Shown: positions 1 through 11,250 of the stretch, one piece after another | How positions within the stretch are numbered: position 1 is the first letter of the stretch | How the letters are laid out: the number at the start of each line of letters is the position of its first letter | Source: a virus | Taxonomy: Monodnaviria; Loebvirae; Hofneiviricota; Faserviricetes; Tubulavirales; Inoviridae | IMG/VR virus record: IMGVR_UViG_2663763400_000001 | Direction: 5' to 3' (one strand) | Length of the DNA: 11,250 nt | Notes under the pieces: generated by a model | What the model saw: only the letters and a program-made list of their open reading frames with translations | Told to the model about the DNA's origin: nothing | Databases searched by the model: none | Position numbers and translations under genes: made by a program

Positions 1-258
1 ATGCGCTTTGAAGGGAATGCTTCTACAAGGAAATCTATTCAACAACGTCTTAAGCAGGCTTCAGATGCACGAGCTCAGGAAGTCGCCGGTAGCGAAGTGC
101 TTTACTCCGGTGATGCCAACCTGACTGATGAACAGATCGCTAAATTACCTTTTGCGTTATATCGCCAGGGCTACGAGTACTACTGGAAAACCCACGCACA
201 CCCAAACATATTCAGAAGCGTGAGGGATATAGTGCCATCAAAGCGCTGGCTGCTGTAA
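1..258 (+). CDS. Hypothetical protein (85 aa as given; begins at the window edge, so the true start may lie upstream); chromosomal flank outside the prophage
   Basis: Open frame from ATG at position 1 to TAA at 256-258. The product is not recognisable by eye. It lies outside the dif-bounded element. Confidence 0.35.
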   Translation: MRFEGNASTRKSIQQRLKQASDARAQEVAGSEVLYSGDANLTDEQIAKLPFALYRQGYEYYWKTHAHPNIFRSVRDIVPSKRWLL

Positions 259-410
259 ACAACGCAATTATCCAACTCATGGTCTATGGTGTGCCATCAC
301 TGAACAGAGGTTGAATTTTTCTACCGAAACGGGAGGGAAGTCAGAAATCACAACGTATTGATTTATCTGTGTGTGGATGTGAATGGTGAAGTAAAGGACC
401 TTCACAGGCA

Positions 411-438
411 ATTTAACATAATATACATTATGCGCACC
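411..438 (-). other. dif: dif chromosome-dimer resolution site (XerC/XerD target), serving as the left prophage junction
   Basis: Plus strand reads ATTTAACATAATATACATTATGCGCACC, the exact reverse complement of the 28-bp E. coli dif sequence as I recall it (GGTGCGCATAA-TGTATA-TTATGTTAAAT). XerD arm 411-421, central region 422-427, XerC arm 428-438. Confidence 0.85.
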
Positions 439-565
439 AATGGTAAGGATGGCAGAATCTGGCGGGAATCGTTGACACTGGCCGTCAACTGGCTACTATC
501 GACAGTGATTCAAAATCATCCGTTTCTCCAAACGAATCAGAATCAAATGTCTGTCAGCAGTAAGT

Positions 566-597
566 GAACGGCCTGACCTCACCAATCAGGCCTGTTC
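566..597. repeat. Imperfect inverted repeat (about 11-bp stem, 9-nt loop) overlapping the stop codon of the 579..827 ORF
   Basis: GAACGGCCTGA (566-576), loop cctcaccaa, TCAGGCCTGTTC (586-597). The arms are complementary apart from one bulged base. No clear U-tract follows on either strand. Confidence 0.35.
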
Positions 598-788
598 ATC
601 CAGTTAGTTGGTAAATCTGTACCTGATACACGAGAATCAAACACCACTTCTTCAGTGCCATCACCATGATGCCGGATAATCTGGTAACCGGATTGCGGGT
701 TCTGGCTCTCAGCTTCATAAGCAGCCCGGAATGCTGGATCTTTAAGAAGCATCACTTTCAGCTCCTGATGTGTCATGAATTTTTCCAT
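579..788 (-). CDS. Hypothetical small protein (69 aa from ATG at 786-788; the longest ORF extends to 827, 82 aa)
   Basis: Minus-strand ORF with product MEKFMTHQELKVMLLKDPAFRAAYEAESQ... The ATG at 788 has a weak GGGG Shine-Dalgarno 6 nt upstream, while the ATG at 827 has none. No family recognised. Confidence 0.4.
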   Translation of the reverse strand: MEKFMTHQELKVMLLKDPAFRAAYEAESQNPQSGYQIIRHHGDGTEEVVFDSRVSGTDLPTNWMNRPDW

Positions 789-972
789 GATAAGCCCCGA
801 TGAATGCTGCCGCGCCGAATCAGCCATAACGCTGAAAATGGAAACTGTACGGCTTGGCCAACCCCGGACAGCAACAAAACAAGTTTTGTCACTGACCGGC
901 GTTATCTTTCAAAACAGACAGTTAACGATTTTTTGTCTGGTGTTTATGCGTGAAATTTCGTGCGTACGAAAT

Positions 973-1221
973 TCACCACCAATAAACAAACGGACGATGA
1001 CTGACCGGAAAAGCAATGCCGTCAGCATCATGACCACGCATTACCTGATTGAGAAGCCTTCTGACTTCACGACGCTCAGGCCTGGTCATCATCATATTGC
1101 GATACCAGGACGGCGATTTATCAAACCATCTGGCACAACTGGCAAAATGTGAACCTACACGACGATAAGACTTAAGGCGGCCACCGGGAAGTCGGTCACG
1201 CGCCTTATTTTTTACAGACAT
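973..1221 (-). CDS. Hypothetical small, strongly basic (Arg-rich) protein, 82 aa
   Basis: Minus-strand ORF immediately downstream of the secretin gene, preceded by an AGAGGA Shine-Dalgarno 6 nt upstream of the ATG at 1219-1221. It is co-oriented with the phage operon. The overlapping + strand ORF 775..1152 has no ribosome-binding site. Confidence 0.4.
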   Translation of the reverse strand: MSVKNKARDRLPGGRLKSYRRVGSHFASCARWFDKSPSWYRNMMMTRPERREVRRLLNQVMRGHDADGIAFPVSHRPFVYWW

Positions 1222-1309
1222 AATAAATCCTCTAAGTAACTGAATACCTAGAAGATGTCGTACTGTTCATACCCCATAAAAGTTAACGCCATAATAAAAA
1301 TCCATACAA

Positions 1310-2554
1310 TCAGTTCAGGTTGTCCCGGAACAGTTCACCGCTCCTCGCGGCGCTGCGGGGCGTCGCCCTGCTCCGGTCAACCTTTCTGACCTGAAGCATC
1401 ACCATAATATCAGTCTTGTTGCTTTCACTGGTACGGGAACCGAAGAAGCTCCAGCCGGAACTGGCCTTACTGTCTTTCTGTTCAGCAAGGCCACCAAGTA
1501 AAATAATATCACCATCTGCAAGGCTGACTTCGGTTGTTACATCACGCTTGATAAGGGTTGGCGAGTTATTGACGCCGGTTTCAGTGGTCACAAAGTTGGA
1601 AAGCTGCTGCTGAATCTTGAGATCCATTGTCCGACTTTTGATTGATGGCGTCACGTTAAACAAAACACCGCTGGAACGATATTCAACGGATTGCGTTGTC
1701 GTATTGTTATTCACCGTAACACTGCCCAGTACTGGCACATCAGAGCCGACTGAAAAAGACGCTGAGGCATTATTTTTTACCCGCAGTCGTGGCGCACTGA
1801 CAACAGTAAAACGACTGTCGGTTTTCAGCAGATTGAAAATGGCATCAATGGAGCCGGTTCGAATATTGATAAAATTATCCAGTCCGGCAGCACCAACTGA
1901 AATATTGAATTTATCAGACAGAATTTTAGCCGCTAAAAGAATGCCGGAGCCGTCAGACTGCGAGGTCTGAACCTCAAAAACATAACCAGAAACAACCACT
2001 TCATCACTCATCGTATCCAGCGAAGTGACCAGTGTTTTCAGGATGGCGATATCCTCTTTCGTACCATAATAAACCAGAATATCACCGGTTCGATTGATGT
2101 AGTTGCTTGCCCCTGATGAACCTTTTAGCGAATCGTCAGAAATCACGGCTCCACTGTTATTGAAGGAGCCTGAAACGTAGCCGCCAAGAATATCAGACAG
2201 GTAGGCAACAGAACGGTACTGAGGCGTATAAGTCCATGTATAACGTGGCTTAACCGGCTCTTTCGGCGTATAGGGCGCGATAAAATCAACACCCTTTTTC
2301 GTCCATATTCGAATGTTCATATTGCCAAGATAACGGGTTACAAATTCCCGTTCATCAATATCAGGTGTTAACCTGAATGTAATCATTCGTTCATCATTAA
2401 CAAGCTGTGGATCTAGCATATACGGGACTTTAAGCACCTCACTGTAAATAAGAGAAATAGCCTCCGGTAGCTTGACTTTATTTAATTCAAGCTCTGACCC
2501 TGCGAAAGCACATGAAGAAAATAGTAGCGTTAATGCGAGTAAAATCTTTTTCAT
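1310..2554 (-). CDS. Filamentous-phage secretin (pIV-like outer-membrane export channel), 414 aa
   Basis: N-terminal signal peptide MKKILLALTLLFSSCAFAGS. The C-terminal region has a secretin-like Gly/Ser-rich segment (DGDIILLGGLAEQKDSKASSGWSFFGSR...). The start codon overlaps the stop of the upstream Zot-like gene (TAATG at 2552-2556). Position matches gene IV of Ff phages. Confidence 0.85.
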   Translation of the reverse strand: MKKILLALTLLFSSCAFAGSELELNKVKLPEAISLIYSEVLKVPYMLDPQLVNDERMITFRLTPDIDEREFVTRYLGNMNIRIWTKKGVDFIAPYTPKEPVKPRYTWTYTPQYRSVAYLSDILGGYVSGSFNNSGAVISDDSLKGSSGASNYINRTGDILVYYGTKEDIAILKTLVTSLDTMSDEVVVSGYVFEVQTSQSDGSGILLAAKILSDKFNISVGAAGLDNFINIRTGSIDAIFNLLKTDSRFTVVSAPRLRVKNNASASFSVGSDVPVLGSVTVNNNTTTQSVEYRSSGVLFNVTPSIKSRTMDLKIQQQLSNFVTTETGVNNSPTLIKRDVTTEVSLADGDIILLGGLAEQKDSKASSGWSFFGSRTSESNKTDIMVMLQVRKVDRSRATPRSAARSGELFRDNLN

Positions 2555-3579
2555 TATTTTTTCCCCGTATAAAGCGTCACACGCTCACCATCAATAATTC
2601 CGCTCATCAACATCCCTTTGTAATTAAAACTGGATGCAGGAACGGCACGCAAAACACCGGCACCATTAACAAGAATCACAAACGCCCTGCCTTCACTGGT
2701 CATTCTCCCTGATATACGCCACTCGGTTGAAAGTGGCGGTTCAGCTGGTTCTGAGGGAGTATCTGGTGCTGGAGTAGCAGCGGAAGAACGAAACATGGCC
2801 GCATCACGTACATCTGTTGTAGTCAAATCTGGCGAGGGATCGCTTCGGCCAAACGTGCTGAAAAATGAGTAAATCAGCCAGCCTGACCCGATAAACATCA
2901 ATGGAAAAAGCACAAGAAAGAACCTGACTTTGCCAGAATTCCAGATGCTCTGGCGTTTATCTGTCTGCTTTTCATTACCGTTATTTCCTTCATAACTTTT
3001 GTAAAGTTCAAAAATATCAGGGTTATATTTATTGCGATAACTGGTGACGAGGTTGCTTTTATAGATTTTGTGGCCTGAATATACGTCAATGCAGTAATGA
3101 TTATTCAGGCCCAACGCTTTCAGCTTGCGCATCCGGTAAGTTGTTTCTATTTTGTCTTTCAGAAAGCGAGCAATATTAGAAAGTGACTGATTTACAATAA
3201 CCAAATCACAGCTAATACCCGTTTCAGGGTGCGTAAAATGACGATGTTCAGCAATAAATGATTTCTTCTCAGCCGTCATATCCTTATCGCTACCGAAGAT
3301 TCGCCATGCTTCATCAATAACAATTAAATCACCAAACTGGCAAAAGCTCCCTTCCCCACCTTTAAAAGGAAAGAAATCTGCTTTAAGCACATCATCATTA
3401 TCCACAACAATAATTTCTCCCGTTGCATCAGGATAACGTTCGGTGATTTTATCTTTTTGTAAACCATAAATGTTCGTCACAACTCTCCGGCCGCTGGTAA
3501 ATGCCGGAATAATGACATTGCAAACGGCTTCATAACTTTTTCCTGAGCCGGGTATGCCAATATATGCAGAAATAGCCAT
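2554..3579 (-). CDS. Zot/pI-like phage assembly ATPase (zonula occludens toxin family), 341 aa
   Basis: N-terminal Walker A motif (MAISAYIGIPGSGKS), a Walker-B-like hydrophobic stretch ending in DE (LIVIDEAW) and a central transmembrane segment (FFLVLFPLMFIGSGWLIYSFF). This is the architecture of Ff gene I and Zot proteins. It sits directly upstream of the secretin gene. Confidence 0.9.
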   Translation of the reverse strand: MAISAYIGIPGSGKSYEAVCNVIIPAFTSGRRVVTNIYGLQKDKITERYPDATGEIIVVDNDDVLKADFFPFKGGEGSFCQFGDLIVIDEAWRIFGSDKDMTAEKKSFIAEHRHFTHPETGISCDLVIVNQSLSNIARFLKDKIETTYRMRKLKALGLNNHYCIDVYSGHKIYKSNLVTSYRNKYNPDIFELYKSYEGNNGNEKQTDKRQSIWNSGKVRFFLVLFPLMFIGSGWLIYSFFSTFGRSDPSPDLTTTDVRDAAMFRSSAATPAPDTPSEPAEPPLSTEWRISGRMTSEGRAFVILVNGAGVLRAVPASSFNYKGMLMSGIIDGERVTLYTGKK

Positions 3580-3582
3580 AAC

Positions 3583-3870
3583 TCACCCTATAACAGGAAT
3601 ACGTCGAATAATAAAACGAGTAGCCATTGCGGAGATAATCATACTAATCCCCTGTGGTAATTTACTCAGGTTAATGAAGTACCAGAATCCGTCTGATAAA
3701 TTGGCAAACAGCGATGAGAGATTGCTTGAATCTGGCAGTAACTCAACAAGGATTTCAACGAAGCCCTGGACTACAAAATACAGCGCAAAGAATACGACGA
3801 ATTTAATAATCAATGACCGGAATACAAAACCTAACAAAGTATTTAATGCACTAATCAGAATCCCAAACAT
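3583..3870 (-). CDS. pVI-like minor coat / membrane protein, 95 aa
   Basis: Very hydrophobic small protein encoded between the pIII-like gene and the Zot-like gene, the position of gene VI in Ff phages. Strong AAGGAG Shine-Dalgarno 7 nt upstream of the ATG at 3868-3870. Confidence 0.55.
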   Translation of the reverse strand: MFGILISALNTLLGFVFRSLIIKFVVFFALYFVVQGFVEILVELLPDSSNLSSLFANLSDGFWYFINLSKLPQGISMIISAMATRFIIRRIPVIG

Positions 3871-3882
3871 AGTTGCACTCCT

Positions 3883-5595
3883 TTAGGCACTCAGAATAAT
3901 ACGGAGCGCAACAAATCCCCATATAATCAGAAATATGGTTTCTACGGCGCTTCTGTTCTGCTCAATTAACGGACAATGGGAGTCAATTCTGTACTGGTGA
4001 TTAAACACGCTGAATTCAACAACGGGGCAGGATGCTGAACGAGAGCCGATGTTAAATTCGTTTGTAAAAGGCAACAAGTTAATAATTGGCGTTAAAATAT
4101 CTCTTGCCGTTGGCGTTTCTTCAAGCTCAGGCTCTTTTACACCGGGATCTTCTCCCAAATCTATATTGCCATTATTTCCAGTGTCAGATCCTGAGTTGTT
4201 ATTAATGGTAATATCAATATTGACGTCAGCCCCTGCACTGTCAGATACAGGTGAAAGCATATCTAATAACGTTGGAGATAGCCTAAGTTCCGACATCGCA
4301 GAAGTTACTTCAGCCGGTGAAACCTCTTTAAACGGTAAGCCGTTATAATCGGCATTAACGGCAGCTTCAGACCACAGCTCGTTAATCATGTCGGCAAGAA
4401 GTGCTGGCGATACACTAACACTATCAAGATACTCCAGATAATCAATCATGGACTCAATATTTCCAGCCTCCAGTACTTCCGTCATGGCTTTATATTTGGT
4501 ATTGGTCCAGATAGTAAGCTCACTCTTTTCATCAATATCTTTTGCGGTGTAATCCTCTTTTTCAGGAACGGCACAAATCGTCGAATATCCACCATTTGAC
4601 TGATTAGTCGTTTTACAAGGCGTGTTGTGATACTGATATTGCTTTCCTGCTGTTAAATAAGCAACGCTGTAATACATGGGAAGCCCTGCTACATTTTCAT
4701 ACATGGGAATACCTGCGGGAAATGAAGATGCGGCCGGGTTGCTATACAAGTGTGTAATCTCAGGTATTTCATAAAATGAGGAAGGATAAGTAAACTTATA
4801 ATTCTGTTCAGTAAAGGATACATCTCCATTACTGTTGACAACTTTATTCGTCACAGTGCGTTCAAAATTCGTTAGTGTTTCAGTATAAGTACGCGAGTTA
4901 TAGTCATTAAGATAATTTCTGGCAATTTCAGTTGGATTATCACCATAGTAATAAATTAGCTCTTTCGAATCCTGATAATAATAAAGTGCATTATCTGGCG
5001 TGGAATATCCTGTTTCAACACCTACAACTGGAGAACCCGCATCCACATTATTACGACTAACATGAAGGATTACCGGACTTAATTCCTGTGGTTCAAAATT
5101 AACGGTTATCGTCTTACTTTCACCACTTTGACCACTGTACGTTACTTCATATAAATTATCGGAAATCTTTTTACCGTTAGTCATTACCATTACCGAGCCG
5201 TCAGATGAACTCAAAGAAGACGGAACAAAAGATGATACAGCAGCAGCAATACCCGCCCACGTTGCAACACCGCTCATTTTGTATGATGAGGCAGCAGGCA
5301 AGTATTCGGCAGCATTAGCCGCAGCGCGGCCAACAAAAACACGGGTTGCTGTAAGCTGTGATGCCGTATAAATCGCATCATTGGCAGCAAAGCGACGAAC
5401 AAGCACCCGGCCAACGACTTTAGGAATAACAGCCCGCGCAGCCACTGCTGCAATTGCTGGTACAAATGAATATGAATATCGGGGAAAGGAAACCCAGAGA
5501 AAGGAAAAAATAAAGGAATAAACCGTCAGCCTCTTAGCCCAAGAATAACGACATAAGCTGAGACGATCCCCCATAAAAGGGAACCCAATTTCCAT
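3883..5595 (-). CDS. pIII-like minor coat / host-adsorption protein (start codon uncertain; longest ORF 570 aa)
   Basis: Large ORF after the major coat gene with Gly/Ser/Asn-rich linker segments (for example NNNSGSDTGNNGNIDLGEDPGVKEPELEETP) and a C-terminal hydrophobic anchor (IFLIIWGFVALRIILSA), as in Ff pIII. The ATG at 5595 has GGAG 8 nt upstream. An alternative start at 5277 precedes a signal-peptide-like segment (MSGVATWAGIAAAVSSFV). Confidence 0.6.
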   Translation of the reverse strand: MEIGFPFMGDRLSLCRYSWAKRLTVYSFIFSFLWVSFPRYSYSFVPAIAAVAARAVIPKVVGRVLVRRFAANDAIYTASQLTATRVFVGRAAANAAEYLPAASSYKMSGVATWAGIAAAVSSFVPSSLSSSDGSVMVMTNGKKISDNLYEVTYSGQSGESKTITVNFEPQELSPVILHVSRNNVDAGSPVVGVETGYSTPDNALYYYQDSKELIYYYGDNPTEIARNYLNDYNSRTYTETLTNFERTVTNKVVNSNGDVSFTEQNYKFTYPSSFYEIPEITHLYSNPAASSFPAGIPMYENVAGLPMYYSVAYLTAGKQYQYHNTPCKTTNQSNGGYSTICAVPEKEDYTAKDIDEKSELTIWTNTKYKAMTEVLEAGNIESMIDYLEYLDSVSVSPALLADMINELWSEAAVNADYNGLPFKEVSPAEVTSAMSELRLSPTLLDMLSPVSDSAGADVNIDITINNNSGSDTGNNGNIDLGEDPGVKEPELEETPTARDILTPIINLLPFTNEFNIGSRSASCPVVEFSVFNHQYRIDSHCPLIEQNRSAVETIFLIIWGFVALRIILSA

Positions 5596-5618
5596 AATTC
5601 AATCTCCATAATAACCTC

Positions 5619-5646
5619 AAGTAAAACGGGCGATATTGCATCGCCC
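5619..5646 (-). terminator. Candidate intrinsic terminator or attenuator between the major coat gene and the pIII-like gene
   Basis: On the minus strand, GGGCGAT-GCAAT-ATCGCCC (7-bp GC-rich stem, 5628-5646) is followed by GUUUUACUU. Its position matches the known terminator downstream of gene VIII in Ff phages. Confidence 0.4.
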
Positions 5647-5659
5647 ATGAATAATGAAT

Positions 5660-5893
5660 TTATGCGGATTTAACGGTACGCAATACCCAGCGAACGCCAG
5701 CGACACCGGCATAAAGTGTTACCAGTGAAGCAGCAACGGCCATAATCGCAACCAGAACTGTACTGAAATCAATGCTGTTCGTCAGCGGCGATAAATCAAC
5801 ACCACTTGATGCCGCTCCTTCTGCAGCGAAAGTCGCGCCAGAAACAGCCATTAATGCAGGTACAGCCAGAAAACTAACGATTTTTTTAAACAT
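5660..5893 (-). CDS. Major coat protein (pVIII-like) precursor, 77 aa
   Basis: Signal peptide MFKKIVSFLAVPALMAVSGATFA, then a mature protein starting AEG... with an acidic N-terminus, a hydrophobic transmembrane core and a basic C-terminus (RWVLRTVKSA). This is the hallmark layout of inovirus major coat proteins; the M13 mature pVIII also starts AEG. GGAG ribosome-binding site 8 nt upstream. Confidence 0.8.
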   Translation of the reverse strand: MFKKIVSFLAVPALMAVSGATFAAEGAASSGVDLSPLTNSIDFSTVLVAIMAVAASLVTLYAGVAGVRWVLRTVKSA

Positions 5894-5927
5894 AACTCTA
5901 TCTCCATTACATTTTAAAGGTTCGCAT

Positions 5928-6179
5928 TCAAGCAGTACGAACCATCTTTATTACCTGTCCCACACCTACAGAAAAAAGCCAGAGCAGCAGGACAGAGCCA
6001 AAACCTAATGTCCAGTAATTTCCCATTGCAGAATAATCAATTTGATGAAATGGTTCAGAACGTACCATTATTGCCTGACATTCTTTTGCATTGTTCGCAT
6101 TACATAAATAACCTTCAATACGGTAACCATTTTCAGGAATATGATTATCAAACTGAATATCGAAACCTGATGCATCCAT
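5928..6179 (-). CDS. Small membrane protein, 83 aa, in the position of Ff minor coat proteins pVII/pIX
   Basis: ORF between the putative ssDNA-binding gene and the major coat gene. It has a C-terminal hydrophobic helix (YWTLGFGSVLLLWLFSVGVGQVI). The start is tightly spaced after the upstream stop (TGATTATG). Confidence 0.5.
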   Translation of the reverse strand: MDASGFDIQFDNHIPENGYRIEGYLCNANNAKECQAIMVRSEPFHQIDYSAMGNYWTLGFGSVLLLWLFSVGVGQVIKMVRTA

Positions 6180-6181
6180 AA

Positions 6182-6499
6182 TCAGCCTTTTATTTCAGTA
6201 ATGCCGCCATCTGATGAAATGTTATAAGTTACTCCTTCCCTCCCCTCCATTGACCAGACGCGAACATATACAGGTATCTGGACTAACTTACCGATAAAAT
6301 TATTTGCCTGATTCATTACACCGGCATTAACAAGAGCCTGAGATACACGAATAATAATCTGGTCTTGCTTAGTGCCGCCAAAACCATCAGGAATCTCTAA
6401 GCCAACACCAATTTCATTATAGTATCCCTGACCATTGACCTTATTACGCTGGCGAGCACCAAGCATTTTACCTTTTACAAAAAGACCATAATTAGACAT
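6182..6499 (-). CDS. Putative ssDNA-binding protein (gene V equivalent, by position and size), 105 aa
   Basis: Small ORF immediately downstream of the replication initiator gene, with a strong AAGGAG Shine-Dalgarno that overlaps the initiator stop codon. The assignment is positional; I could not confirm sequence similarity to Ff gV by eye. Confidence 0.45.
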   Translation of the reverse strand: MSNYGLFVKGKMLGARQRNKVNGQGYYNEIGVGLEIPDGFGGTKQDQIIIRVSQALVNAGVMNQANNFIGKLVQIPVYVRVWSMEGREGVTYNISSDGGITEIKG

Positions 6500-6510
6500 A
6501 TCACTCTCCT

Positions 6511-7563
6511 TTAATGCCAGTTACTGGCATGTGAAATACGGTTATAATCGAAAATTAAACCTTTCTCATAAACCCATGATGGAATTTTGGCTGGTTTGGC
6601 TTCAAGAGTACGAACCAACGGAACAACGTTATTAGAATCCGGTGACTCACAATAAAAGTTAATATCTATTCCGAAAGAAAGTAATTCTTTACGGTGTCGG
6701 TAGAATGTAGGTTTCGGTAACATCTCTTTCATGTTCGCGCCCTGCTTCCACAATAAATATGTAGACTGTATTTTTCTTGGGAGATTAATTATTTTTTCAT
6801 CAGTTAATATAGTATTTTGATTCATTTCTATTCTCCCTACATAGTCAGAGAATAATTTATTGGGCGTCTCAATATTCCAGCTATTACCAAGCGTAAGATT
6901 CAAATCAATTAATTCAGTTGTTCTTAATGTTAATTCAATGCGTAATTTATCTTTTGACCAGTCCAGTAAACCAGCTTTAACGAATTCGTCTGCCATCTGG
7001 TGCCCTTTTTTGCCAGATGTATGCTCATCATATTTTGAATAAAATTTCAGGCTCCAACGACGGGAGTTTTTCCCTAAGTAAACAGTGCCACCTTTACCAC
7101 AGGCGCGACCGTGGCGAGTTTTAGCTTTAAATTCTGCGGCATATAACCATGCGCGGACATTTTCTAATGTTGACAATGAATACATGTAATTGATATCGAT
7201 GCGCGAGATCTTAAATTGCCCTTCCATGACCTGCCGATAGGATGGTAGATCATGAGGAATATGCAGTAATGCCAATATTCTGGCGTAAGCTGTTAACACC
7301 AACCCTTGCAAATCGTCGGAACCGATAACAGAGTGACCTTGCAAAAACTTTGATGGATTACCGTCAATGTAGAGATGTGTTGCCCGACCTTCACCATCAG
7401 ATCCAACAGACCTTACTTTCATTGTGGACTCATGCGAACCGCGAACGGTCAACCGTTTTACTGTTTCCCACTCCACTGCACCGTCAGCATCGACGCTGAC
7501 GACACTACCAGCCGGTAACGGTCGGTGTGTGCAAGGCAGGATTCCGGTAAACCAGTCGATCAT
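6511..7563 (-). CDS. Rolling-circle replication initiation protein (pII / RstA-like), 350 aa
   Basis: First gene of the minus-strand phage operon, about 350 aa with N-terminus MIDWFTGILP... Size, position and divergent arrangement with an HTH repressor match the replication initiators of integrating filamentous phages. Confidence 0.75.
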   Translation of the reverse strand: MIDWFTGILPCTHRPLPAGSVVSVDADGAVEWETVKRLTVRGSHESTMKVRSVGSDGEGRATHLYIDGNPSKFLQGHSVIGSDDLQGLVLTAYARILALLHIPHDLPSYRQVMEGQFKISRIDINYMYSLSTLENVRAWLYAAEFKAKTRHGRACGKGGTVYLGKNSRRWSLKFYSKYDEHTSGKKGHQMADEFVKAGLLDWSKDKLRIELTLRTTELIDLNLTLGNSWNIETPNKLFSDYVGRIEMNQNTILTDEKIINLPRKIQSTYLLWKQGANMKEMLPKPTFYRHRKELLSFGIDINFYCESPDSNNVVPLVRTLEAKPAKIPSWVYEKGLIFDYNRISHASNWH

Positions 7564-7734
7564 AAGTAGTCACACCCATCAAAATATGTGTCAATAGTCA
7601 TTTGTGAGCAGATTGAATGGTCACAATGTAATATGCTCAGTTCTGACAGTCAATACATTTGCAATGTTTAAATTGTCAGAAATGAGCATCAAATCTAACT
7701 ATTGAAAAACCACTGTTAAGATGGAGCCAAGTAG
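7564..7734. promoter_or_regulatory. Divergent intergenic control region between the replication gene and the repressor gene (candidate promoters and operators)
   Basis: Non-coding 171-bp AT-rich spacer. The minus strand has a candidate sigma70 promoter toward the replication gene (-35 TTGACT at 7653-7648, 17-bp spacer, -10 TACATT at 7630-7625). The + strand has a TG-TAATAT element at 7627-7634. Repeated GTCAATA (7590-7596, 7649-7655) and TGTCA/TGACA motifs are present. Confidence 0.5.
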
Positions 7735-8181
7735 ATGGGCAACAATGAGCATGAAGTTATGGCGGACAAACAGAGAGCAGAACGTATCAAAAAGGTAATT
7801 CTGGAACACTCGACTTATGAAGAACTGGCCGAGAAGACTGGCATTAGCGTGAGTACGCTGGTCAGGATAGCGTCCGGCAAAACTGAACCTAAATTCAGTG
7901 ACATCATTCAGATAGCTAAAATTACGGGTGCAGACTTAAACACCTTAGCTTATGGCTATGCTCTTGATGTTAAAGAAGAAGCTACCGAGCGGAAGCTAAT
8001 CACTTCTGCGGATGGATATACTGATGAAGAAACCACTAACGCACATAATTTCATCGTGTGGAACATCAGGACACTGGAAAAACAAGATATTCTGGCACTC
8101 GCAAGGCAGGTTTCTGCCTTAAGTTCATACACTTACAGTACTAAAATGTTTATGAAAAAAGCGGTGTCTGGAGAAGAGTAA
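7735..8181 (+). CDS. XRE-family helix-turn-helix transcriptional regulator (phage repressor, RstR-like), 148 aa
   Basis: Contains a Cro/C1-type HTH (YEELAEKTGISVSTLVRIASGKT...IAKITGADLNTLAYG). Transcribed divergently from the replication initiator. GGAG ribosome-binding site 8 nt upstream of the ATG at 7735. Confidence 0.8.
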   Translation: MGNNEHEVMADKQRAERIKKVILEHSTYEELAEKTGISVSTLVRIASGKTEPKFSDIIQIAKITGADLNTLAYGYALDVKEEATERKLITSADGYTDEETTNAHNFIVWNIRTLEKQDILALARQVSALSSYTYSTKMFMKKAVSGEE

Positions 8182-8210
8182 AAGGATTAACAGTCTCAGG
8201 AATGAGACAA

Positions 8211-8246
8211 ACGTGCAGTATTACCAACACTGCACGTTCTTTATTG
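8211..8246 (+). terminator. Candidate intrinsic terminator downstream of the repressor gene
   Basis: ACGTGCAGT (8211-8219), 9-nt loop, ACTGCACGT (8229-8237), followed by TCTTTATTG. Confidence 0.4.
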
Positions 8247-8280
8247 TGCGAATTTTGAACAGTGAAAAAGGATCAAAAGG

Positions 8281-8703
8281 ATGAGTAGAAATAACGAAAC
8301 AAGCGGCGTTGAACTGGTTGTCGTGGGCGTATTTGCTTTCTGTCTGGCAGTTGTTGCCTGGCTAATGAAAACTTTCGATGTTGAATGGCAAACAGCGCTG
8401 GAAACTGCGCCTGGCCTGATAGTGTGGCTGCTTGTTGTCGGGGCGGGGATCTTTTTCGGGATCAAAATGGAAACAGGCCTTGTTCGCTGGGGTGCTCCAC
8501 TGGCGATCGCCCTTCTGATTCCGGTATTCAAACCAATTCTTAAGGAAGCTGCCGGAGTTCGTGAAACGGGTGGGCTGGTTTTCGATGATATGGTTTCGTG
8601 GTACGGAACTGGCTGGGGAATGTCGTTGATGTTTTTCGGAATTCTTATCATCGGATACGGGATGCTTTATTGGTGGCACAGAAGAAATTCATATTACTGG
8701 TAA
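8281..8703 (+). CDS. Hypothetical polytopic inner-membrane protein, 140 aa (cargo gene 1)
   Basis: About four hydrophobic helices (VELVVVGVFAFCLAVVAWLM, GLIVWLLVVGAGIFFGI, APLAIALLIPVF, MSLMFFGILIIGYGMLYWW). AAGGA ribosome-binding site 8 nt upstream. The antisense ORFs 8241..8651 and 8362..8679 are Pro/Ser/Thr/Arg-rich, typical of the reverse strand of a hydrophobic gene. Confidence 0.6.
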   Translation: MSRNNETSGVELVVVGVFAFCLAVVAWLMKTFDVEWQTALETAPGLIVWLLVVGAGIFFGIKMETGLVRWGAPLAIALLIPVFKPILKEAAGVRETGGLVFDDMVSWYGTGWGMSLMFFGILIIGYGMLYWWHRRNSYYW

Positions 8704-8731
8704 TCAATAAAACGTAGAAGAGAGGAAATAT

Positions 8732-9007
8732 ATGAAACTGAATCCTGAGAAATACAATAGAAATATCACCCTGCTATGTCCTGTGTGCGGAAATACAGAG
8801 ATGGAACACGAGGAAGAGTCTGAAGTCGTCAGATGTGTAGGCTGCGGGAAAGAATTCACTAATGATGAGTTAATCCAAGAAAACGGGGTGAGTATTGACG
8901 CCCATGTGGATGAGATAAAAGAAGAGTTAACAAAAGATATTCAAAAACAGTTTAACGACATGCTCAAAAAGGCATTTAAAGGAAGTAAAAATATAAGGAT
9001 TAAATAA
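8732..9007 (+). CDS. Hypothetical zinc-ribbon protein, 91 aa (cargo gene 2)
   Basis: CPVCG and CVGCG motifs 17 residues apart (CxxC-x17-CxxC), followed by an acidic/Lys-rich tail. AGAGGA Shine-Dalgarno upstream of the ATG at 8732. AT-rich codon usage. Confidence 0.6.
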   Translation: MKLNPEKYNRNITLLCPVCGNTEMEHEEESEVVRCVGCGKEFTNDELIQENGVSIDAHVDEIKEELTKDIQKQFNDMLKKAFKGSKNIRIK

Positions 9008-9486
9008 TGACAACAAGTGATGCCATCGCTTTAGCTGCGCTTGTAGTATCGATTTACACTATCATATCATCAGAAGTGAAGTCGAGAAAAAGTGATAGAG
9101 AACAAAAGGTTATAAAGGATGAGCAAGACAGATTACGTAAGTTGCTTCTGGAAAAAGAAACAAAGTCAGCAATTAATGAGATGAAGGCTGAGCTTGGTGC
9201 CCGCCTCGTAAAAATAGCCAAAAACAACTATAGACTCAAGATATTTAATAGAGGGAAAGTTGAGGCTAAAAATATAGAGATTCATTTCCCTGATAACGAT
9301 GGCAATGAATATCTTTCCATGCATGATGTAGAAGATAAATTTCCATATGAAGTATTACACCCGCAACATGGGATTGAAATTTTAGCGGGACTAAGCTTTG
9401 GAAGCAAAACTAAATACCGAATAAAACTCATATGGGATGACAATTATAAAAAAAGGAATGAAGAGGAGTTTTTCATTTCTATATAA
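9007..9486 (+). CDS. Hypothetical membrane-anchored protein with a charged coiled-coil-like segment, 159 aa (cargo gene 3)
   Basis: The start overlaps the upstream stop as TAATG (9005-9009). N-terminal hydrophobic anchor (AIALAALVVSIYTIIS), then a highly charged K/E/R-rich helical segment, then a C-terminal region rich in aromatic and beta-type residues. Visibly AT-rich. Confidence 0.6.
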   Translation: MTTSDAIALAALVVSIYTIISSEVKSRKSDREQKVIKDEQDRLRKLLLEKETKSAINEMKAELGARLVKIAKNNYRLKIFNRGKVEAKNIEIHFPDNDGNEYLSMHDVEDKFPYEVLHPQHGIEILAGLSFGSKTKYRIKLIWDDNYKKRNEEEFFISI

Positions 9487-9516
9487 ATTGGTTCGCACAA
9501 TGACGTTATGCTAAAG

Positions 9517-9553
9517 AGGCCGCTGCGGGATACGATTTTCGCAGCGGCCTTTT
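9517..9553 (+). terminator. Candidate intrinsic terminator of the + strand cargo operon, directly abutting the right junction site
   Basis: AGGCCGCTGCG (9517-9527), 12-nt loop, CGCAGCGGCCT (9540-9550), followed by TTT. It is flanked upstream by AAAG, so it could act in both directions. Confidence 0.5.
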
Positions 9554-9583
9554 CAACATAACGAGTCGTACATTATGCGCACC
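9552..9583 (-). other. Hybrid dif-like site forming the right prophage junction: dif XerC arm plus a phage-derived expanded central region and XerD-like arm
   Basis: In dif orientation it reads GGTGCGCATAA (perfect XerC arm, 9583-9573), then TGTACGACTCG (11 bp instead of the 6-bp TGTATA), then TTATGTTGAAA (9 of 11 identical to the dif XerD arm TTATGTTAAAT). It shares 15 contiguous nt with the true dif at 424-438. Confidence 0.65.
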
Positions 9584-9661
9584 AACATAAACCAAGGGAG
9601 AATCCAGTCGTTGGCGGTTCATGATTGTTCTGCTCATTAACAACGACCAAAACCCCATATC

Positions 9662-10984
9662 TTACTTAATACCGTATTCTCGGCTTAACCGACCGTGCAA
9701 CCTCAACACATTGGTTTCAACTGCCGTCACCACGTTCTCCGGAAAATCTGTCGGTAATGAAGTCTTCACGTTATCCAGTGCTGCCGGAATCATTCTGGCA
9801 AAGTCACTCAGGATTTCATGCATCTGCACTTCCGGGAATTTCAGCACCTTTGCTGTCGCCAGAAAATGTCGCGGATAAATTTTATCGATTGCCGTTTTTT
9901 TGCCTTTGGATGCGTTAAGCCCCATTGCCAGTTTGAGATCGCTGATGTGTATTCCCGTACCGCCAAGGACCGGAAATGCCGAAATGATGTCATAAAATGG
10001 TGTGAGCCGATAACTGCCGCCAGCCTGAATAAATACGGAGAAGTTTTTTGCATGGCCATCTGTTGCGCCAATCAACCACTGGAAGACCTGAAACTTCATA
10101 AAATCATAGCGATCTTTCAGCGCCTCGCTGGACCCCATCAAAAAAGCCATAATTTGCGCGATACCGGGGCCTCCATCTGATTCATATTTCACCGATGAAG
10201 GTAAACCGAATGTCTGGCACATATCCTCCTGTGGCAAGCGAAGTAAAACCGTTCGCTCAGTATTCCAACGCCTGTCAAAACGTTTGACCGCTAACGCGCG
10301 CACCCTTCCCGCTTTAATGATTTCTGCGTCCGGAACATTCAACCCGAGTTCTTTCGCCAGCAGCAAACAGTAATACTCATTATCAACGCTTTGGCTAAGA
10401 TCGAGCGTCGCATTGGGCTGTCTGATTTCGCCAATCGGCAATTTGATAATGTGCGTCGTTGGCGTTATTCCCTTCGGAATGCACCAGTCATTGCCTATTC
10501 TGAGCAGCGCAGTCTTCTCCTGTGCGCCAGCAACCGAGATGCGAAAGTCATTTTCTTCTCTAATCATGCCTAACGGGATATCTGCTTTATAAGCCGTTAA
10601 TACTTCTTCAAGTCTGGCTTCAGTAAGCTTTTCCCATGCCATTATCGGACACATTACGGTTTCATCTTCGGGGATTAACGTCACGGCACCAACGCTGTCT
10701 CGCCCTATTTCTGACAATAAATCAAACGGTTGTCTGGATTTAGCATGATAACGTTTAACGATCCGGTCACGTACAATCGGGCTATCGGGTAACAGGTTAT
10801 CGAAGAAGTTAAATACGGCATCAGAGGTGATATTCCTCCTCTGCAATGGCAGCGAAAGTGACAACGGTCTGGCATAACGGCTGGCTAACCACTCAGGTGC
10901 ATACTTAAAGGTGTGCGCGCCGTTGGCTAACTTCGTTAACTCGCCTACCCGCTGGTTGTTCATCCAAGTGACTAGTTTAGGCAT
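9662..10984 (-). CDS. hipA: HipA serine/threonine kinase toxin of the HipBA type II toxin-antitoxin system, 440 aa
   Basis: From the ATG at 10982-10984 the product MPKLVTWMNNQRVGELTKLANGAHTFKYAPEWLASRYARPLSLSLPLQR... matches E. coli HipA essentially along its length, from memory. The start overlaps the hipB stop by 1 nt. The longer ORF reaching 11041 is an upstream in-frame extension into hipB. Confidence 0.95.
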   Translation of the reverse strand: MPKLVTWMNNQRVGELTKLANGAHTFKYAPEWLASRYARPLSLSLPLQRRNITSDAVFNFFDNLLPDSPIVRDRIVKRYHAKSRQPFDLLSEIGRDSVGAVTLIPEDETVMCPIMAWEKLTEARLEEVLTAYKADIPLGMIREENDFRISVAGAQEKTALLRIGNDWCIPKGITPTTHIIKLPIGEIRQPNATLDLSQSVDNEYYCLLLAKELGLNVPDAEIIKAGRVRALAVKRFDRRWNTERTVLLRLPQEDMCQTFGLPSSVKYESDGGPGIAQIMAFLMGSSEALKDRYDFMKFQVFQWLIGATDGHAKNFSVFIQAGGSYRLTPFYDIISAFPVLGGTGIHISDLKLAMGLNASKGKKTAIDKIYPRHFLATAKVLKFPEVQMHEILSDFARMIPAALDNVKTSLPTDFPENVVTAVETNVLRLHGRLSREYGIK

Positions 10985-11250
10985 CACCACTCCAGATCTT
11001 GCTGTTCTGTTGCTTCTGGCGAGGCATTTTTTGCGTCGCATAGCGTCATTGAGAGTTCAAGCGACTGTAAAATCTTAAAAAATGTCGTGAGCGAGGTATT
11101 GTTAGGATTGTTTTCGAAATTGGAAATTGTCGCCTGCTTAATGCCGATTTTTTTCGCCAACTCGCTCTGCGTCCAGCCGTTTTGCTGGCGAACCAGTTTC
11201 ATTGCATTCGCCAATTGCATTGGGCTATAGATCTTCTGAAAGCTCATCAT
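10984..11250 (-). CDS. hipB: HipB antitoxin / HTH transcriptional repressor, 88 aa
   Basis: Product MMSFQKIYSPMQLANAMKLVRQQNGWTQSELAKKIGIKQATISNFENN... matches E. coli HipB (XRE-family HTH), from memory. The start codon lies at the window edge (11248-11250); the promoter and operators are beyond the window. Confidence 0.95.
   Translation of the reverse strand: MMSFQKIYSPMQLANAMKLVRQQNGWTQSELAKKIGIKQATISNFENNPNNTSLTTFFKILQSLELSMTLCDAKNASPEATEQQDLEW

Follow-up and report, generated by a model that had tools for sequence, protein, structure and literature searches.

An inovirus segment beside hipA in Escherichia coli AH21E028 is very probably an intact, dif-integrated prophage of the CUS-1/YpfPhi lineage

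Phage genes on the minus strand

The window, i.e. the whole stretch of 11,250 nucleotides that was analyzed, belongs to the chromosome of E. coli AH21E028 (100% match) and carries hipA/hipB on its right flank. An inovirus segment of 9,145 bp (439–9583) lies between dif and a dif-like site and is present as a single copy in this strain. The following features are located on its minus strand.

439–1309, minus: intergenic-type region 3' of gIV, with two small conserved ORFs (579–776 and 973–1221)
1310–2554, minus: gIV, outer-membrane secretin for virion export, 414 aa (PF00263, 1.3e-24; PHROG 1012 'protein IV of M13', 8e-138)
2554–3579, minus: gI, Zot-family assembly ATPase, 341 aa (PF05707, 2.2e-26)
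3583–3870, minus: gVI-type minor coat protein, DUF2523, 95 aa (PF10734, 1e-20)
3883–5595, minus: gIII-type adsorption protein, maximal ORF 570 aa (PHROG 3942, 4.5e-253)
5626–5648, minus: terminator-like hairpin directly 3' of the major coat gene (10-pair stem and T run)
5660–5893, minus: gVIII, major coat protein, 77 aa with signal peptide (PHROG 2186 'virion structural protein', 4e-29)
5928–6179, minus: 83-aa membrane protein in the gVII/gIX position (PHROG 3679, 1e-32; C-terminal hydrophobic segment)
6182–6499, minus: gV, ssDNA-binding protein, 105 aa (PF17426, G5P, 1.2e-52)
6511–7563, minus: gII, rolling-circle replication initiator, 350 aa (PF05144, 1.2e-73; PF05155, 3.6e-34)
6511–6825, minus: gene X nested in gII, 104 aa (starts at Rep residue 247, GGGAG upstream)

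A first-pass annotation had described a complete inovirus gene set in canonical order. Pfam and PHROG searches recovered gII/X, gV, gVIII, gIII, gVI, gI and gIV in that order, and the reported stop/start coupling at 2552–2556 is an overlap of the gI stop with the gIV start (TAATG). The statement that no recombinase gene is encoded was borne out as well: profile searches of 14 ORFs gave no match to integrase, transposase or other recombinase families.

The major coat protein matches Pfam Phage_Coat_B at 1.6e-3, under the family cut-off. The hairpin behind its gene resembles the arrangement in Ff phages. Assignment of the 83-aa membrane protein to the gVII/gIX type is suggested by position and PHROG membership.

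Comparisons with YpfPhi refer to the tandem prophage of Y. pestis NCTC5923. The secretin is 100% identical to the YpfPhi protein and the gIII-type protein 99.6%. The latter has no Pfam match, and its RefSeq start is GTG 5445, giving 520 aa. Its assignment as pIII-like is suggested by position and PHROG membership. By position it is also a putative counterpart of puvA of CUS-1, the receptor-binding protein of the virion (PMC4266046).

The ORFs at 579–776 and 973–1221 are 98–100% identical in YpfPhi; PHROG 6642 matches the former but not the latter. Judged by their position beside the regenerated dif, they probably correspond to YPO2280a/YPO2281, the uncharacterized ORFs that are placed at that end of YpfPhi (PMC4266046). 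The (+)-strand ssDNA of 439–1309 has a fold with a z of -4.96. Hairpins are present at 860–903 and 1227–1256, the second directly after gIV in the position of the I2-2 morphogenetic signal. The region probably houses the packaging signal and/or an origin.

Repressor side and variable cargo

Upstream of gII, the genes are located on the opposite strand.

7633–7689, unstranded: palindromic sequence, arms of 27 nt, between the divergent gII and repressor genes
7735–8181, plus: divergent HTH (Cro/C1-type) repressor (PF01381, HTH_3, 1.6e-9)
8210–8238, plus: terminator-like hairpin after the repressor gene (13-nt arms, 92% complementary)
8281–8703, plus: orf140, several hydrophobic segments (PHROG 4174, 3e-85)
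8704–9486, plus: variable cargo region between orf140 and attP2 (orf91 and orf159)
8732–9007, plus: orf91, ECs_2282-family CxxC zinc ribbon (NF047912, 3.6e-18)
9007–9486, plus: orf159, 159 aa, N-terminal helix and Ig-like beta-sandwich, membrane-anchored (structure model)

The divergent HTH repressor of the first-pass annotation is thus present at 7735–8181. Its sequence is 100% identical to that of the HTH ORF in the corresponding place of YpfPhi, and it is probably YPO2273, the RstR-like gene described in that phage (PMC4266046). The palindrome is a candidate repressor operator and/or origin; promoter-like hexamers are found on the minus strand at 7653–7625 and 7719–7692. Similarity to YpfPhi stops at 8261, just past the repressor terminator. 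The adjacent orf140, presumably a multi-pass membrane protein, has no Pfam or PADLOC match. It occurs in E. coli and Salmonella relatives, and a tblastn search of the YpfPhi locus did not detect it.

The stop of orf91 overlaps the start of orf159 (ATAATG), and the GC content of the cargo is 35.6% compared to 42.3% for the core. PADLOC gave a partial match to PDC-S64 (4e-7). The cargo structure model has a pLDDT of 88 and generic fold matches only. Among 5,426 complete genomes of E. coli, 28 carry this type of cargo; other genes replace the region in UTI89, D8 and YpfPhi. The repressor, orf140, orf91 and orf159 are all encoded opposite to the phage genes and are probably expressed in the lysogen.

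Sites at the prophage boundaries

411–438, minus: regenerated perfect chromosomal dif (XerD arm 411–421, central region 422–427, XerC arm 428–438)
9490–9516, plus: attP2, inverted dif-like site, GGTTCGCACAA TGACG TTATGCTAAAG (degenerate Xer-site scan)
9517–9550, unstranded: GC-rich hairpin at the tip of the attP(+) stem (fold), also terminator-shaped and behind the cargo
9551–9583, minus: attP1/dif hybrid, GGTGCGCATAA TGTACGACTCG TTATGTTGAAA

The perfect dif that had been reported at 411–438 is an exact copy of the 28-mer GGTGCGCATAATGTATATTATGTTAAAT with 0 mismatches and occurs once in the window, on the minus strand. None of 200 shuffled sequences contained it, even with 3 mismatches tolerated. 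A pattern consisting of the XerC arm, 5–12 nt and an XerD-like arm detects exactly two sites, 412–438 and 9552–9583, both on the minus strand and hence in direct orientation (0/200 shuffles).

Joined in silico, left flank, dif and right flank form an empty site that matches Nissle 1917, ATCC 11775 and others with 100% identity over 334 nt, and 802 genomes match at a coverage of at least 80%. In the empty-site genomes both flanks meet exactly at one dif, identical to that at 411–438. The comparison with empty-dif strains beside hipA, which the first-pass annotation had proposed, thus reveals an insertion that is precise to the base. According to the CTX model, the XerC arm of the left dif would be phage-derived and the remainder chromosomal.

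The right-hand site had been described as a dif-like hybrid at 9552–9583. Its direct orientation and the XerC arm, identical to that of dif, are retained here. It is not a 28-bp hybrid dif, however, as the spacer comprises 11 nt, and its extent is set at 9551–9583. The first four spacer bases (TGTA) are the same as in dif, and the XerD arm is degenerate. As duplex DNA, attP1 with this spacer should not serve as a Xer substrate, so that integration would be expected to be irreversible.

The degenerate scan recovered attP2 in the window and in all relatives examined; the first-pass annotation had overlooked this site. In the ssDNA fold attP2 pairs with attP1. The (+) strand of 9480–9595 is predicted to form a forked hairpin with a dG of -30.5 kcal/mol and a z of -6.94, and none of 200 shuffles is as stable.

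Type of integration and present state of the prophage

Very probably, 439–9583 constitutes one intact prophage at dif beside hipA, from the CUS-1/YpfPhi filamentous (inovirus) lineage, which lacks an integrase and occupies dif by borrowing XerCD from the host. No sequence evidence contradicting this assignment was seen. Megablast against the phage record collection gave no match because the lineage has been deposited only inside bacterial chromosomes. The lineage is already described, and the finding of a prophage is correct but ordinary. At the level of sequence, the sole difference from published copies is a small accessory-gene cassette, the cargo.

Tandem arrays of two or three copies exist in several E. 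coli strains. In FDAARGOS_1303, three copies follow each other at intervals of 9,145 bp, and the perfect dif marks the left end of the array. Where copies meet, attP1 runs straight into window position 439, thereby forming the junction of the circular genome. Furthermore, a 9,159-bp contig from SRA covers a single unit in circular permutation, its ends overlapping by 13 nt. CUS-1 and YpfPhi likewise form tandem repeats of 2–4 copies (PMC4266046).

These data bear on the claim that the phage is functional. All ORFs are intact, but virion output from a single chromosomal copy is not expected under the CTX model. CTX-type virions arise by rolling-circle replication across tandem copies; in the absence of such copies a prophage needs a helper, and integration cannot be reversed (PMC4246890 / PMC3089051). 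Since AH21E028 has one copy, its prophage, though intact, may be unable to make phage from the chromosome. The element could even be domesticated, a fixed island with intact genes that is kept for its lysogen-expressed cargo and never makes virions. Decayed cargo-plus-attP remnants of related elements in Lonsdalea, and another behind the GON1437 prophage, would fit such a fate. On the other hand, the intact ORFs are 98.8–100% identical to those of YpfPhi, which makes particles and infects E. coli (PMC4266046), and the multi-copy arrays and the circularly permuted contig indicate that the lineage is active. Permanent lock-in is conceivable but rather unlikely. It would describe how this one copy stands today and can coexist with the prophage assignment without replacing it.

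The first-pass annotation had compared the use of XerCD to both CTXphi and VGJphi. Only the CTXphi part stands, owing to the fork built from attP2, hairpin and attP1. In an integration of the VGJphi type, a duplex attP of 28–29 bp on the replicative form would recombine with dif by XerC catalysis and could be re-excised via the flanking sites. The direct repeats at 411–438 and 9551–9583 with their identical XerC arms agree with this, and the two phages had been put together at the outset. However, the right-hand spacer has 11 nt rather than 6–7 nt and its XerD arm is degenerate; moreover, the adjoining inverted partner site and the hairpin fold into a CTX-type fork. YpfPhi and CUS-1Phi are also listed in print with CTXphi as ssDNA integrators (PMC4246890, PMC3089051). 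Thus, a VGJphi-type event is highly improbable and the integration type is that of CTXphi, with an ssDNA attP. A genomic island that adjoins dif and a dif-like repeat by chance has nothing in its favor beyond the a-priori possibility and can be dismissed, as the insertion is base-precise against hundreds of empty-site genomes, the sites are absent from shuffles, the unit is flanked likewise in Y. pestis and the gene set is that of a complete inovirus.

Proposed integration and propagation

For the CTXphi-type prophage, the following course is proposed; XerC catalysis, irreversibility and tandem-copy replication would carry over from work on CTXphi and YpfPhi. The packaged (+) strand corresponds to the minus strand of the window. 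On this strand attP1 (9583–9551) would fold against attP2 (9516–9490), and in the resulting forked hairpin a single XerC arm and a single XerD arm would flank a bulged, non-complementary center. Host XerC would exchange one strand pair with dif, aided by the TGTA common to attP1 and dif beside the cleavage point. Because XerD would be unable to finish the reaction, the junction would be resolved by replication. The product would have a new perfect dif at 411–438 and attP2-hairpin-attP1 on the other side. The latter would be inert as duplex DNA, making integration irreversible. New genomes would be made by rolling-circle replication under the control of gII, either across tandem copies or from an episome, and would leave the cell through the phage's own Zot ATPase and secretin.

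XerC dependence is described as 'proposed' even for YpfPhi (PMC4266046). Furthermore, YpfPhi transduced into laboratory E. coli is mostly extrachromosomal (PMC4266046), a caveat on the efficiency of integration in E. coli.

Comparison with known systems

The first-pass annotation had pointed to dif prophages of Y. pestis and extraintestinal E. coli, and the core is found in both YpfPhi and UTI89. YpfPhi is 99.7% identical at the nucleotide level over 7.8 kb (424–8261) and 98–99% over 9486–9585, with core proteins at 98.8–100%; it is also dif-integrated and tandem. Its host is Yersinia pestis, and 8262–9485 is entirely unlike: in YpfPhi, two ORFs of 135 and 87 aa stand in place of orf140, orf91 and orf159. 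CUS-1 and YpfPhi are known to share a 7.1-kb core at 99% identity while two end ORFs differ, to integrate at dif, with dif regenerated, and to carry inverted XerC/XerD sites (PMC4266046, citing Derbise et al. 2007 and Chouikha et al. 2010 for YpfPhi).

The UTI89 prophage shows 99.5% nucleotide identity over window positions 1–8704 and 99.9% over 9488–11250. Locus (dif/hipA), gene order, repressor, orf140 and both attP sites are the same. It differs by one 369-aa ORF (PHROG 17621), a type present in 10 genomes, in place of orf91 and orf159. As UTI89 is an O18:K1:H7 strain, its prophage is taken to be CUS-1. The name CUS-1 belongs to the E. coli O18:K1:H7 prophage (Gonzalez et al. 2002, cited by PMC4266046).

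The prototype of the CTX-type IMEX, CTXphi from Vibrio cholerae, was compared by its described features. It also lacks an integrase, has inverted dif-like sites that fork on (+) ssDNA, regenerates dif, forms tandem arrays and has a divergent RstR-like repressor. The attP1 spacer has 12 nt in CTXphi El Tor and 11 nt here. In contrast to CTXphi, the replication module is I2-2-like, and the cargo contains no toxin and is located on the repressor side. The prophage encodes its own secretin, whereas CTXphi exports via the secretin of its host.

I2-2 (Lineavirus I22), a non-integrating E. coli inovirus, had been named as a relative, which is true of the replication module. Identities are 57.8% for gII/X, 42% for gV and 28% for gIV, and the annotated gene X of I2-2 starts at the same Rep residue. 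No similarity to gIII, gVI, gVIII and gI was detectable in I2-2, and neither a repressor nor cargo nor a Xer site is annotated in its record. The relationship is therefore confined to one module.

With regard to cargo and attP2 only, the prophage resembles ISKpn21-like transporter insertion sequences (IS1202 family, ISAba32 subgroup). These also exploit dif, inserting 5 bp from the XerC arm, as seen in GON1437. They differ by a DDE transposase, inverted repeats, a 5-bp target duplication and the lack of phage genes. Variants carry orf91/orf159 homologues (about 68–70% nucleotide identity) and, downstream, an attP2-like site and hairpin that are 96% identical to window positions 9486–9560, with the right inverted repeat standing in place of attP1.

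Insertion at the chromosomal dif site

The window is 100% identical to positions 242,879-254,128 of the chromosome of E. coli AH21E028, a blood isolate from Melbourne. The sites and flanks that define the element are as follows.

Sites and flanking genes of the element
Left flank: small hypothetical gene, downstream of an SDR oxidoreductase
411-438, minus strand: dif, GGTGCGCATAATGTATATTATGTTAAAT, the canonical E. coli sequence
9490-9516, plus strand: attP2, third dif-like site, GGTTCGCACAA-TGACG-TTATGCTAAAG
9552-9583 (placed at 9551-9583), minus strand, in direct orientation to dif: attP1, dif-like site, GGTGCGCATAA-TGTACGACTCG-TTATGTTGAA
Right flank: hipA (9662-10984, as annotated) and hipB

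Apart from 411-438, the window has no match to dif with up to three mismatches, and 200 shuffled sequences yielded none at all. A looser scan (XerC arm, 5-12 nt, XerD-like arm) returned exactly one additional site, 9552-9583. Together with the gene-family matches below, this bears out the first-pass annotation, which had recognized an inovirus between a perfect dif and a dif-like site in direct orientation.

The empty site was assembled in silico from 241-438 (left flank through dif) and 9584-9719 (right flank). Many strains, Nissle 1917 and ATCC 11775 among them, match this 334-nt query at 100% identity without interruption, and 802 genomes matched it at a coverage of at least 80%. The proposed comparison with empty dif sites thus shows that the flanks join exactly, and the inserted unit is therefore 439-9583 (9,145 bp). 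[quoted passage not shown] Judged by its exact sequence, the restored dif should be functional.

Gene content of the element

Genes of the element, in order on each strand, with supporting matches
gII, minus strand: PF05144 (1e-73) and PF05155 (4e-34)
gV, ssDNA-binding protein, minus strand: PF17426 (1e-52)
Membrane ORF of 83 aa, minus strand: between gV and the major coat gene
Major coat protein of 77 aa, minus strand: PHROG 2186, with Pfam Coat_B below the cut-off
gIII-type protein of 570 aa, minus strand: PHROG 3942 and position only
gVI, minus strand: DUF2523
gI, minus strand: Zot
gIV, minus strand: Secretin
HTH_3 repressor, divergent, and downstream of it three ORFs of 140, 91 and 159 aa (orf140, orf91 and orf159), plus strand

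The genes are closely packed. The stop codon of gI and the start codon of gIV overlap in TAATG (2552-2556), in agreement with the tight operon described in the first-pass annotation, and a terminator-like hairpin is located 3' of the coat gene. Gene X is nested in gII and starts at Rep residue 247 behind GGGAG, which is the same residue as in phage I2-2. The element thus contains gII with a nested gene X, gV, a small major coat protein, minor coat proteins of gIII and gVI type and a Zot-family gI in the order of filamentous phages (Tubulavirales, Inoviridae-like), and the gIV secretin is present. The statement that it encodes no recombinase of its own, a further feature of an IMEX, also holds: searches of Pfam, PHROGs, NCBIfam and PADLOC with the 14 ORFs gave no match to any recombinase, whether integrase, transposase or another kind.

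The 871 nt downstream of gIV have strong single-stranded DNA structure (z -5) and contain two minus-strand ORFs (579-776 and 973-1221), which are RefSeq hypothetical proteins conserved in YpfPhi. These ORFs may be protein-coding, or they may simply coincide with structures for packaging or an origin. In the divergent intergenic region of gII and the repressor, a palindrome at 7633-7689, with 27-nt arms that are 81% complementary and a loop of 3 nt, may serve as operator or origin. Promoter and terminator scans of the window showed no enrichment over shuffled sequence, and only two positionally sensible hairpins were used from them. A search of the window against Rfam returned no RNA family.

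Predicted attP fold and probable route of integration

The site attP2, which the first-pass annotation had not listed, is inverted with respect to 9551-9583, and a GC-rich hairpin lies between the two. Since the minus strand is the coding strand, it is the packaged (+) strand. When folded as DNA, the minus strand of 9480-9595 forms a long stem with a predicted ΔG of -30.5 kcal/mol and a z-score of -6.94, which is matched by none of 200 shuffled sequences. In the predicted stem the XerC-type arms pair with each other, as do the XerD-type arms, and the 11-nt and 5-nt spacers form a bulge. By computational prediction, two inverted dif-like sites are thus combined in a forked hairpin of (+) ssDNA with a non-complementary centre, as in the CTXphi type of integration.

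The spacer of attP1 (TGTACG) and that of dif (TGTATA) are identical in their first four nucleotides, in line with the published rule for this type, by which the bases beside the XerC cleavage point can pair with dif once strands are exchanged. The (+) strand reads 5'-GGTGCGCATAA^TGTACG and the top strand of dif 5'-GGTGCGCATAA^TGTATA. An exchange by XerC at ^ would connect the chromosomal XerC arm to the phage spacer and generate the site 9551-9583 next to hipA. The phage XerC arm would in turn be connected to the chromosomal spacer and XerD arm, forming the perfect dif at 411-438. The four common bases TGTA could stabilize the exchanged strand. Read in this manner, the anatomy of the prophage fits the CTXphi model base by base. 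As duplexes, attP1 with its 11-nt spacer and attP2 with its 5-nt spacer should not serve as substrates of Xer, and hence excision by Xer would not be expected.

The first-pass annotation had named both CTXphi and VGJphi as models of XerCD hijacking, and the former fits far better. A VGJphi-type element integrates reversibly through one duplex attP, ~29 bp long and with a centre of 7 bp, which is at odds with the 11-nt spacer and the paired inverted site. The dependence of YpfPhi integration on XerC and XerD is described as 'proposed' (PMC4266046).

Tandem copies and circular units

In strain FDAARGOS_1303 (positions 700-28150 of its locus) three copies of the unit follow one another head to tail at intervals of 9,145 bp and are 100% identical to that of the window. 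At every internal junction the right-hand site is joined directly to the start at window position 439, and a perfect dif is found at the far left only. RefSeq lists gVI (DUF2523) of the middle copy as frameshifted; the copies are otherwise identical. Positive genomes in the collection have a median of two matching places.

A 9,159-bp contig from SRR11612990 corresponds to one circularly permuted phage unit, and its 13-nt terminal overlap spans the junction of attP1 and position 439. A circular or tandemly repeated molecule assembles into such a contig, which is consistent with either the replicative form or a collapsed tandem array in this sample. AH21E028 carries a single copy; the tandem arrays and the circularly permuted unit were observed in other strains and samples. 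The element had been read as a functional phage. Its genes are indeed all intact, but the single copy in AH21E028 may be unable to yield phage from the chromosome, because excision by Xer is not expected under CTXphi rules. In that model, phage would be made by rolling-circle replication across tandem copies.

Relationship to the CUS-1/YpfPhi lineage

A scan with the Zot protein, covering one genome per species, returned one locus, in Y. pestis NCTC5923, where the element is tandemly repeated. This element is 99.7% identical to window 424-8261 (the core) over 7,839 nt and 98-99% identical to 9486-9585, and all of its core proteins are 98.8-100% identical to those of the window. Based on host, locus, tandem structure and gene content, we take it to be YpfPhi. 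In UTI89 the locus of the window is likewise occupied by a prophage, with 99.5% identity over window 1-8704. The O18:K1:H7 group, the one in which CUS-1 was described, includes UTI89.

CUS-1 and YpfPhi have 99% identity over 7.1 kb, and two ORFs located at one end set them apart (PMC4266046). The same pattern is found here, with ~99% nucleotide identity over a ~7-kb core and variation in the end ORFs alone. Thus, the element is a member of the described lineage, and the suggested link to the dif prophages of Y. pestis and E. coli is supported. Among 5,426 complete E. coli genomes, 99 (1.8%) contain the core at a coverage of at least 80%, frequently as tandem copies. The core is usually annotated as 'GspD', 'zonular occludens toxin' and hypothetical proteins, not as a phage.

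A variable cargo slot between orf140 and attP2

Similarity to YpfPhi ends at 8261, just past a terminator-like hairpin (8210-8238) behind the repressor, and resumes at 9486. For UTI89 and strain D8 it ends at 8704-8708 and resumes at 9486-9488. These breaks locate the variable slot between orf140 (8281-8703) and attP2, and the left boundary, where similarity to other variants ends, is at or just past the stop codon of orf140. At least five versions of the slot exist and several of them resemble anti-phage defence genes.

Contents of the slot in the window and its relatives
AH21E028: orf91 (ECs_2282-family CxxC zinc ribbon) and orf159; 28 complete E. coli genomes
UTI89 (11811-12920 of its locus): one ORF of 369 aa; 10 complete E. 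coli genomes
D8 (10141-11212 of its locus): DpnII/MboI-type nuclease of 264 aa (PADLOC Aga_Helical-REase, 1e-34) and DUF6953; 24 complete E. coli genomes
Z1323CEC0001 (11959-12722 of its locus): two unassigned ORFs, preceded by a different regulator
YpfPhi (Y. pestis): ORFs of 135 and 87 aa
A20 (11644-12949 of its locus; mosaic relative from a bat isolate): ThsB-like TIR protein (3e-48) and PDC-M50A (8e-32)

The cargo has a GC content of 35.6% compared to 42.3% for the core. It is probably expressed in the lysogen, because it lies on the strand of the repressor, opposite to the phage genes. The AlphaFold model of orf159 (pLDDT 88) has a long N-terminal helix followed by an Ig-like sandwich. 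A Foldseek search of the PDB with this model returned only generic Ig-like sandwiches (best E-value 2e-3), from which no function is assignable, and tblastn of orf159 against phage records gave no match. For the cargo of the window, PADLOC, Pfam and NCBIfam yielded only the name of the zinc-ribbon family and a weak, partial match to PDC-S64. A cassette resembling a pdif module, with two flanking Xer sites, can be dismissed since an Xer-type site is absent at 8704-8731.

Two Salmonella contigs contain a block of repressor terminator, orf140, orf91, orf159 and attP that is 95.5% identical to the window. There, the block is joined to a Rep gene of only 80% identity and to an unrelated structural module, which comprises Phage_coatGP8, a G3P_pilus-bind (IKe-type) gIII, DUF5455 and a longer secretin. 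The lysogeny and cargo block has therefore been exchanged between inovirus lineages. E. coli A20 represents modular exchange of the same kind, with this structural module.

In Lonsdalea quercina (8180-9552 of its locus), a stretch of ~90% identity contains a dif-region-like sequence, the repressor terminator, a shortened orf91 homologue, orf159 and a degenerate attP2-hairpin. No phage structural genes are present in this remnant, which appears to be a decayed relative that kept the cargo alone.

Cargo and attP2 in ISKpn21-like insertion sequences

Distant homologues of orf91 and orf159 (~68-70% nucleotide identity) immediately follow a 466-aa transposase in Serratia and in contigs of Klebsiella. 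The order in the Klebsiella loci is left inverted repeat, transposase, orf89, orf159, orf127, a site identical to attP2 with GC hairpin and TTTTCAACATA, and right inverted repeat. The 75-nt stretch of attP2 site, hairpin and TTTTCAACATA in Klebsiella is 96% identical to window 9486-9560. More generally, ISKpn21-like (IS1202-family) transporter insertion sequences have a segment with 93-96% identity to this part of the window, immediately internal to their right inverted repeat.

Positions of the attP2-hairpin segment
9486-9560: window
8899-8972: loci L009-L012, which include a Klebsiella locus (L009)
13317-13390: locus of strain GON1437 (L004)
2501-2571: a further locus (L006)

The attP2-hairpin is thus 93-96% identical across phage and insertion-sequence contexts, whereas the homologous cargo is only ~68% identical. 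In one Klebsiella locus (L009) a 5-bp duplication, AAGTA, flanks the whole unit, which must therefore have transposed as one piece, Xer-like site included.

In GON1437 the same sequence of attP2, hairpin and right repeat follows a SIR2 gene (PDC-S25, 2e-82). This gene was considered as phage cargo and rejected, because it is the passenger of a separate ISKpn21-like element with a degraded transposase (10641-13445), located between the right-hand site of the prophage and hipA. The left inverted repeat of this element begins 5 bp past the XerC arm of the right-hand site. The element is flanked by the 5-mers AAAAT and AACAT, the second of which is also found at the empty site. GON1437 thus represents a dif-targeting insertion sequence stacked against a dif-integrated phage. 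Additionally, the sequence is found behind an AbiJ-like gene on large plasmids, and ~470 places on plasmids of the E. coli collection are matched by the short attP2-hairpin segment.

ISKpn21 and its IS1202-family relatives are known to insert 5 bp from the XerC arm of dif or pdif with the left end towards the arm, and they sometimes carry passenger genes. The transposase-bearing elements observed here match these published descriptions. In Serratia proteamaculans (3606-14449 of its locus) the unit of transposase, orf91 and orf159 lies ~4 kb from a perfect dif, and its neighbours (AIPR, SMODS with S_4TM, and HNH genes) form a dif-proximal, defence-rich region.

Cargo and attP2 segment, being present in phage and insertion sequence, are therefore common to two unrelated kinds of dif-dwelling elements. 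A tentative and rather doubtful reading is that 8704-9550 is an exchangeable module that moves between CUS-1/Ypf-type inoviruses and ISKpn21-like transporters, that enterobacterial inoviruses use the slot beside attP2 as a hot spot for anti-phage defence genes expressed in the lysogen, and that orf91 and orf159 form an undescribed two-gene defence or exclusion system. If it were true, the link to insertion sequences and the function of orf91 and orf159 would be the new parts. Sequences of slot plus attP2 are found in dif-targeting insertion sequences on hundreds of IncF-size plasmids, which may explain how such small phages swap their cargo.

Comparison with known systems

The prophage represents a phage lineage that was already known; further work might be worthwhile only on its form of the cargo and on the connection with insertion sequences. 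Integrase-free integration at dif, a CTX-type ssDNA attP and tandem arrays were published for CUS-1 and YpfPhi in 2002-2014, as were modest fitness effects in extraintestinal E. coli and in plague. The main worth of the present case is that an Xer-exploiting filamentous prophage is recognizable from raw sequence. For Vibrio, variable loci enriched in defence genes at the borders of filamentous prophages, beside a regulator, have already been published. The defence-rich cargo slot is an extension of this known biology and not a new idea.

Among cultured phages I2-2 is the nearest, in the replication module only. The suggested comparison with I2-2 proved fruitful for gII (57.8% identity), gV (42%) and part of gIV (28%), but not for the rest of the genome, and megablast of 411-9584 against 50,697 phage records gave no match. 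Membership in Lineavirus (the I2-2/IKe group) was rejected, as the similarity to I2-2 is limited to these genes. Tblastn with Rep against phage records returned only I2-2 and one distant virus. The CUS-1/YpfPhi lineage is deposited solely inside bacterial chromosomes.

The closest counterpart of the integration site is that of CTXphi. The predicted fold of 9480-9595 has the architecture of CTXphi attP(+), of which the El Tor form has spacers of 12 nt and 7 nt. Two reviews explicitly assign YpfPhi and CUS-1Phi to the CTXphi class, which is characterized by an ssDNA substrate, a XerC-first exchange completed by replication, irreversible integration and rolling-circle phage production (PMC4246890, PMC3089051).

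What the first reader, a model, noticed from the sequence alone, without database searches (positions are those of the whole stretch)
439..1309. Accessory region between the secretin gene and the left dif: small basic ORF, second small ORF and several palindromes
This 870-bp segment lies inside the element, but I recognise no core phage function in it. It holds a strongly Arg-rich 82-aa ORF (973..1221) with a near-consensus AGAGGA ribosome-binding site, and a second small ORF (579..827). Three inverted repeats are present: GTGAAATTTCG/CGAAATTCAC around 950-976, CAGACA/TGTCTG at 915-940, and GAACGGCCTGA/TCAGGCCTGTTC at 566-597. In Ff phages the equivalent intergenic segment carries the packaging-signal hairpin and replication origins. 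The hairpins here may be those cis elements, and the ORFs may be cargo or regulators.
Basis: partly seen in the sequence, partly recalled or inferred. Interest (0 to 1): 0.45.

Follow-up and report, generated by a model that had tools for sequence, protein, structure and literature searches.

The report
Leader-peptide-gated small gene in CUS-1 prophage
The segment is the accessory end of the known E. coli/Yersinia filamentous prophage CUS-1/YpfΦ; its Arg-rich 82-aa gene is real, belongs to a widespread uncharacterised family of mobile elements, and is preceded by an unannotated, deeply conserved 14-codon leader ORF and a hairpin that masks its ribosome-binding site.

Summary
The window is a CUS-1/YpfΦ-type filamentous prophage at dif in an ExPEC E. 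coli. Segment 439-1309 holds the homologues of YPO2280a and YPO2281, published as having "no predictable function".

Both ORFs are real genes on the - strand. The rival + strand ORF is not conserved. The 6-bp one is at chance level.

New findings:
- An unannotated 14-codon uORF (1292..1248, MALTFMGYEQYDIF*) lies upstream of the 82-aa gene. In 44 distinct leaders it ends in D-I-F-stop, with Tyr at -7 in 42 of them.
- Its last codons pair with the Shine-Dalgarno and start codon of the 82-aa gene. In 30 sequences 94.6% of cells are paired, with 18 compensatory cells.
- The 82-aa protein belongs to a family with 149 cluster representatives and no Pfam, NCBIfam or PADLOC match and no fold match. 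The family occurs in inoviruses, a lambdoid tail-gene moron slot, next to Tn3-family transposase genes and near defence or toxin-antitoxin genes.
- The CTX-type attP lies at the other prophage end.

Best reading: a translationally gated accessory gene plus a variable cargo slot, not an Ff-type origin/packaging region. The protein's function remains unknown.

The parts
411..438 (-). Perfect chromosomal-type dif (XerD arm 411-421, central 422-427, XerC arm 428-438). This is the intact site reconstituted at the 3' end of the prophage.
   Evidence: Exact 28/28 match, 0 expected by chance. The same orientation relative to the 82-aa gene is seen in 14 related loci. PMC4266046 states that YpfΦ insertion reconstitutes an intact dif at the 3' extremity.
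439..565 (-). Lineage-specific spacer between the second gene and the attP XerC arm. It contains weak hairpins at 495-560 and 462-498.
   Evidence: Identical in Y. pestis and in circular forms, where it directly abuts attP. Not alignable with the Brenneria L005 relative. Hairpin z-scores are -2.9 and -2.3.
566..597 (.). Imperfect palindrome GAACGGCCTGA/TCAGGCCTGTTC overlapping the stop codon and variable C-terminal tail of the second gene.
   Evidence: dG -11.2, z about -5 on both strands. Present only in near-identical CUS-1/Ypf relatives. A 2-nt indel in L033 changes the protein tail while the DNA of the palindrome is kept.
579..788 (-). orf2, 69 aa, acidic (pI 5.2). By position it is the YPO2281 homologue. 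Function unknown; optional cargo.
   Evidence: PHROG 6642, E 1e-53, residues 14-82 of the 82-aa mechanical ORF. Conserved core M-x-K-F-x-T-H-x-E-L...DGTEEVVFDS. dN/dS 0.10-0.22. Homologues at 40-47% identity lie downstream of the 82-aa gene in Xenorhabdus. No Pfam, NCBIfam, PADLOC or PDB match.
806..819 (-). Conserved motif TTCGGCGCGGCAGC just upstream of whichever cargo gene follows.
   Evidence: Kept in the window and in L005, L006, L028, L031, L033, L045 and L047, although the downstream gene differs. Role not tested.
860..903 (-). HP3: 17-bp imperfect hairpin CCGGTCAGTGACAAAAC-TT-GTTTTGTTGCTGTCCGG plus outer pairs. It is specific to the phage + strand.
   Evidence: Inverted repeat I1. DNA dG -14.2 on the - strand against -10.3 on the + strand. 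RNA dG -20 to -30 against -10 to -18 on the complement in all variants. Changes in L038 (C-G to U-A; G.G to A-U) and L031 (G.G to G-C) keep or improve pairing. It is the only intergenic element kept in all CUS-1-group relatives, including Pantoea L004, which has no phage genes. No U-tract follows.
915..940 (-).
   Evidence: z -0.6, 54 of 200 shuffles fold as well. Absent from L004, L031 and L047.
950..976 (.).
   Evidence: dG -8.0, z -2.9. Present in L006, L028, L033 and L045; partial in L005; absent in L004, L031 and L047.
973..1221 (-). orf1: 82-aa basic protein (14 R, 4 K, pI 11.5). By position it is the YPO2280a homologue. It belongs to a large uncharacterised family with C-terminal signature P-x-W-[WY]..T-R-P-x-R-R..G-x-D-x-D..F-P..K-P-x-x-Y-[YW]-W-COOH.
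1227..1256 (-). Leader hairpin. The 5' arm is the last codons and stop of the uORF (AUC UUC UAG G..). The 3' arm carries the Shine-Dalgarno AGAGGA (1233..1228). An outer helix pairs GACA with UGUC of the start region AUGUC.
   Evidence: RNA dG -14.1, z -5.8, 0 of 200 shuffles. On 30 distinct sequences, 94.6% of cells are paired against <=50% when the partner is slid. 18 cells have compensatory double changes and the covariation score is 0.307 against 0.226; 0 of 500 shuffles reach either value. Pair 16-28 occurs as GC, UA, CG and AU. A smaller set gave the same result.
1248..1292 (-). Unannotated uORF, 14 codons: MALTFMGYEQYDIF-stop. It starts 17 nt after the secretin stop codon.
   Evidence: 44 distinct leaders end in D-I-F-stop (43 D-I-F, 1 D-D-F) 17-29 nt before the main ATG. 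Tyr is at -7 in 42/44 and Gly at -8 in 32/44. There are 0/44 in-frame stops in the 9 upstream codons, against 23/44 and 21/44 in the other frames. It is present in inovirus, lambdoid, transposon and chromosomal contexts. Not annotated by PGAP.
9490..9584 (-). Outside the finding, but needed to read it: a CTX-type attP remnant. Site A is GGTTCGCACAA-TGACG-TTATGCTAAAG (+, 9490-9516). A G+C hairpin follows. Site B is a degenerate dif (-, 9557-9584) whose XerC arm is chromosomal.
   Evidence: The phage + strand folds into a forked hairpin, dG -30.5, z -8.0. Circular forms join site B directly to position 439. CUS-1Φ and YpfΦ are listed as CTXΦ-type in PMC4246890.

Best explanation
Segment 439-1309 is the dif-proximal accessory end of a CUS-1/YpfΦ filamentous prophage. 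It is not an Ff-type origin/packaging region. Read on the phage + strand (window - strand), it contains three units.

(1) A self-contained expression module.
- A 14-codon leader ORF (1292..1248) ends inside a hairpin (1256..1227).
- The other arm of that hairpin carries the Shine-Dalgarno of the 82-aa basic gene (1221..973), and an outer helix covers its AUG.
- Proposed mechanism: on the untranslated mRNA, the initiation region of the 82-aa gene is masked.
- A ribosome that translates the leader up to its stop codon melts the 5' arm and frees the Shine-Dalgarno and AUG 26 nt downstream.
- The 82-aa protein is therefore made only in step with leader translation, by coupling or re-initiation.
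- The invariant D-I-F-stop and Tyr(-7) suggest that the nascent peptide also slows termination, which would prolong the open state.

(2) A conserved + strand hairpin (860-903) of unknown role. It could stabilise the mRNA 3' end or act on single-stranded DNA.

(3) A variable cargo slot, here filled by the 69-aa acidic orf2 (788..579), followed by the reconstituted dif.

The 82-aa protein is a cytoplasmic small basic protein, one long helix plus an aromatic C-terminal tail. It belongs to a mobile, moron-like family shared by inoviruses, lambdoid phages, transposons and defence or toxin-antitoxin neighbourhoods. Its likeliest role is a host- or conflict-directed accessory function that must be kept at low or conditional levels.

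Shown: the genes are under purifying selection; the uORF is kept open and its peptide is conserved; the hairpin covaries; the contexts are as listed. Inferred: the direction of regulation, any stalling, and the protein's activity.
For: Identity of the element:
- 100% identical to E. coli SF-173 and 99.7% to UTI89.
- The 82-aa gene is 100% identical in Y. pestis, and the segment differs at only a few positions.
- The gene order is inovirus-like.
- The literature describes YPO2280a and YPO2281 as ORFs of no predictable function next to attR.

Genes are real.

uORF:
- Third-position variation in the G-Y-E-Q codons outside the hairpin.
- The frame is open in 44 of 44 leaders, while the other two frames carry stops in about half.
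- Present at about 35-45% protein identity of the main gene in marine metagenomes and in a lambda-like phage.

Hairpin:
- Covariation statistics; folding.
- In the lambdoid versions the geometry differs, but the same uORF codons pair with the AUG region.

Module autonomy:
- Classical intrinsic terminators follow the gene outside inoviruses.
- It lies next to Fic/Doc between tail genes I and J.
- It lies next to Tn3 transposase, a TOTE primase-helicase and HigBA.
- It is intact beside dif without any phage genes in Pantoea and Zobellella.

The same kind of control is documented for other bacterial genes (abstracts of PMC8092293 and PMC5574718, listed).
Against: - No expression data were available, so translation of the uORF and its effect on the 82-aa gene are inferred from conservation only.
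- The D-I-F-stop codons are also the complement of AUGUC and of the Shine-Dalgarno. The C/U variation seen there is wobble-compatible. The invariance of D-I-F could therefore reflect RNA pairing rather than peptide function. Only Tyr(-7), Gly(-8) and the open frame argue for peptide-level selection.
- The 44 leaders were collected by requiring D-[ID]-F-stop, so that motif's frequency is not an independent observation.
- Three loci depart from the pattern. Pectobacterium L027 lacks a DIF uORF. L083 and L106 lack it and have degenerate main genes.
- In L102 the D-I-F-stop reading frame has no in-frame start codon. This may be a sequencing error or a decayed copy.
- The protein has no detectable homologue of known function and no fold match, so the 'conflict/host-directed' role is a guess from context.
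- The role of HP3 is untested.
Confidence: 0.6

Rival explanations
1. Ff-type reading: the hairpins of the segment are the packaging signal and/or minus-strand origin of the phage, and the ORFs are incidental.
For: - The segment follows the secretin gene, as the Ff intergenic region follows gene IV.
- As + strand ssDNA it folds better than shuffles (z -5.0).
- HP3 is strand-specific with G.T pairs on the packaged strand and has no U-tract.
- Other inoviruses also carry long non-terminator hairpins after the 82-aa gene. One shows a compensatory change between L012 and L016.
Against: - Most of the segment is coding sequence under purifying selection.
- No Ff nick-site motif is present.
- HP1 and HP2 are missing in several functional-looking relatives.
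- HP3 is retained in Pantoea beside dif where no phage genes remain. That fits an mRNA element of the 82-aa gene at least as well.
- HP3 is absent from the Xenorhabdus and Morganella relatives.
Confidence: 0.15
2. orf1 and orf2 form a two-gene toxin-antitoxin or addiction pair: a basic toxin kept low by the leader, and an acidic neutraliser.
For: - Opposite charges (pI 11.5 against 5.2).
- The two genes co-occur in this order in the CUS-1/Ypf, Brenneria and Xenorhabdus lineages.
- Toxin-antitoxin modules occupy the same slot in Pectobacterium and lie next to homologues elsewhere.
- The N-terminus of orf2 (ELKxxLLKDPAFRAAYE) recalls the N-terminal segments of some Xre-type antitoxins. This is recollection, not a test.
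Against: - orf1 with its leader occurs intact without orf2 in Pantoea, Zobellella, Salmonella L028, Brenneria alni, Morganella, the lambdoid phage and all metagenome contexts.
- Neither protein matches any Pfam, NCBIfam or PADLOC model.
Confidence: 0.1
3. The 82-aa protein is an accessory factor of Xer/dif integration or of prophage maintenance at dif.
For: - In 14 of the 17 genome loci fetched with it, a dif site lies downstream in a fixed orientation, 32 bp to 2.4 kb away.
- It is more conserved than the morphogenesis genes.
- It persists intact beside dif in two genomes that have lost, or never had, the phage.
Against: - Homologues with the same leader lie in places with no dif-like site within the fetched flanks: a lambdoid tail cluster, Tn3-family transposons, defence islands and a chromosomal site between DUF520 and a TonB receptor.
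- CTX-type integration needs only XerC catalysis on the folded attP (PMC4246890).
- No match to any known Xer-associated domain.
Confidence: 0.05
4. The leader ORF is needed only as a ribosome track. Its amino-acid sequence is irrelevant, and D-I-F is a by-product of having to pair with AUGUC and AGAGGA.
For: - GACAU is complementary to AUGUC, and AUCUUCU to AGAGGAU.
- The variation seen at these codons is C/U, which G.U pairing tolerates.
Against: - Tyr at -7 in 42/44 leaders and Gly at -8 in 32/44 lie outside the hairpin and use both synonymous codons.
- The reading frame and the stop position relative to the D-I-F codons are fixed in all 44 leaders, although the loop, stem top and spacing (17-29 nt) vary.
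Confidence: 0.3

Closest known systems
YpfΦ (Yersinia pestis) / CUS-1 (E. coli O18:K1:H7) prophage, ORFs YPO2280a and YPO2281
   Same: - Same element. The 82-aa gene is 100% identical and orf2 97% identical in Y. pestis NCTC5923.
- Same position between the secretin gene and the intact dif.
- Published as two ORFs with no predictable function, sitting where CTXΦ carries ctxAB (PMC4266046).
   Different: Nothing differs in sequence. What is added here:
- the uORF and its hairpin;
- the corrected start of orf2;
- the breadth of the 82-aa family;
- the HP3 element.
The mapping of the names YPO2280a and YPO2281 to the two ORFs is by position, not by accession.
Leader-ORF translational coupling through a ribosome-binding-site-masking hairpin. 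Examples: tap/repA of plasmid R1 and repY/repZ of ColIb-P9 (from my own knowledge); the mgtA-region uORF of Salmonella (PMC8092293) and the iraD uORF (PMC5574718), as described in their abstracts.
   Same: - A short uORF with its own start.
- The uORF ends in or next to a stem that sequesters the Shine-Dalgarno and AUG of the main gene.
- The spacing is compatible with unmasking or re-initiation.
- The structure is supported by covariation.
   Different: - The peptide end (Y-x3-D-I-F-stop) is conserved across very distant hosts and element types.
- No antisense RNA or protein regulator has been identified here.
- No experiment exists.
Ribosome-arrest or sensor leader peptides that act at a stop codon (TnaC of E. 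coli; the MAGDIS uORF of mammalian AdoMetDC). From my own knowledge.
   Same: A short uORF whose C-terminal residues and stop position are invariant, and whose terminating ribosome would sit on a regulatory structure.
   Different: - No sequence relationship was tested or claimed.
- Stalling, and any ligand, are entirely hypothetical here.
Intergenic region of Ff phages (f1/M13/fd)
   Same: It lies downstream of the secretin gene. It contains at least one imperfect hairpin that is more stable on the packaged strand.
   Different: - The segment is mostly coding.
- No Ff nick-site motif is present.
- In this phage the segment runs into attP and divergent accessory genes, not into gene II.
CTXΦ accessory slot and CTX-type attP
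   Same: - Accessory genes lie between the assembly/secretion genes and the Xer site.
- Two inverted dif-like sites fold into a forked hairpin.
- CUS-1Φ and YpfΦ are listed as relatives of CTXΦ for integration.
   Different: - The attP sites lie outside the finding, at 9490-9584.
- The cargo is unrelated to ctxAB.
h1/h2 accessory genes of UPΦ filamentous phages (PMC7307601)
   Same: Two small genes of unknown function, in a dif-integrating enterobacterial inovirus, in a region that is non-coding in Ff-like phages.
   Different: - The authors found homology to YpfΦ only for genes II and V.
- A DNA search with a Lineavirus-like (Morganella) version of the module matched 116 E. coli genomes, all at 60-80% identity. 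The 12 sampled rows (72-73%) include known CUS-1 carriers.
- Homology of h1/h2 to orf1/orf2 was not tested directly.

Membership tests
CUS-1/YpfΦ prophage accessory ORFs (YPO2280a/YPO2281) | Near-identical sequence to the Y. pestis and E. coli K1-type prophage | tested here: met
   100% (SF-173) and 99.7% (UTI89) over 300-1400. The 82-aa gene is 100% and orf2 97% identical in Y. pestis NCTC5923.
CUS-1/YpfΦ prophage accessory ORFs (YPO2280a/YPO2281) | Two ORFs between the secretin gene and the intact dif (attR side) | tested here: met
   Order secretin 1310-2554, orf1 973-1221, orf2 579-788, dif 411-438. Matches the description in PMC4266046.
Leader-ORF/hairpin translational control | Short upstream ORF kept open, with a start codon, in independent lineages | tested here: met
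   In 44 distinct leaders there are 0/44 in-frame stops in the nine codons before the uORF stop, against 23/44 and 21/44 in the other frames. ATG, GTG or TTG starts give 9-18 codons.
Leader-ORF/hairpin translational control | Stem that pairs the uORF end with the Shine-Dalgarno/AUG of the main gene, supported by covariation | tested here: met
   94.6% paired in 30 sequences. 18 compensatory cells and covariation 0.307 against 0.226, with 0 of 500 shuffles reaching either. Slid controls <=50% paired. RNA z -5.8.
Leader-ORF/hairpin translational control | Expression of the main gene depends on translation of the leader | not testable with these tools
   Needs reporter fusions, toeprinting or ribosome profiling.
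Ribosome-arrest leader peptides | Conserved peptide residues near the C-terminus that are not explained by RNA constraints | tested here: inconclusive
   Tyr(-7) in 42/44 and Gly(-8) in 32/44 lie outside the stem. D-I-F itself is confounded with pairing to AUGUC and the Shine-Dalgarno.
Ribosome-arrest leader peptides | Demonstrated ribosome stalling | not testable with these tools
   No data.
Ff-type intergenic region (packaging signal, origins) | Non-coding segment between gene IV and gene II | tested here: not met
   Two genes under purifying selection plus a uORF occupy it. The segment is followed by attP and divergent accessory genes.
Ff-type intergenic region (packaging signal, origins) | pII nick-site sequence in a hairpin loop | tested here: not met
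   No match within 439-1309. The one 3-mismatch match in the window is at 9240 and is expected by chance. The true nick site of this Rep is unknown, so the test is weak.
Ff-type intergenic region (packaging signal, origins) | Imperfect hairpin specific to the packaged strand | tested here: met
   HP3 at 860-903: -14.2 against -10.3 kcal/mol as DNA and -25 against -15 as RNA. Function not tested.
CTX-type IMEX attP | Two dif-like sites in inverted orientation that fold into a forked hairpin on the + strand | tested here: met
   Found, but at 9490-9584, outside the finding (circular junction). Within the finding's neighbourhood only the XerC arm at 428-438 belongs to it.
Type II toxin-antitoxin pair (orf1/orf2) | Match to a known toxin or antitoxin family | tested here: not met
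   No Pfam, NCBIfam or PADLOC family for either protein.
Type II toxin-antitoxin pair (orf1/orf2) | Obligate co-occurrence of the two genes | tested here: not met
   orf1 occurs without orf2 in many loci.

The most novel reading that the evidence does not exclude
The Y-x3-D-I-F-stop leader is a new family of regulatory nascent peptides. It would hold the ribosome at the stop codon, possibly in response to a cellular or infection-related signal. That would switch on a so far unrecognised small basic effector that travels as a single-gene module between filamentous phages, tailed phages, transposons and defence islands. In CUS-1/YpfΦ this module, rather than a classical toxin, could be what links the prophage to host fitness in ExPEC and in plague bacilli.
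Probability: 0.2. Interest if true: 0.75.

Novelty: new member of a known kind. Interest (0 to 1): 0.5.

Why it matters
CUS-1 and YpfΦ are the filamentous prophages linked to the fitness of neonatal-meningitis and uropathogenic E. coli and of third-pandemic Y. pestis. The review of YpfΦ names the terminal ORFs of unknown function as the open question (PMC4266046).

This work gives three concrete handles on that question:
- One of those ORFs is the most conserved gene of the element across genera.
- It has a built-in translational gate that annotation pipelines miss.
- It belongs to a mobile family far wider than inoviruses.

The uORF/hairpin can be tested directly with a handful of point mutants. 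The conserved leader peptide is also a candidate for the small set of bacterial regulatory nascent peptides. Finally, the analysis shows where the integration element of this phage lies and which intergenic hairpin is worth testing for packaging or replication.

Tried and rejected
- Spurious-ORF hypothesis and the + strand ORF 775..1152: rejected by codon-level analysis.
- Start of orf2 at 827: rejected in favour of 788.
- Rfam: no family matches on 400-1400.
- DNA search of phage GenBank records with the segment: no match. A protein search there gave one weak hit.
- Ff nick-site motif: none in the segment.
- Leader hairpin as an intrinsic terminator: the scan flagged it, but the U-rich tail is not conserved in other lineages.
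- HP3 as an intrinsic terminator: no U-tract follows it.
- dif association as a general property of the family: rejected, because no dif-like site lies near the metagenomic homologues.
- IMG/VR scan with a leader DNA pattern: it returned only CUS-1-like copies and one Morganella-type copy, adding little diversity.
- Gonzalez et al. 2002 (PMC135385) could not be read.
Full report
**What the window is.**
- Bases 300-1400 are 100% identical to E. coli SF-173 and 99.7% to UTI89.
- In UTI89 the segment lies in a filamentous prophage between the fimbrial/SDR flank and hipBA. The gene order is replication protein II/X, ssDNA-binding protein, coat proteins, a pIII-like protein, DUF2523, Zot and secretin, all on the window's - strand.
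- The 82-aa gene is 100% identical in Y. pestis and orf2 is 97% identical. The segment differs from Y. pestis at only a few positions.
- This is therefore the CUS-1/YpfΦ phage. A 2014 review describes two ORFs next to attR, YPO2280a and YPO2281, with "no predictable functions". They occupy the place where CTXΦ carries ctxAB. The review names their function as an open question (PMC4266046).

**Ends of the element.**
- A perfect dif lies at 411-438 on the - strand.
- At the other end, 9557-9584 is a degenerate dif with an intact XerC arm. 9490-9516 is a second dif-like site in inverted orientation.
- The phage + strand there folds into a forked hairpin (dG -30.5, z -8.0). This is the CTX-type attP, in line with the published classification of CUS-1Φ and YpfΦ (PMC4246890).
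- Two circular forms join position 439 directly to the attP XerC arm. One is a 9,565-bp E. coli "plasmid", NZ_CP128883.1. The other is an IMG/VR contig with a terminal repeat.
- So the finding's segment is the stretch between the secretin gene and attP of the free phage. The integration cis element is not inside it.

**The observation.**
- The two ORFs, the AGAGGA and two of the three palindromes are as described.
- The 6-bp CAGACA/TGTCTG stem is not distinguishable from chance.
- The 82-aa ORF has 14 Arg and a pI of 11.5.
- The second ORF most likely starts at 788, giving 69 aa.

**Are the ORFs genes?**
- The 82-aa gene has exactly 82 codons, without indels, in 16 sequences from Yersinia, Pantoea, Brenneria, Xenorhabdus, a MAG and Zobellella.
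- Its pairwise dN/dS is 0.05-0.26 with saturated synonymous sites. There are 72 variable third positions against 45 and 39 at the other positions.
- The gene lies after the secretin gene in inoviruses with different replication modules.
- It is more conserved (59-79%) than the secretin (26-48%) or Zot (about 42-47%).
- orf2 has dN/dS 0.10-0.22 over its first 52 codons between divergent lineages, and homologues in Xenorhabdus.
- orf2 is replaced by other genes or by nothing in several relatives.

**The unannotated leader.**
- Aligning the upstream regions showed a micro-ORF on the - strand, 1292..1248, encoding MALTFMGYEQYDIF-stop.
- The same 9-18-codon ORF, ending in D-I-F-stop 17-29 nt before the main ATG, is present in these places:
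  - nearly all inovirus relatives;
  - two lambda-like phage contigs where the main protein is only about 45% identical (MYYYAEDIF, MNYFAEDIF);
  - about 25 metagenomic loci.
- Over 44 distinct leaders, Tyr is at -7 in 42 and Gly at -8 in 32.
- None has an in-frame stop in the nine codons before the uORF stop. About half have one in each of the other frames.
- Four loci depart from the pattern. Pectobacterium L027 lacks a DIF uORF. L083 and L106 lack it and have degenerate main genes, and L102 has the D-I-F-stop frame but no in-frame start codon.
- The leaders were collected by the D-[ID]-F-stop pattern. That motif's frequency is therefore not independent evidence. The open frame and Tyr(-7) are independent.

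**The hairpin.**
- The last uORF codons and the stop (AUC UUC UAG G) form the 5' arm of a stem. The 3' arm of that stem carries the Shine-Dalgarno.
- An outer helix pairs GACA (Asp-Ile codons) with UGUC of AUGUC (Met-Ser codons).
- As RNA the window's stem has dG -14.1 and z -5.8.
- On 30 distinct sequences 94.6% of cells are paired, against 50% or less when the partner is slid.
- 18 cells carry compensatory double changes and the covariation score is 0.307 against 0.226. No shuffle out of 500 reaches either value. One pair occurs as GC, UA, CG and AU (smaller set).
- In the lambdoid versions the geometry differs, but the same codons pair with the AUG region.
- This is the classical architecture of leader-ORF-dependent unmasking of a ribosome-binding site. 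The direction of control and any stalling are inferred.
- D-I-F is confounded with the need to pair with AUGUC and AGAGGA. Whether the peptide itself matters therefore rests on Tyr(-7), Gly(-8) and the fixed frame.

**The protein family.**
- A profile search found 149 cluster representatives at E<=1e-3. They share a C-terminal domain of about 50 residues that ends at the C-terminus.
- No member matches Pfam. There is no NCBIfam or PADLOC family. The only PHROG matches are families of unknown function.
- The subfamily with the N-terminus MS[VI]KN..DR..G[RK] carries the leader. The longer MSRTY-type members, in early regions of tailed phages, do not.
- Contexts of the leader-bearing subfamily:
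  - after the secretin gene in inoviruses;
  - between tail genes I and J of a lambdoid phage, next to Fic/Doc;
  - next to Tn3 transposases, a TOTE primase-helicase, HigBA and a group II intron;
  - alone between DUF520 and a TonB receptor.
- Outside inoviruses the gene is followed by classical intrinsic terminators.
- In Pantoea and Zobellella it sits intact beside dif with only host genes upstream.
- This is the behaviour of an autonomous moron-like module. It argues against a role specific to inovirus morphogenesis or to Xer recombination.

**Non-coding elements.**
- HP3 (860-903) is the only intergenic element kept in all CUS-1-group relatives.
- It is much more stable on the phage + strand, and its changes keep or improve pairing. 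No U-tract follows it.
- HP1 (950-976) is kept in only part of the group. The 566-597 palindrome lies in the variable tail of orf2.
- No Ff nick motif and no Rfam family was found.
- A packaging or minus-origin role for HP3 is possible but untested.

**Verdict.**
- The region is already known as two ORFs of unknown function in a known prophage.
The Ff-type interpretation is mostly not supported.
- The new content is a deeply conserved leader ORF and hairpin that gates a widespread, uncharacterised small basic protein, plus one conserved strand-specific hairpin.
- About 2% of complete E. coli genomes carry the module, often in two or more copies.

Noticed in passing
window 9490-9584: CTX-type attP remnant. 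Two inverted dif-like sites flank a G+C hairpin and fold as a forked hairpin on the phage + strand (z -8.0). The central region of site B is longer than in dif (TGTACGACTCG).
   Followed up: partly
window 8281-9486 (+ strand): The right-hand accessory ORFs are 140 aa with predicted membrane character, 91 aa with CxxC...CxxC motifs and a weak PADLOC PDC-S64 match (E 4e-7), and 159 aa. UTI89 instead carries a 369-aa hypothetical gene at that end. Both prophage ends are therefore variable cargo slots.
   Followed up: no
NZ_CP128883.1 (L110) and NZ_CP132684.1: A 9,565-bp circular 'untypable plasmid' of E. coli TUM14759 is the replicative form of this phage. A 248-kb Klebsiella pneumoniae plasmid carries two places with a 100% identical 82-aa gene.
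   Followed up: partly
E. coli complete genomes: 116 of 5,426 genomes carry the module. The median is 2 places per genome and the maximum is 5, consistent with tandem prophage arrays.
   Followed up: no
L042 2900-5700 (IMG/VR contig, lambda-like phage): A moron cluster is inserted between tail genes I and J. It holds a 306-aa unknown gene, a 74-aa ORF plus a Fic/Doc gene, a 76-aa ORF, then the DIF-leader and a 92-aa homologue followed by an intrinsic terminator.
   Followed up: partly
L004 4747-6402 (Pantoea piersonii) and L017 5435-6308 (Zobellella aerophila): An intact leader and 82-aa gene lie directly upstream of chromosomal dif (126 bp and 32 bp away) with no inovirus genes. In Pantoea the gene follows a WapI-like immunity gene. 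This is either a remnant of an irreversibly integrated phage or a mini-element.
   Followed up: partly
L012 and L016, about 6285-6345 (Xenorhabdus): A long hairpin without a U-tract follows the 82-aa gene. It differs between the two species by an A-to-G change in one arm and a T-to-C change in the other, which looks compensatory.
   Followed up: no
L027 4860-5240 (Pectobacterium parvum): The most divergent inovirus copy (79 aa, GTG start) lacks the DIF leader. It is followed by an Xre_MbcA_ParS_C antitoxin-type gene and a 312-aa ORF.
   Followed up: no
window about 909 versus Y. pestis L003: One Y. pestis copy has a 2-nt (AA) insertion between the 915-940 stem and HP3 that the window lacks. 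One Y. pestis strain has a frameshifted orf2.
   Followed up: no
window 1266-1310 (+ strand): Two overlapping sigma-70-like matches point away from the leader, antisense to the 3' end of the secretin gene. The region has more promoter-like matches than shuffles (6 against 1.8), but none was examined further.
   Followed up: no

Follow-up and report, generated by a model that had tools for sequence, protein, structure and literature searches.

The stretch from 5277 to 5595 of the window (the whole 11,250-nucleotide stretch of DNA that was analysed) is, judged by sequence comparison, the real coding 5' end of a pIII-like adsorption gene, and across its beginning a conserved, largely unannotated small gene is hidden in another reading frame, with no fusion and no frameshift involved. 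The reading we propose is that translation starts at ATG 5595, that residues 1-43 form a Sec-type signal peptide, that a helical segment follows as the N-terminus of the mature protein, and that the small gene overlaps the region coding for the signal peptide. We would put the probability of this joint reading at about three in four.

The window represents an inovirus prophage of the YpfPhi/CUS-1 type that sits at dif in E. coli. Positions 411-438 form an exact dif site, and the prophage is inserted there with hipBA adjoining, as is the case for YpfPhi (Yersinia pestis) and CUS-1 (E. coli O18:K1:H7), the phage group to which it belongs. Its genes are ordered gII, gV, orf83, gVIII, the pIII-like ORF, DUF2523, Zot and secretin, and the gene order published for YpfPhi and CUS-1 (PMC4266046) matches it. 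The succession of gVIII, pIII-like ORF, DUF2523 and Zot, which is that of an inovirus pIII-type adsorption gene and its neighbours, is present in the window and is kept by related loci, except for two (L007 and L008) that are without the DUF2523 and Zot genes. A megablast of phage genomes gave nothing useful, and a scan of IMG/VR returned mostly identical copies. The features around the extension are as follows.

5660..5893, minus strand: major coat protein gene (gVIII-like), upstream neighbour of the pIII-like gene
5626..5648, minus strand: terminator-like GC hairpin with T-run, just 3' of the major-coat gene (10 pairs found by scan; folded)
5604..5607, minus strand: Shine-Dalgarno (SD) element GGAG for ATG 5595, made by codons Met1-Glu2 (ATG GAG) of the small gene
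5593..5595, minus strand: start codon ATG (Met1) of the pIII-like gene, the probable start in this lineage
3883..5595, minus strand: pIII-like adsorption/minor-coat gene of the puvA / YPO2276-YPO2278 morphogenesis-module type, 570 codons plus stop
3583-3870: DUF2523 (gVI-like) gene
2554-3579: Zot gene

The major-coat gene matches phrog_2186, "virion structural protein", at E 4e-29, and the Pfam family Phage_Coat_B weakly (E 0.0016, below the cut-off). The GC-rich hairpin with its T-run is found at the same position in every relative, with differing stem sequences. The pIII-like gene sits between the major-coat gene and the DUF2523 gene, and its protein is 100% identical to two tandem Yersinia pestis copies. 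Residues 28-570 match phrog_3942 (E 4.5e-253), the C-terminal part of about 100 residues (467-570) matches four other inovirus PHROG families, and in a tblastn search against phages residues 400-570 match two inovirus genomes (E 7e-21) in the C-terminal domain only. The protein has this shared C-terminal domain and a hydrophobic anchor, its end being TIFLIIWGFVALRIILSA. An Ff-like N1/N2 receptor-binding fold or Pfam g3p domains were not found in it; Pfam gave nothing useful on the ORF and its distant homologues, and the best E of a PDB sequence profile search was only 0.16. A location at the virion tip and a role in adsorption are predicted for the pIII-like protein. In a review, puvA is described as coding for a virion protein predicted to bind the receptor and required for this binding, and disruption of YPO2277, which may or may not correspond to the ORF in the window, is said to abolish particle production (PMC4266046). 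A link with the fitness of the bacteria during infection has been drawn for YpfPhi and CUS-1, and no receptor is known for either (PMC4266046).

What makes the beginning of this gene look so unusual? A first-pass annotation had remarked on the peculiar composition and the hydrophobic stretches of its first 106 codons, and both are borne out: 62% of these residues are A, V, R, S, F or Y (A19, V11, R10, S10, F9, Y7), and Kyte-Doolittle 15-residue means peak at residues 23-37 (1.76) and 43-57 (1.89, including an Arg), with a third peak at 110-124 (1.69). One of the explanations offered there was a frameshift that hides a small gene. There is no frameshift, but a hidden, conserved gene of 27 codons does lie in the +1 frame over codons 1-23.

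5526..5609, minus strand: small overlapping gene, 27 codons plus TGA, encoding MEIELWKLGSLLWGIVSAYVVILGLRG, in the +1 frame relative to the pIII-like gene, overlap 70 nt
5615..5618, minus strand: SD element GAGG of the small gene, 5 nt before ATG 5609, anti-SD duplex -6.3 kcal/mol

The coding status of both frames is shown by the analysis, as are the conservation, the start-codon inventory and the fold confidence described below. The small frame, from ATG 5609 to TGA 5526, runs without a stop over codons 1-23 of the long ORF; 12 of the 12 lineages examined keep it open and conserved, and it always ends at the boundary between the n- and h-regions of the signal peptide. GAGG or AGGTG stands at the same place before it in most relatives. 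In the 12 lineages its product has 24-29 residues with a hydrophobic core and, in most, a basic residue near the C-terminus; between lineages it keeps 74-83% identity where the pIII-like proteins have only 28-31%. When the overlap of the window is compared with that of a related locus (L009), the small frame has 8 synonymous differences (Sd) and 1 non-synonymous difference (Nd), and the long frame has Sd 0 and Nd 8 (Fisher p = 4e-4). Across codons 1-22 of the long frame, Sd is 0-2 and Nd 3-13 (dN/dS above 1). These codons evolve as if unconstrained in the long frame because the +1 frame is the constrained one, and the sharing of DNA with the small gene accounts for the peculiar look of the n-region. 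In the overlap it is the small protein on which selection acts, and the signal peptide tolerates in its n-region what this permits. The second frame across codons 1-23 had been missed by the first-pass annotation. The small gene is also absent from the RefSeq annotation of the region. Among Y. pestis proteins a 40-aa version, read from ATG 5648, is listed as a "hypothetical protein"; that start is unlikely, having no SD (+1.6 kcal/mol), lying inside the terminator stem and adding 13 N-terminal residues that are not conserved.

What might the small protein do? It has no Pfam match even at E up to 1, proteins this short being hard to detect, and the 40-aa version has no PHROG match. In Ff phages (M13/fd/f1), the adsorption gene stands after the major-coat gene and a terminator and before gVI, g3p carries a signal peptide at its N-terminus and a hydrophobic anchor at its C-terminus, and the hydrophobic minor proteins pVII and pIX have roughly 30 residues. 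The window shares with Ff that gene position, the (here predicted) signal peptide, the C-terminal anchor and a hydrophobic protein of roughly 30 residues. Like a pVII/pIX-type protein, the small protein has about 30 residues and a single hydrophobic helix and is without a signal peptide; no sequence similarity to that type was found, and the gene lies between gVIII and the pIII-like gene and not between gV and gVIII, an interval which orf83 occupies. The Vibrio phage VGJphi (Fibrovirus) has the same order, namely orf81, orf44 (coat), orf29 (putative minor capsid) and orf493 (adsorption), so that both it and the group of the window have a protein of 81-83 aa with a C-terminal hydrophobic helix, a coat protein, a hydrophobic protein of 24-29 aa and an adsorption gene. 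It differs in that orf29 ends 25 nt before orf493 with no overlap, and in that ORF493 has an ordinary short signal peptide (MVMFMRKFFIISLVISLYFTVLPAFA, cut before A) with its domain directly behind it, without the Ala/Arg-rich segment. No sequence similarity is evident between the proteins of VGJphi and those of the window. Size, hydrophobicity and position make the small gene product, a 27-residue hydrophobic protein of one helix, most likely a minor protein of the virion or of its assembly, with VGJphi ORF29 as its probable counterpart and a function like that of Ff pVII/pIX. In the YpfPhi/CUS-1 literature that was searched, with the primary reports lying outside the search, the signal peptide, the N-terminal helical segment and the overlapping small gene are undescribed.

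The two genes are closely tied at their starts. The starts are 14 nt apart and just past the major-coat terminator, so both genes are probably co-expressed at a low level from read-through transcripts. This raises the question of whether the small ORF might instead be a regulatory leader, tuning initiation of the adsorption gene, with no part in virion structure or assembly. Among the lineages 2-14 nt separate the two starts, whose SD elements are shared or abut, and in distant lineages the Trp-Gly codons of the small gene (TGGGGG) stand 5 nt before the likely pIII start. With starts and SD elements so close, initiation at one must interfere with initiation at the other. But a leader acting by position needs no conserved amino acids, and those of the small ORF are under the strong purifying selection described above; its product moreover has the size and the hydrophobic helix of known inovirus minor proteins, and a positional counterpart in VGJphi that does not overlap. 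We consider a purely regulatory role unlikely. The leader and structural roles of the small ORF are not mutually exclusive. Termination-reinitiation at the small-gene stop was considered and rejected: the codon that overlaps the stop is CTG, ATA or TTA, and the next canonical start comes no earlier than codon 51.

A bolder form of the structural reading may be put forward tentatively, though we think it more probably wrong than right. The small gene could encode a hitherto unrecognised but strongly conserved part of the virion or its assembly machinery throughout a clade of inoviruses, enterobacterial and metagenomic, in which the overlap itself is functional. The Met-Glu codons in this lineage, or the Trp-Gly codons in others, would serve the adsorption gene as ribosome-binding site, competition between initiation at the two starts, 2-14 nt apart, would set the ratio of the two minor proteins produced from rare read-through transcripts, and the start of the adsorption gene would have moved 11 codons upstream in the YpfPhi/CUS-1 lineage.

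Returning to the reading proposed at the outset, where does translation of the long frame start? We infer that the start most likely used is ATG 5595. The first-pass annotation had found the frame open from this codon with a GGAG site, and this holds: GGAG at 5607-5604 is spaced 8 nt from the ATG with an anti-SD duplex of -6.4 kcal/mol, equal to that of gVIII. An in-frame TGA lies two codons upstream. The equivalent codon is ATG in 9 of 9 close-family loci, where its A, the third base of a small-gene Leu codon, stays A across TTA and CTA, and Glu2 of the small gene is GAG in every one of these loci. In the 12 lineages checked, just 43-95 nt separate gVIII from the called start. Seven homologues of full length (37-89% identity, 570-581 aa) can be aligned with the pIII-like protein from residue 1 onward, and the whole N-terminal extension is kept in homologues down to 26-38% identity. 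The earlier annotation had proposed such an alignment and had held that similarity through all 106 codons from a conserved start would tell against its idea of an atypical extension; this is essentially what the homologues show. The start is not conserved across the whole family, however: three distant lineages (L012, L042 and L044) have the long frame closed at the position equivalent to Met1, and their likely start is a Met 11 codons downstream (GGGGG-N5-ATG), a codon that is CTC in the window.

Two further candidates lie downstream.

5443..5445, minus strand: GTG (Val51), the RefSeq/PGAP start of WP_000741236.1, unsupported as a start
5275..5277, minus strand: internal Met107 codon, not a start

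The RefSeq model of the gene is only 520 aa long, from GTG 5445. This codon has no SD (+0.9 kcal/mol), is GTA, ATT, GTC or GTT in relatives, and is preceded by codons 23-50, which are under purifying selection in the same frame. ATG 5277, the in-frame codon 107 (MSGVATWAGIAAAVSSFV), had been put forward by the first-pass annotation as an alternative start, albeit one without a ribosome-binding site. The latter point is right, as there is no SD (+2.2 kcal/mol). The former does not hold: codon 107 is ATA or ATC (Ile) in L006, L007, L015 and L016 and a non-Met residue stands at this position in distant relatives, so ATG 5277 is not an alternative start, and it lies within a conserved, confidently folded region with homology running through the extension before it. 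In L009, an in-frame ATG, GTG or TTG before codon 107 stands only at codons 1 and 8, with none in 9-106. In the reading proposed here, Met107 and Val51 are both ordinary internal codons.

A nearer competitor is Met8 (ATG 5574), with ATG 5595 unused. It would leave an n-region of 15 residues, more typical of a signal peptide. The window, L010 and L009 have ATG at codon 8, L006 and L016 have TTG and L007 has GTG, and two distant homologues (P0026 and P0034) are called from the equivalent position (profile position 8). Yet the Leu-Trp codons of the small gene impose NTG at codon 8, so that finding it there is of little weight; the codon is CTG in Brenneria L015, and the SD of Met8 is weak (-3.6 against -6.4 kcal/mol for ATG 5595). 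A start at Met8 is in our opinion quite unlikely.

Reading on from ATG 5595, the first 43 residues divide into the three regions of a predicted signal peptide.

5530..5595, minus strand: codons 1-22, signal-peptide n-region ending Lys21-Arg22, overlapped by the small gene
5485..5529, minus strand: codons 23-37, hydrophobic h-region LTVYSFIFSFLWVSF, Kyte-Doolittle 15-residue mean 1.76
5467..5484, minus strand: codons 38-43, c-region PRYSYS, predicted cleavage after Ser43 (between SYS and FVP)

Lys21-Arg22 stand directly before the h-region, and K or R is found at the same place in nearly all relatives. The h-region has the length and hydrophobicity of a Sec-type (signal peptidase I) signal peptide, whose core of about 10-20 residues is less hydrophobic than a membrane anchor, and aligns with the h-regions of all relatives, dN/dS being 0.06-0.17 for codons 23-58. 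In distant relatives the pattern is the textbook Sec one, with K/R, 15-20 hydrophobic residues, AxA or SxS and then NP. This signal peptide of the relatives aligns with KR-LTVYSFIFSFLWVSF-PRYSYS followed by FVP in the window, from which cleavage is predicted after Ser43. The call was made by the -3/-1 rule and the family alignment. The cleavage motifs in the family are AVA, AYA, AFA, AHA, ASA, VKA, SYS, CYS, AYS, SVA and VYA; in 14 of the 14 sites listed, -1 is A or S and -3 is A, S, V or C, mostly with NP after, and the S-Y-S before F of the window likewise has small uncharged residues at -1 and -3. Residues 1-43 are thus predicted to be a Sec-type signal peptide with an n-region of 22 residues, which is long for a signal peptide, and signal peptidase I would cut after Ser43 to leave a mature protein from Phe44. 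AlphaFold2 (AF2) gives low confidence to residues 1-50, with pLDDT below 50 for 33-45.

5203..5466, minus strand: codons 44-131, conserved Ala/Arg-rich helical N-terminus of the mature protein, including codons 107-124

Beyond the predicted cut, constraint on the long frame is evident. Codons 23-131 are under strong purifying selection (dN/dS 0.02-0.17, and 0.02-0.06 for codons 59-106), with 27 synonymous and 4 non-synonymous differences between the window and L009 over codons 59-106. The motifs V.ARRAA and P..SSL(K/R)..G..TW(A)G are conserved in codons 44-131. From an alignment of 17 sequences, AF2 folds residues 51-130 with pLDDT 77-92, with helices at 46-53, 56-71, 78-96 and 113-119, contiguous with a confidently predicted beta-rich region after them; an earlier run with 7 sequences had given pLDDT 43. 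The suggestion of a long atypical leader stands in part: residues 1-43 do look like a leader with a long n-region, but residues 44-131 belong to the mature protein, as a stretch that is conserved and confidently folded. On export, the segment from residue 44 to about 131 would reach the periplasm and finally be carried by the adsorption protein at the tip of the virion.

Could the extension instead be a permanent membrane module? The first stretch would then be an uncleaved anchor, or one half of a hairpin with residues 44-58, residues 59-106 would be cytoplasmic, and 107-124 would serve as an internal export signal or second anchor. The role given here to residues 107-124 is close to the idea in the first-pass annotation of a signal-peptide-like segment that begins at ATG 5277. 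The three hydrophobic peaks accord with it, as does the c-region, which in this lineage is SYS and not the classic AxA. Residues 59-106 are net positive (about +5, counted from sequence), and such a charge past the predicted cut favours, by the positive-inside rule, a cytoplasmic location and hence an uncleaved membrane topology. Against it, residues 107-124 are rich in G, A, S, T and N and non-hydrophobic in distant relatives (e.g. GKVTWGALNVAGGVMTATELLD), residues 43-57 contain Arg54 and have a poor crude Hessa-scale sum (3.4-6.4), the family has a clean AxA-NP site right after the first stretch, and the AF2 fold of 51-130 is contiguous with the beta-rich region. We regard a permanent membrane module as improbable. 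The first-pass suggestion of a small membrane protein fused in frame is not supported either, as the module did not turn up as a separate gene: a profile search of 1.84 billion proteins gave 22 matches, each with the module at or near the N-terminus, and these are pIII-like proteins of 450-606 aa or short ones that look truncated or frameshift-garbled (three read).

The weakest alternative, a programmed -1 ribosomal frameshift joining the small and long frames so that the adsorption protein would begin with the small-gene sequence and the small peptide would be the non-shifted product, is very improbable: relative to the small gene, the long frame lies at -1 in every lineage, in L012, L042 and L044 it is closed upstream and starts deep inside the small gene, and slippery-looking heptamers occur in single lineages (T TTT TTG in L004, T TTA AAA in L007), but no slippery heptamer is conserved and the overlap of the window is without one, the long frame has an in-frame start codon and an SD-like element in every lineage, a fusion would place a second hydrophobic helix ahead of an otherwise classical signal peptide, and the database "fusion" proteins P0021, P0022 and P0027 are garbled throughout, pointing to indel-rich assemblies.

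What we describe is ordinary biology, and it corrects the database annotation. The start of RefSeq WP_000741236.1 at GTG 5445 cuts off the export signal of a protein that needs export, and the 27-codon gene is unannotated because it is too short for gene callers. The region is carried by 107 complete E. coli genomes, and both annotation errors are repeated there and in Y. pestis. More generally, an odd composition at the 5' end of a gene can be the footprint of an overlapping frame, and a frame-by-frame comparison of synonymous and non-synonymous differences exposes such overlaps quickly. For the adsorption protein itself, a mature start that is probably Phe44, followed by the conserved helical segment, guides the choice of constructs and tests of receptor or Tol binding.

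A full inovirus gene set was assigned to the minus strand of the window with Pfam and PHROG:

6511-7563, minus strand, gII-like replication protein (Pfam)
6182-6499, minus strand, gV-like DNA-binding protein (Pfam)
5928-6179, minus strand, orf83, an 83-aa membrane protein (PHROG)
5660-5893, minus strand, major coat (PHROG; weak Pfam)
3883-5595, minus strand, pIII-like ORF of 570 codons, the adsorption gene (PHROG)
3583-3870, minus strand, DUF2523, gVI-like (Pfam)
2554-3579, minus strand, Zot, gI-like (Pfam)
1310-2554, minus strand, secretin (Pfam)

One prophage end is marked by an exact 28-bp E. coli dif site (411-438, minus strand; 0 mismatches) and hipA/hipB lie at the opposite end of the window (9662-11250), which is consistent with XerCD-mediated integration. 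Among 5,426 complete E. coli genomes, 109 contain a 1.8-kb region at 95-100% identity, with at least 80% of it present in 107 of them, and two tandem copies in Yersinia pestis NCTC5923 encode an adsorption protein 100% identical to that of the window. From the gene set, the dif site and the Y. pestis identity, the window is therefore a dif-integrating filamentous prophage of the YpfPhi/CUS-1 type, whose adsorption-type gene is named puvA and belongs to the morphogenesis module YPO2276-2278 (PMC4266046). In strain SF-173 (locus L001) the prophage stands in a tandem repeat. A 9,565-bp circular record of E. coli TUM14759 (L002, NZ_CP128883.1), deposited as an untypable "plasmid", has the same phage gene set and probably represents this phage in its circular replicative form. 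Two loci of the lineage of database protein P0009 (L007 3719-4411; L008 5934-6626) carry a 230-aa secretin fragment directly after the adsorption gene, without DUF2523 or Zot genes, and look like degraded prophages; in L008 the replication-regulator module is duplicated.

Is the unusual beginning of the adsorption gene translated? All that the first-pass annotation described was found again. A GGAG lies 8 nt upstream of ATG 5595, with an anti-SD duplex of -6.4 kcal/mol, equal in strength to that of the major-coat gene, and an in-frame stop two codons upstream makes 5595 the earliest possible start. The residues A/V/R/S/F/Y make up 62% of the 106-residue segment, and hydrophobic peaks fall at residues 23-37, 43-57 and 110-124. 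Aligning the protein with pIII homologues, as had been proposed, places the beginning of similarity at residue 1: in a word-indexed search the full-length homologues (570-581 aa; 89, 83, 66, 64, 37 and 36% identity) all align from there, and in the corresponding contigs 43-95 nt separate the major-coat gene from the called start downstream of it. By codon-level comparison, dN/dS is 0.02-0.17 in codons 23-131, at least as constrained as the remainder of the protein (0.07-0.13), and codons 59-106 show 27 synonymous and 4 non-synonymous differences between the window and the related locus L009. The suggested alternative start at ATG 5277 (codon 107) fails, being without SD (+2.2 kcal/mol) and replaced by ATA or ATC in L006, L007, L015 and L016. 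RefSeq/PGAP begins the gene at GTG 5445 (5443-5445, minus strand; codon 51; WP_000741236.1, 520 aa; L001 6256-7818), which also has no SD and is not kept as a start in relatives, where the codon is GTA, ATT, GTC or GTT. L009 has no in-frame ATG, GTG or TTG between codons 9 and 106. Thus the extension is translated, since homologues keep it, the gap is short, the frame is under selection and no other start is on offer; the entry point of translation must therefore be either codon 1 or codon 8.

What, then, is the extension? A search with a profile of residues 1-135 through 1.84 billion representative proteins gave 22 matches. Every full-length match is a protein of 450-606 aa with the module at its N-terminus, and no stand-alone copy was found in that search, which speaks against the earlier idea of a small membrane protein fused in frame. 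Distant members show a basic n-region and a hydrophobic core of 15-20 residues; in the c-region, position -1 is A or S and position -3 is A, S, V or C, and Asn-Pro usually comes next, as in MRLGSHSRFKG-LVCYSLSAAILFSSF-PRPAHA/NPVLIG (slash, cleavage site). The window aligns with this architecture as ...AKR-LTVYSFIFSFLWVSF-PRYSYS/FVPAIAAV, and residues 1-43 are therefore read as a Sec signal peptide with a predicted cut after Ser43. Residues 44-131 carry the family-wide motifs V.ARRAA and P..SSL(K/R)..G..TW(A)G. AlphaFold2 with a 17-sequence alignment (mean pLDDT 73.7; residues 1-50 at 30-63) places residues 51-130 at 77-92, with helices at 46-53, 56-71, 78-96 and 113-119 that run on into a confidently predicted beta-rich region. 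Motifs and model together indicate that residues 44-131 are not a leader. In distant relatives the stretch formerly taken for a signal peptide (residues 107-124) is rich in G/A/S/T and lacks hydrophobic character. The net positive charge of residues 59-106 suggests an uncleaved multi-span membrane topology, but against it stand the AxA/NP site of the family, the fold prediction and the finding that the later stretches are only weakly hydrophobic in relatives. The extension is thus real in the sequence but not unusual: it consists of a predicted signal peptide of ordinary type and a conserved segment at the N-terminus of the adsorption protein of a known phage. Residues 86-174 give weak, non-significant PDB sequence matches (E 0.16-0.5) to phage P2 gpV-type baseplate spike proteins. 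Several assemblies (P0005, P0006, P0008) have versions about 396 aa long that share 98-99% identity with the window's protein; they look like truncated copies, possibly pseudogenes, because the match at the Klebsiella spallanzanii locus (P0008/L018) spans residues 1-391.

Codons 1-22 show an inverted pattern, with 0-2 synonymous against 3-13 non-synonymous differences in every pair (window and L009, contrast with codons 23-131: Fisher p = 7e-6). This pattern is caused by a second gene, which lies in the +1 frame. Its ORF of 27 codons, from ATG 5609 to TGA 5526 (minus strand), covers codons 1-23 of the adsorption gene, has a GAGG 5 nt upstream (-6.3 kcal/mol) and encodes a hydrophobic protein, MEIELWKLGSLLWGIVSAYVVILGLRG. 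In this frame, the same nucleotide differences between the window and L009 are 8 synonymous and 1 non-synonymous. The small gene is present in 12 of 12 lineages examined, its stop always falling where the n-region of the signal peptide meets the h-region. Between phages that share only 28-31% identity in their adsorption proteins, its product retains 74-83%. Such conservation marks the ORF as a real gene under strong constraint.

Small proteins of related loci
L003: MWDIVVFLWGLLCAWAVIQGLSGH
L012: MHSDLLTLVVFLWGLLCAWAVIQGLKG
L042: MNAELLTLVVFIWGLLCAWAVIQGFKG
L044: MELQTIDFVVFLWGLMCAWAVIQGLKG
L041: MWELMSFFTGVICGWAIVQGLKG
L011: MLWDLAYFLLGIICGWVVVIGLND

The seeming invariance of Gly9, Tyr17, Ser18 and Arg22 in the n-region is probably a by-product of the conserved small-frame codons opposite them, such as Trp-Gly and Gly. 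The RefSeq annotation lacks the small gene at this locus; databases do list a 40-aa version, a "hypothetical protein" of Y. pestis, whose start at ATG 5648 has no SD and lies within a terminator stem.

Where does translation of the adsorption gene begin? In distant lineages a G-run from the Trp-Gly codons of the small gene is followed by a start codon, 5 nt downstream in eight lineages and 6 nt in L011, which is ATG in all but L004 (GTG) and begins the motif M(R/C)(L/M)G. Upstream of this codon, which is probably the ancestral start, L012, L042 and L044 have no open long frame. In the YpfPhi/CUS-1 lineage this codon is CTC or TTC and the small protein has a five-residue N-terminal extension, MEIEL; the GGAG of the adsorption gene is formed by the small gene's ATG-GAG and ATG 5595 by its Leu-Trp junction, where the Leu codon varies between TTA and CTA with third base A in 9 of 9 loci. 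A start at Met8 is a minor alternative: codon 8 is ATG in the window but CTG in Brenneria, and its SD is weak. ATG 5595 is therefore favoured, giving an n-region of 22 residues. The small ORF might instead be a purely regulatory leader, but this leaves its amino-acid conservation unexplained; competition between start sites may matter even so. A programmed -1 frameshift joining the two frames is geometrically possible, yet no slippery site is conserved among lineages and the long frame has its own start in each. The database proteins P0021, P0022 and P0027 jump between the frames at runs of a single base, a T-run deletion in CCCTTTTATG being one example. These three, the short profile-search matches whose sequences were read, are garbled elsewhere as well and look like indel-rich assemblies rather than biological fusions.

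What might the small protein do? No family match was found in Pfam or PHROG. It resembles Ff pVII/pIX in size and shape. The Vibrio phage VGJphi has the same order as the window, namely an 81-aa protein with a C-terminal hydrophobic helix, the major coat, a 29-aa hydrophobic ORF annotated "putative minor capsid protein" and the adsorption gene, and differs only in that these genes do not overlap. Its ORF81 (L019 1433-1678), also a "putative minor capsid protein", shares position and architecture with orf83, in which an N-terminal domain containing two Cys precedes a hydrophobic helix at the C-terminus. Judged by position and physical character, the most likely role of the small protein is that of a minor virion or assembly protein. 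Directly downstream of the major-coat gene, a GC-rich hairpin and T-run (5626-5648, minus strand) recur at the same position in every lineage (L003, L004, L006, L009, L011, L012, L041-L044) with differing stem sequences, and form a conserved intrinsic terminator. Ff likewise has a terminator there; read-through transcripts therefore probably provide low-level expression of the small gene and the adsorption gene, as they do in Ff. The initiation regions of the major-coat gene (5894-5913, minus strand) and the adsorption gene (5596-5615, minus strand) are nearly identical, AUGGAGAU(A/U)GA(G/A)UU-AUG, which may reflect duplication or a shared regulatory element.

The RefSeq start at GTG 5445 cuts away the predicted export signal. 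The check yields a corrected start, a predicted mature N-terminus at Phe44 and a conserved overlapping 27-codon gene that normally goes unannotated.

Follow-up and report, generated by a model that had tools for sequence, protein, structure and literature searches.

The window analysed here, a stretch of 11,250 nucleotides (11.25 kb), is E. coli chromosome with a prophage whose gene content, by Pfam, is that of an inovirus. On one side of the prophage, 411-438 is a perfect E. coli dif, and a hybrid half-dif that retains only the XerC arm lies at 9556-9583, followed by hipA/hipB; integration at dif, a mark of CUS-1/YpfΦ, was thus observed with hipBA adjoining. Rep was 100% identical to both copies in Yersinia pestis NCTC5923, a 501-bp query across the spacer upstream of rep (window 7400-7900) matched the YpfΦ region of Y. 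pestis at 99.6% identity, and of the 5426 complete genomes of E. coli, 98 contain the control region at 99.4-100% identity, UTI89 (E. coli O18:K1; 99.4%) among them. Because of the Rep identity to Y. pestis and the control-region matches in E. coli genomes, the prophage is assigned on sequence identity as the CUS-1/YpfΦ (CUS-2) filamentous prophage, and the YPO2273-YPO2274 region of YpfΦ (CUS-2)/CUS-1 is the same element as that of the window. A search for known RNA families across the window gave no match, nor did a DNA search of the phage collection with the spacer region. The genes and border elements are as follows.

6511 to 7563, minus strand: rep, replication initiator of the gene II/G2P type (Phage_CRI 1.2e-73, G2P_X_C 3.6e-34), heading the leftward phage block
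Leftward, minus strand, besides rep: genes for a G5P-like ssDNA-binding protein, a coat protein and a DUF2523 protein
Further leftward, minus strand: genes for a 570-aa candidate adsorption protein, a Zot/pI homolog and a secretin
7735 to 8181, plus strand: regulator gene, 148-aa HTH_3 protein (Cro/CI-type) with a helical C-terminal half (Pfam HTH_3 1.6e-09; phrog_3557)
Rightward from 7735, plus strand: the regulator gene plus three small ORFs
8193 to 8238, unstranded: two conserved hairpins at the right border of the exchangeable cassette described below, candidate terminator and/or (+) origin, kept in cassette types A, B and C

The loop of the second hairpin in 8193-8238 was seen to hold two rearrangement junctions.

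The spacer between rep and the regulator gene measures 171 bp (7564-7734), just as the earlier note had claimed; the minus-strand rep ORF begins at 7563 and the ORF of the 148-aa HTH protein at 7735, and the same two genes border the spacer in the RefSeq annotation. The Pfam assignments bear out the reading of this spacer as a control region from which an HTH_3 regulator gene and a replication initiator gene diverge, the HTH_3 domain scoring 38.1 bits against a cutoff of 23. A structural model of the regulator gave an N-terminal five-helix HTH (pLDDT 85-91) that superposes on 434 Cro (2cro), P22 c2 (2r1j) and SinR (3qq6) at about 1.4 Å over about 62 residues, with Foldseek E >1e-3, and a C-terminal half of two long helices predicted at low confidence. 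A sequence search of solved structures with the regulator returned marginal HTH matches only. No Peptidase_S24 was detected in the regulator by Pfam, and SOS self-cleavage is therefore not expected.

A promoter toward rep had been proposed from a minus-strand TTGACT (7653-7648) and TACATT (7630-7625) separated by 17 bp, and the consensus scan recovered precisely this site, here called P_rep.

7648 to 7653, minus strand: P_rep -35 hexamer TTGACT, inside the second GTCAATA
7625 to 7630, minus strand: P_rep -10 hexamer TACATT, predicted start at about 7618

Its hexamers, 17 bp apart and oriented toward rep, match the consensus at 9 of 12 positions. Simply counted, promoter-like sites in 7300-8300 were at chance level (2 against 1.8 expected); the position-weight score of P_rep (9.81) was the highest in the spacer on either strand, and a score of at least 9 was reached by just 4 sites on both strands of the 11.25-kb window. 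Across 11 distinct variants the -10 was invariant and the -35 was altered in one (A20). In the otherwise unalignable type B cassette, TTGAGA/TTGATA-17-TACATT, preceded by TG, occupies the equivalent place; type D carries TTGACA-17-TAGCAT, by inspection of its sequence, and in other cassette types a TTGAC(A/T) word stands at the position equivalent to the P_rep -35. TTGACT-17-TACATT is thus the best candidate for the rep promoter.

The short repeated words that had been named in the spacer are present. GTCAATA occurs twice (7590-7596 and 7649-7655; 0.028 expected in 171 bp, P = 4e-4), and TGTCA/TGACA three times (7589-7593 on the plus strand, 7644-7648 on the minus strand and 7674-7678 on the plus strand; 0.39 expected, P = 0.008), so that these words are modestly non-random. 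Their proposed role as operator half-sites stood only in part: the repeats are real, but the true unit was found to be an 18-bp dyad of which the words are fragments. GTCAATA in particular could not be upheld as an operator or specificity element, being kept in cassettes with differing regulators and differing repeats; it is not the element that confers specificity, since on the rep strand each copy reads as a -35-like TTGAC word conserved across cassette types.

7589 to 7597, unstranded: TGTCAATAG, the first GTCAATA copy, reading TTGACA on the rep strand, beside operator O_A and conserved across cassette types

A second rep promoter starting from this first copy (TTGACA, 7594-7589) was considered and rejected, as no usable -10 lies downstream. 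The words at 7644 and 7674 are the weak halves of dyads; TGTCA is only the weak half of two sites, and the strong half-site, TGAGCAT, had been overlooked.

The repeat unit is an 18-bp dyad, ATGCTCA-N4-TGAGCAT (perfect sequence ATGCTCACAAATGAGCAT), present in four copies of which the fourth is possible only. The 18-bp register was taken from relatives (Aeromonas-type and other inoviruses) that carry the perfect palindrome.

7594 to 7611: O_A, ATAGTCATTTGTGAGCAG, ATAGTCA-TTTG-TGAGCAG, 3 of 14 mismatches, spanning roughly +8 to +25 of P_rep
7633 to 7650: O_B, ATGCTCAGTTCTGACAGT, ATGCTCA-GTTC-TGACAGT, 3 of 14 mismatches, filling the P_rep spacer with a 3-bp overlap with the -35
7672 to 7689: O_C, ATTGTCAGAAATGAGCAT, ATTGTCA-GAAA-TGAGCAT, 2 of 14 mismatches, 63 bp 5′ of the regulator ATG
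7735 to 7752: O_D (possible), ATGGGCAACAATGAGCAT, ATGGGCA-ACAA-TGAGCAT, 2 of 14 mismatches, coinciding with regulator codons 1-6

The start-to-start spacings are 39, 39 and 63 bp, and O_C falls at about -55 to -72 relative to the P_rep start. Within each dyad of the window one half is strong (TGAGCAT) and the other weak (TGACWRT). Four occurrences of TGAGCA fall within 7605-7751 against 10 in the whole window, and longer direct repeats ending in TGAGCA were also reported by the repeat finder. The combination TGTCA-N4-TGAGCA with at most one mismatch was found three times in the window, every time in the spacer (shuffles, 0.22 per window). With a consensus that was set after inspection of the data, four dyads of at most 3 mismatches were counted in about 190 bp against 0.008 expected (P ~1e-10), and a single further match of this quality was found in the rest of the window; tests in other lineages came later.

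Substitutions spare the half-sites. When 11 distinct variants of type A were aligned, variation was seen in 1 of the 33 columns of the half-sites and in 45 of the 138 remaining columns of the spacer (Fisher P = 1.5e-4); of 12 N4 columns, 5 varied. In distant relatives with the same recognition helix, the O_C half-sites were identical at 11-14 of 14 positions as compared with 39-69% elsewhere (ungapped alignment, -75 to -1). O_B was confined to the YpfΦ/CUS-1 group and lineage L036; occlusion of the promoter is therefore not a mechanism of the whole family, as O_B is missing in most relatives. O_D was found with at most 3 mismatches in L036 and L043 too and was weaker in others; conservation of this possible site is inseparable from coding constraint, lying as it does within coding sequence.

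The dyad was found to follow the regulator. Six lineages share the recognition helix GIS(V/I)STLVRI.., with regulators 55-85% identical, and across all loci collected every phage-borne regulator with this helix has the dyad, at two distances upstream of the ATG (62-63 bp and 139-144 bp); in three lineages (L039/L040, L043 and L062/L063) the palindrome at -63/-62 is perfect. In some 20 loci whose helices are of five other types no dyad stands at -63, and where regulators 72-75% identical carry the helix GINVRTLVRIATAK, RGACA-N4-TGTCY was found at positions homologous to O_A and O_C. This is the pattern expected of a dyad that is linked to the adjacent HTH regulator, helix and operator apparently changing together. 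Motif conservation in related phages, to which the earlier note had looked, thus holds for the dyad, which follows the regulator helix, but not for GTCAATA, which is shared by different cassette types. It might be argued that the repeats are chance, or leftover duplications without function, and the modest enrichment of the short words (P = 4e-4 and 0.008) and the chance-level raw count of promoter-like sites lean that way. Against this stand the clustering of the dyads (P ~1e-10), a position that is constant over six lineages, the perfect palindromes of relatives and the half-sites spared substitutions; on these comparisons we give chance a negligible probability and consider it already effectively refuted.

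Comparison of related phages revealed that the spacer and the regulator gene form one exchange unit, with borders at 7563/7564 (the rep ATG) and at 8180-8192. Type B, from E. coli and Klebsiella phages, is 97-99% identical up to the rep ATG and again from 8192, its flanks being 98.9% identical, and holds in between an unalignable 167-bp spacer and a regulator 40% identical. Type C, from Brenneria and others, has identical borders that enclose an unrelated 60-aa regulator. The threefold repeat differs from type to type, being GTSACAnAWWTGT in B and ATGAGTTCA in C; the cassette types found were A, B, C and D.

These exchanges bear on whether another protein than the regulator binds the dyads, be it Rep (in autoregulation or at origin iterons) or a protein of the host, for instance LexA, RovA/SlyA or IHF. 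Between cassettes A and B Rep is common and the repeats differ, and lineage L041, one of the six with the same helix, has the same dyads beside an RstA-type Rep. Rep iterons are excluded because the repeats track the regulator and not Rep. A host factor would likewise not account for differing repeats in phages of the same host. In CTXφ, LexA co-represses PrstA. Such co-repression was rejected here for lack of a spacer box, the best LexA-box score in the spacer being 3.7, where known boxes reach 13.7 or more by the same matrix of known sites. In favor of a host protein, the putative promoter region of YPO2274 is reportedly bound by RovA in Y. pestis (PMC4266046), and the conserved AT-rich centre at 7651-7673 is unexplained by the dyads. 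Whether RovA raises or lowers phage transcription is given in opposite senses by two secondary sources (one of them PMC4266046). Binding of the dyads by another protein is highly unlikely in our judgement; a host factor, notably RovA/SlyA at 7651-7673, may act in addition to the regulator.

O_B and O_C together make up a larger element, which the repeat finder reported as a 27+27-nt inverted repeat (7633-7659/7663-7689) with 81% complementarity.

7633 to 7689, unstranded: 57-bp imperfect palindrome with O_B and O_C as arms and a central ACATT-TGC-AATGT core

Filamentous phages use such hairpins, as is established for Ff, and the palindrome could be an ssDNA hairpin (minus-strand origin, packaging signal or recombination site) with the repeats merely as its arms. 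Its predicted ssDNA fold is strong (-15.9 kcal/mol, z = -6.0), none of 200 shuffles folding as well, and in L026 both partners at one mismatched position have changed to form a pair. Covariation over the whole palindrome, however, does not support a selected stem: 18 of 27 pairs are invariant, 8 are only broken and 1 is compensatory, a result matched by 77 of 500 shuffles. In the most frequent variant two neighbouring positions of the stem are mismatched, and the inner-stem changes in L026, L027 and A20 break pairs in all three. Moreover, same-dyad relatives have O_A and O_C but no O_B and hence no palindrome, O_A and O_D lie outside the hairpin, and better origin candidates are offered by 8193-8238. 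We therefore hold it decidedly unlikely that the repeats are no more than hairpin arms, and the dyads are read in what follows as binding sites of the regulator.

The promoter of the regulator itself was less evident. The earlier note had spoken of overlapping candidate promoters, a claim that did not survive, since no second promoter had been named and the position-weight scan gave no strong one in the spacer in the direction of the regulator. Three weak candidates were unconvincing: CTGACA-19-TTAAAT (7643-7673), TTGTCA-18-AACTAT (7673-7702) and TGtTAAGAT (7714-7722).

7714 to 7722, plus strand: candidate extended -10 TGtTAAGAT, score 5.16, no -35; the start would be at about 7729

In 7 diverged spacers, the T, A, A and T of the hexamer TAAGAT (7717-7722) are invariant in register. 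If TAAGAT is taken as the regulator -10, which we infer from sequence only, transcription would start six bases before the ATG, which would place O_C around -48 and O_D around +7 to +24. A Shine-Dalgarno-like GGAG directly after the hexamer is likewise conserved; lying upstream of a start at about 7729, it argues for a start further upstream and contradicts the hexamer reading.

The recognition helix was also found outside phages. IncP-like conjugative plasmids (41 kb, widespread in E. coli and Salmonella) encode a 122-aa twin of the regulator with an identical recognition helix, in a segment 94% identical in DNA to the prophage regulator. No dyad was found on the whole plasmid at half-site spacings of 0-12. 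The rule that ties helix to site is unconfirmed for the plasmid, as an identical HTH occurs there without a dyad; since the plasmid has no dyad of its own, the twin could act in trans on CUS-1/YpfΦ-type phages. Two further readings can be joined here, which seem to us improbable. By the first, the switch has a fixed architecture with autoregulation like that of lambda PRM, in which the operator would always stand 63 bp before the regulator ATG, beside a promoter lacking a -35, and the repressor mRNA would be nearly leaderless; if true, an inovirus would have positive and negative autoregulation of the lambda-PRM kind, with an extra operator on the start codon here. By the second, the plasmid twin acts in trans on the phage, in which case, if true, the plasmid would confer immunity to a filamentous phage or keep such a phage under control.

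Taken together, the spacer is quite probably the lysogeny/immunity switch of CUS-1/YpfΦ, in which the regulator would act at the dyads around P_rep. YPO2273, which a review names an RstR homolog, had been proposed as an RstR-like repressor whose regulatory role, according to that review, awaited experimental demonstration (PMC4266046), and the intergenic region of YpfΦ was "believed to be involved in transcription initiation" (PMC4266046). From the sites, their enrichment and conservation, the co-variation with the helix and the promoter match, all obtained in silico, we infer binding and its repressive sign, and cooperativity and autoregulation are proposed in the same way. P_rep, as a predicted strong sigma-70 promoter, would read leftward into rep and the genes for ssDNA-binding, coat and assembly proteins and the secretin. 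The 148-aa protein would bind the 18-bp dyads, presumably as a dimer or a higher oligomer formed through its helical C-terminal half. At O_B, between the -35 and the -10, it would exclude RNA polymerase; at O_A, just past the start, it would be a roadblock to transcription; O_C, which lies 39 bp further from the P_rep start than O_B, may add cooperativity, and through O_C and the possible O_D the regulator may control its own expression. The 39-bp spacing corresponds to about 3.7 helical turns, an in-phase fit for cooperativity not being obvious. With the operators occupied, replication and phage production would be off and the lysogen would be immune to phages of the same cassette, and phages with another cassette would escape control by this regulator.

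The sign of the regulation deserves a separate comment, as the regulator might bind the dyads but mainly activate, or, in the manner of Cro, modulate an infection that is chronic and not silenced. Production of YpfΦ is continuous and the phage is frequently found as an episome, and a resident YpfΦ gives only partial protection against superinfection (PMC4266046). O_C at about -48 from the candidate regulator start is also compatible with activation, and the site inside P_rep is missing in most relatives. Set against these points, O_B in the P_rep spacer and O_A in the early transcribed region are classical repressing positions, and the position and cassette behaviour of the regulator are those of RstR and of other inovirus repressors, such as FpsR of SW1 (PMC4762005). 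An activating or modulating regulator is accordingly thought unlikely, and repression is retained as the preferred reading.

The likeness to the rstR-rstA region of CTXφ, which the earlier note had drawn, stood for the architecture and for cassette exchange as in heteroimmunity, but probably does not extend to ancestry, as judged from the Rep family, the restriction of RstR similarity to the HTH, and the LexA box. As in rstR/ig-2/rstA, a repressor gene is divergent from a replication gene across a compact spacer with several sites (here predicted) around the promoter; the CTXφ control region has three RstR sites (PMC4762005). Both elements also vary in spacer and repressor as a cassette between near-identical phages (heteroimmunity), integrate at dif through the host Xer recombinases, and form tandem prophages and satellite-like mini-units. 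By contrast, Rep is here of the Phage_CRI + G2P_X_C type and RstA of the Rep_trans type, no similarity being seen between Rep and RstA; the regulator has 148 aa with a long helical C-terminal half as compared with the 112-aa RstR; and the spacer here has 18-bp dyads and no LexA box. The regulator was 26% identical to RstR over 78 HTH residues only (pairwise E = 5e-6), and a tblastn search of the phage collection, CTXφ included, with the regulator as query and an E limit of 1e-3 returned six records, none of them CTXφ. To judge from these comparisons, the relation to CTXφ is probably one of analogy and not of orthology.

In FpsR of the Shewanella phage SW1, a protease-less HTH repressor likewise stands opposite a replication/structural operon, and its binding to the promoter of the replication genes was seen by EMSA (PMC4762005). 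SW1 differs in its face-to-face promoters and very long overlapping 5′ UTRs, and FpsR skips its own promoter, whereas the spacer here is compact with a predicted site 63 bp before, and possibly also on, the regulator start. With 434 and P22 c2 the regulator shares the HTH fold, multiple graded operators around divergent promoters, and dyad operators of 14-18 bp in which the outer half-sites are conserved and the centre is free to vary. Unlike those repressors it has no S24 autocleavage domain, belongs to an inovirus element, and has operators 39 bp apart and not adjacent. By analogy, the mechanism looks most like a lambdoid dyad-operator system of the Cro/CI type set in an inovirus.

The general view of phage repressor-operator switches is left unchanged by these data. 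The regulatory idea was published earlier, and the operator, the promoter hexamers and the alternative cassettes are apparently first spelled out here; with a defined operator, promoter and cassette borders, the published proposal becomes experimentally approachable. For both extra-intestinal E. coli K1 and pandemic Y. pestis, CUS-1/YpfΦ has been connected with fitness. Four or more cassettes, presumably heteroimmune, circulate in the dif-integrated inoviruses of Enterobacterales, and this would explain the coexistence of related prophages and tandem arrays.

The right border of the cassette (the spacer and the regulator gene, which are swapped as a unit) was found to be formed by a pair of hairpins lying directly 3′ of the regulator stop, and this pair was kept in cassette types A, B and C. 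The pair and the related rearrangement junctions were located as follows:

Window 8193-8238: two hairpins, GTCTCA-GGAA-TGAGAC and ACGTGCAGT-ATTACCAAC-ACTGCACGT
L004 3800-3830 and L008 3699-3731: rearranged elements with the junction in the second loop

In two independent elements, of E. coli 90-9280 and Klebsiella spallanzanii, the rearrangement junction fell inside the loop of the second hairpin, immediately after ATTACCA. The rep-sense sequence of the loop, GTTGG/TAAT, is similar to the M13 gene II nick loop GTTCTTT/AATA; the second hairpin loop is probably the plus-strand origin. In CTXφ, ig-1 occupies the same relative position as this putative origin. The 11-mer CACGTTCTTTA (window 8233-8243, + strand) was also observed to match exactly the core of the nick region in the M13 plus origin (L032 322-332), a match that may be coincidental; in the window the 11-mer is not on the rep-sense strand but on the opposite one.

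A 1831-bp mini-unit was observed in L004 (E. coli O114:H49 90-9280; 2112-6164), repeated head-to-tail in at least three copies and containing a truncated ssDNA-binding gene, rep, the spacer and a type B regulator; it appears to be a counterpart of the CTXφ RS1 satellite or of an Ff miniphage. Tandem duplication of the prophage was also seen in some strains, for example in E. coli SF-173 (L001 1-11100), and the matching places numbered a median of two per genome, with a maximum of five. The prophage ends in the window were as follows:

Window 411-438: left end, perfect dif
Window 9556-9583: right end, hybrid site, GGTGCGCATAATGTA joined to CGACTCGTTATGT, which retains the XerC arm and some of the centre

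A perfect dif on the left together with a hybrid site on the right fits the reports that YpfΦ integrates in an XerC-dependent manner.

Within the spacer, one further element adjoins O_A, one of the window copies of the candidate operator dyad:

Window 7589-7597: TGTCAATAG, TTGACA on the rep strand

This element was kept in nearly all cassette types, whatever the regulator, and no -10 matching its TTGACA was found on the rep strand; it may belong to the leader of the rep mRNA.

In the type A variant A20 (L002, E. coli A20; 3920-5225), genes for a TIR-domain protein and a hypothetical protein, possibly defence cargo, replaced the accessory genes right of the regulator, and the attachment protein gene was cut short by an IS21-family insertion.

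IncP-like conjugative plasmids from E. coli and Salmonella, which carry trfA, korB and trb/tra genes and were represented by well over a thousand contigs, were found to encode a homolog of the phage regulator, 122-123 aa long:

L046 (pEC187_3, 41.4 kb) 1903-2274, also L044 and L045: plasmid regulator homolog gene, matching window 7774-7900

The HTH was identical between the two proteins and the DNA 94% identical across that segment; no matching dyad was found anywhere on the IncP-like plasmid with all half-site spacings tried.

In the Aeromonas-type locus L041 (593-2947), an RstA-type (Rep_trans) and RstB replication module stood in place of a gene II-type Rep, beside the same regulator family and dyads as in the window. 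It follows that the immunity cassette passes between inoviruses whose replication proteins are unrelated.

Follow-up and report, generated by a model that had tools for sequence, protein, structure and literature searches.

The region between the repressor and the phage attachment site of the inovirus prophage analysed here is composite: it contains a backbone gene of the phage (gene 1), followed by a separate two-gene module (genes 2 and 3) housed in an exchangeable cargo slot. We consider this anatomy secure. The best-supported reading of the module is a membrane-associated defence against phages or other mobile genetic elements, a tentative functional assignment to which we give a probability of about 0.45. 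The features of the window (the whole stretch of DNA analysed, 11,250 nucleotides) are collected in Table 1. The first-pass annotation had described the region as a cassette of three plus-strand genes with their own ribosome-binding sites. The three ORFs were confirmed, all of them are under purifying selection, and a purine-rich Shine-Dalgarno-like stretch precedes each gene. The grouping of the three genes into one cassette did not hold, as gene 1 persists in prophages that have other genes in place of genes 2-3, and genes 2-3 are mostly found elsewhere without gene 1.

Table 1 Features of the analysed window, with the evidence on which each is based
Feature	Positions	Strand	Basis
Chromosomal dif, re-formed at the left prophage junction	411..438	-	Exact 28/28 match to GGTGCGCATAATGTATATTATGTTAAAT; chance expectation none
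CUS-phi/Ypf-phi-type inovirus prophage, single 9145-bp unit	439..9583	.	Tandem period in FDAARGOS_1303 of the same length
Phage repressor (HTH_3/XRE, RstR-like), first gene of the lysogeny-side unit	7735..8181	+	Pfam HTH_3, E = 1.6e-9
Structured spacer, repressor to gene 1	8182..8280	+	Terminator-like hairpin about 8210-8238, then UCUUUAUU
Gene 1, 140-aa four-TM inner-membrane protein, inovirus-group backbone gene	8281..8703	+	phrog_4174, E = 3e-85
Exchangeable cargo slot, gene 1 stop codon to attP	8704..9486	+	Homology to sister prophages ends at 8703-8708 and resumes at 9486-9488
Gene 2, 91-aa soluble zinc-ribbon protein	8732..9007	+	NCBIfam NF047912; alignment; AF2 model (pLDDT 78)
Gene 3, 159-aa protein with N-terminal TM anchor, coiled-coil stalk and Ig-like beta-sandwich	9007..9486	+	Predicted structure, hydrophobicity
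Phage attP, forked hairpin in ssDNA	9488..9585	+	DNA fold, site search; junction identical in tandem array
Chromosomal hipA (right flank), hipB next	9662..11041	-	hipA/hipB annotation in homologous regions of strains 998 and UTI89

The prophage and its attachment site

The prophage is located at the E. coli dif site, and a near-identical prophage backbone is present in UTI89. The annotated genes of the FDAARGOS_1303 prophage encode a secretin, Zot, a DUF2523 protein, a pIII-like protein, a coat protein, an ssDNA-binding protein and replication protein II/X. The morphogenesis, replication and coat functions of the inovirus are all assigned to minus-strand genes. In agreement with the earlier statement that none of genes 1-3 is a core inovirus gene, their products have no Pfam or PHROG match to the pI-pVIII, secretin, replication or ssDNA-binding families. 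Neither the cassette nor any of its proteins found a match in the phage collection, by DNA or by protein search; the element is represented solely by prophages and IMG/VR contigs. No Rfam family matched the window.

The attP hairpin (98 nt) is made up of a dif-like site on the plus strand (9490-9516), a GC-rich tip (9517-9550) and a second dif-like site on the minus strand (9551-9583). None of 200 shuffled sequences was as stable as its DNA fold (-28.2 kcal/mol, z = -6.33). The terminator reported in the first-pass annotation (stem 9517-9527/9540-9550) is the tip of this hairpin. The site is of the CTX-phi type: its two dif-like sites are inverted, they form a forked hairpin, and dif is regenerated at one junction. 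It shares with the CTX-phi-type attP the XerC- and XerD-like arms on a forked stem, the regeneration of one intact dif and the occurrence of tandem arrays, but its sequence is unrelated to the V. cholerae sites and the folded ssDNA form is, in this case, a predicted fold.

The plus-strand unit starts with the repressor, which matches a PHROG family of transcriptional regulators (phrog_3557, E = 4e-74) and, weakly and below the cutoff, the NCBIfam phage RstR model (E = 8e-4, 19.7 bits for a cutoff of 80). The spacer that follows has a stable RNA fold (-28.7 kcal/mol, z = -4.55, 0/200 shuffles as stable). The terminator scan missed both the spacer hairpin and the one at attP because their loops are too long for the limit on loop size that was set. 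A scan of the plus strand from 7500 to 9700 found no sigma-70-like promoter and, since none was found between them, genes 1-3 are probably co-transcribed in this phage. The unit had been described as convergent with the structural operon. This holds for the circular or tandem form alone, where the two face each other across attP; at 7563/7735 the unit and the replication/structural operon are divergent.

A conserved membrane gene beside an exchangeable slot

The product of gene 1 has four hydrophobic segments, as had been proposed from the sequence. It has no match in Pfam, NCBIfam or PADLOC, and no function is attached to its PHROG family. Its homologues reach down to 50% identity. Of 5426 E. 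coli genomes, 128 have the gene, in each case downstream of the regulator genes. It occupies the same position in every prophage inspected, whether from E. coli, Y. enterocolitica or Pantoea. It also occurs in IMG/VR genomes that bear a UP-phi-type Zot, that is, a different morphogenesis module. Five other unrelated cargo sets accompany it in sister prophages, and the Yersinia and Pantoea phages carry it alongside other cargo. Because gene 1 is kept across differing cargo and even differing morphogenesis modules, we assign it to the phage backbone, where it is a conserved lysogeny-side gene of the dif-integrating Enterobacterales inoviruses (CUS-phi/UP-phi type). A role in superinfection exclusion or immunity would be a guess from its position. 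A review implies that the ORFs of Ypf-phi differ at this position (PMC4266046).

The slot downstream of gene 1 abuts attP, which bears out the earlier placement of accessory cargo beside the attachment site, and its GC content (0.35-0.37) is below the 0.40-0.47 of its surroundings. Six different sets of genes were observed in it, including genes 2-3. One of the other alleles encodes a ThsB-type TIR protein (PADLOC, E = 4.5e-48) with PDC-M50A (6.7e-32), another an AbiJ N-terminal protein (AbiJ_NTD4) with DUF7014, and a third a DpnII/MboI-type PD-(D/E)XK nuclease, which matches Aga_Helical-REase (1e-34), with DUF6953. The slot is swapped wholesale in otherwise near-identical prophages that still lie at dif, some of them in tandem. 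It qualifies as a hot spot, genes 2-3 being mutually exclusive with defence-type genes at a single site of a mobile element. The genes 2-3 allele itself is found in just 28 of the 5426 E. coli genomes, each time with gene 1 directly upstream. In about 15 E. coli chromosomes (at least 99% identity), the slot holds an allele in which the zinc-ribbon gene is cut to 16 nt, while the gene 3 homologue is intact (dN/dS 0.09) and a different downstream gene (g4) is present.

The zinc-ribbon and beta-sandwich gene pair

Protein 2 has four cysteines (C16, C19, C35 and C38) in a CxxC-x15-CxxC arrangement, instead of the x17 spacing given originally, and a long helix at residues 52-83 in the AF2 model (pLDDT 78). 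Its C-terminal tail, AFKGSKNIRIK, is invariant and basic (net charge +4). This tail had been called acidic; the acidity lies in the middle of the protein (residues 15-60, net charge -10). Nor are the proteins without families: all three belong to PHROG families, with function unassigned in those of proteins 2 and 3, and protein 2 passes NF047912, the ECs_2282 family putative zinc-binding protein, from which it takes its RefSeq name (65.2 bits for a curated cutoff of 37, E = 3.6e-18; residues 12-65 against profile positions 1-60 of 60). This family name records the CxxC motif and no function, and the 60-position model ends before the C-terminal helix and the tail, both of them conserved among the members linked to gene 3. 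A literature search for ECs_2282 found no mention of it. The matches of protein 2 in PADLOC-DB v2.0.0 are partial and to candidate defence families, PDC-S64 in the zinc-ribbon part (4.3e-7) and PDC-M14A (2e-3), the latter being matched at 1.9e-8 by a plasmid homologue. The MqsA family gives a marginal match (E = 1e-3, 18.9 bits for a cutoff of 61.8), and those to the YgiT finger (14.8 bits, cutoff 20.2) and the Lar family of restriction-alleviation proteins (E = 9e-4, 19.9 bits, cutoff 28.6) are sub-threshold; the Lar similarity is of a level common to any zinc ribbon. The Pfam, NCBIfam and PADLOC searches revealed no antitoxin domain of the HTH/RHH type in this protein.

The product of gene 3 agrees with its first description as a membrane-anchored coiled-coil protein with a C-terminal globular part. 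It has one N-terminal hydrophobic segment, and its model (pLDDT 79) consists of a long helix (3-58) and a seven-strand beta-sandwich (63-158). According to the positive-inside rule, the coiled coil and the sandwich would be cytoplasmic. The protein has no match in Pfam, NCBIfam or PADLOC (0 in PADLOC-DB v2.0.0 at E<=1), toxin families included. Its family comprises about 1,300 clusters at 50% identity and is without a Pfam model. No catalytic fold was found in the products of genes 2 and 3, whose architecture is that of a membrane anchor with a protein-binding sandwich.

The two genes are a translationally coupled pair and overlap by one base (TAATG at 9005-9009). Their homologues range from 35 to 99% identity, with dN/dS of 0.02-0.14 for both genes. 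In 40 of 41 genome loci and 5/5 viral loci, gene 3 is immediately preceded by a zinc-ribbon gene that overlaps or adjoins it. Gene 1 accompanies the pair in 3 of the 41 genome loci and is missing from the other 38; the pair is likewise found without it on plasmids and in a Phage_GPA-type inovirus. These distributions show that the two genes have been kept together across Proteobacteria and that they move independently of gene 1.

The carriers of the pair are inoviruses of at least three backbone types, conjugative plasmids, ICE-like regions with DUF932/DUF2958, and integrase+MobA islands. Of the 93 plasmids that bear it, 85 are predicted to be conjugative; the pair adjoins parAB/rep on Cupriavidus plasmids, and on Klebsiella plasmids its surroundings include TacAT and ParDE modules. 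At least four prophages at dif that decayed independently have retained it (a 1.2-kb mini-prophage of Lonsdalea, and those of Pragia, Pectobacterium and Pluralibacter). In decayed prophages reduced to the pair alone, purifying selection persists and the deletion end-points differ. Within Enterobacterales the pair and the attP hairpin travel together, remnants and plasmid copies included; no dif-like site was found near the distant homologues of the pair. The Enterobacterales copies that seemed to lie outside inoviruses belong in fact to decayed prophages, located either at dif or at Xer sites of plasmids. Elements of truly other types hold only the more distant homologues of the pair.

In several loci the pair has defence-related neighbours. 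These are SIR2-nSTAND, type I R-M and AAA_13; AIPR and SMODS+S_4TM; a CBASS cyclase with E2; and an AAA_13 ATPase on an ICE-like element. A census of 144 neighbours, scored qualitatively as aggregate counts without comparison to a genomic background, includes PD-Lambda-3, Old, ATPases of the AriA/GajA/PtuA type, a CBASS cyclase with a 2TM effector, and RnlB. Many neighbours are plain mobile-element genes (integrases, resolvases, MobA).

Candidate functions and described relatives

Roles in defence, abortive infection, exclusion or toxin-antitoxin (TA) systems had been suggested for the three genes together. These roles remain live for genes 2-3, and they are strengthened by the ThsB-TIR, AbiJ-like and nuclease genes that sister prophages carry at this very site. 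The conservation of the pair, its defence-related neighbours, the purifying selection on both genes and the absence of a catalytic fold also speak for the defence reading. Compared with PADLOC-DB v2.0.0 with all components required, proteins 2 and 3 do not make up a known defence system. If they form a new one, protein 3 would be anchored in the inner membrane by its single N-terminal helix, with the stalk and the sandwich in the cytoplasm, and the soluble protein 2 would dock on it with both its long helix and the invariant basic strand at its own C-terminus. Invading elements might be sensed by the zinc ribbon at the cytoplasmic face of the membrane, after which the complex would block entry or assembly, or perturb the membrane in a form of abortive infection. 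The lysogen, and hence the prophage, would in this way be shielded from other phages or mobile elements. How the complex would kill or block is speculative, since protein 3 crosses the membrane only once and lacks an effector domain. That no promoter was found for the unit also counts against this reading.

The main rival to this reading is a TA-like addiction module, in which protein 3 would be a membrane-acting toxin neutralised by the zinc-ribbon protein encoded upstream, the pair stabilising the prophage, plasmid or ICE that carries it. Two small, co-directional and overlapping genes, with the smaller acidic protein encoded first, are what such a module would look like, and the spread on mostly conjugative plasmids, the proximity to parAB/rep and to TacAT/ParDE, and the retention under purifying selection in decayed dif prophages point the same way. 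Adjacent, overlapping small genes are typical of type II TA systems; a known toxin or antitoxin family, which would also be expected, is missing from both proteins, and the MqsA match is too marginal to replace it. Moreover, the chromosomes with the truncated zinc-ribbon gene keep a constrained gene 3 homologue, although g4 might serve as a substitute partner. We hold a TA function to be a real possibility, if an unlikely one; as a TA module could also act by abortive infection, it overlaps with the preferred defence reading. Another alternative is that genes 2-3 help an element that enters as ssDNA to establish itself, as an anti-defence or entry factor at the inner membrane face, instead of defending the host. 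All the carriers listed above cross the envelope as ssDNA, and the sub-threshold Lar match would fit an anti-defence role, but that similarity does not exceed the general zinc-ribbon level. In addition, the pair lies on the repressor (lysogeny) side of the phage, apart from any early or leading genes, its alternatives in the slot are of defence and not of anti-defence type, and prophage remnants that have lost the ability to transfer still keep it. The chances of an establishment factor seem small.

The two remaining explanations are both very improbable. In one of them, genes 1-3 form a single three-component system expressed from the repressor operon, for instance a Rex-like four-TM protein with a cytosolic sensor. 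The genes are co-directional, tightly spaced (28 nt between genes 1 and 2) and probably co-transcribed, and gene 1 never fails to precede the pair in E. coli. In the lambda cI-rexA-rexB operon, a four-TM protein is likewise part of an immunity operon, and there is no homology between the two. Searches of Pfam, PADLOC and PHROG found no similarity of proteins 1-3 to RexA or RexB, so that the resemblance is positional only. Against a joint system stand the varied cargo found next to gene 1 and the many loci in which the pair occurs without it, a distribution by which this explanation is largely refuted. In the other, genes 2-3 serve the life cycle of the phage, e.g. the control of Xer-mediated integration at dif, replication or secretion. 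The pair directly adjoins attP and, in Enterobacterales, follows the hairpin into remnants and plasmids. Nevertheless, unrelated genes replace it in near-identical prophages that are integrated at dif, its distant homologues have no dif-like site nearby, and the hairpin is equally linked to other cargo, such as the AbiJ-like gene on plasmid pEND_Eco18005.

The preferred defence reading is also supported by one locus (L049), in which a DUF4238 protein (Pfam 6e-33; PADLOC DUF4238-Pers) is encoded 7 nt upstream of a gene 3 homologue and bears, in an extension past its domain, the sequence LFKGESQNIRV, similar to the tail of protein 2. Of 50 partner proteins, 45 carry a tail motif like that of protein 2. 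In a wider version of this reading, the gene 3 family could be a general membrane-anchored docking platform whose cytoplasmic sandwich captures a short basic C-terminal strand, AF+G[SN]K.[IF][KR][IFV][KR], of interchangeable partners, usually a zinc-ribbon protein and once a DUF4238 defence protein. It would represent a new class of membrane-associated immunity, whose main carriers would be the elements that pass through the envelope as ssDNA (filamentous phages, conjugative plasmids, ICEs) and which may be aimed at such elements. Taken as a whole, this extension is rather unlikely.

The region had been presented as the best candidate for an undescribed system, but the variable accessory region of CUS-phi, Ypf-phi and UP-phi has already been published, with its function unknown (PMC4266046, PMC7307601). 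CUS-1 (CUS-phi), Ypf-phi and UP-phi are phages of the same type, integrate at dif and share the gene order, in which the repressor is divergent from the replication gene and is followed by uncharacterised ORFs up to att. At the position studied here, the accessory ORFs of Ypf-phi (YPO2271/2272) and CUS-1 (orf1/orf1a) differ (PMC4266046), and UP-phi bears novel genes of its own in the accessory region (PMC7307601). The zinc-ribbon and TM-sandwich pair is a further allele, absent from these papers. Our literature searches found no description of the split between a conserved gene 1 and a swappable slot, of the defence-type alleles or of the spread of the pair beyond inoviruses, and no defence role proposed for this region.

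The slot also resembles the defence hot spots of P2/P4 prophages and satellites. With these, and with the cargo of Pf phages (PfiAT, KKP), it has in common a fixed backbone site and mutually exclusive, unrelated small systems, several of them defence genes. It differs from them in that the backbone is a Xer-integrating Enterobacterales inovirus, in that the site lies between a membrane gene and a folded attP, and in that the slot alleles are known from sequence alone. Accessory TA cargo is documented for the Pf4/Pf6 inoviruses (PMC12328805). As for the MqsRA type of TA system, genes 2-3 share with it a small overlapping two-gene operon, a four-Cys zinc ribbon and mobile carriers; they differ in the low MqsA score, the lack of an HTH, the spacing of the cysteines, a partner that is a membrane-anchored sandwich and not an RNase, and the occurrence of an allele without the zinc-ribbon gene.

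Should a role in defence or exclusion be true, the gene 3 family would be a large unannotated one, and the combination of a zinc ribbon with a single-pass beta-sandwich anchor is part of no described system. In E. coli and related bacteria, the small filamentous prophages that integrate by Xer, so far discussed mainly for their effect on virulence, have a defined slot in which defence-type genes (TIR, AbiJ-like, nuclease) are shuffled. Such a slot would give the prophage a selective value for its host that would explain its persistence, including that of the remnants reduced to cargo. As its borders are fixed, the slot is also a practical place to mine for further candidate systems.

Prophage, backbone gene and exchangeable slot

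The window is E. coli chromosome with a single 9145-bp filamentous prophage at dif (exact sequence at 411-438), flanked on the right by hipA and hipB. The minus strand encodes the full complement of inovirus functions (secretin, Zot/pI, DUF2523, pIII-like, coat, ssDNA-binding protein and replication protein II/X). UTI89 has the same backbone, a type belonging to the CUS-1/Ypf-phi group (PMC4266046). FDAARGOS_1303 is 100% identical to the window over the cassette and carries tandem copies of the prophage unit, repeating every 9145 bp. In E. coli EC5502 (NZ_CP092647.1), matches to gene 1 and genes 2-3 occupy 16 places on one chromosome, implying that the prophage forms a very long tandem array or several arrays there. 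The prophage-adjacent hipA is annotated as a truncated pseudogene in strain M15 (L002 4820-5179), which is not so in the window or the other strains. A contig labelled as a Candidatus Nanosynbacter MAG (L014, JARKOR010000214.1) shares with the window, at ~95% identity, the hipA region of E. coli and the lysogeny side of the prophage; it is almost certainly an Enterobacteriaceae sequence assigned to the wrong bin. The dif-secretin interval holds two 82-aa minus-strand ORFs (579-827 and 973-1221) without Pfam match, corresponding to a second accessory region of such phages (cf. YPO2280a/2281; PMC4266046); a Serratia remnant retains a fragment of the first (L013 4212-4302).

The three plus-strand ORFs lie where the first-pass annotation had placed them, each behind a purine-rich stretch agreeing with the ribosome-binding sites it proposed, and genes 2 and 3 overlap in TAATG. 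Its view that they converge with the phage operon was wrong. The spacer between repressor and gene 1 (8182-8280; -28.7 kcal/mol, z=-4.55) is unusually structured, with two predicted hairpins, the second terminator-like, and no plus-strand promoter was detected downstream of it. Protein 1 has the four hydrophobic segments of the polytopic protein described earlier, and its charge distribution is compatible with an N-in/C-in topology. In protein 2, the cysteine spacing is C16-x2-C19-x15-C35-x2-C38 rather than the x17 reported, and the acidic part is the middle, not the tail, which is basic and disordered; structure comparison returns a generic three-strand zinc ribbon, and a long helix spans 52-83. 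Protein 3 conforms to its description as anchor, coiled coil and globular C-terminus: one N-terminal hydrophobic helix runs into a coiled coil (3-58), followed in the model by a seven-strand beta-sandwich (mean pLDDT 79) that should be cytoplasmic, since basic residues come after the transmembrane segment. Structure-based comparison found no catalytic fold in protein 2 or protein 3. The absence of any recognised family holds for protein 1, matchless in Pfam, NCBIfam and PADLOC, but not for protein 2, which bears an NCBIfam name without function. Genes 2 and 3 are clearly genuine: their homologues span 35-99% identity, and with a dN/dS of 0.02-0.14 against seven relatives both are under purifying selection.

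The three genes do not form one cassette, as had been supposed: gene 1 belongs to the backbone and genes 2-3 are cargo. Sister prophages are homologous across the repressor and gene 1 up to 8703-8708 and again from 9486-9488, and between these borders six different contents were found, the pair being allelic with defence genes (see table). Of 5426 complete E. coli genomes, 128 have gene 1 and 28 have genes 2-3, the latter always chromosomal and preceded by gene 1, some in arrays (up to 16 places). Gene 1 also stays behind the regulator genes in other phages, such as one from Pantoea and one from Y. enterocolitica with an Ff/IKe-like structural module and different regulators, and in IMG/VR genomes the lysogeny side with gene 1 is joined to a UP-phi-type Zot. 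Variable accessory ORFs near dif have been published for CUS-phi, Ypf-phi and UP-phi, with no function assigned (PMC4266046; PMC7307601). Accessory modules of defence or toxin-antitoxin (TA)-like type are well known from hot spots of temperate elements. As far as searched, the literature describes neither the backbone gene with its defined slot, nor the defence-type slot repertoire, nor how large the gene 3 family is or which hosts it spans, nor the common tail motif; no mention of the protein 2 family (ECs_2282) was found.

Genes, right-border elements, slot contents and accessory families (L numbers are compared loci with local coordinates)
Feature	Position	Strand	Remark
Gene 1	8281-8703	+	140 aa
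Gene 2	8732-9007	+	91 aa, zinc ribbon
Gene 3	9007-9486	+	159 aa
dif-like site 1	9490-9516	+	site search, after gene 3
GC-rich stem	9517-9527/9540-9550		between the two dif-like sites
dif-like site 2	9551-9583		inverse orientation to site 1
Slot content 1	window		zinc-ribbon + 159-aa pair
Slot content 2			264-aa DpnII/MboI-type PD-(D/E)XK nuclease (PADLOC Aga_Helical-REase 1e-34) + DUF6953
Slot content 3			AbiJ_NTD4 + DUF7014 protein
Slot content 4	UTI89		369-aa TM protein, weak match to gene 3 profile (1.4e-5)
Slot content 5			155-aa gene 3 homologue without zinc-ribbon gene + 123-aa gene
Slot content 6		opposite	ThsB-type TIR protein (PADLOC 4.5e-48) + PDC-M50A (6.7e-32)
ISNCY transposase	L005-L008 6203-7603; L013 6321-7718; L056 4103-5500; L058 3215-4612; L055 1435-2824
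g4	L056 6511-6882; L006 8517-8900; L068 3548-3919; L064 8464-8964; L062 9441-9836

The right border has the layout of a CTX-phi-type attP, with inverted dif-like sites and a forked hairpin. As single-stranded DNA, 9488-9585 is predicted to fold at -28.2 kcal/mol (z=-6.33; equally stable shuffles, 0/200). What had been taken for a terminator is the tip of this hairpin, which may act as a transcription terminator as well. Many plasmids of E. coli and Klebsiella match site 1 and the hairpin (9486-9560) at ~91-96% identity; one search found 477 such places on plasmids. The copies at L055 4001-4071, L005-L008 8899-8972 and L056 about 6883-6950 each lie directly 3' of a cargo gene (AbiJ-like STM4504 family, or zinc-ribbon gene, gene 3 homologue and g4), with site 2 degraded, and are apparently left over from filamentous elements integrated by Xer.

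Distribution and remnants of the pair

With clustering at 50% identity, the protein 3 profile matches 1308 representatives, 483 of them at E<=1e-10; most of the best 150 have ~145-175 aa, the shorter ones being fragments, and none of these 150 is a larger fusion protein. A species-representative genome scan gave 41 loci with a gene 3 homologue in Gamma-, Beta- and Alphaproteobacteria and some MAGs. The zinc-ribbon gene lies directly upstream in 40 of them and in 5/5 viral contigs, while gene 1 is present in only 3/41. As a pair, genes 2 and 3 are conserved and mobile. Homologues occur on 93 plasmids, 85 of them predicted conjugative. Distant homologues (35-43% identity) reside in other elements without dif nearby: ICE-like regions with DUF932/DUF2958, adjoining an AAA_13 ATPase, an integrase-MobA island, Cupriavidus plasmids, adjoining parAB, and a Phage_GPA-type inovirus, again directly behind a small regulator. 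One pair, adjoining DUF932/DUF2958 and an 878-aa AAA_13 ATPase, recurs with equal tblastn E-values (6e-38 or 1e-37) and near-identical profile scores (L022-L030) in Hydrogenophaga, Variovorax, Comamonadaceae, Stutzerimonas stutzeri and Gammaproteobacteria, Rhizobiaceae and 'Bacteroidetes' MAGs; the same scores across these taxa point to a broad-host-range ICE or plasmid. An SOS-response-associated peptidase gene (SRAP/YedK-type) lies directly 3' of gene 3 on a Cupriavidus plasmid (L057 5459-6100), with a fragment on a Serratia plasmid (L058 5667-5864), which may be coincidence or a common plasmid region.

The Enterobacterales copies that look non-viral at first sight are decayed prophages with dif, phage fragments or the attP hairpin. 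Just upstream of the copies in Pragia, Pectobacterium, Pluralibacter and Serratia lies dif or a piece of the phage. On Klebsiella and E. coli plasmids, a Xer site and an ISNCY transposase precede the pair, and a further small gene and the hairpin come after it. In Lonsdalea quercina (L016 9324-10552), dif, ~160 nt of the phage left end, genes 2-3 and the attP hairpin make up the whole 1.2 kb, which could be a deletion remnant or a satellite/miniphage-like element. The left end-points of the remnants differ (window positions 8383, 8536, 8715-8732 and 8756), implying that the pair was retained several times independently. In five independent contexts, an ISNCY-family transposase (~465 aa) separates dif or a plasmid Xer site from the cargo genes, a position fitting the preference of the IS1202 family for XerCD sites (PMC10132070). 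A third small family, g4 (123-166 aa, MKN..Y...FPY...ATEKML), follows gene 3 in 9/59 loci and stands alone directly behind gene 1 in a Pantoea inovirus; it is not present in the window, and it has no Pfam match and a marginal PADLOC match for one member (PDC-S57, E=0.004).

Possible function of the pair

At individual loci, the pair adjoins SIR2-nSTAND, type I R-M and AAA_13; AIPR and SMODS/S_4TM CBASS; a CBASS cyclase with E2; and a NACHT protein together with TA modules. The 144 neighbours recorded at 25 loci, a census of presence and not of enrichment, also include integrases, resolvases, relaxases, PD-Lambda-3, Old, AriA/GajA/PtuA-type ATPases, a CBASS cyclase with 2TM effector, HEPN and RnlB. 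Genes 2-3 are best read, tentatively, as a membrane-associated defence or exclusion module (probability about 0.45). The main rival, a TA-type addiction module, is compatible with defence and seems rather unlikely: the compact operon, the carriage on plasmids and the retention in dead prophages speak for it, yet the allele lacking the zinc-ribbon gene, found at >=99% identity on ~15 E. coli chromosomes, keeps an intact and constrained gene 3 copy, although the g4 of that allele might substitute.

Under the defence or exclusion reading, the zinc-ribbon protein would be held on the anchored sandwich protein by its helix and tail and would sense an invader, which would trigger blocking or membrane damage. 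The sole genome locus of the 41 without a zinc-ribbon gene (L049) has, 7 nt upstream of gene 3, a DUF4238 protein (Pfam 6.4e-33; PADLOC DUF4238-Pers), a type listed by PADLOC as a defence gene. Its C-terminal extension past the Pfam domain contains LFKGESQNIRV, which closely resembles the invariant tail of gene 2 (AFKGSKNIRIK), and tails of this type end 45/50 partner proteins; their presence there and in the DUF4238 extension suggests that the tail connects the partner to protein 3.

Follow-up and report, generated by a model that had tools for sequence, protein, structure and literature searches.

The terminal genes of a filamentous prophage integrated at dif, a short AT-rich pair lying just inside the attachment site, raise the question of whether they belong to the phage or were acquired separately, and of what they might do for the elements that carry them. 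The window analyzed here, a stretch of 11,250 nucleotides, contains both prophage junctions and adjoining host DNA. A first-pass annotation had read the pair as compositionally distinct and translationally coupled, joining a small metal-binding protein to an anchored coiled-coil protein within a cargo cassette, and some of these claims had to be revised.

The carrier prophage and its terminal gene pair

The carrier is a dif-integrated (IMEX-type) filamentous prophage of ~9.14 kb, and in locus L001 the prophage copies stand in tandem with a repeat unit of 9144 bp. Pfam domains identified in the carrier were Phage_CRI, G2P_X_C, Putative_G5P, Zot and Secretin. Judged by an inovirus gene set of Rep II/X, G5P, coat, pIII-like, Zot/pI and secretin genes and by integration at dif, these domains, the exact dif at the left junction, the dif half-site next to hipA and the tandem copies assign the carrier to the CUS-1/YpfPhi-like dif-integrating inoviruses. 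Host DNA on the hipA side begins at ~9569, the position from which phage-free E. coli genomes match the window. The features at and between the junctions are:

411..438, minus strand: dif site at the left prophage junction; exact match to the 28-bp E. coli dif, none expected by chance
8281..8703, plus strand: gene for a 140-aa protein with four hydrophobic segments; matches phrog_4174 (E 3e-85), which has no function annotated
8704..8731, plus strand: leader of the cassette; includes GAGAGGA (8720-8726), the Shine-Dalgarno sequence of the zinc-ribbon gene; from sequence
8732..9007, plus strand: encodes the zinc-ribbon protein, a cytoplasmic ECs_2282-family member of 91 aa; open reading frame and NF047912 match
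9005..9009, plus strand: stop/start overlap TAATG (TAA 9005-9007, ATG 9007-9009)
9007..9486, plus strand: gene for a 159-aa partner protein with an anchor helix, a charged helix and a beta-sandwich; open reading frame and AF2 model
9487..9560, plus strand: 'right handle', located after the stop codon of every cargo variant; ~93% identical copies elsewhere
9490-9516, plus strand: degenerate Xer-like site GGTTCGCACAATGACGTTATGCTAAAG in the right handle; from sequence
9518-9553, plus strand: GC-rich, terminator-like hairpin with a T run in the right handle; from sequence
9570..9583, minus strand: right prophage junction, the XerC-arm half of dif (GGTGCGCATAATGT on the minus strand); from sequence

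The right handle also holds TTTTCAACATA, and single-stranded DNA of 9484-9596 is predicted to fold with -28.2 kcal/mol (z -6.6), pairing the dif half-site at 9570..9583 with 9490-9516.

Both same-strand open reading frames of the pair, 8732-9007 (91 aa) and 9007-9486 (159 aa), are present, and the sequence agrees with the TAATG overlap of their stop and start codons, an arrangement that would couple their translation. The Shine-Dalgarno sequence of the partner gene (AAGGA, 8995-8999) lies inside the tail codons of the zinc-ribbon gene. Lack of co-occurrence in other genomes had been named as grounds for abandoning the pair as a unit, and the opposite was observed: of the species-level loci from Gamma-, Alphaproteobacteria and others that were recovered with the second protein, 28/28 have the zinc-ribbon gene next to the partner on its upstream side, with TAATG/TGATG/ATGA-type overlaps or gaps of at most ~25 nt in all of them. 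ECs_2282-type zinc-ribbon genes of E. coli and Proteus, encoding 93 aa, are followed in the same manner by a 157-aa gene with a 1-nt overlap. Additionally, dN/dS values of 0.02-0.05 for the pair, and of 0.025-0.027 for the zinc-ribbon gene in comparisons with L040 and L009, show strong purifying selection.

A gap of 28 nt, in which no terminator was found, separates the pair from the 140-aa gene, and a plus-strand promoter scan of 7500-9700 identified no sigma-70-like site. The 140-aa gene is probably the first of a transcription unit shared with the pair, which may be expressed in the lysogen by read-through transcription of the backbone operon as far as the hairpin (9518-9553).

Acquisition and exchange of the cassette

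Base composition was the original argument for a separate acquisition, and it stood only in part. The windowed GC calculation confirmed a discontinuity with the upstream membrane-protein gene (0.359 for the pair vs 0.485), whereas the difference from the phage core was marginal: the core has a mean GC of 0.42, its 755-bp windows average 0.423 with an sd of 0.030, placing the pair ~2 sd low, and a core stretch at 6293-7047 is equally AT-rich (0.356). The shift falls mostly on codon position 2 (GC2 0.25/0.28), as in K/E/N/I-rich proteins. Because the GC3 of the pair (0.40/0.33) falls within that of the core (0.25-0.45), a foreign origin does not follow from composition alone, and the GC argument for separate acquisition is weakly supported.

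These GC3 values and the AT-rich core stretch would be compatible with ordinary backbone genes that owe their AT-richness to amino-acid composition, with no separate acquisition. That reading, which we regard as extremely improbable, is already refuted by alignment with sister prophages. CUS-1/YpfPhi-like dif prophages that are ~98% identical on both flanks of the cassette carry other genes in place of the pair, encoding an AbiJ-like protein, a REase-like protein with DUF6953, or uncharacterized products. Homology to sister prophages L002-L005 stops at a left breakpoint of 8703-8710 and returns from 9479-9487, and homology to pair-carrying loci of other genera begins at 8715-8756. Amongst 81 E. 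coli genomes with at least 80% of window positions 5600-9620, only 28 have the pair. As the pair also occurs outside the inoviruses, in unrelated plasmids, IS elements and islands, its acquisition apart from the phage, as first suggested, was upheld by comparative data and not by composition.

The upstream membrane-protein gene, which had been counted as part of the cargo cassette, is present in all four cargo variants with ~98% DNA identity; judged from these alignments, it is phage backbone and lies outside the swapped cassette. The same genome comparisons show 8704-9560 to be a discrete, horizontally exchanged accessory cassette, and the cargo slot between the backbone gene and the attachment site is multi-allelic with exact breakpoints. 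Copies of the right handle, ~93% identical, are located behind SIR2, AbiJ-like and zinc-ribbon/partner cargo in ISKpn21-like elements and in sister prophages.

The module was also identified on 93 plasmids, 85 of them conjugative, including a subtype on ColV-like IncF plasmids near iss. ISKpn21-type insertion sequences belong to the ISAba32 subgroup of the IS1202 family; ISKpn21 is reported to insert beside dif/xrs sites with a 'hypothetical protein' gene as passenger (bioRxiv 10.1101/2022.12.17.520857). Homologous modules in Klebsiella, Serratia and E. coli are passengers of such ISKpn21-like (IS1202-family, Xer-site-targeting) transposons, flanked by the transposase gene on one side and the right inverted repeat on the other; modules of that subtype include a third gene. 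This position was encountered in L040, L041 and L044-L049, and the inverted repeats of L049 are at 5119-5138 and 7973-7992. Unlike these elements, the window lacks a transposase, a search for the IS inverted repeat allowing up to 3 mismatches found none, and the tIS left handle was absent by eye from 8181-8281 and 8704-8731; the cargo and the 74-bp right handle are all that the window has in common with them. New here are the exact breakpoints of the multi-allelic slot and the contents that it has in common with ISKpn21-like elements.

The pair is also located in integrase islands beside RM systems, with tyrosine integrases or P4-like functions in the islands of E. coli and Proteus, and the family, comprising ~1,300 sequence clusters across Proteobacteria, extends to environmental Pseudomonas, Xanthomonas, Sphingomonas, Marinobacter and Caulobacter. 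Searches of GenBank phages by megablast and tblastn with the cassette and both proteins returned nothing, and IMG/VR contributed only five loci, three of them near-identical inovirus genomes of ~8.7 kb. Altogether, these observations make it very probable that the locus contains a mobile, separately acquired and obligate gene pair.

The recurrence of the pair in users of Xer sites (the dif prophage and the ISKpn21-like IS), always followed by a handle with an Xer-like site, could also indicate a factor that serves the mobile elements themselves, through anti-defense or establishment, exclusion of related elements, or help with Xer-linked integration or transposition. The presence of ardA next to the pair in an E. 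coli island and of psiA ~6.5 kb away on pKP13f would be in agreement with such a role. However, the same position in sister IS and prophages is occupied by unrelated SIR2, AbiJ-like or REase-like genes, and the pair is thus not needed for movement. Most of the 28 loci have no IS1202-type transposase among their neighbors, and the E. coli and Proteus islands use the other integration functions mentioned above, all of which makes a mobile-element factor quite unlikely.

Predicted structures of the two proteins

The metal-binding assignment of the first protein was corroborated by NCBIfam model NF047912 ('ECs_2282 family putative zinc-binding protein'), matched over profile positions 1-60 of 60 with 65.2 bits (E 3.6e-18) against a curated cut-off of 37 bits. 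This score and a CxxC...CxxC core place the protein in the ECs_2282 family, and an identical protein carries the RefSeq name ECs_2282 family putative zinc-binding protein. Its motif, CPxCG...CxxCG, contains the four Cys residues of the ribbon (C16, C19, C35, C38), which are invariant columns in family alignment A2, and is followed by a long helix (44-87). The AF2 model likewise consists of a zinc ribbon and a single helix (pLDDT 77). The C-terminal tail AFKGSKNIRIK is conserved and basic/hydrophobic, with the consensus AF+G[SN]Kx[IF][KR][IF][KR]; it is conserved across taxa at the protein level, while the codons differ. Amongst other matches, phrog_4852 was hit with E 8e-18, over profile positions 1-82 of 194 only. 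Sequence searches of solved structures returned only generic ribbons such as eS27, aIF2-beta, TFIIB/E and LysW, and Foldseek of the model against the PDB gave nothing below E 0.3.

The partner has the N-terminal hydrophobic helix expected of an anchored protein (~residues 6-24, Kyte-Doolittle 19-residue maximum 1.97), and its membrane insertion is predicted. In 29/29 aligned family members there are no K/R residues before this helix and 3-6 after it; hydropathy and charge together predict membrane anchoring in an N-out/C-in orientation, with a cytoplasmic beta-sandwich. The charged helix, which extends up to residue 59, carries an invariant LLLEKE-type motif, and the AF2 model assigns residues 63-158 to the C-terminal beta-sandwich. 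The partner had been described as a coiled-coil protein, a reading excluded by heptad analysis and the AF2 model: at most 30% of a/d positions in helix 25-59 are hydrophobic in any heptad register, and the C-terminal 95 residues form the beta-sandwich. The model is that of a beta-sandwich on a helical stalk.

The best fold matches of the beta-sandwich include peptide-motif-binding domains (alpha-adaptin appendage, GAE, MSP), and Foldseek against BFVD identified three uncharacterized phage proteins with TM-scores of ~0.5. By sequence, the partner matched phrog_6723, which has no function annotated, over 159/159 positions (E 1.2e-95), with no match in Pfam or NCBIfam, none in PADLOC-DB at E up to 0.1, and nothing meaningful among solved structures. 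A holin/antiholin lysis pair was considered in view of a partial holin-like match (phrog_1350 over partner residues 1-63, E 0.006) and was rejected: the match is weak, the carrier is a non-lytic inovirus, and there is no lysis cassette, an endolysin being absent from the window as well as from the related loci.

Candidate functions and comparison with known systems

Several observations associate the pair with defense genes. Among the other alleles of the slot are AbiJ_NTD4+DUF7014 (PDC-S32) and a REase_DpnII-MboI protein that resembles Aga_Helical-REase, and sister ISKpn21-like elements have a SIR2 or AbiJ-like gene where the pair would sit. Next to the pair elsewhere are found, among others, a type III-like RM system, type I RM with Mrr, a SIR2/ThsA-like protein with type I RM, a CBASS cyclase accompanied by a 2TM effector, Old and, at two loci, GajB. 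The association is nevertheless moderate, since neighbors at many of the 28 loci are ordinary or unannotated and 7 of the 10 large neighbors examined had no defense match. The zinc-ribbon domain matches internal segments of the single-gene PADLOC candidates PDC-S64 (E 4e-7) and HEC-08, and the protein has a weak match to PDC-M14A (E 0.002); PADLOC-DB v2.0.0 contains no single system whose component models both proteins match. The pair was not described in the literature on ECs_2282, PDC-S64 or zinc-ribbon/transmembrane two-gene defense systems.

The layout of the pair fits both of the module types first proposed, toxin/immunity and sensor/effector. In the homologous module of at least two E. 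coli prophages, FDAARGOS_1302 and MS8345, the zinc-ribbon gene is cleanly deleted (~251 nt), while the partner gene and its Shine-Dalgarno sequence are intact (dN/dS 0.095 vs the plasmid copy). Because this natural deletion leaves the partner intact, which argues against an essential antitoxin, sensor/effector is the better of the two layouts, and an activator or sensor role suits the zinc-ribbon protein better than that of an antitoxin.

The pair may be a conflict module of the anti-phage or abortive-infection/exclusion type, in which the zinc-ribbon protein would act as a cytoplasmic sensor or regulator. Tethered to the membrane, the partner would receive the conserved, strand-like C-terminal tail of the zinc-ribbon protein on its cytoplasmic beta-sandwich and would serve as effector, for example by oligomerizing at the inner membrane once triggered, although one anchor helix gives little ground for proposing an effector that disrupts membranes. 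A defense function with this sensor/effector division of labor is put forward tentatively. The larger proposal, of a widespread and previously unrecognized two-protein anti-phage or abortive-infection system, in which a zinc-ribbon sensor controls a membrane-tethered effector via its tail and a handle-bounded cargo pool links IS1202-family transposons with dif phages, is a more doubtful one.

Among abortive-infection systems that join a cytoplasmic sensor to a membrane effector, lambda RexA/RexB is a prophage-borne, co-expressed combination of a soluble protein and an inner-membrane protein, and Cap15-type effectors of CBASS have a membrane anchor fused to a small beta-domain. The likeness of the pair to either is a working analogy only, as neither RexA/B nor Cap15 has a sequence or fold match to it. 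RexB is a multi-pass protein whereas the partner has one anchor helix, and the pair has no cyclase or other signal generator linked to it.

Several of the same observations could be accommodated by a type II-like toxin-antitoxin module, with the zinc-ribbon protein as labile antitoxin and the partner as membrane-acting toxin, that stabilizes the prophage, plasmids and IS-borne islands. The small regulator comes first, both proteins are small, the genes overlap by 1 nt, the locations are mobile elements (including the 85 conjugative plasmids), and in Klebsiella the module adjoins ParDE and TacAT modules. Weak MqsA/YgiT-type zinc-finger similarities (TIGR03830, E 1e-3, 18.9 vs a cut-off of 61.8 bits; TIGR03831, E 0.025; structure 3gn5 in the Foldseek search of the PDB) and the holin-like match of the partner point in the same direction. 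MqsA-type antitoxins are likewise small proteins with an N-terminal four-Cys zinc ribbon and are encoded first in a two-gene operon, but the zinc-ribbon protein scores far below the MqsA cut-offs and has no C-terminal HTH, and the partner is not an MqsR/RelE-fold RNase. Profiles and the AF2 model revealed no HTH, RHH or other DNA-binding domain that could serve autoregulation, the partner is unlike known toxin families, and no TA family was found at cut-off in Pfam or NCBIfam. Together with the conserved, intact partner in the FDAARGOS_1302 and MS8345 modules, which provides an indirect test, these results make a toxin-antitoxin module unlikely.

Toxins and modest effects on virulence are the usual topics when filamentous prophages at dif are discussed. 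The pair could be a lysogenic-conversion factor that alters host physiology or virulence, for example through envelope or stress signaling. This would be in line with the modest effects on fitness that have been reported in CUS-1 and YpfPhi, members of a prophage family linked to in vivo fitness (PMC4266046). The att-adjacent ORF pairs of these phages (orf1/orf1a; YPO2271/YPO2272) have no known function and differ between YpfPhi and CUS-1 (PMC4266046). They share with the pair its phage lineage, with matching backbone families (Phage_CRI/G2P, G5P, Zot, secretin), and its position, beyond an RstR-like repressor and beside the dif junction, and the zinc-ribbon/beta-sandwich pair is not described there. 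Pair-positive E. coli are mostly human isolates, and the location of the plasmid subtype near iss would also be compatible with conversion. On the other hand, neither protein has a secretion signal, the predicted topology is in or facing the cytoplasm, and the spread of the family in the environmental genera listed above is a poor fit to host-specific virulence, so that lysogenic conversion is very unlikely.

With regard to the slot as a whole, one position of a dif filamentous prophage appears to behave like the P2/P4 hotspots in which temperate phages and their satellites carry defense genes (Rousset et al. 2022, PMC9122126), which likewise consist of a fixed backbone slot with alternative small cassettes, and its alleles are common to insertion sequences homing to the same Xer sites. 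Several cassettes carry defense-type domains (AbiJ-like and REase-like, and SIR2 in sister IS). Unlike in the P2/P4 hotspots, the carrier is a non-lytic dif-integrating inovirus and the defense role of the cargo is putative. If the pair is a defense system, a very small and widespread family would be added to the immune repertoire, and lysogeny by an inovirus would bring a concrete benefit to the host. If the shared cargo pool is real, the chromosome terminus (dif) region would be a trading post for defense genes. With thousands of E. coli and Klebsiella genomes to draw on, handle-flanked cassettes would also offer a simple route to further candidate systems. Should its function not be defense, the pair would still be among the larger uncharacterized obligate gene pairs on enterobacterial mobile elements, and it includes the passenger of clinically common ISKpn21-like elements.

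Carrier prophage and position of the gene pair

The window is E. coli chromosome in which a filamentous prophage (an inovirus) is inserted at dif. The phage core lies on the minus strand and encodes secretin, Zot/pI, DUF2523, pIII-like, coat, G5P and Rep II/X proteins (Pfam). The plus strand carries, in order, a repressor gene, a gene for a 140-aa protein, the zinc-ribbon gene, its partner gene, a strong hairpin and the attachment site. The pair is placed for co-transcription with the 140-aa membrane gene and for termination at the hairpin.

Features of the prophage around the gene pair
411-438, dif, exact 28 bp
7735-8181 (+), RstR-like HTH repressor
8281-8703 (+), backbone gene for a 140-aa protein with four hydrophobic segments, phrog_4174 (unknown function)
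8704-8731, cassette leader
8732-9007 (+), zinc-ribbon gene, 91 aa
9007-9486 (+), partner gene, 159 aa
9487-9560, right handle
9570-9583, dif half-site, directly before hipA and hipB

The match of phage-free E. coli genomes to the window begins at 9569. Organisation and position are the same as in CUS-1/YpfPhi, whose att-adjacent ORFs have been described as of unknown function and as differing in content between phages (PMC4266046). Related genomes hold the prophage in tandem, its copies lying head-to-tail at dif with a unit of 9144 bp (L001, E. coli FDAARGOS_1303); in the single genome of strain EC5502 the pair is present in up to 16 copies.

Between the repressor and 140-aa genes, a hairpin with a 9-bp stem (ACGTGCAGT...ACTGCACGT) followed by a T-rich run (8211-8237) may act as a terminator or attenuator; it was missed by the scan because its loop is 9 nt. 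A 136-aa ORF antisense to the 140-aa gene (8241-8651, minus strand) is probably spurious.

Linkage and separate acquisition of the pair

The two ORFs reported by the first-pass annotation were recovered, with their stop and start codons overlapping as TAATG at 9005-9009. Close relatives numbered 72 for the partner protein and 97 for the zinc-ribbon protein, and a partner-profile search of 1.84 billion representative proteins returned 1,276 clusters. Nearly all of the best 150 of these were about 150-160 aa long, the shorter ones looking like fragments, and no fusion to another domain was found among them.

Whether the two genes occur together elsewhere was examined by scanning one genome per species with the partner profile. 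This yielded 28 loci from Enterobacterales, Xanthomonas, Stenotrophomonas, Pseudomonas, Caulobacter, Sphingomonas, Marinobacter, Halomonas and others, and a zinc-ribbon homologue lay immediately upstream on the same strand in every one (28/28), joined by a TAATG, TGATG or ATGA overlap or lying no more than about 25 nt from the partner gene. The refuting condition named beforehand, that the two genes are never found together in other genomes, thus clearly fails. More distant 93-aa zinc-ribbon genes of the ECs_2282 type (E. coli, Proteus) are likewise followed by a 157-aa gene with a 1-base overlap. Against copies about 82% identical in DNA, dN/dS was 0.02-0.05 for both genes, which are under strong purifying selection. 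The module was also seen on contigs of two metagenome-assembled genomes, labelled Candidatus Nanosynbacter (Saccharibacteria; L006) and Methanoculleus (archaeal; L025). One copy is of enterobacterial type, at 97% identity and accompanied by inovirus Rep and G5P, and the other of proteobacterial type; both contigs most likely represent binning contamination.

The pair was present in only 28 of the 81 E. coli genomes that covered at least 80% of a 4-kb query running from Rep to the attachment site. Identity between the window and four sister prophages is about 98% up to 8703-8710, at the stop codon of the 140-aa gene, and about 97-99% again from 9479-9487, at the stop codon of the partner gene, except that the alignment of L004 picks up only at 9548. 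Other genes lie in between:

Cargo alleles of the sister prophages
Allele 1, REase_DpnII-MboI-domain protein and DUF6953
Allele 2, AbiJ_NTD4+DUF7014 protein of the STM4504/CBY_0614 family
Allele 3, 155-aa and 123-aa pair
Allele 4, 89-aa and 240-aa pair

Two of these alternative alleles contain defence-type domains, one matching PADLOC PDC-S32 and the other Aga_Helical-REase/PDC-S35. The breakpoints therefore define an exchangeable unit of exactly the leader and the two genes. The 140-aa membrane gene, which had been drawn into the cargo cassette, belongs by these alignments to the backbone common to the sister prophages, and it is conserved across all cargo variants. Altogether, the pair is a coupled unit with an acquisition history of its own, as had been proposed, and it is also mobile and obligately linked; the original reason for the proposal of separate acquisition, base composition, proved weak.

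The pair is indeed AT-rich relative to the gene just upstream (GC 0.359 versus 0.485), but its contrast with the phage core is slight. Mean GC across the phage is 0.42 (0.423 in 755-bp windows, sd 0.030), and the core stretch 6293-7047, at 0.356, is AT-rich to the same degree. The G5P gene and the 3' (C-terminal-coding) part of Rep (6293-7050) show GC of 0.31-0.36 in 300-bp windows, like the pair, so low GC is not peculiar to cargo in this phage. The drop in the pair falls mainly at codon position 2 (0.25 and 0.28), reflecting the high K, E, N and I content of both proteins, and GC3 (0.40 and 0.33) stays within the core range of 0.25-0.45. The computed profile thus neither proves nor refutes separate acquisition.

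A handle common to phage and IS cargo

Every cargo allele, in phage and IS alike, has a right handle of about 74 bp immediately after its stop codon. This handle was found after unrelated cargo (the pair, SIR2, AbiJ-like) in CUS-1-like prophages and in ISKpn21-like transposons, and is followed in turn by the right inverted repeat in IS elements and by the dif half-site in the phage.

Parts of the right handle, and copies in other loci
9490-9516, degenerate Xer-like site GGTTCGCACAATGACGTTATGCTAAAG
Second part, GC-rich hairpin with T run
Third part, TTTTCAACATA
Copies, L042 5001-5074; L043 4001-4071; L041 5167-5293; L049 7901-7972

Over a thousand E. coli records carry the handle; 1832 records matched a handle-carrying query, most of them only over the handle segment or the adjacent host flank. 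Terminator, Xer site and recombination handle are its candidate roles. As single-stranded DNA, 9484-9596 is predicted to form a long hairpin with imperfect pairing (-28.2 kcal/mol, z -6.6) in which the Xer-like site pairs with the junction dif half-site. This fold recalls the folded attP(+) of CTXphi and suggests that this phage lineage may integrate in single-stranded form.

IS elements also have in common a left handle after the transposase stop codon, about 40 nt of which are kept in sister prophage L003; neither a transposase nor an IS repeat was found in the window. On an 8.3-kb contig of Izhakiella australiensis (L013 6889-6915), the IS-type left handle lies upstream, not downstream, of the 140-aa-gene homologue, so that in some lineages this gene and the pair may move together in a cassette of three genes.

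Within the IS1202 family, ISKpn21 is placed in the ISAba32 subgroup, whose members insert 5-6 bp from Xer recombination sites, chromosomal dif included, and a hypothetical passenger gene has been reported for ISKpn21 (bioRxiv 10.1101/2022.12.17.520857). On plasmids and chromosomes of Klebsiella, Serratia and E. coli, the module lies directly 3' of an 'ISNCY/ISKpn21 family' transposase gene and inside the inverted repeats of the element (L049 5119-5138 and 7973-7992). This plasmid/ISKpn21 subtype has a conserved third gene of 123-127 aa (L039 7511-7879, L041 4798-5169, L044-L049 7517-7900), with no family match except weak PDC-S57 hits; the two-gene subtype of the window is without it. In sister IS copies the passenger position is held by SIR2 (L042 2330-5130, Ecol_545; ISNCY), a copy adjoining dif and hipA in E. 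coli, or by the same AbiJ-like STM4504/CBY_0614 gene as in the sister prophage (L043 1436-4126, an ISKpn21-like (ISNCY) element on plasmid pEC244_2). With one IS carrying a defence-type passenger beside dif, the E. coli dif region thus collects defence-type cargo through two kinds of element. The carrier with its variable att-adjacent ORFs, Xer-targeting IS elements with passengers, and prophage defence hotspots were already known; no description of cargo and handle common to ISKpn21-like elements and CUS-1-like phages was found in the literature, and this link through cargo exchange between two types of mobile element associated with dif is a further yield of the analysis.

Protein anatomy and possible function

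The first protein is a four-Cys zinc ribbon, as annotated, scoring 65.2 bits against the curated cut-off of 37 for NCBIfam NF047912 ('ECs_2282 family putative zinc-binding protein'), a named but uncharacterised family; both proteins fall in PHROGs of unknown function. Its model (overall pLDDT 77) shows the ribbon at residues 13-43, then a long helix at 44-87 and a tail modelled with low confidence. With the sequence AF+G[SN]Kx[IF][KR][IF][KR], this tail ranks with the most conserved regions of the family; high-GC genomes encode it with quite different codons, so conservation acts at the protein level.

The partner had been read as an anchored coiled coil. No heptad pattern was found in the charged part of its helix, and the model (pLDDT 85) is instead one helix (3-59) followed by a beta-sandwich (63-158). 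The first ~19 residues of the helix are hydrophobic and the rest is highly charged, with an invariant LLLEKE-type motif. In 29/29 partner family members examined, no K/R precedes the hydrophobic segment and 3-6 follow it, a pattern that predicts an N-out/C-in topology with the beta-sandwich in the cytoplasm. Both proteins are proposed to work on the cytoplasmic side of the inner membrane, with the zinc-ribbon protein probably touching the beta-sandwich of its partner through the strand-like tail. Beyond generic zinc ribbons, no solved or annotated relatives of either protein were found, nor was a description of the pair as a unit or of its structure found in the literature. PADLOC-DB v2.0.0 does not contain the pair, giving only partial zinc-ribbon matches to PDC-S64, HEC-08 and PDC-M14A.

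A conflict function is pointed to by the defence-type alleles in the slot and defence-type passengers in sister IS, and, at some loci, by neighbouring RM, Gabija, CBASS, SIR2 and Old genes. At species level the defence-type neighbours included SIR2/ThsA-like with type I RM, GajB (two loci), a CBASS cyclase with a 2TM effector, and Old; others were resolvases, MobA relaxases and integrases, and 7 of the 10 large neighbours tested had no defence match. The pair also comes after a type III-like RM cluster, or after type I RM with Mrr, in integrase or P4-like islands found in E. coli and Proteus. In PLSDB a homologue is on 93 plasmids, 85 of them conjugative. Judged from sequence and context, the pair may be an anti-phage or abortive-infection-type sensor/effector, a tentative assignment to which we give somewhat less than an even chance; the main yield is a concrete, easily testable candidate module.

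The zinc-ribbon protein could alternatively be an essential antitoxin, a reading hard to reconcile with the plasmid-type three-gene module of sister prophage L003 (4605-5600; E. coli FDAARGOS_1302, with an identical region in MS8345). There the zinc-ribbon gene has been lost through a clean deletion of ~251 nt that left '...KHIRVK*' and the Shine-Dalgarno sequence, yet the 155-aa partner (hhalign probability 100%; dN/dS 0.095 versus the plasmid copy) and the 123-aa third gene are intact. The deletion fits easily with a role as sensor or activator, where losing the protein would do no more than inactivate the system.

Follow-up and report, generated by a model that had tools for sequence, protein, structure and literature searches.

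The right junction of the filamentous prophage contained in the window (the whole stretch of 11,250 nucleotides that was analysed) is very probably the phage-chromosome hybrid junction of a CTXPhi-type IMEX, an element exploiting the Xer recombinases of its host. The feature has been described before and brings no new biology, being a clean but unremarkable instance of a known mechanism. It nevertheless offers a well-resolved E. coli case of CTX-type single-stranded phage integration, for which an exact isogenic empty site is available. We establish here the anatomy of the junction, the exact insertion, the predicted fold of the attachment site together with its conservation, the interval in which the crossover took place, and the sequence identity with YpfPhi. 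The attachment site of this element, with its asymmetric 11/5 spacers, also provides a compact 94-nt enterobacterial attP(+) model that can be used to annotate other dif-borne elements.

Table 1. Position and strand in the window of the sites, genes and repeats discussed in the text.
Feature	Position	Strand	Remarks
Perfect 28-bp dif (GGTGCGCATAA TGTATA TTATGTTAAAT), regenerated	411..438	-	Exact E. coli dif consensus; 0 expected by chance
CUS-1/YpfPhi-like filamentous prophage, single copy, 9145 bp	428..9572	-	Boundaries set at the XerC cleavage positions
RstR-like HTH gene	7735-8181	+	Upstream of the cargo ORFs
Variable cargo ORFs, three (8281-8703, 8732-9007, 9007-9486)	8281..9486	+	Adjoin attP2; no assigned function
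attP2, dif-like, inverted, GGTTCGCACAA TGACG TTATGCTAAAG	9490..9516	+	5-nt spacer
Apex hairpin of the predicted forked attP(+)	9517..9550	.	11-bp stem, 9517-9527 with 9540-9550; 12-nt loop, 9528-9539
attP1 phage XerD arm TTATGTTGAAA	9551..9561	-	Predicted to pair with the XerD arm of attP2
CAACATAA, copy 1	9554..9561	+	Complement of the inner 8 nt of the phage XerD arm
Central region TGTACGACTCG	9562..9572	-	11 nt, phage-derived
Hybrid-junction XerC arm GGTGCGCATAA	9573..9583	-	Chromosomal origin; prophage-free homology begins at 9569
CAACATAA, copy 2	9583..9590	+	Native chromosome: last XerC-arm base and 7 flanking bases; present in L002 and L054
hipA, chromosomal	9662..10984	-	From annotation; Pfam HipA_C and Couple_hipA; stop codon 71 nt from the hybrid site

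Junctions, empty site and position of the crossover

Read on the minus strand from 9583 to 9551, the hybrid site (attP1) consists of a perfect XerC arm (GGTGCGCATAA), a spacer of 11 nt (TGTACGACTCG) and a XerD arm (TTATGTTGAAA) that differs from TTATGTTAAAT by 2 mismatches (9/11 positions match), in full agreement with the perfect XerC arm, 11-bp central region and near-dif XerD arm described in the first-pass annotation. The first 4 nt of the spacer agree with those of the dif spacer TGTATA (TGTA followed by CGACTCG versus TGTA followed by TA), whereas its XerD side has no match, so that homology to the dif spacer is confined to the side of the XerC arm. The XerD arm by itself is not above chance level (11 matches versus 7.5 expected) and is meaningful because of its position and its conservation. 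The two ends of the prophage have an identical stretch in common, which had been recorded as 15 nt from the left-end dif; the identity is real and extends over 17 nt, TTGGTGCGCATAATGTA, at 424-440 and 9569-9585, for a chance expectation of 0.01. Among 5426 complete E. coli genomes, 165 contain the hybrid junction. At the other end of the prophage lies an intact dif, which is also found, in identical form, in two empty-site strains (L002 and L054). Along the phage (+) strand the order is hybrid site, hairpin, attP2, phage genome and intact dif.

The first-pass annotation had proposed that a prophage-free E. coli would define which bases are chromosomal, and had considered that an 11-bp-spacer site might occur natively beside hipA. 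The isogenic, prophage-free APEC O1:K1:H7 strain E18006 answers both points, since it carries a plain dif directly beside hipA. Positions 1-440 and 9569-11250 of the window are each 100% identical to E18006, and in further prophage-free genomes the match to the window starts only at 9569. The two flanks overlap by 17 bp in the empty site, and the inserted element therefore measures 9145 bp. The same length is the period of a tandem array in strain FDAARGOS_1303 (L001), where the same hybrid site occurs at the junction between copies. The insertion lies exactly at the host dif, one side of it keeps the regenerated intact dif, and no duplicated bases were added beyond the 17-bp common core. Under the CTX-type model, the XerC arm of the regenerated dif (428-438) would be phage-derived and its spacer and XerD arm (411-427) chromosomal.

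The empty site also settles the status of the 8-bp repeat CAACATAA that had been reported to flank the core of the junction. The copy at 9583-9590 was placed correctly, the first one lies at 9554-9561 and not at 9553-9560, and the pair is not beyond chance in the window, as 32 of 200 shuffles held at least 2 copies. Two exact copies bracketing the site core might be taken for a target-site duplication, or for the mark of a transposition-like insertion or of one made by a separate recombinase, but such an origin has practically no chance of being correct and we reject it: one copy pre-exists in empty sites, and the phage XerD arm accounts for the other. Moreover, copy 2 is degenerate in VR50, where it reads CAATATAA, the repeat is missing at phage-phage junctions, nothing is duplicated besides the common core, and the element contains no transposase or integrase detectable in the RefSeq annotation, Pfam or PHROGs. 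The repeat, as judged from these sequences, appears to be incidental, with no apparent role. A recombinase encoded by the element itself, which the earlier reading had allowed for, was likewise found neither in the RefSeq annotation nor among the Pfam and PHROGs matches.

The window alone places the crossover no finer than within the 17-bp identity, as would also be expected from RecA-type homologous recombination across this identity, without any Xer catalysis. Comparison with relatives is more precise. In E. coli 8178 (L052), the hybrid site has the chromosomal arm GGTGCGCATAA and the regenerated dif has GGTTCGCATAA, and the spacers part after TGTAT; the exchange therefore took place inside a 12-nt interval that holds the XerC cleavage point. 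The G/T pattern is the same in a Photorhabdus locus (L012). More generally, the XerC arm of the hybrid site differs among relatives according to the host and the remainder of the site is constant, with host-type arms such as AGTGCGCATAA and AGTACGCATAA in other hosts joined to otherwise identical phage sequence. Phage-derived XerC arms thus remain in the working dif of some strains, providing natural evidence for the position of the crossover. The recurrence of the same junction type in hosts with XerC arms unlike the phage arm, the 12-nt interval defined by E. coli 8178, and the agreement of the architecture with the experimentally defined CTXPhi system make the RecA explanation extremely improbable, all the more as 17 bp is very short for RecA-dependent exchange. 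The only spacer bases that are invariant across the variants are TGT, and E. coli strain 998 carries, at the same dif, a prophage with the spacer TGTCAACGCG; therefore, three common bases suffice. The earlier observation that the XerC arm plus 4 nt of the central region are common with dif consequently holds for TGT, which is conserved, but the fourth base is not required.

Predicted fold of the attachment site and its conservation

A second dif-like site, attP2, which escaped the first-pass annotation, lies in inverted orientation on the far side of the hairpin, so that the minus strand reads attP1, hairpin, attP2. It occurs in 21 places among related loci and, as modelled on the virion strand, would supply the bottom strand of a folded site. 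The 11-bp-stem hairpin at 9517-9550, previously noticed as abutting the junction, is real, and belongs to an inverted repeat larger than its stem, with 24 nt per arm and 88% complementarity (9504-9527 with 9540-9563). As single-stranded DNA, the 98-nt stretch from 9585 to 9488 is predicted to form a single long forked hairpin of ~94 nt in which the XerC arms pair together and the XerD arms pair together, an asymmetric bubble results from the spacers of 11 nt and 5 nt, and the GC-rich stem forms the apex. Two mismatches are retained in the stem, G-A within the XerC arm and A-C within the XerD arm. The suggestion that the hairpin helps to fold the attachment site in single-stranded phage DNA therefore matches the CTX-type model, yet the hairpin is the apex of a larger fork and not a separate neighbour of the site.

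The related loci, 46 in total, were gathered by scans with pII and contain 13 distinct variants of the 93-94-nt attP. When placed on the proposed structure, these 13 variants yield standard pairs in 96.2% of cells, and 5 pairs are changed on both sides, in a set whose mean column identity is 95% and whose covariation comes from few independent events, most compensated pairs belonging to one Brenneria lineage. None of 500 shuffles equalled the observed pairing and compensation, and sliding the register by 1-3 columns reduced pairing to 27-51%. The Brenneria variant also shows compensatory changes in the apex stem. Locus L008 was omitted from the pair count, as MAFFT sets it one column out of register, and was assessed by its own fold: its arms, spacers and apex are unrelated in sequence, and it retains the 11/5 spacer architecture. 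In a Klebsiella genome (L007) and in E. coli strain 8178, the attP is of a second type whose spacers measure 9 nt and 6 nt. In L008 and in these two loci the sequence of the apex differs, but its position is always between the two inverted sites.

This constancy bears on the possibility that the hairpin is mainly a terminator (of the plus-strand cargo operon, of hipA or of both), or a packaging or minus-strand-origin signal, that adjoins the site by chance. The GC-rich 11-bp stem is indeed followed by TTTT and lies 31 nt past the stop codon of the last cargo ORF (9486), and in several elements the module directly follows the last cargo gene. However, the terminator scan makes no call, the loop is 12 nt long and only 4 T follow the stem. 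Pairing, moreover, extends unbroken beyond the stem through both XerD arms to both XerC arms, which a terminator does not need, and the apex keeps its place between inverted sites even where its sequence differs. We thus consider this explanation quite unlikely as the main function of the hairpin; termination or packaging could be a second role exerted alongside that in attP.

The predicted fold is stable on both strands, with an energy of -30.0 kcal/mol (z = -6.8) for the minus strand and -27.6 kcal/mol (z = -6.6) for the plus strand. The strand preference is thus a modest energy difference, since the complement folds well too. It is nonetheless consistent, the virion-sense strand being more stable than its complement in 15/15 variants, and three conserved G-T wobbles pair on the minus strand of the window only, where the complement would have A-C mismatches. 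This minus strand codes for the core genes and also carries the top strand of dif. In filamentous phages, the coding strand of the core genes is the packaged (+) strand. The virions of YpfPhi hold positive single-stranded DNA (PMC4266046). Strand stability, the G-T wobbles and the orientation of the prophage all fit, by analogy with CTXPhi, a (+) single strand as the putative recombination substrate.

The alternative to a folded single strand is an integration of the VGJPhi type, whereby the double-stranded replicative form would recombine through the single 33-bp site with attP2 and the hairpin uninvolved. Like VGJ-type sites on their XerC side, attP1 has the XerC arm and TGTA in common with dif, and VGJ-type integration likewise depends on XerC-only catalysis (PMC4246890). 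The VGJ attP is, however, a single 29-bp site with a near-normal spacer that leaves two compatible sites, whereas the spacer here is 11 bp. The conservation of the inverted partner site, with its compensatory changes and strand-biased wobbles, and the maintenance of the paired architecture by L008 despite unrelated sequence also speak against a single-site reaction, and we regard it as very unlikely.

Phage genes, cargo and identity of the element

On the minus strand, the prophage encodes pII, a single-strand DNA-binding protein, a pIII-like protein, a DUF2523 protein, a Zot-like pI and a pIV secretin. pII matches the Pfam families Phage_CRI and G2P_X_C, and both pIV and the Zot-like pI match PHROGs. 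With the entire prophage as query, megablast returned no match in the GenBank collection of phages; the comparison with YpfPhi was obtained from the genome scan with pII. The pII of the element and the one encoded by Y. pestis NCTC5923 are 100% identical, and positions 424-8171 of the window are 99.7% identical to the prophage of this strain (7749 nt, ~7.75 kb). The attP region (9486-9585) is 99% identical to its Y. pestis counterpart, with the same attP1 and attP2 sequences, and the cargo segment (8172-9485) is the only part that YpfPhi lacks. Judged from these matches, the element is a CUS-1/YpfPhi-like filamentous prophage, its likeness to YpfPhi resting on sequence and that to CUS-1 on description.

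The cargo segment is swapped for other genes in related prophages (L003, L052 and L053), and the module made of attP2 and the hairpin adjoins different cargo genes in phages, dif islands and plasmids. The site beside attP2 is thus a gene-exchange hot spot, with different cargo genes in different relatives. The relevance of this hot spot stems from the association of CUS-1 and YpfPhi with fitness in invasive E. coli K1 and in plague. In the copies of the module found on plasmids and in a SIR2 island, the sequence past the XerD arm is unlike a XerC arm or any phage spacer. We considered these copies as possible Xer-made hybrid junctions, a status to which the sequence beyond the XerD arm gives no support.

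Integration pathway and comparison with known systems

The mechanism described for CTX phages provides the most probable explanation of these observations. In the CTX model, XerC alone exchanges one strand pair, guided by homology beside its arm, and replication completes the reaction; excision of the resulting duplex prophage is prevented by the loss of the fold and by the unsuitability of both spacers (PMC4246890). Applied to the element studied here, this model implies that, in the circular (+) single-stranded genome, the inverted attP1 (11-nt spacer) and attP2 (5-nt spacer) would pair into a ~94-nt forked hairpin capped by the GC-rich 11-bp stem. The folded attP would offer a duplex of each arm type, XerC and XerD, on either side of an asymmetric bubble, and the host XerC and XerD would bind it before forming a synapse with the chromosomal dif. 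XerC would then cut and exchange the top strands at the boundary between XerC arm and spacer, the exchange being stabilised by the TGT(A) that the phage site has in common with the dif spacer. The second strand pair would not be exchanged by XerD because of the lack of homology on the XerD side, and replication would turn the intermediate into a duplex prophage. As the expected outcome, the 3' end of the prophage would carry an intact dif (411-438) and its 5' end a hybrid in which the chromosomal XerC arm is joined to the spacer and XerD arm of the phage, with the hairpin and attP2 coming directly after it. Once the DNA is duplex, the fold no longer exists and the two spacers measure 11 bp and 5 bp; therefore, the insertion should be stable. 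Catalysis by XerC, the single-stranded substrate, completion by replication and irreversibility are here inferred from work on CTXPhi. The original proposal that an exchange on the XerC side joined a phage site to dif and left a long-spacer hybrid unfit for Xer is in this way supported by the comparative evidence and by the published CTX-type model.

In YpfPhi, superinfecting phage reportedly becomes inserted at the imperfect site separating resident copies (PMC4266046), an insertion that the classical model does not predict. It is conceivable, but in our opinion unlikely, that the hybrid 11-bp-spacer site, together with the hairpin and attP2, could fold anew when the DNA is replicated or transcribed and then serve as a secondary target of Xer. 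If true, this would explain the insertion of superinfecting YpfPhi between resident copies and could allow the exchange of modules composed of cargo and attP among phages, dif islands and plasmids.

Our literature search on IMEX at the E. coli dif/hipA locus or on CUS-1 yielded two reviews (PMC4246890 and PMC4266046) and the Endo III paper, and nothing further. Among the known types of Xer-exploiting phages, those of VGJPhi and TLCPhi resemble the present element in the use of the host XerC/XerD and dif and in having no integrase of their own. The VGJ type differs by its one duplex site, its near-normal spacer and its reversibility, in contrast with the 11-bp spacer and the conserved inverted partner found here. 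TLC-type elements have a degenerate XerD arm and XerD-first exchange (PMC4246890), whereas here 9/11 positions of the XerD arm match and the agreement of the spacer with dif is limited to the XerC side, so that an assignment to the TLC type was rejected.

The likeness to CTXPhi is much more extensive. In CTX, attP1 has a 12-bp spacer and attP2 a 5-7-bp spacer, and the two sites, ~90 bp apart, pair in the (+) single strand (PMC4246890). The present attP(+) similarly comprises two inverted dif-like sites predicted to fold, with a spacer of 11 nt instead of 12 bp in the exchanged site and of 5 instead of 5-7 in its partner. Both systems also have homology to dif on the XerC side only, a regenerated dif, tandem arrays and no phage integrase. 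The differences concern the intervening sequence, a perfect hairpin of 34 nt here versus ~90 nt in CTXPhi, the size of the fold (~94 nt versus ~150 nt), the lack of any detectable sequence relationship past the Xer arms, and the host, here an enterobacterium that has a single dif. In CTXPhi, both irreversibility and catalysis by XerC alone have been demonstrated; they would apply to the present phage by analogy.

YpfPhi and CUS-1, the closest known phages, are both listed as CTX-type (PMC4246890), although in YpfPhi the dependence on XerC has been termed 'proposed' in a review (PMC4266046). For YpfPhi, XerC/XerD sites in an inverted pair, tandem arrays, a dif left intact at the 3' end and an imperfect one between copies have been described (PMC4266046), and the element in the window resembles this phage in its integration at dif, intact 3' dif, inverted site pair, imperfect junction dif and tandem arrays, with a genome of 9145 nt versus the 8.7 kb reported for YpfPhi. 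CUS-1 and YpfPhi are 99% identical over ~7 kb and carry different ORFs beside the attachment site (PMC4266046). The present element is similar to CUS-1 in its extraintestinal-type E. coli background and in having, beside the attachment site, a cargo that differs from that of YpfPhi; CUS-1 has been described with two ORFs in this segment (orf1 and orf1a), whereas the element studied here possesses three.

Host dif sequence in and around the integration site

In some lysogens, the XerC arm of the working dif is phage-derived and one base off the host arm, which is kept in the hybrid site (working dif GGTTCGCATAA vs hybrid site GGTGCGCATAA). Since the host arm is left behind in the hybrid site and the phage arm serves in the working dif, integration rewrites the host dimer-resolution site. 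The 8-bp direct repeat that the first-pass annotation reported around the hybrid site is explained by the native sequence here: the 7-mer TTATGTT stands on both sides of the native E. coli dif (top strand TTATGTT-GGTGCGCATAATGTATA-TTATGTT, L002:1488-1522 in a prophage-free locus; window 9584-9590), so that the chromosome just beyond the XerC arm mimics the start of an XerD arm, which accounts for the repeat.

Coordinates of dif sites, dif-borne elements, module copy and cargo segments
Feature	Source	Coordinates	Details
Non-phage element	E. coli 21AH126	L004:9330-12140	~2.7 kb, between perfect dif and hipA
Perfect dif	E. coli 21AH126	L004:9330-9357	
Working dif, phage-derived XerC arm	Strain 8178	L052:5447-5474	
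Working dif, phage-derived XerC arm	Photorhabdus	L012:6859-6886	
Further dif-like junction	L010 contig	L010:2811-2840	AGTGCGCATAA TGTGTTGA ACATGTTAAAT; 8-nt spacer
Plasmid copy of module	Plasmid pAGR6137b	L005:4002-4071	
Cargo segment	This prophage	window 8172-9485	Three unknown ORFs
Cargo segment	VR50	L003:7444-9004	DUF6953 set
Cargo segment	Strain 8178	L052:9420-10909	Other ORFs
Cargo segment	Strain 998	L053:9505-10940	STM4504-family gene
Cargo segment	Y. pestis		YPO2271/2272

Exchangeable cargo and the attP2 module

The segment from the RstR-like gene to attP2, the inverted dif-like site, is a swap point where the cargo varies in an otherwise near-identical backbone. The strain 998 prophage carries next to attP2 a gene of the STM4504/CBY_0614 family, 69% identical to one found on plasmids; the plasmid gene immediately precedes the module formed by attP2, the hairpin and the XerD arm (window 9489-9560), with an IS200 fragment adjoining. 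This module also occurs, ~93% identical, on many large E. coli plasmids, at 477 places. The plasmid sequence past the XerD arm resembles neither an XerC arm nor any of the phage spacers.

In the non-phage element of E. coli 21AH126, part of a transposase gene and a gene of the SIR2 family precede the same attP2 and hairpin module. At its junction, ~50 nt that are found on plasmids too take the place of the XerC arm. This ~2.7-kb element may represent a dif element, either decayed or satellite, that carries a defence-type gene.

Possible stacked and neighbouring insertions at dif

E. coli VR50 (L003:1-4608) has a rearranged array in which the block for replication and regulation is duplicated and a truncated pIII-like gene lies between the copies. 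Two contigs with this enterobacterial phage, L008 and L010, bear the labels of metagenome-assembled genomes of Aerococcus and Candidatus Nanosynbacter, most likely through a binning error. The further dif-like junction of L010 is placed between the CUS-1-like hybrid site, ~3.4 kb away, and hipA, which suggests that an older dif-borne element is stacked nearer hipA. On the XerD side, E. coli lineages diverge in sequence from precisely the outer end of the XerD arm of dif (window 1-410 vs L002:1380-1487 and, in 21AH126, L004:1540-1560). In 21AH126, a 7.8-kb island that carries oxidoreductase and LysR genes stands between a relic of the outer half of the XerD arm (ATTTAAC) and the true dif, hinting that the XerD side of dif also receives insertions.
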